From: Rhizodiscina lignyota
Lineage: Eukaryota
Assembly: GCA_010015805.1 (NCBI GenBank)
Contig: ML978123.1
Location: 2,852,001-2,916,000 of the forward strand
DNA length: 64,000 nucleotides
Direction of reading: 5' to 3'
In this document: positions 1 to 64,000 of the stretch, piece after piece
Numbering within the stretch: position 1 is the stretch's first letter
Layout: each line of letters opens with the position of its first letter
The notes under the pieces: generated by a model
Seen by the model: the letters and a program-made list of their open reading frames with translations, nothing else
Databases searched by the model: none
What the model was told of the DNA's origin: nothing
Translations under genes and position numbers: made by a program

Positions 1-630
1 AGTTTCACTACTCTATCAATCGGAAGGATCTTGAGCTGAGGCGTGCTCCGTACAAGGTTTCGGGTGCCAAGAAATGAATCATACTGGCTCATCGCCGAAC
101 TCATGAAGCTCATTGGGCGACAAAAGGGCAGTTGCAGAAACTCGAAAGAATTGGGGTACACCAAATGCGGGGCTTTCGAATACAGCCATAGTGATTCATT
201 TCGTGTCATCCTGAATAAAACCATAATAGTGCAGTGCGTGTAGATGAAGATAAGAAGTAGCCGTATACAATGAAGACCGAGAAATAACAATGAAAATTAC
301 CCTTCATGCCGAACATGAATCCATCTATGCATGACTTCCGAAGACTTTCACAATATGCAGAAGCTCCTGGTTGATGGAAACTGTGGCCGGTACGTCGCAC
401 TGTTCGTCGAGGATACACTCAGACGGGACGAGAACTATTTTGCCGAGATGAGGCAGACCATGCTGAACAATCATGTCTGCCACTGAACTACCATTGTCGA
501 CATCGCCTGAAATGTCTCTTGAACAAGCCTGCTTTTGGCGCAGTAAAAGGGAATTCGATCAGAAGCTAACTTGTAATATATCAAAGCGGCATGGCCGATC
601 AAACCGAAGCAGACATAAAACAAAGCAATG

Positions 631-1451
631 TCACCGATCCTCCCCATTCTTTCGCTCCAACATTTTCCTCAACATCTCCACCTCGGCCTCCCTCTTCGCA
701 AGCTCGAGCCTTAACTGATCCTTCTCTTTTGTTACGCTTCGCACCTCTTCTTCGAGTTCTTCGATACGATCGATGCGTTTCTGGCGGTACTTCTTGGCTG
801 CGATATTGTTTCGATGACGCTTCAGAGTCAAAGCATCTGATGGCTTGGAATGCTGCATAGAAGATGAACCAGTCGTACTTTGAGGGCTTGCGGGACTGGG
901 TCGCGACATAAGACCTTGTGGTGAGGCGTTTTCAAAAGAGAGTGGCTCTGGCAGGAGTGTCCCTTCTCCTTCGAAAGAGAAGGCGCCCTGAGCTACTCCA
1001 CTAGGAGTCGTAGACACATAGACGGAGTTGTCGGTATTATAGAGTTGGTTTATATCTTTAAGCTGTCAGTGCGGTGAAGTCTGGGGTGTAATTGGGTTGA
1101 AATACCATATGGCGAATCTAAGTCGAATGAAATAGGATCTCCCAGAGCGGTTTCGTACGCCCCAGACGTAGTATCGACATGAGTAAAGTCGGAGAAAGAA
1201 GTAAAGTTTAAGATGTTGCTGGAGGGTAAAGTGCAGTCCCCAAATGAAAGAGCCGAATTTTGATTCTGAATGACTGGATTGAAGCTAGACAGCTCCGCCG
1301 GTGCGAAGAAAGACAGATGAGAAGTTGTAGACGGGTAGAGACAGGTACTGCCACTACCATGCTGAAGCGCATTGGTGTGGGCAGAAGTAGGCGACAGAGG
1401 CCTGTCGGACGGTGCATCCTGCTGATGATCCTGCGGCTCCCATGTTTGCAG
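631..1451 (-). CDS. jlbA: JlbA/IDI-4-like bZIP transcription factor, 2 exons (1451-1106, 1055-631), proposed non-AUG (CUG) start
   Basis: C-terminal basic region and zipper KRHRNNIAAKKYRQKRIDRIEELEEEVRSVTKEKDQLRLELAKREAEVEMLRKML. A 50-nt intron 1105-1056 (GTATTT...CTGAC...AAG) joins an upstream stop-free frame that has no ATG. The first in-frame ATG is at 909. The bZIP call is secure; the start codon and orthology are inferred. Confidence 0.75.
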
Positions 1452-1633
1452 TGTTTGGGCGCCTCGAGTTCACGCCCGAGGCCGGACGACAAATATCAAG
1501 ATTTAGGAAGAAGTCAAACCTGTCAAGTTGGCTGAGGTTGATACCTGAGGTTTCTACGAGAGACGAATGTACCCTTTTATGGTGGACGTCTGGGGCTGTG
1601 GCTTCTCGTTGCGGTATCTTCATGCGGCTTGCG

Positions 1634-1642
1634 GTGACTCAT
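1634..1642. promoter_or_regulatory. Gcn4/Cpc1/AP-1 consensus element GTGACTCAT upstream of the bZIP gene
   Basis: Exact TGACTCA at 1635-1641, about 55 bp upstream of a TATA-like CATAAAA (1581-1575, minus strand). Confidence 0.6.
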
Positions 1643-2543
1643 TCCAGGAGGTCCCACATCTCGACACGCTTGGAGTCTAGCGCGAACGATATTTTCTTAG
1701 GTATGCCTCACGGTGCCATCGTAGGTAGGACACCCTTCAACCCTCGTCGATGTTCGCTACTACTAAGAGACGCGTTCGAACCCCACATGCAATGTGCAGG
1801 CATACTGCTGTAAAATTGATTTTCCGTAGGTACGTGTTTGGCTCTGCGTGACAACTGGCTTGAGATCGATAGCAGCACATCTAACAAGATGCTCGAAGAT
1901 GCAACATTCGAATTGTATTGATCCATATATATCTCTTTCAAATGTCGTCCTGGAACTCAAGCTATCAATCATAGTCGTGGTTTCTTTCTCAGTAAGCCGG
2001 TCTAAAGGGACCGCGATATCTCTTATCGTCTCGACTTCTTGAAGCAGACTTCGACAAAAACCCTTTAGGCACTGTGCATTTCCATTCGTCTCTTCTTTCT
2101 GCTCCAGCAAGGTATCTTGGCTAATTTGGGCAAGAGCTCAACGGAAAAATCATTGCGGGGAAATTTCGAGCATGGACATTGATGTTAATCTGGGGTCCCC
2201 GCATCCAGTCGCAGTCGTTCGTAGCGTTTCATGACGATCTTCGGCAACTCAATCTTGCAAACTTGCCGTCTATTCACAGGTTCCCAACCGCTGCATGGTT
2301 CCTCTATCCAGGCCATCAGGAGGTGATCTCCCGGCATTCTCGACTCAATGCTTGTTCTATCCTGGCTATGTGGGGTATAGCGAGGGGGCGTTCACGACGA
2401 TGGGGTTACAGTAATGAAGAGGCACTCTATAAATGCCGGCGTCGAATGGGTTGATCATTCGCATCTGACCGTCAACCTTCTGTTCCTTTCCCGTCGAGGT
2501 CATTCTACGAAACGGCGCAGCCTTCGACTACCAAACCACCAGT

Positions 2544-4406
2544 ATGGGCCTTGGTGTCTTAGACGACCACCATCTCGAACATGTTCCCGGCACAGCCCTG
2601 CTTGCTGACGTGTTTGAGGCCCAGCGGCATCAATATCATGGTAATGAAAGCACTGCAATTGTACTTCCGGGCACTCTATTCTAACGCTAGATTAGGCCAC
2701 GATACCTCGGATCTAAAGCATGGCACTGGCAGAAACAAAGATATCGTTCTTGTCCCTCAACCAAGTGAATCGCCACGGGATCCTCTAAACTGGCCAGGAT
2801 GGAAGAAAGAATTACTCCTTCTCATTGTCAGTATCGACACCGCCGTCGTCGGTGCTTGGGGGCCAATGATTAGTCCCGGTTTCGCAGAAATGGCCAAACA
2901 ATTCAACATGTCATACAACTCTTTGAACGGAGGCCTGGGCTGGGCAATATTCGCAATCGGCCTTTCCTGTTTCATCACCAACGGCCTTTCCGTCAAGTTT
3001 GGACGTCGTCCGGTGATGATTGGCGGGAATTTGCTCTTGTTCATTTCTTCCGTATGGGCTTATTTCGCAACCAGCTACAAGTCCCTATTGGCCAGCCGTA
3101 TATTTGGAGCTGTCGGGATGAGCCCGTTCGAGGTATTGACTACGGCAATTATCGGAGACATATACTTCGTTCACGAACGGGGTTTGAGACTAGCGTTCTG
3201 GGGCCTGTGTTTAAATATCGGGGTAGGCGGAGGTAGCTGCATATCTGGTTACATTATCCAGGTCGGTATAGTCGAGCTATCCTACTGATACTTCATACTA
3301 ATGGCGACCAGAATCTCGGTTGGAACTGGACCTACGGGATATGTGCGTGCTTCTATGGGGTTTTTATTATTTTGATATTGCTGTTCGTTCCAGAGACCAT
3401 CTATCATCGCGATCCTGCCTACAACATCGATCTGGGCACGAGAGACCATACAGTTGAGACATTGGAAGCAGAAAAGATTGTCGGCGAGGAACCAAAAGGT
3501 CCACAACATTTGGAGCTGACTAAATCTGGGAACACAACGCAAGCTGGGATCCTATACACTGGTGCTGACGAACAGCCGTACACGTTCTGGGAGCAGCTCC
3601 TTCCAGTCCGCGGCATCGAGTCAGACGAGAACCTGCTGTACATCATTTTCAGGCCCTTTGGAATGCTTTTGTTCCCTCAGGTGCTCTACGGCTTCATTAC
3701 ATATGGTCTCTCAACATCATGGCTGGTTGTCATGATCAGCGTCTTGGCCCAGCTCTTCACGGGTCCACCGTACAACTTCTCTGTTGCGGACGTCGGCTTG
3801 ATAAGCATCGCCGCGCTAGTTGCATCGCTCTTGGGGTTCATCGCTGGGCCTCTAAACGACTATGTCGTCAAGAAACTAGCACGATTGAATAACGGCATCT
3901 ACGAACCCGAATTTCGACTGTTGTTGAATATCCTGACCCTCATACTGGGCGTTGTTGGATTCTTCGGATTCGGAGCCTGCCTGGAACATCAAACTCCTTG
4001 GCCTGGACCCGTGGTTCTCTACGGCATCATCTATTTCTCCATGTCATTCCTCAACATTGGGTGAGTATATCTATCGCCGTTTGTCATTCATCCTCTGAAG
4101 GTGAAGCCTGGGACCATCGCTGATTGGCTAATACGAAATAGTATCTACGGCTACATTACTGAATGCCACCGTAACAAAGCGCCTGAAGCATTCGCTTCTC
4201 TCAACCTGCGCAACTTCTACTCATTCGGGATGAATTATTTTATCAGCTCTTGGATCACTAACCAAGGCCCGCTTGAAGTCTTCAGCATTATCGGGGGGCT
4301 ACACATCTTCATCTGCCTCTTGACAGTACCAATGTGGATCTTCGGCAAGAGATGCCGCAGCTTGACTGCGCGTCTTACAATCTATCGAAAGATTCAGAAT
4401 TCTTAA
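2544..4406 (+). CDS. MFS transporter, HOL1/DHA1-like, 4 exons
   Basis: Starts MGLGVLDDHHLEHVPGT; contains LVPQPSESPRDPLNWP, KFGRRPV, DIYFVHERG, PETIY, GIYEPEFRL and about 12 hydrophobic segments. Introns near 2641-2695, 3262-3311 and 4061-4141. TATAAA at about 2428. Confidence 0.9.
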
Positions 4407-4885
4407 GGGGTGGTCCCGAACTCAAGACAATCAACGATGTTGAGCTATTGGATCAGGGTCCAATATCTCTTGCTCTAGGAGAAGTGCGGTTTCCTTGCAG
4501 ATAGCGACCATATCATAAACTTGAATGAGAACAAATTAGAAATTAAGATCCTCAGATGAATAAGTGTCACCATGAACTTCAGAGGCATTACTACTTCGTG
4601 ACAACATCTTGGTGGCGAGCAAATGACTCGGTGAATCTTCGGAAGAATCGAGTGGCCAAGCCGGTCACGCCGCGCTTCACTTGTAACTCTTGCTCCCTTC
4701 TCACGAATCCCAATGATCTTTTGATATCGTCAAGAAAATATTTCGGTATACTGCTACGTACAGTATCAAAAAGTGCTCAATCGCTGGCTGGACCAACGGC
4801 GATCAACAACTTAGGAAAGACCATGTCTTAACCACAGCCGAGCTCATAACTTCTTCACCAAAACACACATACACACTCAGTCGCA

Positions 4886-5961
4886 ATGGCAGAGAACGGC
4901 GATAATTCTGAACCGATGTTCAAGGCAAACAAGCGACGAAAGATATGGAGAAAGCGACCCATTAGCGATGAGCCAGAAGATGTGGAGAGCGAGTCCACGC
5001 AAATCGACCAAGCACTTGACGCGTCTGAAAGTGGAGTTTCAGCACAACCGCCCAAAGCCGGAATGTCAATCGCCGAGATTCTGCGAAAAAGAAGGCAAGG
5101 ACAAGCGCACAAGGCAGGGATTGGCTTTTCGAACGTTAAAGCAACCAAAGCTGGCAACTCAGATGGGACCACGGAAACCGCGCGTCGAAACAGCGAGATT
5201 GCGCCTCCACTGGAGAACCTGAACAGCAGGTTTGTACTCCAGACAGGGCAACGCGTCGCGGATGAGACGGACAAGCATATGTGAGTGACAGTAACAGTCC
5301 CATATCATATTACACTGTAGCAACAGCTAACGCGTCAAGGAATGCATATGTAGAGGCCAAAATGGCTGAACTACGTGAAAGCGGACTCTCCTCTCAATCC
5401 GACAACCAAATCCGACAAGCAGTCGAAGAGACACTCTCCGCAGAGAACCTGCCTCGCGAGCGAAAGCCAACAAGTTCTGGGAAGCTCATGGAGGTCGATC
5501 TCGGCCCGGAGACAACTTTGCGCAACATTGCGCGTACCGAAGCTGCGACGAAGGGCACGGCTACTGGTGAGACGGAGGAGTATATTGGAGGTGGTAAGAG
5601 ACGAAGACGTAGGAGGAACAGCGAAGATGTCAAGCGGGACAAGCTGGTGGACGAGGTGCTGAAGCAGAGTAGGCGTAAGTGGAGACTCCCTAAGTTTTCA
5701 TTGCAAAGGTATTTTAGTGACACTCTAGTTCCAGTGGATATGTACACTCCGCCAGAGGCTATGCACGACTACGGTGACGAAGCTGCCGACGAACGTATTG
5801 CGGAAGAGTTCCGCAAGGAGTTCTTGAATGCGATCGAGGACAAGAACGTACGCAAACCACAACCAGCTGCACCAGCTCCAGGTAGAGGAGCGAAGCGTGA
5901 GGACCAGGTGAAAGGACCAAAGCTTGGAGGCAGCAGGAATGCGAGGATGAAGCAGCGATAG
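4886..5961 (+). CDS. Tls1/C9orf78 (HCA59)-like spliceosome-associated protein, 3 exons
   Basis: Motifs SRFVLQTG...DKHM|NAYVEAKM, GKLMEVDLG, RRRRNSEDVKRDKLVDEVL, ADERIAEEFRKEF and KGPKLGGSRNAR. Introns 5281-5339 and 5675-5734. Confidence 0.75.
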
Positions 5962-6540
5962 GCTCTTGTATGCATGCCTGCAAACGATATCTCGAATGAC
6001 ACGACAGAATTTGACTCATGAAGATGCGCTTAATTTTTGTTTTTGTTTTGTTTTAATTTTTTCTAAGTGAAATTCGACATGATATGCCAAAACTTATCTG
6101 TGAATACGGCGAAGGCACCAGCAAAACATTACAGTATGCGAAGCCTTTCGACGACCCTCAGCTCGTTCTTTCACGGTTCTCGCCGTTACCACACTTTTCG
6201 AAATCATTGAGCAACCTTTGTTCTCCGCAAACTGTTTTCTCTGCCGAGAAGCTCCAAGTCTCGCGGCGGTCTTGTCCCTGATCTGCAACACCAAAACTCC
6301 CGCCCCCAAGGAACTCTTAATATCAGCTTGGCAGCTCGGCAATGACGTTTGTCAAGAAACAGTTGTGCCACTGACAAGATCAGTATGATGCCGTTACAAA
6401 TACTAACGATGCCCTTCTTCCCTTTCCTTACTTATTTTCGGAGCGCCTTGGCTCACTGGCCTGAATCAAATTTACTACTACCCGCCTTAATAACTGCCCT
6501 TTCACAAAACAAGCAATCGCAAGGACTAGAACTGCCCGTC

Positions 6541-6886
6541 ATGGAGCAACTTCGTCGTCGATCAGGCGGTGGCGGGGGTGTTGATGTGCCATACAACCCA
6601 CCACCTTCGGTTGGCCATGAGATCGGAGTCATGTTCGGCGGCATCGCCGCTTTCCTTATAAGTGAGTTTGCTCAGCTTCTCCTGAGAGGACTAGCACTGT
6701 TGCTGATCTCTCACAATAGGCAGCATCTTATTCTGGGTGTGGTGGAATTGGGCACAAAAGCGCGAAGACCGTATCGAGCGAGAAAGGGTAGAGGCTTTCA
6801 GGCAGGCTGGTGGCTGGGGTGCGAAGGAGAAACAGTTGAAAGTGAACAATTCGGATGAAATCAGTAGGGCTAAGAATGGAGCTTAG
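6541..6886 (+). CDS. Small (about 95 aa) single-pass membrane protein, 2 exons
   Basis: ATG at 6541; intron 6662-6719 (GTGAGT...CTGAT...TAG). Spliced product MEQLRRRSGGGGGVDVPYNPPPSVGHEIGVMFGGIAAFLISSILFWVWWNWAQKREDRIERERVEAF...KNGA* has one TM helix followed by a charged tail. Confidence 0.75.
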
Positions 6887-7144
6887 GCTTTCATGATGCC
6901 TTTGACTGGCGGGCTTTGCTGAGACACTCCTGCCCAACATGAGCGATGTAAGAGTCCTCTGGCAGCATCTCAGTCTCCACGCACAGATATTAAGGCCTTT
7001 ATCAAACATTAAGAGACAATTCTTTTGCTCTATGCCATTTGTGAAATAAGCATTCCGCACTGTTGTCTATATATAAGCTTAATTCCCCGAGCAGTCAATT
7101 CAAACTCCGCTGAGACAGATCTCGCTTCCGTCAAAGTTAGAAAG

Positions 7145-7969
7145 ATGTCTGAAGACAGCCAAGAACGAGAAGAAACCTTATCAGAGGGCCTGTCCAGTAT
7201 TGGGCTTGACTCTGACTCTCAGGACGCAGAGCAAGACATCCCCGCGGACAAGCTGCAACTAACCATCAATGAACTCAGCGCCAGCGAGCTGCGAAACATA
7301 CTCTACGCTGAGGCACAGCGCGATGAGAGGATTTCGAACAGACTAGTGAGATACTACGATGGCTCACGCGGGAACTTTGACACGATCGGCCGTGACACCT
7401 TCCTCTCAGCCCTTGATGGCAGTTCATTCTCGGACAGGTTTAATCAGGGATTCAAAAGGGGAGGAAAGAGCGTAGCGAGTAGCGGGAAAATGTAGAGAGA
7501 AAAGGTATGGAAACAGACCGCGTTCCAAGCTTTGAGCATAATCAATCACCGCTCTCCTCCTGAAACGAGAAGCAATGCTCTGTCTGCCTTGCGTTCAGCA
7601 GGAAAGTATTGGTGCAGGAAAGGCGAACATTTCATGGAGGAAACAGTTGTTCGCGCAATGAAGATATTATTGGCATTCCTTATGGAAGCAGAGAGGGCCG
7701 AGTTCATCAGGGATATCGAGAACTCCCAGAAGCTACCATGTTTCTCTGTGGATCTTCCCGGCGATAATGACCCTGACTGGGTGATGGCTGTCCCCGCTGT
7801 TGGAGAGCACGGTGAAGAAGTCAAGCTCTTCACAGAGGATGATTTCCGACAGAGGTGGGCAGACACTCACAAGGCTCTCAAAGAGCTGAAGGCAGCAAGT
7901 AAAAGTGAGAGAGCTGATGCCGGTAAGAAGATGAGGGACGCATTCAGAATCGTTTACGGGCGAGAATAG
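7145..7969 (+). pseudogene. Hypothetical protein interrupted by a single in-frame TAG (7493-7495)
   Basis: ORFs 7025-7495 and 7532-7969 share a frame and the gap is stop-free (GKM*REKVWKQTAFQALSII). ATG at 7145 lies downstream of TATATATAA at about 7068. Confidence 0.55.
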
Positions 7970-8548
7970 AGTCAGTCCACGAGAGAGCGCAGTTTGAAGA
8001 AGGAAGAAGAATCTGACTGAGTTATTGGTATTCTCGACTCTGAGTGTGAATGAAACTTGCCAAATATTGCATCATTTCACGCTGAGCAAGCAACCGTAAT
8101 GACTGTGAAGAAAGTGAAAGCCTGAGGCAAAACGGCGGTTCTGTGGCGTACTGTTGGCTTCTGCCGTTGCCGCCCAAGAAGCAGGCAGCCAATCGCCGTG
8201 GTGCCGTGCGATTCAGGTGTTGGCTGACTTACGGGCCGGCACCGTGATCTTGATTCCAAGACTCACACCCATCCTCCTGCAACATCTTCGATCCTAAAGA
8301 TACCAACTCGTCGCCTAAACTCTTCACTCTTCACTCAAGGTGCGTACTTCACTTGAGGCTATCTCCGTCGTGGTTGCCACCTTTAGCGCGCCAAGACGGA
8401 GTGTTGTCTGCCAGGGTCAAGGCTAACTTGTACGCTTCGCTTCGAACAGACACCCTCAAATCTACAACAAACCCACCAAGCTTCCGCACCACAACTCTCC
8501 ACACGCTCCATCCACCGTATCCACACATCTTCACACTCGCTAGCAGAC

Positions 8549-9441
<893 letters not shown>

Positions 9442-9935
9442 CCAAAATGTAGATGGCGCATTGGGGAGTAACGGGAGATGAGAATAACCACACTCTTTCT
9501 ACGATGCACTTCATGGGTGTCGGAGGGTCTGGGAATTGTTACAAGTTTTGCTTAGCGGGCAACCGGTCGATCCGGCGCTTGGACAAGTCTGCAGATAAGG
9601 ATCGATGGGCTGTCCGCACTTGTGCTTAGGGATTTTCTTTTCAAGGGCTATGGGGAATTTGCTTCAGCACTGCGCGACCTGCATCATGCTCCTTTCATGT
9701 CTCAATACTTTCATGGAGTACGGATAGTGGCTTAGTGGTCTAGCAAATTTGCATTCTGGTACGGTAACGCTTCATTGCCTTTCATGTCTTAAAAACTGTC
9801 CGTTCTCGATACTTGTTTCACGGCTCTTCATGACTCCTCGACCTCCGGCTGGATTTCAGAGGAAACAGTCATTTTCCGATACATTTACGAGTCATCGCCG
9901 TGCTCCTTACTCATAAACCACACGCCCTCATCTTC

Positions 9936-11721
9936 TCAGCCCACGGGCCTGCGCCTCACGAGCAATTTCTCCTTAGTCGGAGGAATAGCAAAATCTGTCA
10001 TATATTTCATCTCCACTTTCTCGCGCCGCTGGATATCGTAGTTCAACACGATGTAAGCTAGAAGCAGCTTCATCTGGTGAGCTGCGAAGAAACGTCCTGG
10101 GCTGCAATCTTGGATCAGCATCCAGACTCATTAAAGCTGATGATATATGGGAAATTCGACTCTTACCAGGCATTTCTGCCGTGCATGAACGCCATGAAAG
10201 TAGGCGACGTCGTGACGAGCGAGCGTTTCTTCCTTTCCAGCGTTGTTTGCGTGTCTGTAGATATTCGGCTATCTATGCCTTCGTCTTCTTTCGTGGGAAC
10301 ATTGTTCATTTCTATTTCTTCGTCATTACCTTCGACGAATCTCAGCCCATCCCACGTTGTGCCATTTTGCCAGAATCTTTCATCATCATGTACGCCTCTG
10401 ACAGAGACACCAATCCACGCACCCTGCGGCACTCTTTCTCCCGTCGGCAGCACGACACCTTCCTTGGGGATGACAGCATGCATCGCTCCTCTGCCTCCGA
10501 AACCGGTGTGTCGGAGCGTCTCCTTCAGCACCGAGTCAGTGACGTGGAGGTCGGCGAGCTTGGCTCGCGTCCAGACTCCCTTGGGGGACGATTGCAGCGC
10601 GGTGGAGGCCTCATCTCTGAGTTTCTGGTATAGGGTGGCAAATGATGGAGAAGAGGCAAGATGGAGCAGCGTCCAGGTGAGCGTGAAACTGGTAGTGTGG
10701 ATTGCCGCGAAGGAGATGAGCAAGAGGCGGGAGATGATATTATCGGCCCTGGCATTGGCGGAATTCGCAGACGAGAGGGCGGCCGTTATGATGTAGTCCA
10801 TCAGGCTCTGTTCATCTCCAGGCTTGAATGGCTTCTTGTGCTCAGAACCGCAGCATTCTGATCCTTGGCAGCCCGACCTGCGGCATTTTGCCTTCCAAAT
10901 TAAAGGAGCCAGCCAGCTATTACATCGCCACGCGAAAAACCGGATCGGCAATCCAGCAAGCCGCGATACTACGAACCGGAACGGCGGAGGAGCAAGGAGC
11001 CGTGCGAGCCCAGTGCATATAGCCACTACAAGAGCATACATCGACAGCGCCTTCAGGAACTTCGGATCTCTCGCGAGTTCCTCACCAAAGATCACGCTCG
11101 CGCTCATGCGCAGCACGATAGCATGCATGTTCTCAAATGGCACGACTTCTTTCCACTCTCTCTCGTCCGTACCCCAGAGCTGCGGCATCACCTCCTCGAT
11201 GCCTCTTGCCACACGCTCTGTGAAGTCTCCCAGCCGCCTTGTCAACGGACCAAGGAGGACACTGTCGTGCAGCTGCCTATCCTCGCAGATGGCCGCGGGG
11301 AGGAAGTACTTCAGGCCGACGATCTCATCGCGCACTGGGAAGGGGGAGAGCACGTTTGCGGGCTGGGAGAGGAGCCATGGGATTGCGGAGGGTGGGAGGA
11401 GGACTTCTGGCTCGAGTGTTGTGTTGGGGGTGACGAATGGTTTGCCTTGTTTATTGTACTGTAAGTTGTTAGTTTGGTTGCCTTGATAGAAGGATATCTA
11501 GGATGTACCTTTTCGTAGCCCTCGCTGAGCATTTGCATGCCTTCTTTCCACTCCCGACGATGCGCTCGGAAGGTGGCGAACCATTGGTCGCCTTTCACGC
11601 CGACCCATGGTAGGTCCTTTGGAAGAGGTTGTCGAAATGTGCGTTTGCAGTGGACGTAAAAGAGAACAGAGAACAGGAGATATACCGCGGCATGTGGGAA
11701 CGTGAAGATTTGGAAAGCCAT
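9936..11721 (-). CDS. Cytochrome P450 (ent-kaurene oxidase-like clan), 3 exons
   Basis: N-terminal TM anchor, then PKDLPWVG; I-helix FAAIHTTS; ETLR; WDGLRF; heme motif FMHGRNAC|PGRFFA, with the last intron splitting the Cys codon (TG|C). Confidence 0.93.
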
Positions 11722-12291
11722 GATTGGGATTGGTGAGCAAAAGAGAATTAAACGTTCGATATGATGCAGCAATTTGAACTTTGAGTTTCAATTCAGATTT
11801 TCTTTCAAAGACCTGCTACAGAAGGAAATGGGCTCCTGAGTCGCTGGTAAAAACTTGATATGTTATTCTGCTGCCTTGAGGCCTTGGGGTAACGATACGG
11901 ATTAGACCAGAAACCATCTCAGCTTAGCTGCAAGATATATTTGGCAAGTGCAGGCAGCTGATTTAATAAGTATTTTATGGCCGGAGATGATGTCGCTGTG
12001 GTAACGTTATCAAAGTTTGTGGGAACAATTTGATGCTCTTCGTCTGGGCCAAGTCTCTTCATGTGTAGACAATACTGCTCCCAAAGCAGTAATGCTTGCG
12101 AGCGATACTTCTTGAGCAATGGTATGAATGGTGGAAGCTTCATCACTAAATATAATACATAGGTAATATTTATTACAGTATCTCACTCCTATACGCTGGC
12201 GGTCAATTATTCTGTACAGCTTGAGCGCCTGATGCCTCGCTTGACGCAACCATATTATCATAAATGGGGGTTTCGGTGGAAGGAAACTTTG

Positions 12292-14512
12292 CTACACCGT
12301 TATGAAGTGCTTACGGATTATTCCCGTTCCTTGCGACGCGGCCTTCTTTGGTCCAGACATCGGCTCCGTACCTTTCTGTCTTCCGCCTGGAGTGTCAAAA
12401 CCAGCAAGTCGACCACTTTTACGGAGCTCGTGGCGCCCCAGTTGATTTTCCTTATCAATCATTCGAGCTATTCTCTCGTCGCTTTTTGCTACCTCTGCGA
12501 CCCACTCCCGTAACATGTCTCGACGGGACTTGTAGACATCGCTGGCCCCAACAACCGGCCGGAGGAATGGTGTGTTGATCCATTTAAGGTAATCTTTTGG
12601 GAGCGGTTTACCGTCCTCGTCTCTTGAGAGTTTTGCGGTAGATGTTGTCCATTGTCGCACCTCATCCAGATTAATTTGTCCCCTCTCCATTCTAGCGCGG
12701 AGCTGCGTTGAGGACTCAAGCAGATGAGCTCGCTCTCCCAATATTCGGAAGAAATCATAATCAAACATTCTCATCTGCAGCAACAGGTAGATCCTCTGGA
12801 TTGTGGCTATGATGTGCTTAATTGCATTTCCCTTCCGACCAAGGTCGTTCGTGTCATCAGCTGGGTCGATAAGAGACAAGAGATACGGTTCGGTAGGTTT
12901 AGTTGCTCCAATGGCCAAGGTGTCTTCCTGGACTGCGTCCTCTGTATGGACAAGAACGGGTGATTCAGAAGGTACTGGCTTCGTGGCGGCCTTCGCAAGA
13001 TTTAGATGTACTAGAATCTCTGGCTCAGGTCCATCTGAAGTCATATTCAACGTCTCGCTAAAGGACTCATCCACAGTCATTTGCGAAGGGATCCAAACAT
13101 CATCGACCTTGCTTTGGTCATTAGGCTTCGCCGTTCCAAGCTTTTCGAAGACGGAAGGAGGGCTAATAGTTATGCCATGTGCGTATGTGTCAAATTGAGA
13201 CCAGAACGACAGGAAATGAATGAATAAGCTGGTCTCGTTCGAATTTAAAACAGCCCCACCACTCTTCTTGTTGAGTTCTAACGCGGCGACGATCATCATG
13301 AATATGCTGTACGAGCCAAGGCCGCCTCGGAAGACATCTGTTAGACCTCTGATTGAAAACATGGTCTTGACGAGGTGAAACACGTTCTTCAGAGCCGGAT
13401 ATTCGGCCAAATAGGCATTCATAAGCTCGCGCTGCAAGCTGGTATCGTTGGAACAGACAATTTGAATGTCAATGCCACTCCGTTTGTGTGTCATATTGAT
13501 CAGAGGGTATCTCGAATACCGGAAGACAACTAGCATAAACCTGGGATCTTGAACAAACGCAGAATGCAGCTTCCTCAGGCTCCTGAGCATTTTATCCCGA
13601 GTGGCGTAGCGAGGTGCCATTTTGGGATCCTGATCAGGAAGAATCTCGTCCGCAGAAGGGCAAAGCCGAAAGTCCAGATCCGAGACTGCAGTTGTCAAGC
13701 CAGTCTTTTCGGACCCGAAGACTGCTAGGGAGTTCTCGGGCAATGTTCCAGTAGCTACTTCGAGCACATCCTCTATGACCAGTTTGCGGCCAACCGTTTC
13801 AGTTTCGTCGGGCTGTATATCGAATGAGAAGAGGGCGATTTCACGTCTTAATCTACGACCACGAATGTTAGCCAGAGCCCATCACTACTGATGCTTGGCG
13901 AGATAGGTAATACCTGTCATGACTTGGTACATTGGACTGGATAGGGTATCTTGACATAGCTTCTCCCTGCCACCGAGCCATTTTTCCATTTTGCCCTTTT
14001 GACACGGTTTTAGGGCTAATGTATTCTCCTTGGTACTCCAGCGCGTTCGGATTATCCCGTTTCCCAGTATAGTCCTCAACGAGCTGCACAGACCAGGAAG
14101 GCGACTTTCCCAAATCCTTCATTGATCTGTGAACCCTTCCAGAAAATCTGGCCAAATCGTAGAGAAGATGCTTCCTCTTCCAGCCAAGGGTTCTATAGTC
14201 TGAGAAGGTCCGCCATTTTCCAGCAACAAGCCTGTCCGCGGTCTTGACCCTTTGACTGCTGTGGTCGATTCGTTCATGTTTCGGGATGTATTTGTGTATG
14301 TTCGGCCCTTGACGTAGTTGTGAATCAATGGGCAGGAAGCGTATCGGTGGATCGGTGGACGTCGAGCCCACGGCTACTGAAGCGGCGCCTCTCGTCCATA
14401 CCAATGCTGGATTCGTCGGTGCGGATTTGATGAAGAGCTTCGAAAGAGCCTTGCCTGGAAGATAGGCATTGGGAGCGCAACAGACCGGGCGCGCTTGAAG
14501 GGCCGCTCGCAT
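12292..14512 (-). CDS. Non-canonical poly(A) polymerase / terminal nucleotidyltransferase family protein (Trf4/Cid1-like), probable mitochondrial presequence, 2 exons
   Basis: VFGSEKTGLTTAVSDLDF (GS..DxD), RGLTDVFRGGLGSYSIFMM and LSLIDPADDTNDLG (PAP-associated). Arg/Ala-rich N-terminus from ATG 14512 with no acidic residues. Intron at about 13913-13854. Confidence 0.85.
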
Positions 14513-14687
14513 TGGCCGGTTGGTCGCGAGGATTAGATGGGACTGGTATGTAGGAGAGGATGGCGTGGATGGATTGGAGGGAATATTGTCCAAGTGCCCT
14601 TGATTCTAGACGTGAGCGAGCAGCAAAAGCCTGGCTCGAAAGAGCTTCAGACGGAGATTGCCGCGTCCAGGGGTTCAAATTGAACGG

Positions 14688-14724
14688 CCAATGAGAGTGT
14701 GGCGGGCGCGAGAGACGTCATTGG
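14688..14724. promoter_or_regulatory. CCAAT boxes and CRE-like GACGTCA in the short divergent promoter between the nucleotidyltransferase and TPS2
   Basis: CCAAT at 14688-14692, GACGTCA at 14714-14720, ATTGG at 14720-14724. Confidence 0.4.
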
Positions 14725-15159
14725 TGTTGCTTTGCAGCTCCGCTGATTGCCATGCTCCGGCCACAGGAAGAAACAACCAAGTCCGCATCACCCCCCGAGT
14801 GTGACCTCACAATTTCTCAAATTCCCTGTCTTTCCTCACGCCAATCCTTCACCTTCTTGCTCTTCTGCCCTTCCATTGTTCGCTCCGCTCCAGCAATTGG
14901 GCTCGTTCAACCGATACTGGCTCCGAGCTGAATTGCTTCAGAAACGGCATAGCAATTGCGAGCTTCCACCTTGAGGGCCCGAAGTACCAAAGCCTAAGAA
15001 GGTACGAAATATGATCTTGCTCGACCTGCCGCTTCGCTTTACGAGTCGAAATCTTTCACCATGGCATGAGCATTGCCATCTGTTTAGCTCGATGCGTGAA
15101 ATTGTTTCTCATGAACACTTGCTGACAGCATATCTCCCAGAGCATCGCAAAAACCAACA

Positions 15160-18151
15160 ATGTCCACTCCACAATCGCCTGAGGACGAGGAGTTGTCCAG
15201 ATCCACCCATCCTGCCCTCGATCCCTCAGTTACCAATGTTCCTGTAACCCCAGGCATATCTCTGGCCGGCCGATCCGCCTACATCGAACCAGAAGATGTG
15301 AGAGAAGAGTCCGAAGCAGTTCAAAATAGCGAAAGAGAGCTGAGAGACGGTCCTCAATGGAATGCGAATTCATACTTTGCTTCAAAGCCAGGAGAGTTGG
15401 GAGAGGATGAGCGGGCAGGGTCACCAAGCGAACTGGCGAGAGGTGCTCGGTCAGGAGAAGAGCTCTTGAGACGCCTAAGTTTGCCTGGGTCAACTGAGAA
15501 TGGAAGAGACATGGCCGACTTTGATCCAAGAGCGGCTCATCCTACTCTGAACCTTAGCGGAGGGATCATCAGTGCAACAATATGTGTCCCTTACAACGTG
15601 GGATACTCACCAGGAAATGAATGGGTATGATTGAAGTCCATACTGCCTATATGTGACACTAACATCCGAAAGGAACTGAAATCTCGACGTGGCACATCTG
15701 CTCTTTTCGATTCGTTCTCCTATCTCGCGTCTTCCTCGTCACCGTGGAATCATTCGCTAGTGGGGTGGACAGGAGAGATTCGACAGCTACCAACCGCTCT
15801 CATCCCAAAAAATAAATCATCAGCAAGTCTCAGCAACATGTTGCCCATCAACAAAGCGTCCGCACCAATTCCCATTAATTCGAAGGAGAAGCCGTTGGCT
15901 GCAATGGCAGCTGAAGGTATCAGAATCCCCGCAAGCGATAGAGAGCGCCTGAATCGGCAACTGGAACGTGATCACGGCGGCAGGGTCGTTCCAGTTTGGC
16001 TGCCGGATGAGTACGAGGAGGAGAGCGATACCATCATAATCAAGGATCAGTCTCGCTGGCGGAAATATGCTGATCGAGAACTGTATCCACTGTTCCACTA
16101 CAAGCAGAACGAGCCAGCTGATGGTCGAGCTGGTCGCAAGTGGTGGGCTGACTATTACAAGATGAACAAACTCTTTGCCGACAGGATTCTGGAGATTTAC
16201 AAACCTGGAGACATCGTTCTGATACACGACTACTATCTTCTCCTCCTCCCAAGCTTACTCCGGCAACGCATTCCCCATGTCTACATCGGCTTCTTCCTTC
16301 ACATACCCTTCCCTAGTAGCGAATTCTATCGCTGCCTTAGTCGCCGAAAAGAGGTCCTAGAAGGCGTCCTTGGTGCCAACATGATTGGATTCCAATCATA
16401 TTCCTACTCGCGACACTTTTCTTCCTGTTGCACGAGAATCCTATCATTCGACTCTTCCTCCGCTGGTGTCGATGCATATGGAGCGCACATTGCGGTGGAC
16501 GTCTTCCCGATCGGCATCAACGCAGCTGCCACGCAGCATGCTGCGTTCAAAGACCCCGCTGTGGCTGACAAGATTACCGGAATCCGAGAGCTGTACGCTG
16601 GCAAGAAGATCATCGTTGGTAGAGATCGTCTTGACTCTGTTCGGGGGGTTTACCAGAAATTACAAGCATTCGAACTCTTCTTAGAGAAATATCCAGCATG
16701 GCGGGAGAATGTTGTCCTAATCCAGATTACTAGCCCAGCCACTCAGTATACGGAATCGGATGAAGATGATATCAAATTTGTCAACAAGATCGCAGACCTC
16801 GTGGCTAAAATCAATGGCACCTATGGCTCTCTGAGCTTCACGCCAATTCAGCATTTCCCTCAATACCTCTCACGCGAGGAGTACTTTGCGCTTCTCCGGG
16901 TAGCAGATATCGGTCTTATCACCACGGTACGCGACGGCATGAACACAAGTTCACTAGAATATGTTATCTGCCAGAAGGACAACTGCGGCCCTCTCATCCT
17001 CTCAGAATTCTCTGGTACCGCTGGCAGCCTTGGCAAGGCCATCCACGTCAATCCGTGGGACCTTGGTGGTGTCGCAGACGCTCTTGACCGTGCCCTTACA
17101 ATGCCCGACGATGAGCGACAGGAGATGGAAGCGACGCTCTACAAACATGTCGTCACGAACAATGTCCAGGCCTGGACAAATAATTACATGCGTCGTCTTC
17201 TCACCAATCTCTCTTCCTTTGATCAATCTGCAGCAACACCAGCCCTCGATCGTACCAAGCTGCTTCTCCAGTACCGCCAGGCCAAACGTCGCCTGTTCAT
17301 GTTCGACTACGATGGCACCCTCACACCCATCGTCAAGGACCCTCAGGCCGCCATACCCTCCGACCGCGTCATTCGAACCCTCAAAACCCTAGCTGCTGAT
17401 CCTTCTAACGCCGTCTGGATCATCTCTGGACGCGATCAAGCCTTCCTGGACGAGTGGATGGGCCACATTAACAGCCTGGGCCTCTCTGCAGAACATGGCT
17501 GCTTCATCCGACCCCCTGGTGCGACTGAATGGGAGAATCTTGCGGAAAAGTCCGACATGTCGTGGCAAACGGATGTGCTCAACACGTTCCAGTATTACAC
17601 GGAGCGTACACAAGGTAGCTTCATCGAGAGGAAGAAAGTTGCGTTGACTTGGCATTATCGGCGAGCCGATCCAGAGTATGGAGCTTTCCAAGCAAGGGAA
17701 TGCCAGAAAAGGTTGGAAGAGACTGTGGCGAGGCGGTATGACGTCGAAGTCATGACTGGCAAAGCGAATCTCGAGGTCCGGCCACGCTTCGTCAACAAGG
17801 GTGAAATTGCCAAACGATTGGTCAATGAATATGCGAACGATTTGCAATTCGTGCTCTGCCTCGGGGATGATTTCACGGACGAAGGTAATATATTCCCCTG
17901 ACTATACTCTCTTCGAATCCTTTACTAACTAATATCCAGATATGTTCCGCGCTCTCCGTAACTGCAAGCTCTCGGACGACTATATCTTCAGCGTTACAGT
18001 GGGCGCCAGTTCCAAGCAGACTCTGGCGAGCTGGCATCTTCTCGAGCCCGGAGACGTCCTCAGCATCATCAGTTTGTTGAACGGAAACACCGATGCAGGG
18101 AATGTTGGGGCTTTCTCTATTGTGGAGGGACATGTCCCGGACACCAGGTAG
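15160..18151 (+). CDS. TPS2: Trehalose-6-phosphate phosphatase (Tps2/OrlA), 3 coding exons plus a probable 5'-UTR intron (15002-15140)
   Basis: GT20-like domain (LYPLFHY, IHDYYLLLLPSLLR, GFFLHIPFPSSE, RDGMN) followed by HAD motifs FDYDGTLTPIV, ISGRDQ, GKANLEVRP and LGDDFTDE|DMF. Confidence 0.96.
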
Positions 18152-19054
18152 ACCGAATAACATGGATATGGTGGTCTTTCTTTCTTTGAGCATCAAGCGG
18201 GTGGAGCTGAGTGTCGCATACTGTTTGGCGTAGAGTAGAATTGCTCCTCCGTACACGGAACGGGAGCCTCGTTTGACGGTAATGGGAGCGGATTTCTGGG
18301 GCTCGAACAATTTGACGATACGACAAAACCATCATTTCTAGATGGTAGCAATTGAAAAAGATGTGCATCTTCTAATATGTGCTATATCTATTAAGGGATC
18401 CACGTAGTGAAGTTGATTGATATGGCAATCCTCAACCTCGAAAGGATCGGAACCTGCAGGGCTCCCCTTGAACTATTTACTCCCCTATCCCCTTTCCACA
18501 TCACGGTATGTATCTTATCATAACCCCTAACCTTGCGACAATGTGCATGTTGTCGACAGAAACACCATATCGAATCCGAGGATGCATATTCGCTTTGGTC
18601 AATATAGATTATCCGCGTTTAAGCTCCGACACAGGACTCTCCGTTATTATTTTCTACTTCACCGTCTATCATCCTTCTCACACCACTATTTCTTCGAACA
18701 ATTCGCACCCACATCTTGCAAAGTTCGCAAGTCCCATTTATTAAATAGCTACTATATCCAGCTATATAACTCAAACATGGCCTATTTCATAAAACGGATT
18801 CCAACTCCAAGGTAATCCCCATAAAGTAGATCCAGCCCTCAAGCCGACCCTTGAGATCGGCGAGAGCCACGCAGAACGCTTTTGTCTTTCCGGATCCCAA
18901 TCTATGAGCAAACAGTCGGCAAGAACCCTCGGCTCAAAGCAGACAGAAAGCACGCAAAGCCAAAGCGCTAGAAGGCCAAGTTCAAACCTTCAACCCAGCC
19001 CCCTTTATCCCTGATTCCCCCGATCCCGAATGCACATCGTCACAGTCGTATCCC

Positions 19055-21314
19055 TTACAGCTGGGCGTGGTGGCCGTTTCCGTTGAAGCCGTTTCCGGCG
19101 ACGAGGCTCTTCACCTCGTTGACGAGCATATCCCTCTCCTTGAAGGGATCGTACATCCTCTCCTTGATGTACTCGTCGAGCTCCTCGTCGCTCAGGTTGC
19201 GGAGGTTCAGTTCCCTGTCCACACCGGCCTTCTGTGCAGACCTGATGACGTACCTCGTCACGGTGACCGAGACTTCCCTGATACGTCTGATATCGGGGTA
19301 GATCCAGCCCTCCGCACGCTCCTGCTTGTTCAACGATGCCTCAAGGGCGATGCCAGAGGAGTAGATCATATCTTGGGTGACGTTGACGGCCTTGCACAGG
19401 ATGGCGCCGAGACCGATACCTGGGAAGACGTACATGTTGTTGCCCTGGCCGGGAGTGTACGTCTTGCCCTCCCACTCGAGAGATGGGAAGGGCGAGCCGG
19501 AGGCGAAGAGGCACTTGCCGTTGGTATGCTGCATGGCCTCTTCGAAGGTGCACTCGGACTTGGAGGAGGGGTTGGAGAGGGGGAAGATGATGGGGTTGGT
19601 GTTGATTTCAGCCATCTTAGACAACACTTCAGGGGTAAACGCGCTGTAATTGAAAATTAGCATGGTTTCTAATTTCATAATTGCACCACAGGACAACTTA
19701 CCCGCCGATGGTGGAGAGACCCATGAGGATGGTGGGCTTGACGTAGTCGATCAGGCGCACAAGAGACTGGATCTGCTTGCCCTGGTTGTCGTCACGAGCG
19801 AAGTAGACCTTGTGGTCGGCGAGCTTGTCGCCACGGTCGAGGGTAACCATGCCCTGTTTATTGGATCAGCACTGCTCCAAGCCAGGATTCATCTTGGGTA
19901 AACCTACGTTTGAGTCAACAAACCAGAACTTCTTCTTGGCCTCCTCCTCGCTCAAGCCCTCCTTCATGAAGAACTCGACAATCTGCTTGGCAACACCGAC
20001 ACCAGCGGAGCCGGCACCTAGGAAGATAGCACGTTGGTCTTTGATCGGGACACCGGACTGCTTGACAGCAGTGACGAGGCCGCCGAGGATGACGGCTCCG
20101 GTGCCCTGGACGTCGTCGTTGAACATGGTGTAGGTGTCCTGGTAGCGCTCGAGGGAGGTGAAGGGGTTCTTCCAGTCCTCGTACTGGATGACGATGCTAT
20201 GTGCTGCGTCAGTAAAACTTGGTGAAAATTATCTCCCGGAAAGTTGAATAGTGACTCACCCGGGCCACCTCTCGGTCAGAGCAGCCATCAGCTCATCCAA
20301 GAACTCCCTCTCCTCCTGAGCAGTGACCTTGGGACGCCTGCTGCCCATGTAGAGCGGGTTATCGATCAGGGCCTGGTTGCTGGTGCCCAAGTCGCAGGTG
20401 ATGGGGAGAGTGGCATTGGGGTTGATACCAGCGCAAGCGGTGTACAACGCCAGCTTGCCAATTGGGATACCCATGCCGCCAACACCCAAGTCACCGAGAC
20501 CAAGAATACGAGAGCCGTCGGTGACGACGGAGATCTCGACGTTGTGGGGCCAGTTCTGCAGGATGGCGGCAATGTTGCCCTTATCTGAGTATGAGATGTA
20601 CATGCCCTCGGGCTGGGTGTAGATTTCGTGCCATTTCTGGCAGGCCTCGCCGACGGTGGGGGTGTAGATGAGGGGAGTAAGCTCCTGTTGAAAATAGGAT
20701 TAGAATGTGCTGTCATGACGAAGAGTAGTTTTGGGCGGGTCTAACCTTGACGTTATCGGAGAGCAGGCGGTAGAACAAGTGGACGTCGGAGTGACGGAGG
20801 AAGCTCAGATATTGAAACTTGTCCATGGCAGTCGTCTTCGAGTTCAGAAGTGCCAGGCCTGAATCCAATTAGTGAAAATTGATATCCGCGGATGGAGAGT
20901 GTCCGTACATCGCTTTGCCTGGACTTCGTAGCTTTCGACATTGGGAGGCAGAAGGCCGTAGGTCTTCAGGTATCTCCTGACTTCATGAGTGTTGGCAGTA
21001 CCGTAGTCACCGCCCCTGCAGAGTTTATTAGCGATTGAACTATAATCGGTGATATCACTGTCGTATACATACGTGGTGGCGATTTGCCTGATAGCACCAT
21101 GTTGCTGGGGGTGCTTGATGTTGGCGGGAGGGTGGGCGACGTCTGGGATGGCCATCTTGATAGCGGCTGCTGAGGCGGCGTAGGAGCGAGTATGAATGGG
21201 AGTGTAAGAGTGTAGAGCTTCTTGAGGAGAGGGAGAATGAGTTTGAGAGGTGTGCGGCAGCTTGCTCTGCTTAAGAGCTTTCACTGTCGGAGACCCTGCG
21301 AACCTCCGAAGCAT
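19055..21314 (-). CDS. maeA: NAD(P)-dependent malic enzyme, multi-exon
   Basis: PLIYTPTVGEAC, VTDGSRILGLGDLGVGGMGIPIGKL, FNDDVQGTG, LGAGSAGVG, IFPLSNP and GQGNNMYVFPGIGLG. Two in-frame ATGs at 21314 and 21155. Confidence 0.95.
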
Positions 21315-22423
21315 TGACGGACCCCCAATGTATCAAGTTTTACAGGTGTCAGGGCAACGAAAACGACAACGTCCCACCGTCTCATGTGAGGCTTAAACAC
21401 TAAATGCCACAGGTGGATGGGATGGCTCCGGGAGTGTCCGAATGCTGCCAAATGCCGCCCGGACTGGCCTCAAGTCCGCGTGGGATGGGGAGATATGGTA
21501 TCGAATGAGGGGAGCCGATATGTCGGGCAGGAAGGGTGCGAAGCGCGAGTCAAAGCGACCAGTGGGTGGGCGGTGCAGCAGGGCGTGAGCGAGGAGTTTA
21601 TCAAGTTGCGTGGAGATATGCGGCGTGGAGGGATGGCACACCGCTTTGGAATTTTGTGAGGATGGAGTTGATATTTTTTGTGCTGGGTTGGGAACATTTA
21701 CGCAGGGCAGGCTGCGGCTAGCACCTAGCCCAGGGACAGCAGCCAATTCCAAGCTCGCCCATCAGCGCTTGCATGTCTCGGACACGCGTGTGCGGATCTC
21801 GCTCCAAGCATGCGCAAGGATGCTCTGCAGCCTGGGGAGCTCTGTCCTCAATCTGCGCTCAACCTCCAGCATGCTCAGATGTGCAGCGAAGCTCGTGGTC
21901 TCATCGTGGAGAATGTCCGATCCAACGCGCTCCGACGCATGCGAAGCACACCGAAACGCTTATCTCTCCACTCCCGAAATGACTGAAATGCTGGCGGACA
22001 GCTGTCCGGCGGCGTCGGAAGCGCGCTGGCCTGCTCGAGTGGTTCGCTAGCTCCACTGTCACAAGTGAAGCTCAGCCCATTGTGAAACTCATCCGTGGCC
22101 TCAGCGCCGTAAACTCCCGATGCCTGCGTGTCACCAGAGGCCAGATGTCGCACCGAATTCTTGGAGGGGCTGCATGCGCATTTCCCCGCAAATTGGCTCC
22201 CGACGAAGAATGTTCGAATGTGGAGAAGGCGTTGGCGTCGAGTCAAAAATAACCCAAGTTGAGGTGCGGAGCGGAAGCGAATGATCGACGTCATGAATAC
22301 GCGACCATTCGCGCGTGCTCGAGCTTCACCACCACGCAATTCACGCCCCTCCTCCACCATGCCCACCGCAATTGCTGCCAAATACCTTTCTGCACACTCA
22401 TCTAAGAACCGTATCCGCTCAAC

Positions 22424-24711
22424 ATGTCGTCCTGCTTCGGCTTCCGCAAGTCTCGCCAAGATGACACGGCCCCGCTGCTCCCCAAGTACCGCGACGACAC
22501 GGCCCTGCAAGTCGAGCTGCACAAGAAGCTGCACACCTACCAGATGATACGAGCCCTAGGCAAGGGTTTCATGCCGTCGAACGAACAGCTAATCGTCAAT
22601 CTGCGAACCGTCGTCGCTGCAGACGTGCTCAACCCTGATAATCCCGACCTCAGCGACTCTGGCAGGCTGCTGGTGAAGTACACGAAGCAATGGCTCACAC
22701 ATTTTATGGAATTGCTGCAGCATAAGAATTACGATGATGAAGTCCAAGACTTTATATGGTTCTTGACAAAGTCGAGGATATCGATTGATACGGAGGACAT
22801 TGCTAAAAGAGCTTCGAAAGCCAAAGCAAAGGCGGATACTGTGGCTGGTCTGGCCCACACACCCCCTGAGGTCATGTGCCCACATATGCTAATGCTTATA
22901 CAGCGTACAAGTCTCTCCAGACTGTCGGGTCCCTTCTCCTCACCAACTCCGACTTTCGCCTTTTCGTCTCCGACCTGAATACACTCGGTCGCGAAGTCTT
23001 CCGCGACACTGCCTTCACCCTATCCTCAGTGGCCGAGTCTGCGGGCAAGACGATCGAGCCTCCCAAGGAGGAGCAAGAAGCACTCAAGCACCCTGGTCAA
23101 GATGCCGCGAATGGCGTCCCTTCCAAGGAAGATGTTCAGGCCGAAGCTGAGGAAATTTCCCAGGCAGTTGCACACGGAGCTGAAGAGGTGGCCAAGTCCG
23201 CAGCGCAGAGTGCGGCGGAGAAGTTGAAGGGCGATGAAGGAGAGACTCTAGTGGAGAGACTGAAGAAAGCAATTGTGAATTTGAGAAAGCGGCCAGACTA
23301 CAATGACTCGGTCTCCACTCTGTCACTACTTATCAAGCGTTATGCCATGGTGTACTCTCGAGCCTTGGAAGAGACTCTCGAGACAGCAGACCAAGACATC
23401 CACCAGAACCCTGAAACCGACCGCGCAGTCCGCAATTTCTGGTCCTTCATTACCAGCTTCGGCGACAAAGAAGCGTGGAACGAACTCGAAAAGCGGTTCA
23501 AGCAGGTGCTGAGCCACAAGGACCATGACCCAGACTTCGAGAACCTCATGACCCAAACTGGCGACTCTCTACAGTCCATGCTTACCGACCCATCATTCTT
23601 CGATTCCAATAATGCGAACGAAAAGTTCAAAGAACTGCGCGAGAAATCGCGACAAGTAGGCACGGAAAGCTCTTTGCGCTCCGATATCGACGCCCTCCTT
23701 GATCAGGCCCACACCACATTCAAATCAGTGCTGCACGACAAAGACATTGCAAATCTCATAACGACTTCAACACGAATCGTGTCCATCCTCTCTCCAAAAG
23801 GTCAATATACAAATGCCGACCTTTTCACCGACGCTCTGAATGTCTTTGTTCCTCTTCTCATAGCCGGAATCCAATATGTGCCAATCCCGCGTCTGGAAGT
23901 TTCCACTCCAGACCTCGACCTCCTGCTCGAAAACTTGATTGTCGAGCCCGGCAGGACGGTCAACGCCTCCTCCTTCCTGCCGTACAAGCTGAGAATAGAG
24001 ACCCGCAACGACCTCGAGATCCGCAAAGCGCGCTTCCGCACTACCTCGCACGTCTCCAGCCTCGTGACGCTCAAGCTCGACGGACTGTCCCTGCGCGCCG
24101 ACGACGTAGGCTTCTGGCTGCGGGCACACTCGGGCATTTTCCGTCTCGCGGACGAAGGGATCGCGTCTTTCGCCCTCGATGAAAGAGGAATCGACATTCA
24201 CATGGATATCGAAGTTGGTCGGGAGAGGCTCGAGAAGATCCTGACGCTGAAGGCGGTGCGAGTGCACGTGCACAAGTTGACCTACCAGCTGCGGAAGAGT
24301 AAATTCTCCTGGCTCACCTGGATCATCAAACCGCTGCTCCGTCCTATTCTGCGCAAGGTGATGGAAAAACAACTCGCATCTGCCATCGCGGATCTGCTAC
24401 ACGCCGCGAACAGAGAGCTACTGTTCGCAAGGGAGAGACTGCGCGCCACGAGGATCGCTGACCCGCAGGACCTGTTGACGTTCCTCAAAGCTGTGGCCGC
24501 AAGGCTGACGCCCGAGGAAGACCCAGATTTGTACACGAGAGTCGGTATCAAGGATCCTGGACGGGGAGTGTTTAAGGGTGTCTATGCGCCGGGTAGCATT
24601 GTTAAGGTGTGGACTGAGGAGGGGGCTAGGGCCGCGGAGAGGATTGAGGACTACGAGAGGGACGGATGGCGTAATGACGTGTTTGAAATACACACTCAGA
24701 ACATGGTATAG
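22424..24711 (+). CDS. HAM1-like (DUF5923/DUF4449, BPI-like fold) protein, 2 exons
   Basis: ORFs 22424-22978 and 22876-24711 joined by an intron at about 22848-22903. Motifs ALGKGFMPSNEQL, YVPIPRLEVSTPDLDLLLENL and LRKSKFSWLTWIIKPLLRP, recognised from memory of this fungal family. Confidence 0.75.
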
Positions 24712-25975
24712 AGGTGAGGGTGTGGAAAGACGGACTTCGTGAACGGGAATTGGTGGGCTTTGTGGGAAGCATGGGCCATGATTGGAAATCGGAGGTATTC
24801 TAAATTGGACAGGAGGGTAATGATGCATACATAGGGGACAAAAGCATAGGGATCACGGCTAATGAGTTATCATTTTACGGTATATGGGCATCGGACTGCA
24901 CTTTATGGATGGGAGGTAATCAGTGGACTTCATGTAAAGCATGGGATTAAAAGTAGCTATGGGAGGTAACATATCGTGGTCAAGACTCTGAACAGCCATT
25001 GTATATAGCCTCTGTAATTAATAAAAGTACAAGTTTTTCAAAGGCGTGCTGTTGTTGTGCACACTCCACGGAGCGTAAAGCGGAACTTCCAGAGATAGTC
25101 TCGCCCACCTGCATGTGGAGGAGCAAAACTTGCTCGCCCAGCACGACAACATCGACGGGGGGGATCCAAACTCAAGTTACAGCGGCCAGATGCCACCCGG
25201 AGAATCAAGCTCTGGTATCTGTCGCTGAAAGAAAGGGCCGTTTTAATTATACCGACGAATAAAGCCGGTTCTTAGAACTATTATCGAGAGAACAGCAACC
25301 GCTGGCAGATTCGAGGGGCTCTTCAAGGCAAAGTCCCCGCTGCCCTATCCAAATACGTCCAAAACGAAGACTGATTGGGTAGGCTTAGGCGTTATAGCTT
25401 GCCCGGCAACAAATTGGCGAGAGAGCGCGCAAACCCTTGAACCTTTCTGCGAAGCTCTGATGGAGATTGAGGACGGTGCGTTCTTCAAGATTGAGTGCTT
25501 AGCGAGGGGGAAATGTCGAGGATCACGACAATTCGCAATGACGAGCTATTGAAATTGGCAATCGGGGGTATTATTATGTTTGGACAGGAGCGTAAGAAAC
25601 ATAGCTACGCGACAAAGGCGTCTGAAGTTGAATCTTGAATCTTGAATTATCATTTCGTAGCGTAGATATGAGTACCGCAGTCTCCCATTTTCGCATTCTC
25701 CAGGACCGCAGTTAACACCAATTTTGATGCATCGAGCCATAGTTCCGAGACCGCCAAAGCAGGACCACGAAACGCAGTCGCGAACTCCGCAGATTTATGG
25801 AAATACCCGAGTCGTGAAACCCAATCGTATGGAATGACGTCAGACTACTTTCTCGTCGTCTCAGTGTCGTTGTTCCAAATCATTTCCTCTTCTAAAGACA
25901 TGTTTGGGTACGGGCTATCCCTCCGCCCCCGCCGGAATCAAGAAAACTGTAAACCGCTTCCTCCCCAACTTCCCC

Positions 25976-26616
25976 TTACTTTTTCGCTGGAGGCGGTCCC
26001 ATCGGCGGCGCATACCCATCTCCACCTCTCGCCGGTCCGGCCTGGTACGATTGTCCCGGGCTCTGCAGTTCGACACCTTGTTGTTGACCGTAGTATCCCG
26101 CGTTCGAGGGTGAGTAGTTTGGCGGCGCATTCTGCGAGTAGTAGCCCTGGTTATGCGGCGTGAAGTACGGCTGCTGCTGCGACTGCTGGTATGTGGGCGG
26201 TTGGTAGTTGTATGCGGCCCAGCCGGTTCCGCGGTATGGCGAGAGGCCTTGACGGCGACGGCGGCGGGCGGAGAGACATCTGTTTGGGGGTGGTTAGTGC
26301 TTGTTTTGTTGGAATTGGAATGGCGGCATCAATGGGGCGAGGGAGGGAGGAAGGGTGAGAACTCACGATATCAGGATGAAGAAGAAGAAGAACAGGACGA
26401 TGATGACGGCGAGCACGACCCATCGGACCCAGTCGTTCCAGGAGCTGTGGCACTCGAAGGTGTCACCGGTGAATTCGTCGCGACATCTGGTGGAGGGTGT
26501 TAGCGAAGATGTCTTTCTCCTTTCCAATGTCTTCCGAAGCTCATTTGAAGCTTCACAAGTGCAATGATGGCGAATGGGAAGGCTCACAATTCTCGTTTCA
26601 GAAGCTGGGGCGCCAT
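25976..26616 (-). CDS. RCR-family (chitin synthesis regulation / Congo red resistance) single-pass PY-motif membrane protein, 3 exons
   Basis: Spliced MAPQLLKREL|CRDEFTGDTFECHSSWNDWVRWVVLAVIIVLFFFFFILIS|CLSARRRRQGLSPYRGTGW...NAPPNY...VELQSP...YAPPMGPPPAKK*, with canonical introns. Confidence 0.85.
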
Positions 26617-28121
26617 TTTCGGCTCTCGTGATATCCGCGCGGCCTTGTCTTGGTTGGAGCGTGTCTCTGGAATTGGCGCGGAGTGCTGTACGTGGAAGAC
26701 GGCGTTCAGAGCAGATTGAGGATGATGGTCGGAGTGTACGAGCAGATGGACGAAAGGTGCAAGCAGAGCGGAGGTTGTAAGGTGATACGTGTGCAGTAGT
26801 GGAAGAGGTCGGGAGTTTTAAGAGTGGTGATGAAATAGTGCTGCGCCACCTTGACACGCTTGGCGGACACGCGCGTGCGTCTTGGCGGGGCTTCCGGGCA
26901 GAATGCGAGCAGCAGCGAGCGTGACAGATGACGAATCGCGCGCCTCACGCTCACCACTCGCTCTGCGCTATTCTCGCAACCGCGCTGGATATGTCAAATC
27001 GCGCCGCCATGACGCTGCTGCGCACTTGCTCGTGATGGAAGGACACGGAACAGAATTTAGAAATGCGATCTACATACGAGTACGCCGGCCAAAGCCACAG
27101 CCAGAAGCGTCCATGTTGCGAAGGGGCTGGACGAGATGGCCTTAGGTGCTGGTAAGGCTGAAAGTGTTGCAAGTGTCAAACGGGGGTCTCACGACGATGG
27201 CTGAGGATGATTTGAGTTGCTTCGGCACGGAACGAGAGCAGCGCCAGCGCTAGACGGGACTGTATGGGAGCAGCAAGCGCAAATCTGCGTCGAGCGTTGT
27301 CGCTGCCCGTCGCAGCCAATTGTCGCGCCGAATCGCCCTCTGACGTCGGGCAGAGCGCGGCCCTGGTCTGCATCTGCTGCATGATGAGCTGGCAAATGTG
27401 CGCTGTTCGTAGCTACTCCCCATGCAAAAAGAGTGCGGAGCCCGATCAATTTTCCTCCCTCTTGAACCCAAGAACCTTTTGCTGCGAAAGACGGCCTTTG
27501 TTTCTGTGGCAATCTGACCGGCGACGCATTTGTTGCTTCAGAGTCGGCCTTCTTGGAGACCGCCATTTTTGCCGGTAGCGATGGGATCCTCGCCCAACGC
27601 GACGCGTTCTTGCCGAAGTCACGCACGAATTGCTCGCCTCACTCAATTGACCGGATTTGGAGCATGTTCGATGAATATATACATTCCTGTCCTCGCGACT
27701 CGCCCGGCCGCTGTAAAGTGCTAGATATGGACCACTAAATTTCTGGATGAAAATGGACCGCCAACTCGCTAGAAGATGCTATTCATCACCATTCGTCGCG
27801 TCGTGGACATGCGAAGGGAAAGTTCGGGGGTAGTTTTGCCTATCAAACCAAGGGGAATAACTGCTATCGCTAGCCATGGGAAGATCCTCTGTTGCCGTGG
27901 GGCTGCCTCTCTTTTGTCGTAAGGGATTCGTCAGGGAAACTGAAATGGGGAATCGTAAGTCTCGTATGGAAAATGTCGGTATTGACGTCGAAGGCAGGTG
28001 AATCCGTCTGCTTCGTATTCATCAGGTCGTCAAGAATGTCTCGTATCATGTCCTTCTCGTCGATGCTCTTCCTTCGATCGAATCCAGCTGGTCTCAACCA
28101 CTTGCGCTTCGCTCGTCCACA

Positions 28122-29168
28122 TCATTTACTTGCCCGAGCTATTAACCACTGCAGGACTGCGTCGAGATTCGTCTCTTCCTTTGCGCTGATACCGTAACAG
28201 CTCACTTCTCGATGCGAAACCGCCTTCAGATCCAGCGCCTCGATCAGCTCATCCACCGACAGTTTGTTCGGCAGATCAGACTTGTTTCCAAGTACCAGTA
28301 GGGGGATACCTTCCAGTGCCGGTTTCTCGAGTAACAGTTGAAGCTCCTCCTTTGCCACTGGCAGCGCCTCCTTATCGGCCGAGTCCACGATGAAGACGAT
28401 GGCGTTAACTCCGCGACAATACCGCTCCCACATTGACCGAAATCTGGGCTGGCCTCCCAGATCCCAGCTATATATTACCGAGTCAGTATCGATTCGACTA
28501 TTCCCTTTTGGGAGAATTGCATCGACGACAGAAACGTCCATGTCGCCGGAATCGCAAGGCATTATCGAAACACTACAACGAAAGATATTCCCTACCATTT
28601 CAGAGTCACATGGCCTTTCTGGACTCGCTTCATATTGAAGCCTACCGTTGGTATTGAGCTGCGAAAGTCAGATGCATCGCCTAAGCCCGATCGCCGACAT
28701 TGGGCATTGGCCGACGGGTCTCAGCAAACTTACTCGATCGTAAACTCTCCGCCCTTTTGCAACACGAATCAGCAAAGAATCCTTCTCATTTGACTTTCAC
28801 GTTCCTGTCGACCTGCATGTCGCACGGGCATCAATCCGGATGCGGGCAGGGGGAACGAAATGCAGCACACAGACGCACAAACTCAATCCACTCACCGCCA
28901 GAACGCGCAGCAACGACGTCTTGCCCGCATTTTGCAGACCGATCATCGTTATGTCCATCTCCGTCGCCCTACGAGTCGTCAGCTCAAAAATGCAGCAGCC
29001 ATAGACATTTGGAGTTTTTGCTTTTGTCGCAAGGCTGAGTAAGGCGAATCAAGGATAGCAGGTGTAAGGCAGTCAAATGATATGACGACGAGTAAGAACC
29101 GGATGGCTGCGAACTCACCAGAACAGGCGCAGCAGCCAGTCGTAGATGCGTCTGAAGAAGCCCGCCAT
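28122..29168 (-). CDS. ARL8: ADP-ribosylation factor-like GTPase Arl8, 5 exons including a 20-nt micro-exon
   Basis: [88 protein letters not shown]...GNKSD...ISAK. Confidence 0.95.
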
Positions 29169-30386
29169 ACCGGCGATGACGTTCCAATAGCTCTCGTCCA
29201 CCTCGCGCAAACTCCTCGTAATCGATGACACTTCGACCAACGGACGCCGGTGGGTTGAAGGAACGTAAGGACAGACTGACGCAAACCGGTTGGCCGTGGT
29301 CAGATGGGCCAAGGTGGTAATGTGGTAATCAGGGAAAATGAAAAAGAGTGAGTGAGTGTATGTATGATGGACGAGTGGGATAAAAGACGTGTGACAGGGG
29401 CTGCTGGCTGGCAGTGGTGCGTTTCCCTTGACTGTGTCTGCGTGAGCCTCCGTCGGCCGTTTGGGTTTCCACTTCCAGCGAGCGTTAGGGTCGAAAAGGT
29501 GGGTTGCCAGCTGCCTGCTTCAGGCTTTTTGGGGTGTGGAGCTTCCTTTTTTCCCAGGTTGCTGCGGGGCGGCGCTGTGTGGCCGGAGCGGGCGTGCTTT
29601 CTGTTGGATGGCAAGACGAGATTTTGGTGATTTCCTTTTTCCTCTTCCTCTTATTCGAGGGCTTGAGGCGTTCGCGCTTGACAAACGACAAATCTCGACG
29701 ACGCACGGCTGGCCTGAGCATGCGGCTTTCGCCCTCGTCCGTTTCGTTCCGCTGCGCAGAGACCTCTTCTGACCTGGCTTTGCGAGCTGGGGGCACGCGG
29801 CTGGAGACGGGGACGGGTACAAACTGCCTGGCAAAAAGGCGCGCGGGTCTTGTGAGGCCTAAATAGCAGCAGCGAGAAATTAATTGAACCTCGCAATTGA
29901 TGACAGCTTCGTTCCTTCTTCCACGCTCAGCTCAGCTCGACCTCGACTTTGCCCTCAGATAGGCACCGAACGCCCAAAGGCACCGTGAATATGATGCCTG
30001 AAATCGACACCTTGATCGCATGCGAGTTTGTCGCACATGAGAGGCTGAGAAGGGATGTATCTCAGAACTGAGATGCCCAAAGGAGAGCCTGGGCCGCAGT
30101 GGACACCACCCCCGCAGGTCGATTCGACGATTCCCTTCGGGTTGCAGCGAGCAGCAGCGTCGTGAGCGCCAGATCCCTGCCGCCGGCTCGGCAGAAGATA
30201 CTCGCCGACCGGGGTCGTTCCGCGAAATCTTGGCATCGTAACTTTTCTGAAGACTCGAATGTGTTCATGCCCTCAGCAACGCCATTTCCCTTGTTCTCGG
30301 GCTCACTCCTGCTGACATTGGGCTCAAAGTTAGCCATGCACGCCTCATCTTAATGTCCTTGAAACACGTGCCTCAGAATCTTCATT

Positions 30387-33300
30387 ATGCCGTCGCAGAC
30401 TCCCCGCACATCCTCGACGGCCACCACCGCCCAATGGACGCATCAGTTCGACACGATACGACGCGAGAAGCTCTTCCGTAATCCTCCAACAGATCGCACC
30501 GCATACCCGTCACTCGCTGCCGCGATCGATCCCCATGTGCAATCCTTCAATGCCTACTTCGAGACTGATGGCCTGCTCCAACGAGCAATCGAGGACATTG
30601 GGACCAAAGTAATCCTCGACGGCGACCCGAACGCCGCTCCTCTTCCAAATGGCGAAAAGCCGACGCGAAACAGATTTAGCCTAAGATATAAAGAAGTCTT
30701 CTTTGAAAGAGCGACGTTGCCACCGTCAAACAAGATCGTGACGAAGGACAGGCGAATCTTCCCAGCAGAATGCAGAGAACGCCACTGCTCGTACAGAGGG
30801 AGGCTACGATGTCGACTCGAGTTCAGGATAAACGATGGCGAGTGGAAAGAGACGGTGCGAGAGCTGGGCAACATGCCCATCATGCTGAGGTCAAATAAGT
30901 GCCACTTGGAGAACCTCTCACCTGCTGAACTTGTGGCGGCGAAAGAAGAGTCTGAAGAGCTGGGCGGTTATTTCATCGTCAATGGCAACGAGCGGCTCAT
31001 CCGACTCTTGGTTGTCGGAAGGCGAAACTATCCCATGGCGATCGTACGACCGAGCTTCCAAAACCGTGGGGCGACATATACGAAATACGGCATTCAAATA
31101 CGAAGCTGTCGACCTGATCAGACGAGTCAGACGAATGTTTTACACTACCTGAACGACGGCAACGTCGTCTTCCGGTTCTCTTGGAGGAAAGCGGAATACC
31201 TGGTGCCAGTCATGATGATCCTGAAAGCATTGGTGGAGACCAATGACCGAGAGATCTTCGAAGGCATTGTTGGTTCTGCCGGTGCCAGAGGTGTGGAAGA
31301 CAGACAGTTTGCGGTTGATCGTGTGGAATTGTTACTCCGCACATACAAAGCTTACGGACTCCATGGCCGAGCAAAAACAAGAGCAAACCTTGGGAAATGG
31401 TTCAAGGTTGTTCTGAATGTGCCGGAAGATGTCTCAGACGAAGAAGCCGGATCGGAGTTCTTGAGAAAAATTGTACTTCCTCATCTTGGATCCGTTCATG
31501 TCACTCCAGACCAAGACGCAGACAAATTCAGGATGCTCATATTCATGATCCGCAAACTCTATGCACTTGCTGCGGGCGAGTGCGCAACGGACAACCCGGA
31601 CGCGGTATCCAATCAAGAGATCCTACTTGGCGGCTTTTTATACGGCATGATTCTGAAGGAGAGGCTTGAAGAATACCTCTTCGCAATCAGAAACGATATG
31701 ACCATTTACTTCAGAAATGCCGGTTATCCGCCCATGACTACCCAGCAATTCCTAAAAGATCTGGATGCAAAAGTTCTCAGAAAGACCGACAGCAATCTTG
31801 GAGGGAGGATGGAGTATTTTCTGTCCACTGGAAACCTGAGCAGCCCCAGCGGCTTGGATCTGCAGCAGACGTCTGGTTTCACTGTTGTTGCGGAGAAGAT
31901 CAACTTCTTCCGTTTCATCAGCCATTTCCGCATGGTCCACAGAGGTAGTTTCTTCGCAGAGCTAAAGACGACAACTGTTCGAAAACTGCTGCCCGAGAGC
32001 TGGGGATTCTTATGCCCCGTTCACACACCGGACGGGAGTCCCTGTGGACTGCTAAACCATCTTGCGCACAAGTGCTTGGTGTCTACACGAGATACAAACA
32101 CTGGTCGCATTCCGCAGCTGGTGTCTCAGTTGGGTGTCTCAGGCGTCTCTTCGTCGTTGGTAAACGAGAGCATAGTCGTTCAGCTAGATGGACGAATACT
32201 TGGATTCTGCGCCCCGAAGCAGGCTCAAATTATCCACGACACGCTCCGATACTGGAAAGTCGAGGGCAGTCATGGTGTCCCAAAGGAGCTTGAAATTGGA
32301 TTTGTACCAATCTCAAATGGTGGTCAATATCCAGGGATATACATGTTTTCACAAGCAGCACGGATGTACAGACCTGTCAAATATCTCCCGCTCGACAAGT
32401 TGGACTATGTCGGTCCATTTGAACAGCCGTTCATGTCGATTGCGTGCACAGAACCAGAGATTGTCTCAGGAGACTCCACTCACGTCGAATACGACCCCAC
32501 GAATATTCTCTCTATCGTCGCAAATCAGACACCTTTCTCCGATTTCAATCAATCGCCGCGTAATATGTACCAATGCCAGATGGGTAAACAATCCATGGGC
32601 ACACCTGGAGCTGCCCTGAAATATCGTACGGATAACAAAACGTATCGGTTGCAGACTGGACAGACGCCTATTGTCCGACCTCCCTTGTACAACGAGTATG
32701 GCCTCGACAACTTTCCAAACGGCATGAACGCTGTGGTGGCAGTCATTTCTTACACGGGCTACGACATGGACGACGCTATGATCATCAATAAGTCTGCGCA
32801 TGAGCGTGGCTTCGGATATGGAGCTATCTTCAAGACCAAGAAATACGACCTCTCCGAATTGACACGTGGTAGATCGACTAAAAAGGGTACATCAAAGCTC
32901 TTCGGCTTCGCACCCGGTGGCTTTGAGAAGAAAGCATTCTCAAAGTATCATCTTGGCGAAGATGGTCTGCCGCCAATCGGCAGAATGGTGCGGGAAGGCG
33001 ACGTTCTCGCCGCTTATCACAGCGTCACCTTTGATCCAGCATCAAACGAGTACGTGAACCGCGATGGCATCACCGAGTTTATGAAGTATAAAGAAGGCGA
33101 AGACGCCTTCGTCGAAGAGATCCGCCTCCTCGGCTCAGAAAACGGCAACGAACCCTGCACCTCCATCAGCATCAAACTCCGCGTCCCGCGCTCCCCAGTT
33201 ATCGGCGACAAATTCTCCTCCCGTCATGGACAAAAGGGTGTGGCCAGCCAGAAATGGCCCGCCGTCGATATGCCCTTCAGCGAATCCGGCATCCAGCCCG

Positions 33301-34046
33301 ACGTCATCATCAACCCGCACGCCTTCCCCTCGCGCATGACAATCGGCATGTTTGTGGAATCTCTCGCGGGTAAGGCGGGCGCGCTGCATGGCCTCGCGCA
33401 AGACAGCACCCCCTTTAAATTCGACGAGCAGGACACGGCTGTCGACTACTTCGGGCACCAACTCCAAATGGCAGGGTACAACTACCACGGCAACGAGCCG
33501 ATGTACAGTGGCATCGCGGGCACTGAGCTCGCAGCGGATATCTACATCGGCGTCGTGTACTACCAGCGCCTGCGCCACATGGTCAACGACAAGTACCAGG
33601 TCCGCACCACCGGCCCCGTCAACGCGCTGACCGGCCAGCCGATCAAGGGCCGCAAGAAGGGCGGCGGCATCAGAGTCGGCGAGATGGAGCGCGACGCCCT
33701 CCTCGCGCACGGCACCGCCTTCCTGCTGCAGGACCGCCTGATGAACTGCTCCGACTACACGCGCGCGTGGATCTGTCGCTCCTGCGGCGGCTTCCTAGGC
33801 GCGACGCCGAGCGTGAACGAGTACGGGCCGAAGCACCGGCGGACGGGCGGCGCGGTGCGGTGTCGGCGGTGTGCGAAGAAGGCGGAGGGGTGGGAGGGGA
33901 AGAGCAGGACGTGGGAGGATGGGAGCGGGCAGAAGTGGGTGGGGGGTGAGGATGTTACGGTTGTGGCGGTGCCGGCTGTGCTGAGGTATTTGGATGTTGA
34001 GCTGGCCGCTATGGGGGTGAAGATGAGGTTTAATGTTGAGCCGTGA
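30387..34046 (+). CDS. RPA135: DNA-directed RNA polymerase I second-largest subunit, intronless
   Basis: 1219-aa ORF with GGYFIVNGNERLIR, RKLLPESWGFLCPVHTPDGSPCGLLNHL, SYTGYDMDDAM, GDKFSSRHGQKG, YYQRLRHMVNDK, GEMERD and a C-terminal Zn ribbon. Confidence 0.98.
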   Translation: MPSQTPRTSSTATTAQWTHQFDTIRREKLFRNPPTDRTAYPSLAAAIDPHVQSFNAYFETDGLLQRAIEDIGTKVILDGDPNAAPLPNGEKPTRNRFSLRYKEVFFERATLPPSNKIVTKDRRIFPAECRERHCSYRGRLRCRLEFRINDGEWKETVRELGNMPIMLRSNKCHLENLSPAELVAAKEESEELGGYFIVNGNERLIRLLVVGRRNYPMAIVRPSFQNRGATYTKYGIQIRSCRPDQTSQTNVLHYLNDGNVVFRFSWRKAEYLVPVMMILKALVETNDREIFEGIVGSAGARGVEDRQFAVDRVELLLRTYKAYGLHGRAKTRANLGKWFKVVLNVPEDVSDEEAGSEFLRKIVLPHLGSVHVTPDQDADKFRMLIFMIRKLYALAAGECATDNPDAVSNQEILLGGFLYGMILKERLEEYLFAIRNDMTIYFRNAGYPPMTTQQFLKDLDAKVLRKTDSNLGGRMEYFLSTGNLSSPSGLDLQQTSGFTVVAEKINFFRFISHFRMVHRGSFFAELKTTTVRKLLPESWGFLCPVHTPDGSPCGLLNHLAHKCLVSTRDTNTGRIPQLVSQLGVSGVSSSLVNESIVVQLDGRILGFCAPKQAQIIHDTLRYWKVEGSHGVPKELEIGFVPISNGGQYPGIYMFSQAARMYRPVKYLPLDKLDYVGPFEQPFMSIACTEPEIVSGDSTHVEYDPTNILSIVANQTPFSDFNQSPRNMYQCQMGKQSMGTPGAALKYRTDNKTYRLQTGQTPIVRPPLYNEYGLDNFPNGMNAVVAVISYTGYDMDDAMIINKSAHERGFGYGAIFKTKKYDLSELTRGRSTKKGTSKLFGFAPGGFEKKAFSKYHLGEDGLPPIGRMVREGDVLAAYHSVTFDPASNEYVNRDGITEFMKYKEGEDAFVEEIRLLGSENGNEPCTSISIKLRVPRSPVIGDKFSSRHGQKGVASQKWPAVDMPFSESGIQPDVIINPHAFPSRMTIGMFVESLAGKAGALHGLAQDSTPFKFDEQDTAVDYFGHQLQMAGYNYHGNEPMYSGIAGTELAADIYIGVVYYQRLRHMVNDKYQVRTTGPVNALTGQPIKGRKKGGGIRVGEMERDALLAHGTAFLLQDRLMNCSDYTRAWICRSCGGFLGATPSVNEYGPKHRRTGGAVRCRRCAKKAEGWEGKSRTWEDGSGQKWVGGEDVTVVAVPAVLRYLDVELAAMGVKMRFNVEP

Positions 34047-34793
34047 GCATGGTAAGCATTACCTGGGAGGCTGGAGCATTTCGGCTTTGTTGAGCACTTC
34101 AAGCATGCATGGCCTGGCGTTTGCTATACGAGGTACAGAACATTTTGGACGAGTTATGTTATGAAGAGCTTACAGACCAGATGCCAAGGTTATGCTTCTA
34201 GCGAGAAAGACTCGTTTTTAGATATGAGGTTAGACACCATTAGTTGAACTCTGCTGGCAACCTCGTTTGGTTTCATGCCCATAATAATAACGTGCAACAT
34301 TTTCGCTTCCGTGTGCAGCTATCCCGTGACACTCAGTTTGGTTATCCACTCTGCAATCCCATTGTCTGAGGCGAGATAAGTAGATTCCTCTTAATATTAA
34401 ACTGGCCCGCATCTTGGGGTGCTAAGGTGGTGGGGGTGAGGACGTGAGTGACAACCACATCGTTCAACTTGCGTATTGAGCCACATTTTAAGCCTGTATT
34501 CCAATTCCCTCATATGTCTGAACCTGTAATTGGATTGACCACTAATTTTATATATTAGAACTTACCACACTGCAATATGAAATGTACAATTTCTGTGCGC
34601 CCAGTCCTTCGCTGTGCGAGTTTGTTCTATGCGAAATGACTTTTGCCTCCCACGCAATGCAATTTCAAAGCGTCTCCAATACGTATCTGTACATCTCATT
34701 CTCAACCAAATCCAAAGCACCTGCGTATCTTATCTTACTACCCCTGGCTCCTATACTTTACTTTTCCTTCCTTCTTATTTTCTTTCGCCCTGT

Positions 34794-37700
34794 TCAAACG
34801 ATCCCATACACCCTCTTCGCAATCAAGTAGCTACAAAGTCCAAAGCACACCAAGCCGGCTGTGATGCTCCAGAACCAGTTCAAGTTATCTCCGTCCTGTC
34901 CGGGCACCAAGCAATTCATGCCCCACATGCCGGTGATGATGTTCATGGGCAGCACGATAGTTCCAATGACCGTAAGCTTGCCGAGGATGTCGTTGGTTCG
35001 CTCGGCGCGCTCGTTCATGCGGATGTTGATTTGCGCGAGGTAGTTCGAGTGTGCGCGGGAGAGGAGGCTGTTCATAACTCCAATTAGCATATTATCCGCT
35101 ATTACAGTCTCGTTATGGAAAAGCAGCAAGGGAGAGCATACTTCTCATAGTGACTCAAATTCCCCGTCATAGTCACGATGTGATCCTGGATATCGCCAAG
35201 GTACAAGCCAATATCATTCCTCGGCGCAATATCCCACTGCTCGGTGCAGCGCTTGGCGAAGCCCTTGATCACATCCGCCTTGGTGCCCAGCAGACGGTAC
35301 AAGCTCATGACTTTCTTCCTGCACTCGCCAGTGCGCCGCAGCATGTCGCCGCCCTGGTAACCAGTGGTATCATCCTGGGTCTTCTCCCTTTTGCCGTCGT
35401 CGTCCTGGTCGATGGGCTCGTACTCGATGTTTCTGGGCCTGGGGAAGAGAAGGCGTGCAATATAAGTGTTCTTCCACGTCTTCGGCTTCAGCTTCGACTG
35501 CTGCTTCTTTTCCTCTTCCTTATCCATGGCGTCGCGGAGGCCTAGGATTTCCGCGTCTATCGCATCGACTTCATCTTCGATCCTTTGGATGAGAGGGGCG
35601 TAGATGTCGGTAATGTCGTCAATGATGGCATAGGAGATCCAGTCAGACGACATGACCAGATAGTCTGTCAGCTGACGCACGCGGCGTCGAACATTTGCGG
35701 GATGGGGCGTCTGAGAAAAGTGAAACTATTGAGTGCCATTAGAATCCAAGTTCTCATCCCATTCAGTCAATATGATTGATAAAAATGGATACTTACGCTG
35801 AGGACGCCCTCCCTGAACACAACGACATACATGTTCACAGGCTCCAAATAGTTCTCACTATTCGTATCCTGCTCAAACGTTCTGTAGTTGACAAAGTAGT
35901 AGTTCTTAAACAGCTCTACCTTTTCGCGCGCCTCCTGCATCATAATATCCTCAGCCGTGAGAGGATGGATGCGAAAGGCCTTGGTCAGGACGCGCATCTC
36001 AGCATCTGTTGGACTCATCACATCCAGCCAAAAGATTGGCCGTGACCCATAGCGTGGCTCCTTCTGGCGGATGAATTGTGGCGTTGGCGTTCCGGTACGG
36101 GATGGACTTTGCATCTGGCTGCCGTCGTCAGGCGGAGTGACTTTACCTCGTACGCTTGGAGGAACTGACGACTGTGTCGGCACTTGCATGAGACTCTGCT
36201 GCCTTGAGCGTGCACCGTCAGTAGCGGTCGGTGACAGTTGCCTTCGCAGTGATCCGTTGTCGTCTGGCGGCGTTGTTCGCTTCCTCGGGTACTCGTCTTC
36301 TTCATCTGAACTGCTGTCGTCGATGATAGGCGGATCCGGAATGAACAAGTGGCGGAAGGTTTGGCCTTCTTGTACCAATTCGCTAATAGTCTGTGCGTGG
36401 ATTGTGCTCTCGAACTCTTCGTTAAAGTACGTGAATCGATATGGAGCATCCTCTTCCTCGCGATGCCAAGTCTGCCGAGGACGAAGTCTTCCCTCAACAA
36501 AAATCGGTTCGTTGACCCTTCGCGATCGGATACCTCCCAGTGTGCGTTCTTCTTTCTCCAACAAACTCCATTCCTCAAGGTAGGACAACTCTGGCCACTT
36601 CTTCTGTCGGCGACGACGACGACGAACCGTGTCGGCCTCCGAAAATCGAGAATAATCATCATCACCAATCTCTGAGAACGCCTCGTGGGGAAAGCAGACG
36701 TCTCCTTCAGCGGGGTTGATGCTAGAACGGTGGCGGAGCATGCCAGGCGAGGGAGGCGTCGAACGGGGCAAGTTGGTAGCATCGCGAGGGCCATCGATAT
36801 CAATTAGGGTATCTTGGTTGCCATTAAGTCGTCTGTCATCAGGAGATCGACTAAGTTCGTGGTTTGTGAGCATGACATCGTCGTATCCCATGTCTGGTCC
36901 GAGAGCAGGGCTGCCAGGTCTGGAGGGTGGGTTGTTGACATCGTACGAATGGACACTCTCTGCAGACGCCTGTCTCTCGAAAATTGTACTATGGTGCTTC
37001 CTTCCACTTGAACGTGAGGAGTCCCTCGACTTCTTCCCTCCATGGCGAGATGAAGGTCTTCCTTCGTTCGAGGGTCCGGAGAGTCCTCCATAATCACGAG
37101 GTGTTGAAGCCGTTGGCGTCCCCCTCCTGGCCTTGATTAACGGCGAGTAATCATTGTAGAACCCGTCGTCGTCGTCGGATGGCTGATAAGTTCTCGATAA
37201 TCTTGACCTGTTTGTGCTTTCCGGGACGTGGGCGAGGGTATGTCGCGGAGCGAACCGACGAGGTGAGCTTTGGCCGGTGCGCTGAGACAGCATAGCCGTA
37301 ATGGATTGGCGTCTTGTCTGCAGCGGGCCTTGGTCACTGTAGGAATATAATCAGCCATTGCAATTGAAAAACAATTGAAGAATGCAGGGTACATACCGAT
37401 GATCAAGAAGCGCTTCGCTGTCCAGACTCTCGCTGCTCCTCGCACGTCCGAGTCGGTAGAACGATTCACGCTCCCTCTCTTGCTCGCTCCGAGTCCTACC
37501 AACGCCGGTATCCATCAGACTCGGCCTCTCCATAGGGCGTGTCACCTCCTCCGCCACGTCCTCCGAATGAGCGGCGAATGACTGACGCCTATTGCGCCTC
37601 TTCTTCCCACTACGATGCTTCTTCTTCTTTGTCTTGCCGTGCTCCCCAGCATCAGATCCAGCGGCGAAAGTAGAAGTACTGGCTTCCAGCGTGTCACCTC

Positions 37701-37878
37701 GACTGGTAGGTCGGGCATCAGATGTGGGAGAGTCAGTCATGGTTTGATGTGGCGGATCGGTAAACGATATATTTTGTCCTTGCGCGTGGGTAGCAGACGG
37801 TAGGGGTGGAGCCGGGTGGCCTGCAGATGGAGAGCCAGGAAGGTTCTTAGCCCCGCTGCGACTAGAGGGAGGGGACAT
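34794..37878 (-). CDS. MNR2: CorA-family Mg2+/metal transporter, Mnr2 type, 4 exons
   Basis: HPLTAEDIMMQEAREKVELF, DWISYAIIDDITD, LGDIQDHIVTM and LGKLTVIGTIVLPMNIITGMWGMN (GMN motif). The C-terminus resembles Mnr2 more than Alr1, from memory. Confidence 0.88.
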
Positions 37879-38921
37879 GATGACACTGTGGTTGTTCCTG
37901 TCCGCAATGAAGCGTGAAGCGGACGGGTAGGCCGGATGCCGGACAGCGGAAGATAAGAGGCAGCTCAGTCTTCACAAGGAACGCGCCAATTGATGGGAAT
38001 TGGAGGAGATTGTTGATGGGGAGCGGGTGAGTGCTTGTGAATGCGGTCGTTGACGTCGATAAAGCCACGGCCAGACGGTGGTCCATGCGGTTGGTCGGCC
38101 ACAGCTGGCAGTGCGCACATTCCCCTCACATTCACCAAAAGCGATTCCGCTTTGCCATGCTCGCGCGCACACTCGCTGCAGGGATTTTGTCAGGGCGCGA
38201 TTCATGTGAGAAAGTCCATATCTCAAAGCACCGACTGGCTGACCCTCGCGAGCGCTGCTGCAAGTCGAGGTCGCGTGCTCACTTGCCCTATCAGGGGGGC
38301 CCTTGGCGCTCCCTCAACGACACATGTGGGCATACGAACACGGAGTCAACTCCTGTCCTCTATCTTCGAATTTCGAATACTAGCTGCATGGCCACATATT
38401 CTCCGATTTCCTGACTGTCGGTTTCGATTTCTCTAATCGCTTATTTTTTCACGACACAAATGAGGATTCCTTTGTCCTCTGATCGCTGGACGTACGGACC
38501 CGGTAACCCATCGACTTTTCCATTTCCTCAGATCATCAGGTTAAAGTAGTCCCTTGGCTACCAGTATAAAGTCCAATTTTTGCCTTAAGATCCTATACTT
38601 TTCAGGTCCTTCTATTTTTCGTTCCAATCAAACGCCAAAAAGAGAAGAGAATCACTCTGGCAAGCTGGCAACCCAATTTTCCCAAGCCATCGCCACACTC
38701 GAGGAGCTCATCTGTGAGCGGCATAAAACCTTTAGATGAGACGATATTTCTATTGTTCACCATATCATTTCCCGAAAGCAAATCTCATCAATACTGCCTT
38801 GTCGAAGAAATGTCCGCAGTCTCAACATTCCCAACTCCCCGCACTCGGTTCTTGCCTCAATGTCCTGGATCTCTAGTCATCAAGCCTCGAGCCGTCCTGG
38901 CCCCCAAGACCTCATTGCTGT

Positions 38922-39903
38922 TTATGAGTTTAAAGAAATGGCAGAGAGCACGTCGTATAGAAGCTCCGGGTTACTGATGAGTCTCGCTTTGTACTTATCG
39001 TCTTTGAAGAGCGTCTTCTTCGATACGGTAAACTCCCGAAACTCGTTTCGGATAACCGTACGAAGTTGACTATCCTGGACCGTCTCCGAATAGACGTACT
39101 CTGCAAGATCGACCAAAGAACCTGTGGGGAGAGATGGCTCAGATCGCCACCAGCACCCGAAGGCTTCTTGCAGTGTGAATGCACAAAGGTCTTTCAGGCC
39201 GTGCACAACGTACTTGTCGGCGGCAATGTAGAGCTTCGCGAGATGTAGGCCGGCCTCCGTCATCATTTTCTTAGCATCCTGCCCCGGGAAGTCCAGTCCG
39301 TAGTCCTGCATGTAATCCAGGCGGTACTTTGATGGAAGTTCCAGAGCATACATGTACTCCACCATTGATTCGACAACGCTGGCGTCCTCACCTCTGAGGT
39401 GTATCTGTGCCAGTTGTGCTTCCTAGGCCTAGTCAGCACGTCCTTCACTATTAAATGGTCCTATTCACTTTGAAGTTTCCAGTGCACACTCTTTGGAAAT
39501 ACTCGGATCTGGTGCAGAGCACAGCTCTGTGTACCTGTGTTGCTGGTTATTTGAGATATAATTGTGAAGCGAATTAGAAGGCTTACTGGAAAGGTTCTGT
39601 CGCTGCATATGATGGTGAAGTCACAGAAGAATTGAGTCCAGTACAGTCTGGCATTGTCAGATTGGCTCTTGCACAGAGGAATCGCACTCACGCTAGCCCG
39701 TTCTGTTTTGGGGGAGGCGGCATCTTTCCAACAAGGAGCCTCGACATTTGGCTATGATCCATGTCGCTGGCAGTTATCGCCTTTTTGCGCTTTCGACTTT
39801 CGAGAACCTTTAGGTGTGCCGGGTGCGCACTGTAATCGAGATCTGAATCCTCAAGCCAGTCGGTAAGTATGGAGTTAGCTGGGCTATGTGCCATAGTATC
39901 CAT
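38922..39903 (-). CDS. BTB/POZ-domain protein, 4 exons
   Basis: Spliced core LYWTQFFCDFTIICSDRTFP|VHRAVLCTRSEYFQRVCTGNFK|EAQLAQIHLRGEDASVVESMVEYMY...AKLYIAADKYVVHGLKDL, with canonical short introns. Confidence 0.85.
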
Positions 39904-41276
39904 AAAGCTGCTTGTGTCATGATAGGCAAAGATTAAAAGGGAGTGAAAAATTCACAGGCAAACAGGATTGACCGAGTGCTAACAAGTATGCGGTGAACGA
40001 ATTGACGAGTAGAGATCAGTGCCGATTCGATGATGGGGGTACGTGCTGTAAGGAAAGCTTTATCACTCTCGAATTGTGAATAAGTGAAAAGAGGGCTTCT
40101 AAACTTACCAACCTTCAGATGAGTCGTTTGAGGTAGAGTTCAGATAACCGCCCAATGAACATAGAGCGTTCGGAATTGTACTGATGATCGGCTGAGAGTT
40201 GGAATGTGATTTGAGGAAGAAAGAGAGCAACCGGACTGAATATATATCATCCCCAGGGAGCTAAAAGCTTAAACCCGAAGAGATAGAGCGCTGGCGCTGC
40301 TGAAGAGTTCAAGAGTGTGAAGTCCACAGGGTGCTATAGAAGCTACTGTACTCATCTGAATCTAAGCCGAACGCAGCTTTTAAGTTTTATGTCGACTTGG
40401 AAGTCTCTTCGGCTGGGCCTATCATGAGAAAGTTCATTGTCCATTAACCCACTGTCTAGAATTGATGTCCTTGTCGCAGTTATCATGCATAGGGCATCTA
40501 TCGAAACAAGCATAGAGAATGCTGCGGAATGCTACGTCGTGCTCTTCAGTTTGTTCAAGTGGTGGTCCGGAGTTTTGACACATGTGAAATGTCCAAGTCC
40601 GGAGCGAGCCTTCACTGCTAGTCTGCTATACAGAGAGTGTGTTTGATTACATGCGAGATCCACACGTATTATATGCCCGGACTCATCGAACCTGTGCAAG
40701 TTTTCTCTGTCTCATCTTCCACATCATGCGCTCATGCAAGCCGATCAGCCCCTCAGGAAGGACAGAGGCACGACGCATGAGGGACAAGACACTTGGCGAG
40801 TAAAAGCGCAGTATTGTCTAATATAAGATCGCTACAGACCTATCCAGCAGTCATTACGTACCAGTTGCCGAACTTCACCGAGTCAGAGATTATGCTTTCT
40901 TCCCATTGGCCTGCATGTGAGTGCGGAGACACGATACAATAGCGACAAGACACCCAGCGAGTAAAGGCAGCACAATGTCTAATCTAAGCTCAGAATACTA
41001 CAGACCGGCAGCCCTTGGGAACCCGCTTCTCATCTGTTACCAGAGCCAATCCAAAGCAATAGCGCGAAAGCCACACAGACAAATTGAAGTGCGAGAACAT
41101 TAAGGTAATTACAAATACCAAAACTCCATTCCCATGCATCAGTCAACTCCCAAACGCCTTTCCATGTCTACACCATCCGTCGCCCACGGGATTCCCTGCG
41201 GCGTCAAGAGACACTTATTCGCCCCTACCACAGTCAGTACACGAACATCCATTTAACATGGTTACATCATATATAC

Positions 41277-41909
41277 TTACTGGTACTTGTTGATCACGAC
41301 CGCGGTGACCTTCGGCGACGTGATCGTGTACGTGGGGTACGGAATCGGGTTGCCAGCGGCTTTGGCACCCTCGACCTCAGCCTGCTTCAGCCTGTACTCG
41401 CTGTTCTGCTCGAGGATCTTCTTGGTGGTGTCCATATCGGGCTGGCCGGCCTCATACGCCACCTCAACGTAGTTCGGGTCATCCTCGTCCTCTTCATCCT
41501 CGAGCTCGACCTCATGCTGCTTGATAGCTTCTTGAGGCGCGCGGGGCTCAATGACGCTCTTCGTCACACCAGTGGGCTTGACGAGTGGCTTGACGAGCGA
41601 CTTGGGGAAGGGGTTGAGGTGGGGCTTGAGGTGGGGAACGACGAGCCCCTTCTTCACACCAGCGCGGGAGGAGATAACAGGCGGGAGCGGCGTGCCAGGC
41701 ATGATCGGCTCCGGGGGGAAGCTGGAGACGCAATGATCGTACTCAATCCACCCCTTGGGATTCACCTTACGGTTGGCGGACGATGCGCCGATCTCATGGC
41801 CAGCGGGCGCAAGGGCGGCGCATTCTGGGCGGAAGCGCATATTGGTAGGGGCGGCGACGACTTGAAGGCCTGCGAGTAGGCTGGCGGTGAAGAGCACGGT
41901 GAGCTGCAT
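41277..41909 (-). CDS. Secreted 210-aa Pro/Lys-rich protein of unknown function, intronless
   Basis: Signal peptide MQLTVLFTASLLAGLQVVA|APT from ATG 41909; TATAAA at about 42038-42033; C/G-rich third codon positions. Confidence 0.8.
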   Translation of the reverse strand: MQLTVLFTASLLAGLQVVAAPTNMRFRPECAALAPAGHEIGASSANRKVNPKGWIEYDHCVSSFPPEPIMPGTPLPPVISSRAGVKKGLVVPHLKPHLNPFPKSLVKPLVKPTGVTKSVIEPRAPQEAIKQHEVELEDEEDEDDPNYVEVAYEAGQPDMDTTKKILEQNSEYRLKQAEVEGAKAAGNPIPYPTYTITSPKVTAVVINKYQ

Positions 41910-42142
41910 TGTTACGGTGGTGGTGGATGAGTGGTGATGGTTGTGGTTAGTTGTTGGTGGTGATGGCGGTCGATGTGGTGTAAATGGTGTGGGATGGAAG
42001 AAGGAGAGTTGGAAGTTGGAGGACGAAATCCCTTTATACTCTTGGGCAAAACGAAATTTGGGACCAGGAGGTTTGAGGTATGTGCGTCGCTCAGGAAAAT
42101 ATCGAGTAAGAGGGAGGAAATTCATAACCTTTGTCACCACGC

Positions 42143-43207
42143 TCATATATCAACGTATAGGAGATGAGAGAATCGGATGACAATGAAATACATTATCTGT
42201 GAGCGATTTTTAGATGCTGCGACCCCGCACAGTACCAAAAACTCGGTAGTTTCATCGAACTGTGTGCGTGGTTGCGGTATGAGGGGGAGGTTGATACCGT
42301 TGAATATGGCCGCACGGCCCTTAAAACCCCCCTCCAAAGCTCGCCAGAACAAACGAAAATACCTTGAATTCGAAATAATTTCATCAGACAGGACTTGTTT
42401 CGTTGCCGCTGGAGATGGAGCTCGTGCTCGTTGAAGCTGTTCCTTTTCTCCGAATAGGTCGGTTGCTCCGTGGTTGAATGTCTGGGTGTGTCAACCGCCT
42501 TCGTATTCTGGACTTGGACTTAGGCTTGAAGTTTCCACCGTCTCGTAAGAAAGAACGAATTCATTTGGCGCACCACAGTGTAGCTGCTTGCTGTAGTGAC
42601 TTTGGGATACAGGGGCGTTTTTGCCATAATTGATGCAAATGTGTCCTAACGGGAATGCATCGGCGACGTGAATTTTGAGTTGGTGCCGAAGTAGTTCAAG
42701 ACGGTTGGGCTCTGGATTAGAACAGAAACAGCGATGAATTTGAGCCACAGCGTCTTTCTGGTGGCAAGCTTGGTTGTGAATGAGTTCGGATCCATGGCGT
42801 GCAATCTCTACTAGACATGGTGGGTCATGTCGAGCGCACGGCGGCGATATCTCGTTATTCCATTTAGCGTCTTGTGCCTGATTGTTGCAGAATTGTCGTG
42901 ATATATTCAGCGTATGCGTCTCAAATCTGAAGTGAGTCGGATTATCGCAGCTGGCCTGGTGGCAGAGGTGACTGCGCTCGGCCTCTTCTATTTGATATTG
43001 CTGTAGCTCATCATATTGCAGCAATCCAACTCCGGCTCGGAGTATCAACCACGTGTGAGCCATCCTTGAGAATTTAGTACAGCTCTCGCCTCTTGAATAG
43101 TTATACTCGAATAGACAAAAGAAGACACATTCATGAGGCTCCTCGTGGAGCACATTCTCTACAACTAAGTAGTAGATCCCGTACGCGATTCGCCGTCTGT
43201 GCAGCTT
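42143..43207 (-). pseudogene. His-Cys-box (His-Me finger, 'zinc-binding loop of homing endonuclease') nuclease-domain gene, probably degenerate
   Basis: SHLCHQASCDNPTHFRFETHTLNISRQFC...CARHDPPCL at about 42973-42815. The frame is open from 43207 to 42143 except for one TGA at 42493-42491. In-frame ATG at 43063. Confidence 0.65.
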
Positions 43208-45459
43208 CTACATCCAGCAACTCTGCGTTAGACACTTTCACCAATGCTATCGGCTTTGTGGCTCTTCCTTACAGCTATTAGCAACATTCCTTGGTAACGC
43301 CATGCCCATCATGCGGCGGGTGGCAGGAGCTGGAGAAGCTACTAAATGTTTGACAGATGTGCAAGAGCAACTGCTATGGTTCTGTACTTGAAAAAGTACT
43401 CCAAGGTCTCGTTGCGGATGGTTGAATTGACCTGAACACAGTGGAAGGATGGAGTGGATAGACTCTTTGTTCCATTTACGGGTCCTCGGGTTCACCTAGA
43501 ACTACTTGTCAGGCCTATATCGATCGTAGATCTTATGGCGAAGTTGAAGAGGTAGGTCAAGCAGATGAGAGGACGTCGTGGCATCAGTGGGCCATTTTAC
43601 AGTAATTGGGGACATTTTAGTGCTCTAGAGAGATCAGGTCAGTAGCAGTAGATTCCGATCCGCTGTAAGAGAGGACCTCGAGTGTCAACCCAGGCTTCGC
43701 TAAAGAGATGAAGAGCTGAGCATGAAAGCTTTCGATCATCACGATCTGCAAAGAGTGACGGTGAAGGTTACATGGCAATGCTCAAAGCGGTGTATGTCCC
43801 CGTGACCATAGCAAGGAGGATCTACGGCTCTGCATGAAATGTGAAACGTACATAGGTACTTGGGTACGTTTCGAAACTCGAGAGACTCTTTTGATCCTTA
43901 CTCTCCAGGTGCGTATATCTCATTCCAACATTCCGCACACAAATGTCAGGAGATGGAATGGATCCGTAGAGGTGGCGGTTCGAAGATATCGAGGTCCAAA
44001 ATCCGCAAGTCTGGAGCAGTCTGCGTCCTCCTTTTGAATAATCCTCATAGCCCGAAGAGTCGCAGAGTTAAGGCCGCAACGGGCAATAACCTTGGAGGCC
44101 CCTGACAAGTGTCGTTTTGCGGATACTTTGCCTTTTCTGCACGCTGACGTCCAGTGTGATAACTTTGGAGCAAGGTGACTCCTTATGACCCACGAGACAG
44201 GTAAGGGAGTGAGGCGCAGGTCCAGACGACAGGCTGGGATTCCACGCACGCTTCTGGAAACAGGGATGAGTAAGGGCTGTGAGTGGCAGCTCTTACGAGA
44301 GGCTTGCGAGGCACGCGAGAGGATGGAGAGGGCTCGGTGCGTTCCGGATGACACCTTTCAGCCGCCTCTGACATAGGGAGTAGGCTATATGTAGAAGAAA
44401 GATTAGATTTCGATTCGGCAAACGCTGATTTCTCTGTGTAAAGACTCCGCGGATGCGCGAAGAGGAGTAATGCTCCCTTGACTCGCTCGACGGGCGAATT
44501 AGTAGTAGCCGTGCGGGCCGCAACGCGATGAGGGGATTATCATTTATGTGATCAGTGATGAATCACCACCAGCGCGCTTCTTACAATTGCGAAGAGACGC
44601 GATAACGTGGCGCTTGCTCGTCTGCCGTCAATCACGACGTGGTAGACAGACGCGTCGATAAGACGCACTGTGGTGAAAGGCCAGCTGCGTCTCATCCCTT
44701 TCGCATTCATCCCACCAGCTGCAAGCCTCCGAGCGCGTACACACCACCAGTACCTATCTCAGCACAGCAAGCATCTAAGCATCTGCACAACAAACGGACC
44801 GAGTTGCGCCCAGATAGCGTACGCGCAGATAGGTGTGCCTGAGAAATGCGACCGCTCACTCATCCCGCCCCAACGCCCTTCGACGCCTGATACACTCGTA
44901 CGCAGACACGACATCCAGCATTCCTCCTCCTTTTTCTCCTTGTTCACTGCAGAGAACGCTTCTTGCTTCTTGTTTTTGCTTTCCTCCCTTTTCCCGGGCC
45001 CGCGCCAGTGAGACAAGAGCTACGTCAAGCTACCCGCAGCTTCCTGGTCACCAGCTCACCACTTTACCCACAACCCGTACAGTGATCGACCAGGGGGCCC
45101 CAGGACCTATCTTAATCACATACCTCTACACCCGCTGTCTGCTCCATCACTACTCCTCTGCAATAACCACTTCCTCCCGACCCTTTTTCGACCTCGACAC
45201 TCATCCGACAGCGCGACTCCTCCTCCGCCACCTCGAGCTCCGTTCCGCCTCAGGGTTACGACATCGATTCGACAGGGACCCCCGAACGGGCGCATCTCCG
45301 AGCGTCACGCATCTAATCGATAATCGGGCCTTCACGGAGGCACGCGCGCGCAGTCATACTTTCCTACAACCTTTACTAAACAGTTCCAAGAGCTTGCTGC
45401 TTTATATTACGGCATACTGCCCGCTTCGAGCTGCAGCGAGCTTCCATTAGCACGTCACA

Positions 45460-47379
45460 ATGGCTTTCCAGCAAACACAGCACCGGCCGCAATCTTCGCG
45501 ACAGATTCCGATACCGCAGCCCGAAACCCAGCTTGATACCACAGTCGCACCTCAGTTGCAACGGAAGAGGACCTTGGATGAGACTGAGGAGTGGATTCTA
45601 TTCTCGCCACAAGCACCCTCCACCACCGATAAAACCCATACTACCTCTACAGACCGAACTCCCCGCACAGCTGGACTGTCGCGGTTAAGTGACTTTGGCT
45701 CCTTAGACACAGCTGCTCGCTCCGATCAAATTGGGGAGAGGCAAGAGGAGGATGATAATATAACTTGCCAGGGAACAGAAATCGAGGATGACGCAGAGCT
45801 CGACAGCCTCGATGATGGTTTGCATGCCTTCCACGAACCCTCCGAGTACGGCGGTCGACAACGGCTTGACGACAGTGGTGGCACTGTACTACCAACGCAT
45901 GATGGACTGGGAACTTTCCAAGCCAGCAGTACGTTGGTCCAGAACCAGCTCTGGCAGTTCGAGAGGTACAACCCCCGCCGAACAAAGCATCGACGAAGAT
46001 CAAGTGTGCAGAGGCAATTGGACAGGCTCGATGAAGGACCAGACTTTGGAGTTGATACCGAGAAGATGAGGCGGATTGAGAAATGGAGGGTCGAGCAGAG
46101 CATCGCGCTACTGGAAGAGATTGAGAGGGAGACTAGGCGCATGCGACGTATGAGCAGAGCAACGATTGCACGGAGTCGTGCTGATAGCATTGCCTCGGAG
46201 ACGAAGACGCAAGAAAGCTCGATGCCCGGCTCGTATCCGGAAGTTGTTCAGGAGGCTCCACAACCGGTCCAAGAGGAAGCCGCCGAGCAAGAGTCGTTCT
46301 GGACACGCTTCACACAAAGGGTCATCCGTGACTTAATGGGCATTGACGAGACAATCCTCTCCGTCATCTTCGGCGAGGAATTACCACCGGAAGCCAAGAT
46401 TGAGCCCGCCGAAGATGTCTCGACAAAGGCAGAACCTATCATGGATTTGGAGAAGAACAACGCTGGAGAAGTACCTTACGAGCCGTGGCAGCACCGCGTC
46501 ATCGAGCGCATTGCCCGAGAACTTGGAATTCTTGTCCATCAGCTGTCAGAGCACCCTGGGGCCTTCAGCACGTACATGCGTACCCAAGAGGCGCCAGCCT
46601 ACGCTGGCCTTCCCAACATTTCGACCGTGATCATCCCTGAACATGCCACCGAAGATATCATTTCTCCTAATCCAACAACTCCAGGAGGCTTCACATCGCT
46701 CTCATCCCCTGCAACACCAGGCACCGCTGGCCCAAATGTTTATTTTGCTCCCACTGTTCCACACCATCGCACCAACAGCTACAGCGAGGCTTCCCTCTGG
46801 GGCATCGAAGAAGAACCCGACGACGAGGAAGACGAGCCAATTCCCGGCGTGACCGATGAAGCTGCCCGCCTCCGCCAAGAGAAAGAGTACTGGGAGCGGG
46901 AGCTGGATGTCAAAATGGTTTTCAATTTCCTCAAGCAGCGCTTCTCATCGCGACCCACTTCACCAGAGCCAGTCGGTCGACCACGTCCATCAATCCACTC
47001 GGGAAATGGTAAAGCGCCAGCTGCGGCGGCTGGAGCTTCTACACCGATTACGTCTGCTCGCCGCGCCGCAATGATTCGCCAGCACCACCCTTTAGTGGGA
47101 AGTAGCTCTGGCGATGCGTCGAAGCAGCAGAGCAAGCGCAGAGAGCTGCTGCACCGTCAGCACCAATATGGCATTCCGCAGCACATGCGCAGTGGAAGTG
47201 GCCGGTTCAGCGGCAGCGGCAGGAGCAGGAGCGCGAGTGTTGCGAGCCAGACGAGCACCAAGAAGAGCAAGAGGAGCTTGAGCGGCAGCAGTCAGAGGAG
47301 CAGGAATTTCTGGGACGCTGGCGCTGGTGGGAGCCAGGTTGGCAGTGCTAGTGGTGTGGGTGTTTGGGGCGAGGCATAA
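45460..47379 (+). CDS. Hypothetical 639-aa protein, largely low-complexity, intronless
   Basis: Long ORF with ACAATGG start context and conserved-looking blocks (EEWILFSP, LDSLDDGLHAF, LPTHDGLGTF, FWTRFTQRVIRDLMGIDE, HPGAFSTY, EYWERELDVKMVF). Confidence 0.85.
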   Translation: MAFQQTQHRPQSSRQIPIPQPETQLDTTVAPQLQRKRTLDETEEWILFSPQAPSTTDKTHTTSTDRTPRTAGLSRLSDFGSLDTAARSDQIGERQEEDDNITCQGTEIEDDAELDSLDDGLHAFHEPSEYGGRQRLDDSGGTVLPTHDGLGTFQASSTLVQNQLWQFERYNPRRTKHRRRSSVQRQLDRLDEGPDFGVDTEKMRRIEKWRVEQSIALLEEIERETRRMRRMSRATIARSRADSIASETKTQESSMPGSYPEVVQEAPQPVQEEAAEQESFWTRFTQRVIRDLMGIDETILSVIFGEELPPEAKIEPAEDVSTKAEPIMDLEKNNAGEVPYEPWQHRVIERIARELGILVHQLSEHPGAFSTYMRTQEAPAYAGLPNISTVIIPEHATEDIISPNPTTPGGFTSLSSPATPGTAGPNVYFAPTVPHHRTNSYSEASLWGIEEEPDDEEDEPIPGVTDEAARLRQEKEYWERELDVKMVFNFLKQRFSSRPTSPEPVGRPRPSIHSGNGKAPAAAAGASTPITSARRAAMIRQHHPLVGSSSGDASKQQSKRRELLHRQHQYGIPQHMRSGSGRFSGSGRSRSASVASQTSTKKSKRSLSGSSQRSRNFWDAGAGGSQVGSASGVGVWGEA

Positions 47380-47992
47380 GATACCGAGGATACCCAAGAT
47401 ACCCCTAAGAGCAAGACTTACGGCTGGCTGAGATGACATTTGTTTTACTAGATGATATTCTGACTTTGTTTTTGGATTTATAGCGTCTTCTGTTCTCATT
47501 GTCATTTCTATATTTGGTTTGGGGCTCCTTTCTACTTCTTCTCTACTCTCACTTTTTCTGGCAACGATATCCCCCCCAAGATCTTTTTTCGTTCGGTGTT
47601 TTTGAGTATACCCCCCACAATTGCAAATCATGACTATGTATCATCTATGGAGCGTTACGAGATACAGGCGCAAGCTCTGGCATTTGTTTCAGGACACAAC
47701 ATGACATGCATACGGTATGACGCCTTGGATTAACCGGCGCTGAGCGACTTGTTCTTTGTTCTCATATGTAGCATTTCTTTCGGCGTTTCGGAGACACTGG
47801 TCTGGGTCCACTGCCCATAGCGGCTCCTCTCACTGAGCGATATCAGTTTATATGTTAGTACGAATCCATCATCTCTCGTTCTCTTGATAGAGACCAAGAA
47901 ATCATCTCGGGTATCTTCGAGCCATTCGCACATCAGTTCGTGTCGGCGTGAAATCATCAGCCCATTACCCCCGCCATTCATGCAGTGAGACC

Positions 47993-48844
47993 TCACCCAT
48001 ACGCAGCCTCATCATACTCCGCAGCCATCATCCTCTCCTTCCCCTCTACACCCCTTCCCTCAACTACATCGTCCTCCTCGTCGCTTGAGAACCGCTGTCC
48101 CTCCCCCTCCAAAACGTCACCCGGAACCCTCGTACCTGCCCCCTCCCGCAAGTACAGCAGCAGCCGAAACGCCGTGCTGCCGTTCAAATAGTATCGATGG
48201 AGCCGCTTACTCCTCAGGAAGCCCAATCGCTCGTACAGTTTCAGGCTTGCACTATTGCTCGTTTCGGTCTCGAGGACGACCTCGTCGGCGCCGCGCGCCT
48301 GCATGGCGGATATGACCAGGGAGACGAGATGCGAGCCGATACCGCGGCGGCGGTGCGTGGAGGAGGTGGCGAGCATCGCAATGTAGCCGCGGTAGGTGCC
48401 GGAGCGGTGGTGCTCGAGTTTGGAGACTATGACTGCGCGGATGGGATGAGGTGGTTTCTCATCAAGAGCCTTATTCAAATCACCATATCAGCGTTTGACC
48501 AATGCTAGCATCGAATGCTTGATTCTAAGAATCCTTGGCGGAAAGACAGCTGGTGGTGGTGGTGGTGGCAGAAAGTGACATACCATAAAGCACAGCTGCG
48601 GCCACTGATTCAAGAAGTAGCGGTACACATATATACTATACGGCTCCGACAGGTCCTTCGATATCATCGCACGGATGGGGTCGAGATACGTTTCCTCCTT
48701 GGCCACTTCATACTGTGCGTAGATGAGGCCCGTGTGCGGGTCCTTGGGAGCGTCGTGCGCGGAGGTTGAAGATTTGGGCTCTGCGGCCGATTCCGGAGGT
48801 AGTTGCGGTGGTGATGAGGCTTGTGGGCGGGATTCGTGGCTCAT
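47993..48844 (-). CDS. MAK3: N-terminal acetyltransferase C catalytic subunit (Naa30), 2 exons
   Basis: ISKDLSEPYSIYVYRYFLNQWPQLCFM|ALD...RGYIAMLATSSTHRRRGIG...EVVLETETSNSASLKLYERLGFLRSKRLHRYYLNG. Confidence 0.95.
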
Positions 48845-50520
48845 GGCCAGATGGTGGCCTGGTGGAGGGAGATGATTGGCATGAGAGGGTAGAAGAAAGG
48901 AGGGTGAGGAAAGTGGTTTTGTATATGATGCGGGCAGAGTGTGGGGATGGAGGTGGCGTGTAACTGTGGGGGAGCTGGCATGTGAAAATCGGAAGACCAC
49001 TATATCGTACGAGCGCCTTTGTAGCCAATAGGAATCTGCTCCTGATGCTTTAATGTGAGGACACCGGTCTACCAGACAGGCAATGCACTGCAATTTTAGC
49101 CTCAGCGGAAGCCATTTTCTTGCCTTGATCTTGCATCTTTTCGTTGGGTGCCTACAATTTAGCGCCAACGGAAGTCTTCGAGGCCTCTACTGGTGCCAAA
49201 ATTGCAGCGCGGTCTTACCTGCCTATTAAACTCTCATTTCTCCCTTCGACGGCGGGAAATCACGCACAGCATACTCTAAGCCACTCAAAAGAAGAAACTG
49301 CGGCATTTGAATCTCAGTTGAATTTCAGCGTACCAAATATCGTACTGACATCCAAAGTAATATCCGAGATCACATTTATGAATGCTATTCATTCTCCCCA
49401 ACTTACTGGAGGTATCAATTCAATATTCTCCATAACAGGCGTCATATTGCAGGCCTTCACCCCATTACATAGCCGGAAGGCATATCCAGACCATCAGTCG
49501 TGACTAGGCGTTATAGTATTAAACGCCCGGACCGGTCGCCGACGTGGGTCAGGTGAAGCGCTTCGCCTTTGAATGTTCTTTCTACTAGGCCCATTCCCGT
49601 AGACGCTGGGGTTGCTGCGTATAGGGTAGAGACATCTGATATTGACACAATCAAGAATTATCGAACGGATCTGCAATGGAAAACTTTGTATGACGGTAAG
49701 AGCGACCATTTTCGACGTCGTAAGGAAGTAGAAAGGTCGAATTCAAGGATCAAGATGGTCCCGGAATCGTACACTTCGACGCTGCAGCTGCAGGAAAGCT
49801 TCCGGCAAGTACGACGCTTTGTCAGGGCATTGGTCCAGAATATGCTGGCGCTGTAGAAGTCATACATCAACTGCACTACGTGGTAAGAGACAACTTATGT
49901 TGACCGTCGTATCACAGTGAACTGATAGTGCTCCAAAGAACCGCATTCGCAAGCTCTTTTATAATCAAATCCGAAACGACGACAATGAGAGTCCGGAATT
50001 ATTTAGAATACACATAGGTAGAAAGTTTCGAGCGCTCCCTGAGCCGTGTTCGCCGCTAAGGATCAAGGACAGAGCACTGTTTCGATACCATCGTTTCGTC
50101 ATCCTGTGTCATCGCGACGTTGGTATCACGTCGCGTGATTAGGATGGAAATCGAGTCGCCTATATGGGAAAATTCAATGTCGAGAAACGGTGTCGAAGTT
50201 TCGAGGCGTGTATTCGTAGGTGAAGGAGCGACTGTCGTTAAAGTTGCGGGACGAGGCTGACGATGAGCACGCGACGTCGAGTTCGGTACACTAGTCCAGA
50301 GTTAGATTACATGAAGATTTCATACTCCAAACTGGACATCATGAGAACAATTCAGAGATGAGAGAAGCGCATTCGACTCGATACGCGAAATTTGAGCTTC
50401 ACATGCAAATGATGACGAACATGCGACCAGGATGCGATAAAACAACAACCGCGATTTTCCCATTGCCCTTTGCCCATCTCTAACCCCGTTCACCACCTCC
50501 CCTTCTCCCCTTCGCCTCAA

Positions 50521-52552
50521 ATGTCCACCCTCCGCCGCCGCATCTTCGGAACCTCCGCAGATTCCACTCCTACTTCAAGTGGAACATCCACGCCCACACT
50601 CACCGCGCCCGAAGACTACAGTATCGTTCCGTCGAAACAACTCGAAAAGCTTACGAAGAAGTCAGAGCGGCCAAAGGGCAGGAAACGGCGCAATGCCTGG
50701 ATATTTGGGATGGGAGGGCTGTTCGGGGTTGCGGCGGCTGCGTTCTTTGCTGGCAACCAAGAACTGATTGATCTGAAGGCGCTGGCGGATGTGAACCTGG
50801 ACAGCATACTCGATGTTTTACCAGCGGGCTTGGTGAAGGATGCGCAGGATATGCAGGTTGGTCTTCTTTCCATTGCTAGCTTGAGTTGCGCTTCAATTGC
50901 TGAGAGGGTTGACCAGTGGCTTACTGTAAGCTTCTTTATTACAGAAACATGAACGCGATGCCATAAATTACGATTCTTTTTCGGTCGGGCTACATGCAAA
51001 GGCAGAGGGCGTCCAGGCGACGCATCCCGTTATAATGATACCCGGTGTCATATCCACAGGACTGGAGAGCTGGGGAACAGACGACCAGTCCAGACAATTC
51101 TTTAGGAAGAGATTATGGGGAAGTTGGAGCATGATGAGAGCACTACTCACGGACAAGGCATTGTGGAAGAAACACATCATGCTGGATAAGGATACTGGAC
51201 TCGATCCACCAGGCATCAAGTTGCGGGCAGCACAAGGCTTCGACGCAGCGGACTTCTTCATCACGGGTTACTGGATATGGAATAAGATCCTAGAGAACCT
51301 TGCAACAATCGGCTACGATCCACAAAATGCGTTTACAGCAGCCTATGACTGGCGGTTGGCGTACCAGCACTATGAAGTGCGAGACCAATATTTTACCCGA
51401 TTAAAGAATCATATCGAACTTGCCGCTCGAATCAGCAATAAAAAGGTTACTCTATTGTCTCACAGCATGGGCGGCCAAGTACTATACTACTTCCTCCATT
51501 GGGTAGAGGCAGAGGGTTATGGGAATGGCGGTCCTGGCTGGGTCGATGCATTTGTGGATTCGTGGATCAACATCTCTGGCTGCATGCTCGGCGCCTTGAA
51601 GGGACTTCCTGCCGTACTCTCTGGAGAGATGAGAGATACCGCTCAGCTAAACTCCTTTGCCGTGTATGGGCTGGAGAAATTCATGTCTCGCTCCGAACGA
51701 GCTGAGATTTTCAGGGCGATGCCTGGCATAGCAAGCATGCTCCCCATCGGCGGCGATATTATCTGGGGGAATTCTACCTGGGCCCCCGATGATAGACCTG
51801 GGCAGAACGTCACTTTTGGCAATTTCATCAGCTTCCGCGAGGCCAATTCTACTCACTCGCCAGGCAATCTGACAGTGGGCAATGCCCTGCCCTACCTCTT
51901 CAAGAACACCGATACTTGGTTCAAGGACATGACACAGCGCAGCTACTCTACGGGCGTGGCACACACCCGGAAAGTTGTTGAAGACAACCAACTCATCCCA
52001 GCCAAGTGGATTAATCCACTTGAGACCCGCTTACCGCTGGCGCCCCATCTGAAGATATACTGCTTTTATGGCCATGGAAAGCCAACAGAGCGTGCATACT
52101 TCTACCGCGAGGATCAGGATCCAACCAGCAATCTGAATGTCACAATCGATACTACGTTAACGGAAGGGGAGGTCGATCGTGGTGTTGTGATGGGCGAGGG
52201 AGATGGAACGGTGTCGCTCCTCTCTATGGGATACATGTGCAACAAAGGGTGGAAGATCAAGAGATACAATCCCGCTGGGGTACAGATCAAGGTCGTAGAG
52301 ATGGCCCACGAGCCTGATAGATTCAATCCTCGTGGCGGTCCGAACACGGGTACACTGCCTCGTCCCAAGAATCGTAGCTGGATAGCTGACCTCTGGCTAG
52401 GTGATCACGTCGATATACTGGGCAGATCATCCCTTAATGATCTTATCCTTAAAGTCGCTGGTGGGAGAGGCGAGCTGATTGAGGAGAGTATTCACTCGAA
52501 CATCCGAGAGTACTCAGATCGGATCCAACTGCATGATGAAAATGATCAGTAG
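50521..52552 (+). CDS. LRO1: Phospholipid:diacylglycerol acyltransferase (LCAT family), 3 exons
   Basis: N-terminal TM; PGVISTGLESW, FRKRLWGS, AAYDWRL, SHSMG nucleophile, GEGDGTV and DHVDILG. Introns at about 50857-50945 and 52350-52400. Confidence 0.96.
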
Positions 52553-53414
52553 CGTCCCCTTATCGTGGTCTTACGAGCTGGGTCGAGCACACGACGCGTC
52601 TCTCGGGACATCTCTATCACCGCTTTGAGCGGGGTTTAGCTTAAATGTATGAACTGATACCATAGAGGTTTTTGTGATAGCAATATCATCTCCGTCTATT
52701 TACGAAGCTCATTAACAATCATGCTAAAACCAACCTATATCATTCTCTTTCGAAGAATGACGGTGAACTCGGTGCCTAAATTGCTTGGGCTGTGCTTTGA
52801 TTCAGGATCATTGTGCTTCTTGTCAGTGCAATGACTCTTCCAAATGCGACCAGTCCGGTAATACAAGCAATCCTATAGGCTGCTTGTACGGTGCTTAATA
52901 ATGCAGTTGCGGCTCTATACGCTAGTACCACCCTGTGTGCATGGAGGAGACCATTTCCCCCACTTGGCTCTCCACTACATCCCTTTCTGATGGCCCGGTC
53001 GGTGCAGTTATTCATCCGCTGAAAGGTGAGAATAATTGTCTGAGTCGAGTATCAAACACCGTTAGGGTTTACCCTTCACCGACCTGAAACACCAACACGT
53101 TGATAATTAATAATCAATCGTAAGTGACGCTTTGGAATGCACGCGTTAAGACGCGTTAGCGTGAGAAAAGCTTGTCAGGAAACCGAATACAAAAGTCTTC
53201 GGCGTTCCCTCTTTCGTCATCTCCAGGCTCGCCTGCTTCAATTCAGTTCAGCTTCAAACTCAAGTGCAATTGCCAGTCTCAGTCGTCAACAGCCAATCAG
53301 CTTCAATCTCACTCTGTCACCTGTCCTTTCCGCCAATAGGTTATTGGTCTGTTGTCTACTAAACAACTACATCCTCCAATCCAATTGATCACCGTCCATC
53401 CAAAACTCTCCAAA

Positions 53415-53930
53415 ATGCCTCTCACACTCTACGACATTTCGGTTCCGGTGTTCACGCGCATGCTCCGCCAACTCTCCCACATCCTCAAGGTGGGCGAAGA
53501 CTGGGCCAAGGAGAAAGGCATCCCGGAATCGCAGGTCATGTCCGTCAGGCTCTACGAAGACATGCAACCGCTAGCCTACCAAGTCCAGCGCGTCTCCGAC
53601 ACCATGAAGTTCGCCGCGGTGCGTGTTGGCGGCGTCGAGGCGCCATCATTCCAGGACACCGAGACCACGTGGGCGGAGCTACACGACCGCATCAAGGCGA
53701 CGATGGAGTTTCTCGAAAGTGTCCCCAAGGACGCGATTGCAGGCAAGGAGGACGCAGAGGTGATTCAGCGCACGCCGACCGGAGCTGAGAGGAAGTACAC
53801 TGGCAGCTCGTATCTGTTGGTGTTTGCGATCCCGAATGCGGCGTTTCATGTTAGTATTGCGTACGCTCTGCTGAGGCATCAGGGTGTGCCAGTTGGCAAG
53901 ATGGATTACTTGGGGTCGCTGCCTCAGTAA
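53415..53930 (+). CDS. DUF1993 (DinB-superfamily) protein, intronless
   Basis: MPLTLYDISVPVFTRML...RLYEDMQPLAYQVQ...FAIPNAAFHVSIAYALLRHQGVPVGKMDYLG. Confidence 0.9.
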   Translation: MPLTLYDISVPVFTRMLRQLSHILKVGEDWAKEKGIPESQVMSVRLYEDMQPLAYQVQRVSDTMKFAAVRVGGVEAPSFQDTETTWAELHDRIKATMEFLESVPKDAIAGKEDAEVIQRTPTGAERKYTGSSYLLVFAIPNAAFHVSIAYALLRHQGVPVGKMDYLGSLPQ

Positions 53931-54660
53931 ATCGCCGTTCGTGGATTTAGCCGCGTCTCTGCGCTCAAGCACAGGGTTGGCTGAAGAGGAGAAGGCTGAA
54001 GGAGAGAGCGGAAAACTGAGCTGAGTACGTCTACATGCGACATGCTAGATACCATACATCCATTACTGCTTCAGGAAATAAAATGATGAAAGCTTGATCC
54101 CACTTTTCATACCATGCGCAGCTGAAGAATGGGTGATTAGGAATCTATGATATGCACAGTTGAAACGAAAAGCTCGCACACCGATGGACGAGCATTTACA
54201 CGGCCTGAGCTTCATTACGGCCCCAAGGTAGAGCAGAACGTTCGTAGAAGCGGTATTCAATGTGAGTGTGTTCCATTTCTCCTGACATGTCTACTTCGGC
54301 CACTGCTTCACCTCTATGCTCCGTCCGTCTACTTACGATTGACTCTTGAAGTAGCTCGTCAAAACTCCTCCTACTGGAAATTCGGATTATGAATATGAAT
54401 ATGGTCTATTTAAAAAGGTGCCTTCCCTCCACATGACTTCCTAATCGTGATTGATGGCCAATGAGACGTCTTCCGGTGTTGTGCTGTAGACTATATAATA
54501 AAAATAAGACCTAGCCAATGCCTTCAGGGTTTTGGGTAATCTTTGTGGCGCTGTAGTTCCATTTAGAACAGTTACGTGTTAATCCCTTACAGTGCGTTCG
54601 AGCCGCAGTTCGCCAACGTGTTAATCACCATCCTCTTTGATGCCCTAGGCTCCCCTGCAT

Positions 54661-56359
54661 CTACAGAACAAACCGGTACTCCGGTCCATAGTTCTCCACT
54701 CCTTCGGCGTTCGTAAACTTCGGATCATCACTGGCCTGCTCTCTGCGCATCCTCTGCTCCTCCAAAGTGCCGTACTGCGCGTCGAGCTTCTTGTTCTCCC
54801 ACACAAGTAGCGTTCGCAGTGTTAGCGCAAGAACGCACGTGAAACCCATGAATGCAGCGCACACACTCTGGCCCTTGACATAAAATGGGGCTTCGGCAGC
54901 CGGATACAAGCGCGTACCCAGGAGAGGACCACACTGGCCGATGAAGTTGAGGAGGAAGATGCCGACGCCGCGGCGGGTGTCGGAGCCTTGGTTGTCTGCG
55001 AAGGGAGTATTAACATGAGAATCTACATCGACCAAGGACCAAAAACAGAATGAACGTACTCATGACCCATGGCATGATGTTCGCAATAGCTGGGAAGATA
55101 CCAGCTGCGGCAAGGAAGCAACCAGCGTAGCGGCTTCCGACACCTTTAGTGGCAGCAAGAAGGATGTAGCCCAGACAGCCGACAGCTGTAAGGGCCATGA
55201 TGACGAGGCCTCGCTGCTGCCACTTGTCGGCGAGGTATGTCGAGGCGATAGTGATGAGGAAAGAGAGGAAGAAAGGTGGTGCTGTCAAGCCCTGGGCGTT
55301 GATGGCAGTGAAGCCCATCTGATTTAGGATGGTCGGAAGAAACACTGGGAGGGACGAGAACGAAACGTTGCATGAGAAGTACATGAGCTACAGTGCAGAC
55401 GTTAGCAAGATACTCAGCTACGGCAGGACTTGATATACGCTTACAGCAGTGAGCCAGTTCTTGACATCGATGAGAGCCAAGCCGACCTCCTTCCAGTTCA
55501 GGCTACCAGTACGCTTCTCATGGCCGGCCTGCCTGACACCGCGTAGCTTTGCGATGCGCTTTTCATCCTCGTTGAGAAAGCGAGCCTTCTCCGGGCTGTC
55601 TGGGAGGAAGAAGAATGTCACCACGGCCATTGCTACGGTCGGGAGACCTTCAACCAAGAACAGCACCCTCCAGTTCGCAATCGCAGCGTGGCCAGAGGTG
55701 ATGCCGAATGCAAGCGCACCAGCGAATGTATTGGCCAGAGCAGAAGCGGACAGGTACATGCCGCAGCGCAGACCCAATTCGTGACGGAGGTAGAAGAATG
55801 ACAAGAGGTAAGGGACTCCAGGGCCAAAGCCCGCTTCAGTCCAGCCCATGAGGAAGCGCAGAGCCATCATACCACCCCAGTTTTGTGTGGCTGCTTGCGC
55901 CGCTGAGACGATGCCCCAGCCGAGCACGACAAATGCTGCCCACATGTGAGGTGGGACGAGTTTCCACATCATGGACTGGAACTCAAACTGTGGTCATCGT
56001 TAGCATTCCCAGTATGCATTAGCCAAAGCCTTCGTACCAGGATGTATGGAATGTAGAAGATTGTCAACAGCCAAGTGTATTGATCATCATTGATGTTCAA
56101 ATCCTTATTCATTCCAGCAACCTTTGCGTTACCAATGTTCGAGCGGTCGAGGAAGGCAAGTAAATCTGGGAGTCGTTAGAGAGAGATGCTTTCAGAGATG
56201 CTAGTTCCGGACGGCCATACACAAGCTTGCAACGAGTATCGTGACATGAGTATCAAGTTTCCTGACCACTCGCTTCTCCACCATGGGATCGATGTAGTTT
56301 GTAGTTGTTGGAGCGGCCTCCAGCTGGAGGGTCTCCGTCTGCTTCTCCTCTTGTGCCAT
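54661..56359 (-). CDS. MFS transporter, ACS (Tna1/Dal5-like) family, 5 exons
   Basis: EKRVVRKLD...|YLLAFLDRSNIGNAKVAGM, LRFLMGWTEAGFGPG, WRVLFLVEGLPT, LPDSPEKARFL and FRFVL-like C-terminus YRFVL*. Confidence 0.93.
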
Positions 56360-57365
56360 GGCGCTGTGCATCTTCGATGTCCTCGTGATAATCGTACTCG
56401 GTGATAAGCCTAGAGATACTGCACTTCTAACAAAGAAAACTATCAAGGAAGAGTGTAGATTTAACGAGGAAATTCAGAGAAAGTATGACATGAGAGAAAA
56501 AACTGGATTCCCCGGGCTGAAAGAAATTAAAGAAGCAGATCTCTTCCCCAGACAGAACCTCCTCATATATACTTACTGTGAGCTGAAGGAGACCGTTCTA
56601 CCCCGTGGAGACTCCAGGCGCGAGAATCGGCGGGAAGCACGTGCAATGGAAAGGAGGCAGCTGTTCTGGGGTGAGAGCGATGGGCACCGAAGTCGGCCGG
56701 CCTTGTATGCCTGCGAGACCGTTCGTCCGAAGAGTGTGCAGTGGTACCCTCCTTGTTGGCTGAGTGGCGTTTGACAGATCCGACAAGACCTCAATTCTAC
56801 ACTTGATAAGGGTCAAGGCATGATATGGCCATGTTCTGGACGTTTGTATCCGGGGTATGGCTGTACGGAAGCTGTCGTGTCGCAGCAGCTCGACTTGACA
56901 CCCTTGGAATTACGGACGGGACACCATTAATGCAACTGATGGCTCAGTCACGGAATAATGGCTCGTAGAGACTTTTAAATGCTCAGAGTATAGCTCTTTA
57001 ACAACTGCAGGAATCTGGCCCTCTGCCGAATGATTCCAGTCAAGAATTCGCATACATTGCGACTAGGGGCGCTGCTAGGACACAAAATCGCAGCATCTAG
57101 ATAATCCCGATCCAGGCTGATGTACTTGTGTCTGAATCGTGTGACCTGGTTGTCTCATCGATATACCAAATGCTGACCCTAAGAAATTCCAAGCATGGAC
57201 AGAAGTGATGAAAGGGAGGGCGAAGCTTCGTCTCAAAGGCGTCGACAGGCTTGGCGAGCGACCTCGGTGCTTCTCATCTGGCCTTGGCACCTCCCTATCG
57301 AGCTGCTAAACATATTTCAGTCCTATCTCGCTATCCTCCTATATTTTCTTTGATCTATGCCCATA

Positions 57366-57703
57366 ACCTATGACATCGGAGTGTCTGGACGAATGAATCC
57401 CACGGAACAACTGTGCTCCATACGTGCACTCCACTTCAGTCCTTTCTCGCGAATCCGAGATGTGACGCTAATCAAAATGTGGTAGGAACGTGAGAGCCAG
57501 TAAGAACGTCCAGCACACCATCACCCACATGTCTTCTCGGTTTTCCGTGGACAATTCTAGAGGAATTTTGAGCTCGAATGATTCAATACAGCAGAAACAT
57601 CAGGATCTGCTGAACCCTGCATTCGTGTTCCGTGATACATCACCTATGATATCAGAGCGCTTGGACGAATGAATCCTACGGAACAACTATCTCCATTACA
57701 TGC
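57366..57703 (+). repeat. Diverged ~60-bp direct repeat (57366-57428 and 57642-57703)
   Basis: acctatgacatcggagtgtctggacgaatgaatcccacggaacaactgtgctcca versus acctatgatatcagagcgcttggacgaatgaatcctacggaacaactatctcca. Confidence 0.85.
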
Positions 57704-58166
57704 GGTTCACATGGGGGGATGCCGGTCGAATTCCAGGAGTCGTTCCTCATGCCATGGTTTTGGGATCAAACTTCTACTGTTCACATCTAGTTCTCCGCTT
57801 CTACCCACTTGTGCCTGATCCCTCGTTCATAACTTCTCGCATATTACTCCGGAGCCCATCGGCGTCCATAGCAGTAGGTCTCTCCCATCTCGTTATGCCC
57901 ATCTTTCAGGGCTTGCACGAAGGCTCTACAGAGCACCAGGGCAAAGCTAAGATCGCATGAAATGATAGGACAATTCATGCTGGCCCGAAGGGACTTCTAG
58001 TACATAGTAAACAACACGCATTCGCTCTTAAATAAGTTCATACAAGAAAAGTCTTTAATTATACAGATATATTAGGATCTCAAGATCTTCGCTAAGCTAC
58101 AATTCTCAGTAAACTTCAGTATCGCACAAGTCTAGAGTCACTGATATCGCTTCGAACTCTCTCTCT

Positions 58167-59654
58167 TCACATTCTCCGCCAGTGATGCTGGCCAATCTCT
58201 CCTGCTTTGTTCTTTCCCGTAACGTTCTTAAACACACCGTCTAGCCAATCCATCGTCACCATTGCCAATTGGCTCTCCGCTCCAAGCTGGCAGTGCTCTC
58301 CGGCGCCCAGATCTGTTTCGAAGAAATGGTATGTCGGGGTTTTACCCACACTCTCGGCCAGCTTCCTCATGAGCTCTGGCTGATCGTCTGTGCTCGCATC
58401 GTCCTGTCCCTTTCCAATGAAGATCGGGACGTTAATCGGCTCAATAATGTCCTTGGTCAGATTGATGGTCTTCAGCCCTGTCCACCACTCGAACGCCGAG
58501 GTGGTGTTGAACGCGAACTCGCCCTGGTCGATGATCCAGCGCGTCTGCGCTGGCAGGGAGGAGTTCGTCTGCAGACTTTTCATGACAACGTCGAATGCGG
58601 TCTTATTGCCCGAGTCGAACAACCCGGCAATCTGTGGGCCGAAGGCTGCATACAGCACGTCGAACAGACTGTCGAGACCATCGACAGAGAGGACGGCAGC
58701 GAAGCGGTGCTCCCTCGATGCAGCACGTGGTGCGAGTGTGCCCCCAAAAGAAATGCCTTCCAGAGCGAGTCGGTCCATGTCCACATCTCCGCGAGTCGCC
58801 AGCCAGTCGACAACTGGGGTGACCACGTCCCACCTAAGCCAATTAGTATACCCCAGGACCAAATACAGGCACGGACACTTACCAATCGGGTCTGAATCCA
58901 ATGTTCTGTTGCCTACGGACGGTGGGTTGACCAGGTCCCTCGTAGCTGACAAAGTTCCATCCACGTTCCAGGATCTTTGTGCCGATCTGATGATACATTT
59001 CTTCCTGGGAGCCGTCGTAACCGCTGCATGCGAGGACTGTGGGTGTCTTTTCGTTGCAGTCCTTAGCCTTGTAGAAGATGACGGGGACGGTGAAGCCGTG
59101 TCCGGAGGTGATGTTAAACCTCACACCGGGAATGTCCATGAGCGAGAGGGCACTGTCGAAGTCTGCCAGGGCCGAGTCCCACAGCGAGTAGATGCGTGGA
59201 TCGGTAATGTTGCCGTGCAAGAAGAAGTCGGCAGCGCGGTAGTATGTGGAAGAGCGGAAGAAGGCGTCACGGGCGGAGACCTTGAAGCCTCCCTTCAGTG
59301 CGCTGACTGCTTGGGAGTGGATTTTCTCGGCGAAGAAGAAGAATGCGCTGTAGAACGATTCGAAGGAACCTGGGATGATGCGTGTCGCAGCTCGCAAGAC
59401 CTCTCCAGTGTTGGCACCGCCGCCATTGGAGAGGGCCAGCATCTCCTCAAGGACGAAGGCGAATTCGGTGTCTTTGTTCAATGGGAAGATTGGTGGATAT
59501 GTGGAATTGTCTACATTTTGTGGGACAGTTTGGGAGAGCTAGAAGTTGGAGATTAGCGAGCTATGACTGACGATATGGGGCCGATTCGAGATCTCAGACA
59601 TACAGCAGTGGTGAGCAGAGCGCCCAGCGGAAGCAAGTACTTTGAGAATATCAT
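58167..59654 (-). CDS. Secreted alpha/beta hydrolase (2,6-dihydroxypseudooxynicotine hydrolase / FrsA-like), 3 exons
   Basis: Spliced signal peptide MIFSKYLLPLGALLTTA|LSQT; GANTGEVL, FFRSSTYYRAADFFLH, SGYDGSQEE, YEGPGQ, GISFGG nucleophile elbow and GAGEHCQLG. Confidence 0.9.
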
Positions 59655-60626
59655 TTTGCTTGGTACTGTACGAAACTGAACGAGATGAAACGCCTTGTCG
59701 CTTGCTGCTTGTCGACGAGTACCAGATACTCAATTGAGAGCAACAAGGCTTAATTATATATACCTCTCTTCAGCTTTTAAAACAGGAAACAAACCAAATG
59801 GCTCCATTGTTCCGTCATTGCACGGGAGCCACAGTCCGTTGCATTGTGCCTGCATTTCTCGCTGGGGTAGCTACAAAGAGCTCCACCTTGCGGCGCAAGT
59901 ACGAGAGTTGCCACTTCACTATGCACAGCAGTGGTCGAGCAGAGCCTGAGGAGGATCTTAACCTGGTTTAGTTGTAGATGTCATAATTTCCCTCTGCCTC
60001 GGGAGAATCCCTAGATCCTTTGGCGACGGGTCCAATGGAGGCTGGCGGAGGCAGTGCCACGGATCACTCCGAGGTCTCTCAAGCATTTCTAAGTGCGGAA
60101 ATGGCTTAATGGCGCATCCGGTGGGCCATGCTGTCGTTGGCTTGGTAATGGAGCTTCAGAAAGCTTGTGCAAGCTTTTCACTCCTTCAATTGACGATCGC
60201 CAACCGTTACGAACAGGTGCACCGCATGTTGACGCAGGTGAGGCGTTGGTGGCTGGCGCTCGGAAGTGAAAGGCAGTGGGTTCAGGGTTGTCTTTTCGGA
60301 GGAAGCGAAGTTCCCGAGAACGACAACGACAACGCGATGCGATGCATGGACCCCAAATCGACGCAAAAAGGGCACACGTGACCCGTAAATCGCAGCCCTA
60401 TTAGCTAGCGCGATCCTGCAGCTGGGGGAAGGAAATTGAAGTTGGGGAAAGCAGAGCAGAAAGAGAAGGGGACGTGGGTGCATGCTCAGAACTTGGTTTA
60501 ATTTTACAATCACTGCTATGCAATTACCACCAGCAGGCCATCAAGAACACCCTGCTCGATGCAAAACACAATGTCCGGGAGAAATTAGATCCTCCTGTAT
60601 CCCTTTCATATACGCATTTCGGCCAT

Positions 60627-62313
60627 TTACATGAACGCCCACAGCGCGACCGCCAATGCAACGACCAAGCTCACCGTGCTATGCGCCTCGAATCGTCCCA
60701 CACCGCTGCCATGGATACCGAGAAGTTCATCCTGCTCACCAAACGTGACATTCTGCTGGACGGTGCTGTTCAGGCATTGGCCATTCACAATGTCCAGGTT
60801 CGTCAGGTCGTCTGGAGTAATGAAGAACATGTATGTGTTATTCTTCAGCCCCTTAAAACCGCTCGTGTCGTATGGGAACTTGTCATCGTCGGTAGCGCTG
60901 GTGTTTCTTAAAAAGATGCACTGCACCTGGCTCGGATGGTCGTGCGCGAGCTGGGGATAGTCCTTCATCACATCGCTGTTCGAGGTGTCCGCAACCAGGA
61001 TAAATTTGCGCTCCGGGAAGGTTGCAAAGATCTTGTCAAGGAGGAATTTGCGGATTGAAAGGGTGGCTGACACATCGCTGAAGTTCAATGGACGAGTGTC
61101 GAAAGAGCCACCAGGGTAGGTTTTGTAGATGAAGTCCATGTAATTACGGGTAATCTGCTCGGGCGTTGTCGTGAGATAGTGAAAGTGCATGTTTGGCAGA
61201 CTACGCGACCAATTGGCATAGATGGAGGGCATATTGAGCCATGGAGTAAACGGTCGCGCGAAGGAGTTGAGGAGGCCTTCCTTCGGTTCGTAAATCTTTG
61301 TGACACGAAGGATATCATCGATATCAGAAATGATTGTGAAGCCTGTAGGTGGGACTAGGTAGGCGGTCGCATTCCCGAGTGTCGCATTGCGGGCGAAGAC
61401 GTTCAGCTTTTGGATCTGTTCGGTTTCGTTGCCTGCCAGAAGACCACCTCCAGAGACGTTTCGTATTGGGAGAAAGACATCGAAATCGCCTTCAGAGGTC
61501 GTAGGGTTTGGGAGACTAATCGATTGATTGCCACCGCTGGGTGTGATGCCACCGCCACCTCCAGGTTGGCCACTTGACCCTGCAGACGACGCAGGCTCAA
61601 GGTCCATGGTAACGTTTACATCGCCTTGTTGAACAATGAAAATCTCGGCCGTCAAATTTCGGGCTTGGTCCTGCTGTGAAGGTGGTAGGTCTTGGATATC
61701 CGTGCCGATGAGGAAGACGTTGGCAAGATCATTTAACTTGGACACCGAAGTATTTGGTTGCTTGTACACCTGAAAGATATTAGGTTTGCCCATAGAGTTT
61801 TCTCAAGCAATTTGAACCTACATTTCCATGGAAGCGGACATTCCATCCCTGATCAGTCCAATTCGCGTATGGAGGTACATTCAAGACCTGAGTGGGTAAC
61901 GCTGCAAGTTGGCTGCTATCTAGGCCCAAAGAGCTTTCAACCTTGTCACCAGTGGGGAAATTCTGAAAGAAGTTTGGAATGCCTGGAAAGGGAATTAGCC
62001 ACGTGCTTCATCCCTCACATGCATTTTCGCTGATGCCGCTCTGCGGAGCAGGTACAAACTCACCCGACGCGACATATGACGGCACATCCGATCCCAGGAA
62101 ACTCAATACTGAGTTCACATCATTGTCCAAGTCACTGAGAATATCTCGCCTATGTTTGTATGTTCGAGTGGGATCGCGTTGAACGAGGGACGGAGGAGGA
62201 GTGATCTGAGGAGCAGCTTCGGCGACGGCGGCGGGACCAGGCGCTGGTGAACCCTCGCCGAGATTTGCCAGTATCGCTAGGAGTAGCGACTGAGGTAAGA
62301 TTCTGGATCGCAT
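60627..62313 (-). CDS. Secreted, probably GPI-anchored APP1-like (DUF2183, HAD-fold) phosphatase, 3 exons
   Basis: Signal peptide MRSRILPQSLLLAILANLGEG; PYANWTDQGWNVRFHGN|VYKQP; ISDIDDILRVT; FHYLTTTP; FPERKFILVAD; hydrophobic C-terminal tail VSLVVALAVALWAFM. Confidence 0.85.
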
Positions 62314-63146
62314 GTTGTACGACTACAGCGGAGTCTATGTAAGAGGCAATTCGGACACTTTGCTGGGGTTAGTTCCAAATCGCGTGCCCTCAGCAATGAC
62401 GTCGAAGCTTTGTGGAGAAGGATCCACAAGCAAAGTAACGACTGAACGAGACGCGAGGTATGCAACAGCGAGGGGAGAAGGAGGAACGACAGTCGCCGCT
62501 CGAAAATAGAGAACTGGCGAGGTAAGCTGCGTTTGAGATTAGGAAGTCGCTCGCTGTTGTTTTGTTGCAAACGAACCCCTGCTTCTGCGGTTGCCAGGCA
62601 TTGCACAGTGAAATGACGTCTATTCGCCAGGGCAGCTAGACTTGTAGGGTTAGCAAATGCGAAGTGGACAAACCAACAACTCTCCGCGCCATCTTATTCG
62701 CCGAGAATACGGTTTCAGCGCCAGTGTAACCAGATGTGGCAGTGCATGAAGAAAAGCAGGGAAATTTCAAGGCCGAAACTGGCCGGCATGGAGATCGTGA
62801 GTTCCTTGGCTCTTTTAACAAGTAGGTACAAACTAATATTTAATGAGTCTCACTCGGCCTCAGAGGCAAATGATACATTTATAGGTCTGTAGAATTATAA
62901 TGGAGTGGCTGATTTATAAAACGACTTGGCACTGTGTTGTTCAAGAAAGCGTGATGGGTATTTGGAGGCCGTTCCAATCCAGAGAACCTTCATGTCCGCC
63001 CTTCCTGTCCACCAGCCATGATAACCACGCCAATCGAAAGACCTCTAAAGGAACCGACCGTACATGGGTATTCCCAAGAATCCAGAGTACGAAGAAATTA
63101 ATCGTCATTCGCAGTCCTTCCTCACACCAAGGCCAATCTCTTTACT

Positions 63147-64000
63147 TCACTTCATGTTCTCATCGCTCCAACTGACGCTCCTCGATATGCCTCTCTCCCT
63201 CTCCGCTCCACTGCTGCTCTGCGGAGGCGTGCCCATCTGTGGAGGTGGCTGTTGCAGAGCTTGCTGCTGTTGCTCGGCCTGCTCCTTCTTGCCAAACCAA
63301 CCAGTCACACCACCAATCCAGCTGCCCCTGTTGGCGGCCTTAAGACGGGCCTCCTCAGCAGCAGCGTCGGTGCTTTGCTGCACCAAGCGGAGCTGCCTGA
63401 CTTGCTTGCCAGCAAAGACCGTCGTTTGTGGGCGATCTTGGCTGGAAGCGACGCTGCGGGGTGGAGACGGACTGTCGTTGATGCTACTTTCGCTGGTGCC
63501 GGTCAAGGCGGCAAGAGCCGCATCACGGCCAGGCTCGTCAGATGGTACTGCCTGTGATCCAGAAGGAATACGTGCCGCAGCATTTGGGTTCTCTCCCCGA
63601 GTTGGTAAGGCGAAGAAGCTTGTACTCGCTCTGGTCGGGCTGGCGAGGTTGGGGCTGATCTGGTCCGCGGGTGGTTTGTACATGCTGTTCACAATGCCTG
63701 CGGCGCCTGGAAGAGTATTGCCAGATATGGCACGAGTTTGCAAGCCCAGCCCGCCCCCGCTAATACGTTTGCCCTGCGATACTGACTGAGAACGGCCAAG
63801 AGGAATGCTCGGGGCAGTCTCTGGGTTTTCGTTGACAGTGGGGGCAAGATTCGCGTTTCTAGGTGGGCTGCCAGTCTGCGCCATCTGAGATTGAGGGCGA
63901 GGCCGCGCCTTGTTTGGCCCTGCGACGACCGATCTGGCGCGCTGAAGGAAGGTCTGGCCTTGCGGTGCTGGTTCGTTTTCCTTGTCCTTGGGCGGAGGGA
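63147..64000 (-). CDS. 3' end of a hypothetical protein continuing beyond the window
   Basis: The frame of ORF 63147-63884 stays open to the window edge (PPPKDKENEPAPQGQTFLQRARSVV...). Low-complexity Ser/Pro/Gln tail with KAANRGSWIGGVTGWFG. Confidence 0.75.
   Translation of the reverse strand, partial: PPPKDKENEPAPQGQTFLQRARSVVAGPNKARPRPQSQMAQTGSPPRNANLAPTVNENPETAPSIPLGRSQSVSQGKRISGGGLGLQTRAISGNTLPGAAGIVNSMYKPPADQISPNLASPTRASTSFFALPTRGENPNAAARIPSGSQAVPSDEPGRDAALAALTGTSESSINDSPSPPRSVASSQDRPQTTVFAGKQVRQLRLVQQSTDAAAEEARLKAANRGSWIGGVTGWFGKKEQAEQQQQALQQPPPQMGTPPQSSSGAERERGISRSVSWSDENMK

What the first reader, a model, noticed from the sequence alone, without database searches (positions are those of the whole stretch)
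631..1451. bZIP gene with no in-frame AUG in its first 164 codons: candidate CUG-initiated transcription factor
Seen: splicing a 50-nt intron (1105-1056) joins the bZIP exon to a 346-nt stop-free upstream exon with no ATG. The frame is closed by a TGA six codons upstream of a CTG at 1451, which has A at -3 (CAAACA-CTG). CUG initiation gives 256 aa; the first in-frame AUG (909) gives only a 92-aa, almost bare bZIP. Knowledge (from memory): the Podospora relative IDI-4 was reported to start at CUG, and Neurospora cpc-1 has non-AUG extensions. Inference: two isoforms are possible, a full activator and a short form that could act as a dominant negative. Automated annotation would truncate this gene.
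Basis: partly seen in the sequence, partly recalled or inferred. Interest (0 to 1): 0.8.

Follow-up and report, generated by a model that had tools for sequence, protein, structure and literature searches.

The report
CUG-started IDI-4-type bZIP gene
This fungal gene encodes a stress-type bZIP transcription factor that most likely begins translation at a CUG codon, as already proposed for its Podospora and Neurospora relatives, and public gene models get its start wrong.

Summary

The gene belongs to the IDI-4/ZIP-1 family. A public 266-aa model (Rhizodiscina lignyota NA57DRAFT_54130) supplies an ATG from an extra exon (1623-1573) through a 142-nt intron (1572-1431).

Five metagenomic relatives and the window share one module:
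- an inverted repeat or hairpin;
- 9-12 nt later an NTG (CTG x4, TTG, GTG) with A at -3 in 6 of 6;
- an out-of-frame ATG exactly 8 nt downstream in 6 of 6, in strong context, opening a 20-29-codon ORF.

The leaders are ATG-free. In 3 of 5 relatives the first in-frame ATG lies after the basic region. The public model's intron would remove this module.

Papers already state a CUG start for IDI-4 and N. crassa ZIP-1, so this is a new member of a known kind. The short "dominant-negative" isoform is not supported. No RNA data could be obtained, so the transcription start site (TSS) and splicing are unverified.

The parts
1573..1580 (-). TATA-like element ATAAAAGG, 129 nt upstream of the CTG. It overlaps the donor site of the public model's first intron.
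   Evidence: Similar elements lie at -142 in L005 and -161 in L002. Its function is inferred only.
1461..1482 (-). Conserved inverted repeat or hairpin in the leader: 5' arm 1482-1475, loop 1474-1469, 3' arm 1468-1461. The loop contains the in-frame stop TGA 1472-1470.
   Evidence: an 8-bp stem, -14.5 kcal/mol. The same GGCCTC...G[AG]GGCC arms lie 9-12 nt before the NTG in 5 of 5 relatives. Against shuffles, 5 of 6 sequences have at most 3.4% of shuffles reaching the observed energy; the window has 13%.
1449..1451 (-). CTG, the proposed near-cognate start codon, with A at -3.
   Evidence: The aligned codon is NTG in 6 of 6 sequences, with A at -3 in 6 of 6. hhalign E 5.2e-05.
1354..1443 (-). 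Out-of-frame ATG (1443-1441; A at -3, G at +4) opening a 29-codon overlapping ORF with stop at 1356-1354.
   Evidence: An ATG lies at +8 in 6 of 6 sequences, and the ORF is 20-29 codons in all six. It has no Pfam hit.
1106..1451 (-). Coding exon 1 (346 nt, 115 codons plus 1 nt), with no in-frame ATG. Probably a disordered activation region.
1056..1105 (-). 50-nt intron: GTATTT donor, CTGAC branch motif 10 nt from the 3' end, AG acceptor.
   Evidence: The same junction is used by the public protein P0003. No RNA evidence.
631..1055 (-). Coding exon 2 with stop TGA 633-631. It holds the first in-frame ATG at 909-907.
661..837 (-). bZIP domain (basic region plus leucine zipper).
   Evidence: bZIP_2 at residues 73-124 and bZIP_1 at residues 77-131 of the exon-2 translation. 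Basic-region columns are invariant in the family alignments.
1431..1623 (-). Features of the public model that I judge wrong: ATG 1623-1621, a 17-codon exon to 1573, and a 142-nt intron 1572-1431 (GTACAT...CAG).
   Evidence: rebuilding the model from these coordinates gives P0003 exactly; the nearest YTRAY branch motif is 65 nt from the 3' end. The intron would remove the conserved hairpin, NTG and +8 ATG.

Best explanation
This is the Rhizodiscina lignyota member of the IDI-4 (Podospora) / ZIP-1 = IDI4 (Neurospora) family of bZIP transcription factors.

The 256-codon main ORF (1451-1106 joined to 1055-634) has no usable AUG. Translation most likely starts at the near-cognate CUG 1451, which has A at -3.

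The start codon sits in a conserved initiation module:
- an AUG-free, CA-rich leader;
- a 6-8-bp GC-rich hairpin ending 9-12 nt before the start codon;
- a strong-context AUG in another frame 8 nt after it, which opens a 20-29-codon overlapping ORF.

Inferred mechanism: most scanning ribosomes pass the weak CUG and start at the AUG, making a short peptide. Only a minority start at the CUG and make the bZIP. Factor output is therefore low and depends on start-codon stringency and ternary-complex supply. This fits the reported repression of N. crassa ZIP-1 translation by phosphorylated eIF2-alpha.

What is shown: the sequence anatomy, its conservation, and family membership. What is inferred: CUG use in this species, the TSS lying downstream of ATG 1623, and the roles of the AUG ORF and the hairpin.
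For: Family membership:
- Pfam bZIP.
- The basic-region signature is invariant across relatives.
- The profile search returned 74 proteins. They include 'bzip transcription factor idi-4 [Grosmannia clavigera]' and P0044, whose 90% cluster holds RefSeq 'b-ZIP transcription factor IDI4 [Neurospora crassa]'.

Start codon:
- In all 5 metagenome loci found the bZIP ORF has no early in-frame ATG. In 3 of 5 the first one lies after the basic region.
- The aligned codon is CTG x4, TTG x1 and GTG x1, with A at -3 in 6 of 6. No other Leu synonym occurs.
- In the window and in L001 an in-frame stop lies 6 codons upstream, so the start cannot lie further 5'.
- 10 of the 74 family proteins carry [LVM]Q.W in their first 140 residues. 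Three of these (P0017, P0025, P0041) begin exactly there. P0006, found, also begins there (MQRW).
- hhalign of the window's frame against the family profile (window excluded) gives E 5.2e-05 with LQTW on LQEW.

Module:
- ATG at +8 in 6 of 6, with A at -3 and G at +4. The short ORFs are 25, 27, 27, 20, 24 and 29 codons.
- No ATG in 1170 nt of upstream leader summed over the six sequences. About 11 are expected from the leaders' own composition and about 18 from locus density.
- The hairpin is present in 6 of 6.

Against the public model:
- Its intron removes the module, has donor GTACAT, and has no YTRAY within 65 nt of the acceptor.
- Its donor overlaps a TATA-like element that recurs at -142 in L005 and -161 in L002.
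- Automated models of relatives use mutually different N-terminal fixes. P0010 and P0035 start in the +8 ATG frame. P0026 and P0032, 87% identical to each other, begin with different residues. P0028 starts from an upstream exon. Most others start at internal Met. Lengths run from 115 to 665 aa.

Literature, passages only: PMC5487733 and PMC10241597.
Against: - There is no transcript evidence for this organism, so the TSS, both introns and CUG use are unverified.
- The public 266-aa model uses canonical GT-AG borders and is in frame. I cannot see what evidence it was built on.
- If the TSS lies upstream of 1623, AUG 1623 opens an 89-codon ORF across the CUG. That ORF has a weakly positive codon score (+4.6 bits) and would largely block CUG use.
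- Exon 1 has no significant similarity to anything outside the N-terminal module. The search of 1.84 billion representatives found only the gene's own protein and a repeat protein. BLASTP against P0006 and P0007 gave E 5.4 and 0.057.
- In the overlap region both reading frames look similarly conserved because the DNA is CAG/GCN-rich. I could not show which frame is under selection.
- Only six DNA sequences carry the module, and most relatives look like Sordariomycetes.
- The hairpin core shows only one-sided changes (U-A to U.G). The window's own hairpin is no better than 13% of shuffles.
- I could not read Dementhon 2004, so I cannot confirm that its CUG is the codon aligned here.
Confidence: 0.75

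Rival explanations
1. The public model is right. Transcription starts upstream of 1623, translation starts at AUG 1623, and a 142-nt intron (1572-1431) joins a 17-codon exon to the main frame, giving 266 aa. The CUG, hairpin and +8 AUG are intronic in this species.
For: The deposited protein P0003 is reproduced exactly by these coordinates. The borders are GT...AG and the join is in frame. AUG 1623 has a purine at -3.
Against: - The intron would delete a module conserved in 6 of 6 sequences.
- The donor is GTACAT, and the nearest branch-like motif is 65 nt from the acceptor.
- The 17-residue exon has no counterpart. L004 and L005 have no ATG for 247 and 354 nt upstream.
- The donor overlaps a TATA-like element.
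- Automated models of relatives use inconsistent N-terminal fixes.
Confidence: 0.1
2. The conserved strong AUG at 1443 is the true start. The ribosome or the spliceosome then moves into the bZIP frame, by +1 frameshifting or by a small intron, as the models P0010 and P0035 assume.
For: The AUG is conserved in 6 of 6 with optimal context. Two deposited models of relatives start in that frame.
Against: - The short ORF ends at variable distances (68-95 nt from the NTG), with no conserved sequence at its stop.
- The main frame is already open from the NTG in all six sequences.
- This reading does not explain an invariant NTG with A at -3 located 8 nt upstream.
Confidence: 0.05
3. Only the 92-aa protein from AUG 909 is made, or the start is another near-cognate codon downstream of 1451. 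The region upstream is leader sequence.
For: AUG 909 is the first in-frame AUG. Many deposited relatives start at internal Met, including RefSeq N. crassa IDI4.
Against: - Seven out-of-frame AUGs precede AUG 909.
- The 121-codon frame is stop-free in only 0.9% of shuffles and has a positive codon score in frame 0 only.
- The N-terminal module is homologous across the family.
- 3 of 5 relatives have no AUG before the basic region.
Confidence: 0.07

Closest known systems
IDI-4 of Podospora anserina and ZIP-1 (NCU08055, 'IDI4') of Neurospora crassa
   Same: Same bZIP family: shared basic-region signature, profile hits, and cluster membership of RefSeq N. crassa IDI4. Both are said in print to start at a CUG (passages of PMC5487733, and of PMC10241597). 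Proteins of the Podospora and Neurospora lineages (P0017, P0041, P0082) carry the same [VL]QEW N-terminal module.
   Different: This gene is from a Dothideomycete. It has a 50-nt intron where the five related loci have one continuous ORF. Outside the bZIP domain and the first ~30 residues it is not alignable. Biological role (incompatibility, autophagy, starvation) is untested here. I could not read the primary 2004 paper, so identity of 'its' CUG with this one is inferred.
Neurospora CPC1 / yeast GCN4
   Same: A fungal bZIP factor whose translation uses conserved near-cognate codons with good context to make N-terminally longer forms (PMC5487733 passages).
   Different: CPC1 has an annotated AUG main start and AUG uORFs in a leader of more than 700 nt. 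Here no in-frame AUG precedes the DNA-binding region in 3 of 5 relatives, and the leader is AUG-free. The basic-region signature also differs, so this is not a member of that family.
Mammalian C/EBP alpha and beta mRNAs
   Same: As described in the discussion of PMC5487733: a near-cognate start in good context, then an out-of-frame AUG in good context that makes a short ORF. This is the same order of elements as here.
   Different: In C/EBP, downstream in-frame AUGs reached by reinitiation give shorter isoforms (LAP, LIP). Here downstream in-frame AUGs are not conserved. The 8-nt spacing and the upstream hairpin are specific to this family. There is no homology beyond the generic bZIP fold.
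Closely spaced start codons of turnip yellow mosaic virus (recalled from memory; seen in no call)
   Same: Two start codons a few nucleotides apart in different frames are said to compete, so that the downstream one lowers use of the upstream one.
   Different: That case is viral and both codons are AUG. I cite it only as a mechanistic lead.

Membership tests
IDI-4 / ZIP-1 (IDI4) bZIP family | C-terminal bZIP domain | tested here: met
   Pfam bZIP_2 at 4e-09 (36.9 bits, cut-off 22.3) and bZIP_1 at 8.4e-07 (29.4 bits, cut-off 27.6).
IDI-4 / ZIP-1 (IDI4) bZIP family | Family-specific basic region (KR.RNN.AAK.YRQK..DRI.ELE) | tested here: met
   These columns are invariant or nearly invariant in alignments A1 (12 sequences) and A3 (11 sequences). 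Identity over the bZIP region is 53-75%.
IDI-4 / ZIP-1 (IDI4) bZIP family | Groups with named IDI-4 / IDI4 proteins | tested here: met
   The profile search returns P0079, named 'idi-4' (Grosmannia clavigera), and P0044, whose 90% cluster holds RefSeq N. crassa IDI4 XP_965186.2. A reciprocal best-hit test in the window's own genome was not possible because no genome is held.
IDI-4 / ZIP-1 (IDI4) bZIP family | No AUG at the head of the ORF; near-cognate (CUG) start | tested here: met
   At sequence level only: NTG with A at -3 in 6 of 6 and hhalign E 5.2e-05. Actual initiation cannot be tested with these tools.
IDI-4 / ZIP-1 (IDI4) bZIP family | Induced in incompatibility or starvation; drives autophagy and cell-death genes | not testable with these tools
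   Known only from passages of PMC3689799 and PMC1325252 about Podospora and Aspergillus.
GCN4 / CPC1 cross-pathway-control bZIP | AUG-initiated uORFs in a long leader upstream of an AUG main start | tested here: not met
   No ATG in the 169 nt before the CTG, nor in 79-354 nt before the NTG of the relatives. There is no in-frame AUG main start. The TSS is unknown, so elements further upstream cannot be excluded.
C/EBP-type start-site architecture (works-like, not membership) | Near-cognate start, then an out-of-frame AUG short ORF, then in-frame AUG isoforms | tested here: inconclusive
   The first two elements are present in 6 of 6. The third is present in the window (ATG 909) but absent before the basic region in 3 of 5 relatives.

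The most novel reading that the evidence does not exclude
Across Pezizomycotina, from Dothideomycetes to Sordariomycetes, IDI-4/ZIP-1 mRNAs carry a fixed three-part start-site switch:
- a hairpin 9-12 nt upstream;
- a near-cognate NTG that alone can make the transcription factor;
- a strong out-of-frame AUG exactly 8 nt downstream that opens a 20-29-codon decoy ORF.

Output of this stress and cell-death regulator would then be set by competition between two start codons too close to be read independently. That would make the mRNA a direct sensor of start-codon stringency and eIF2 status. I found no description of the AUG ORF or the hairpin in the held library. The primary 2004 paper and the supplements of the two papers I read in part were not seen.
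Probability: 0.4. Interest if true: 0.7.

Novelty: new member of a known kind. Interest (0 to 1): 0.5.

Why it matters
- It extends a proposed non-AUG start from two Sordariales species to a distant class. Comparative evidence, not only the lack of an AUG, points to the start codon.
- It shows that automated models of this family are systematically wrong, and wrong in different ways. Among 74 family proteins, lengths run from 115 to 665 aa. The RefSeq N. crassa entry is truncated, and this gene has an invented N-terminal exon.
- The conserved +8 AUG and the hairpin give concrete, cheap mutational tests of how a weak start codon is tuned in a regulator whose translation is known to respond to eIF2-alpha phosphorylation.

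Tried and rejected
- RNA evidence: no RNA holder was listed for window 500-1900. The one run listed (X1) is kept as contigs. Laid on 1-5000 it gave three pieces, no joints and no differences, so it says nothing on splicing or the TSS.
- Own genome: none is held.
- Exon-1 peptide against 1.84 billion representatives: only the gene's own protein and a 668-aa tandem-repeat protein (P0005), taken as a low-complexity match.
- BLASTP of exon 1 against P0006 (E 5.4) and P0007 (E 0.057) was not significant.
- RNAalifold on MAFFT alignments of the leader predicted 0 pairs, because the arms were misaligned around loops of different length. I relied on single-sequence folds instead.
- A hairpin downstream of the start codon, which is known to help near-cognate starts: no consistent structure, z from -1.2 to +0.5.
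- Programmed frameshift from the AUG ORF: no conserved site at its stops.
- P0026 against P0032, to find where coding conservation begins: they are too close (87% identical) and the similarity runs into the leader, so the test was uninformative.
- The bacterial promoter and terminator scan does not apply to a eukaryote.
- Earlier findings of this scan: nothing by sequence or by words.
- Dementhon and Saupe 2005 is not held by DOI or PMC id. Dementhon 2004 is not held; I know it only through citations.
- By-eye counting of substitutions by codon position in the overlap region (no call) showed no clear periodicity, so I make no claim about which frame is selected there.

Full report
**1. Observation**

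- The bZIP exon is 1055-634, with stop TGA 633-631.
- The 50-nt intron 1105-1056 has a GTATTT donor, a CTGAC motif 10 nt from its 3' end, and an AG acceptor.
- The upstream frame is open from 1469 to 1106 and holds no ATG.
- TGA 1472-1470 lies six codons before CTG 1451-1449, which has A at -3.
- From the CTG the ORF is 256 codons. The first in-frame ATG is codon 165 (909-907).
- Pfam finds bZIP_2 and bZIP_1 in exon 2 and nothing in exon 1.

The open frame is unlikely by chance. It was stop-free in 176 of 20000 shuffles. Only frame 0 has a positive codon-usage score: +9.7 bits against -26.0 and -13.1. No Met in 164 codons has P = 0.036 at the window's Met frequency.

It opens a 29-codon ORF ending at 1354. 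Six more out-of-frame ATGs precede ATG 909.

**2.

The exon-2 peptide matches, at 100% identity, a 266-aa protein of Rhizodiscina lignyota, NA57DRAFT_54130 (P0003). This species is a Dothideomycete of the order Aulographales.

So an annotated "additional upstream exon supplying an AUG" does exist.

No RNA evidence could be had. That search is recorded under Tried and rejected and carries no weight either way.

**3. Relatives**

Exon 1 alone finds nothing outside its own protein and a repeat protein in 1.84 billion representatives. The bZIP region does find a family.
- 12 proteins were found with P0003.
- 74 proteins were found with a profile.
- One is named idi-4 (Grosmannia clavigera).
- P0044 shares a 90% cluster with RefSeq "b-ZIP transcription factor IDI4 [Neurospora crassa]", XP_965186.2, 219 aa.

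Passages of PMC10241597 equate N. crassa zip-1 (NCU08055) with Podospora idi-4. They speak of its "poor CUG start codon" and report more ribosome coverage without the eIF2-alpha kinase CPC-3. [quoted passage not shown] PMC1325252 (passages) calls IDI-4 an orthologue of Aspergillus JlbA.

**4. The comparative test**

One scan of metagenome contigs gave five loci (L001-L005), with bZIP identity of 53-66%.
- In all five, a single ORF runs into the bZIP with no early in-frame ATG.
- In L001, L002 and L004 the first in-frame ATG lies after the basic region, so an AUG start cannot give a DNA-binding protein.

Aligned on a shared [LV]Q[ET]W motif, the six sequences (five loci plus the window) show the following.
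- The first codon is CTG in four sequences, including the window. It is TTG in L002 and GTG in L001. The other Leu synonyms never occur.
- A stands at -3 in 6 of 6.
- The third base of the codon before TGG is A in 6 of 6 (GAA five times, ACA in the window). This always creates an ATG at +8 with A at -3 and G at +4.
- That ATG opens an ORF of 25, 27, 27, 20, 24 and 29 codons.
- No ATG occurs in the 169, 126, 195, 79, 247 and 354 nt upstream. Three of these stretches are limited by the contig edge. They sum to 1170 nt, where about 11 ATGs are expected from the leaders' own composition.
- In-frame stops lie 6, 6, 44, 16, 71 and 13 codons upstream of the NTG. In the window and in L001, therefore, the start cannot lie further 5'.

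hhalign of the window's stop-to-stop exon-1 frame against a 17-sequence family profile that excludes the window aligns residues 2-33 to the profile's N-terminal module. LQTW falls on LQEW (E 5.2e-05, probability 67%).

Among the 74 family proteins, 10 hold the motif in their first 140 residues. P0017 (VQEW), P0025 (MQEW) and P0041 (LQEW) begin with it. P0006, found, begins MQRW.
- P0017 clusters at 90% with a Podospora aff. communis protein that starts at an internal Met.
- P0041 and P0082 look like the N-terminally longer form of a Neurospora-type IDI4.

**5. Upstream element**

All six sequences have GGCCTC and G[AG]GGCC (GAGGCG in the window) as an inverted repeat. It ends 9-12 nt before the NTG, and the loops are 4-9 nt long.
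- Each folds as a 6-8-bp hairpin of -11.6 to -16.2 kcal/mol.
- In a 40-nt window, 5 of 6 beat all but at most 3.4% of 500 shuffles. The window's own reaches only 13%.
- The spacing to the NTG is not always a multiple of three. In the window and in L001 an in-frame stop sits in the loop, so the conservation is at nucleotide level and is not a peptide.
- Core changes are one-sided only (U-A to U.G), and the alignment-based folding failed. RNA structure is therefore likely but not shown.

**6. Why I reject the public first intron**
- It would remove the hairpin, the NTG and the +8 ATG.
- Its donor is GTACAT, and the nearest YTRAY is 65 nt from the acceptor. In the 50-nt intron that distance is 10 nt.
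- Its donor overlaps a TATA-like ATAAAAGG at -129. ATAAAACC stands at -142 in L005 and TATATATC at -161 in L002. This suggests that the TSS lies downstream of ATG 1623.
- L004 and L005 have no ATG where an equivalent exon would be.
- Automated models of relatives solve the missing AUG in mutually inconsistent ways. P0010 and P0035 start in the +8 ATG frame. P0003 and P0028 use upstream exons. P0026 and P0032 have long N-terminal extensions that begin differently although the two proteins are 87% identical. Most others, including RefSeq N. crassa IDI4, start at an internal Met.

Caveats:
- I cannot see the evidence behind the public model.
- If the TSS is upstream of 1623, AUG 1623 opens an 89-codon ORF over the CUG, with a weakly positive codon score (+4.6 bits).

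**7. Mechanism (inferred)**

A scanning complex meets no AUG in the leader and passes the hairpin. It reaches the weak CUG and, 8 nt later, a strong AUG in another frame. Most complexes should start at the AUG, make a 20-29-residue peptide and terminate 68-95 nt into the main ORF. A minority start at the CUG and make the factor.

The order of elements matches what PMC5487733 describes for C/EBP mRNAs.

A frameshift from the AUG ORF is unlikely, because there is no conserved site at its stops. No conserved downstream hairpin was found.

The role of the upstream hairpin is open. One idea, for which I have no evidence, is that it refolds behind the scanning complex and limits backward movement.

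**8. Novelty**

The CUG start of this family is in print, so the gene is a new member of a known kind.

I did not find the following in the held library:
- the conserved +8 AUG ORF;
- the hairpin;
- the AUG-free leader;
- the extension of the module to Dothideomycetes;
- the pattern of mis-annotation.

The 2004 primary paper, the 2005 SELEX paper and the supplements of the two papers read in part were not seen and may bear on this.

**9. Verdict**

- Interest is 0.5.

Noticed in passing
window 1354-1623 (minus strand): ATG 1623-1621 opens an 89-codon ORF, read unspliced, in the same frame as the +8 ATG and ending at the same stop (1356-1354). Its codon score over 1620-1452 is weakly positive (+4.6 bits). 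L004 and L005 have no counterpart.
   Followed up: partly
window 2563-3285 (plus strand): An ORF with Pfam MFS_1 (3.2e-16) and Sugar_tr (7.9e-06) matches. It is a transporter gene transcribed divergently from the bZIP gene, about 1 kb from its likely promoter.
   Followed up: no
P0084 (RefSeq N. crassa IDI4 XP_965186.2) against P0041 and P0082: The RefSeq entry (219 aa) starts at an internal MHLSLDHH. Sequences of the same lineage carry the LQEW module roughly 100-130 codons further upstream. The database entry is therefore truncated relative to the CUG start spoken of in papers.
   Followed up: partly
P0071 (Gnomoniopsis smithogilvyi) and P0038: There are two exceptions to the module at protein level. 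P0071 has an in-frame Met six codons before LQEW, so an AUG may have arisen there. P0038 begins VNDW, where an Asp codon cannot end in A, so the +8 ATG should be absent.
   Followed up: no
L001-L005 and window, 40-130 nt upstream of the NTG: The leaders are C- and A-rich (C is 30-48%), with CA-rich runs. PMC10241597 reports a CA-rich motif in the zip-1 leader that is needed for full rhythmic translation. I did not compare the motifs, because Table S7 was not seen.
   Followed up: no
window 971-1000: Two contigs of run X1 meet here with a 30-nt overlap, and one carries a 23-nt loose end that looks like a sequencing adaptor. This is an assembly detail of that run and not a feature of the gene.
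   Followed up: no
P0005: A 668-aa protein made of tandem repeats matched exon-1 residues 60-85 in 11 stretches (E 1.4e-08). I took it as a low-complexity or repeat match, not a relative.
   Followed up: no
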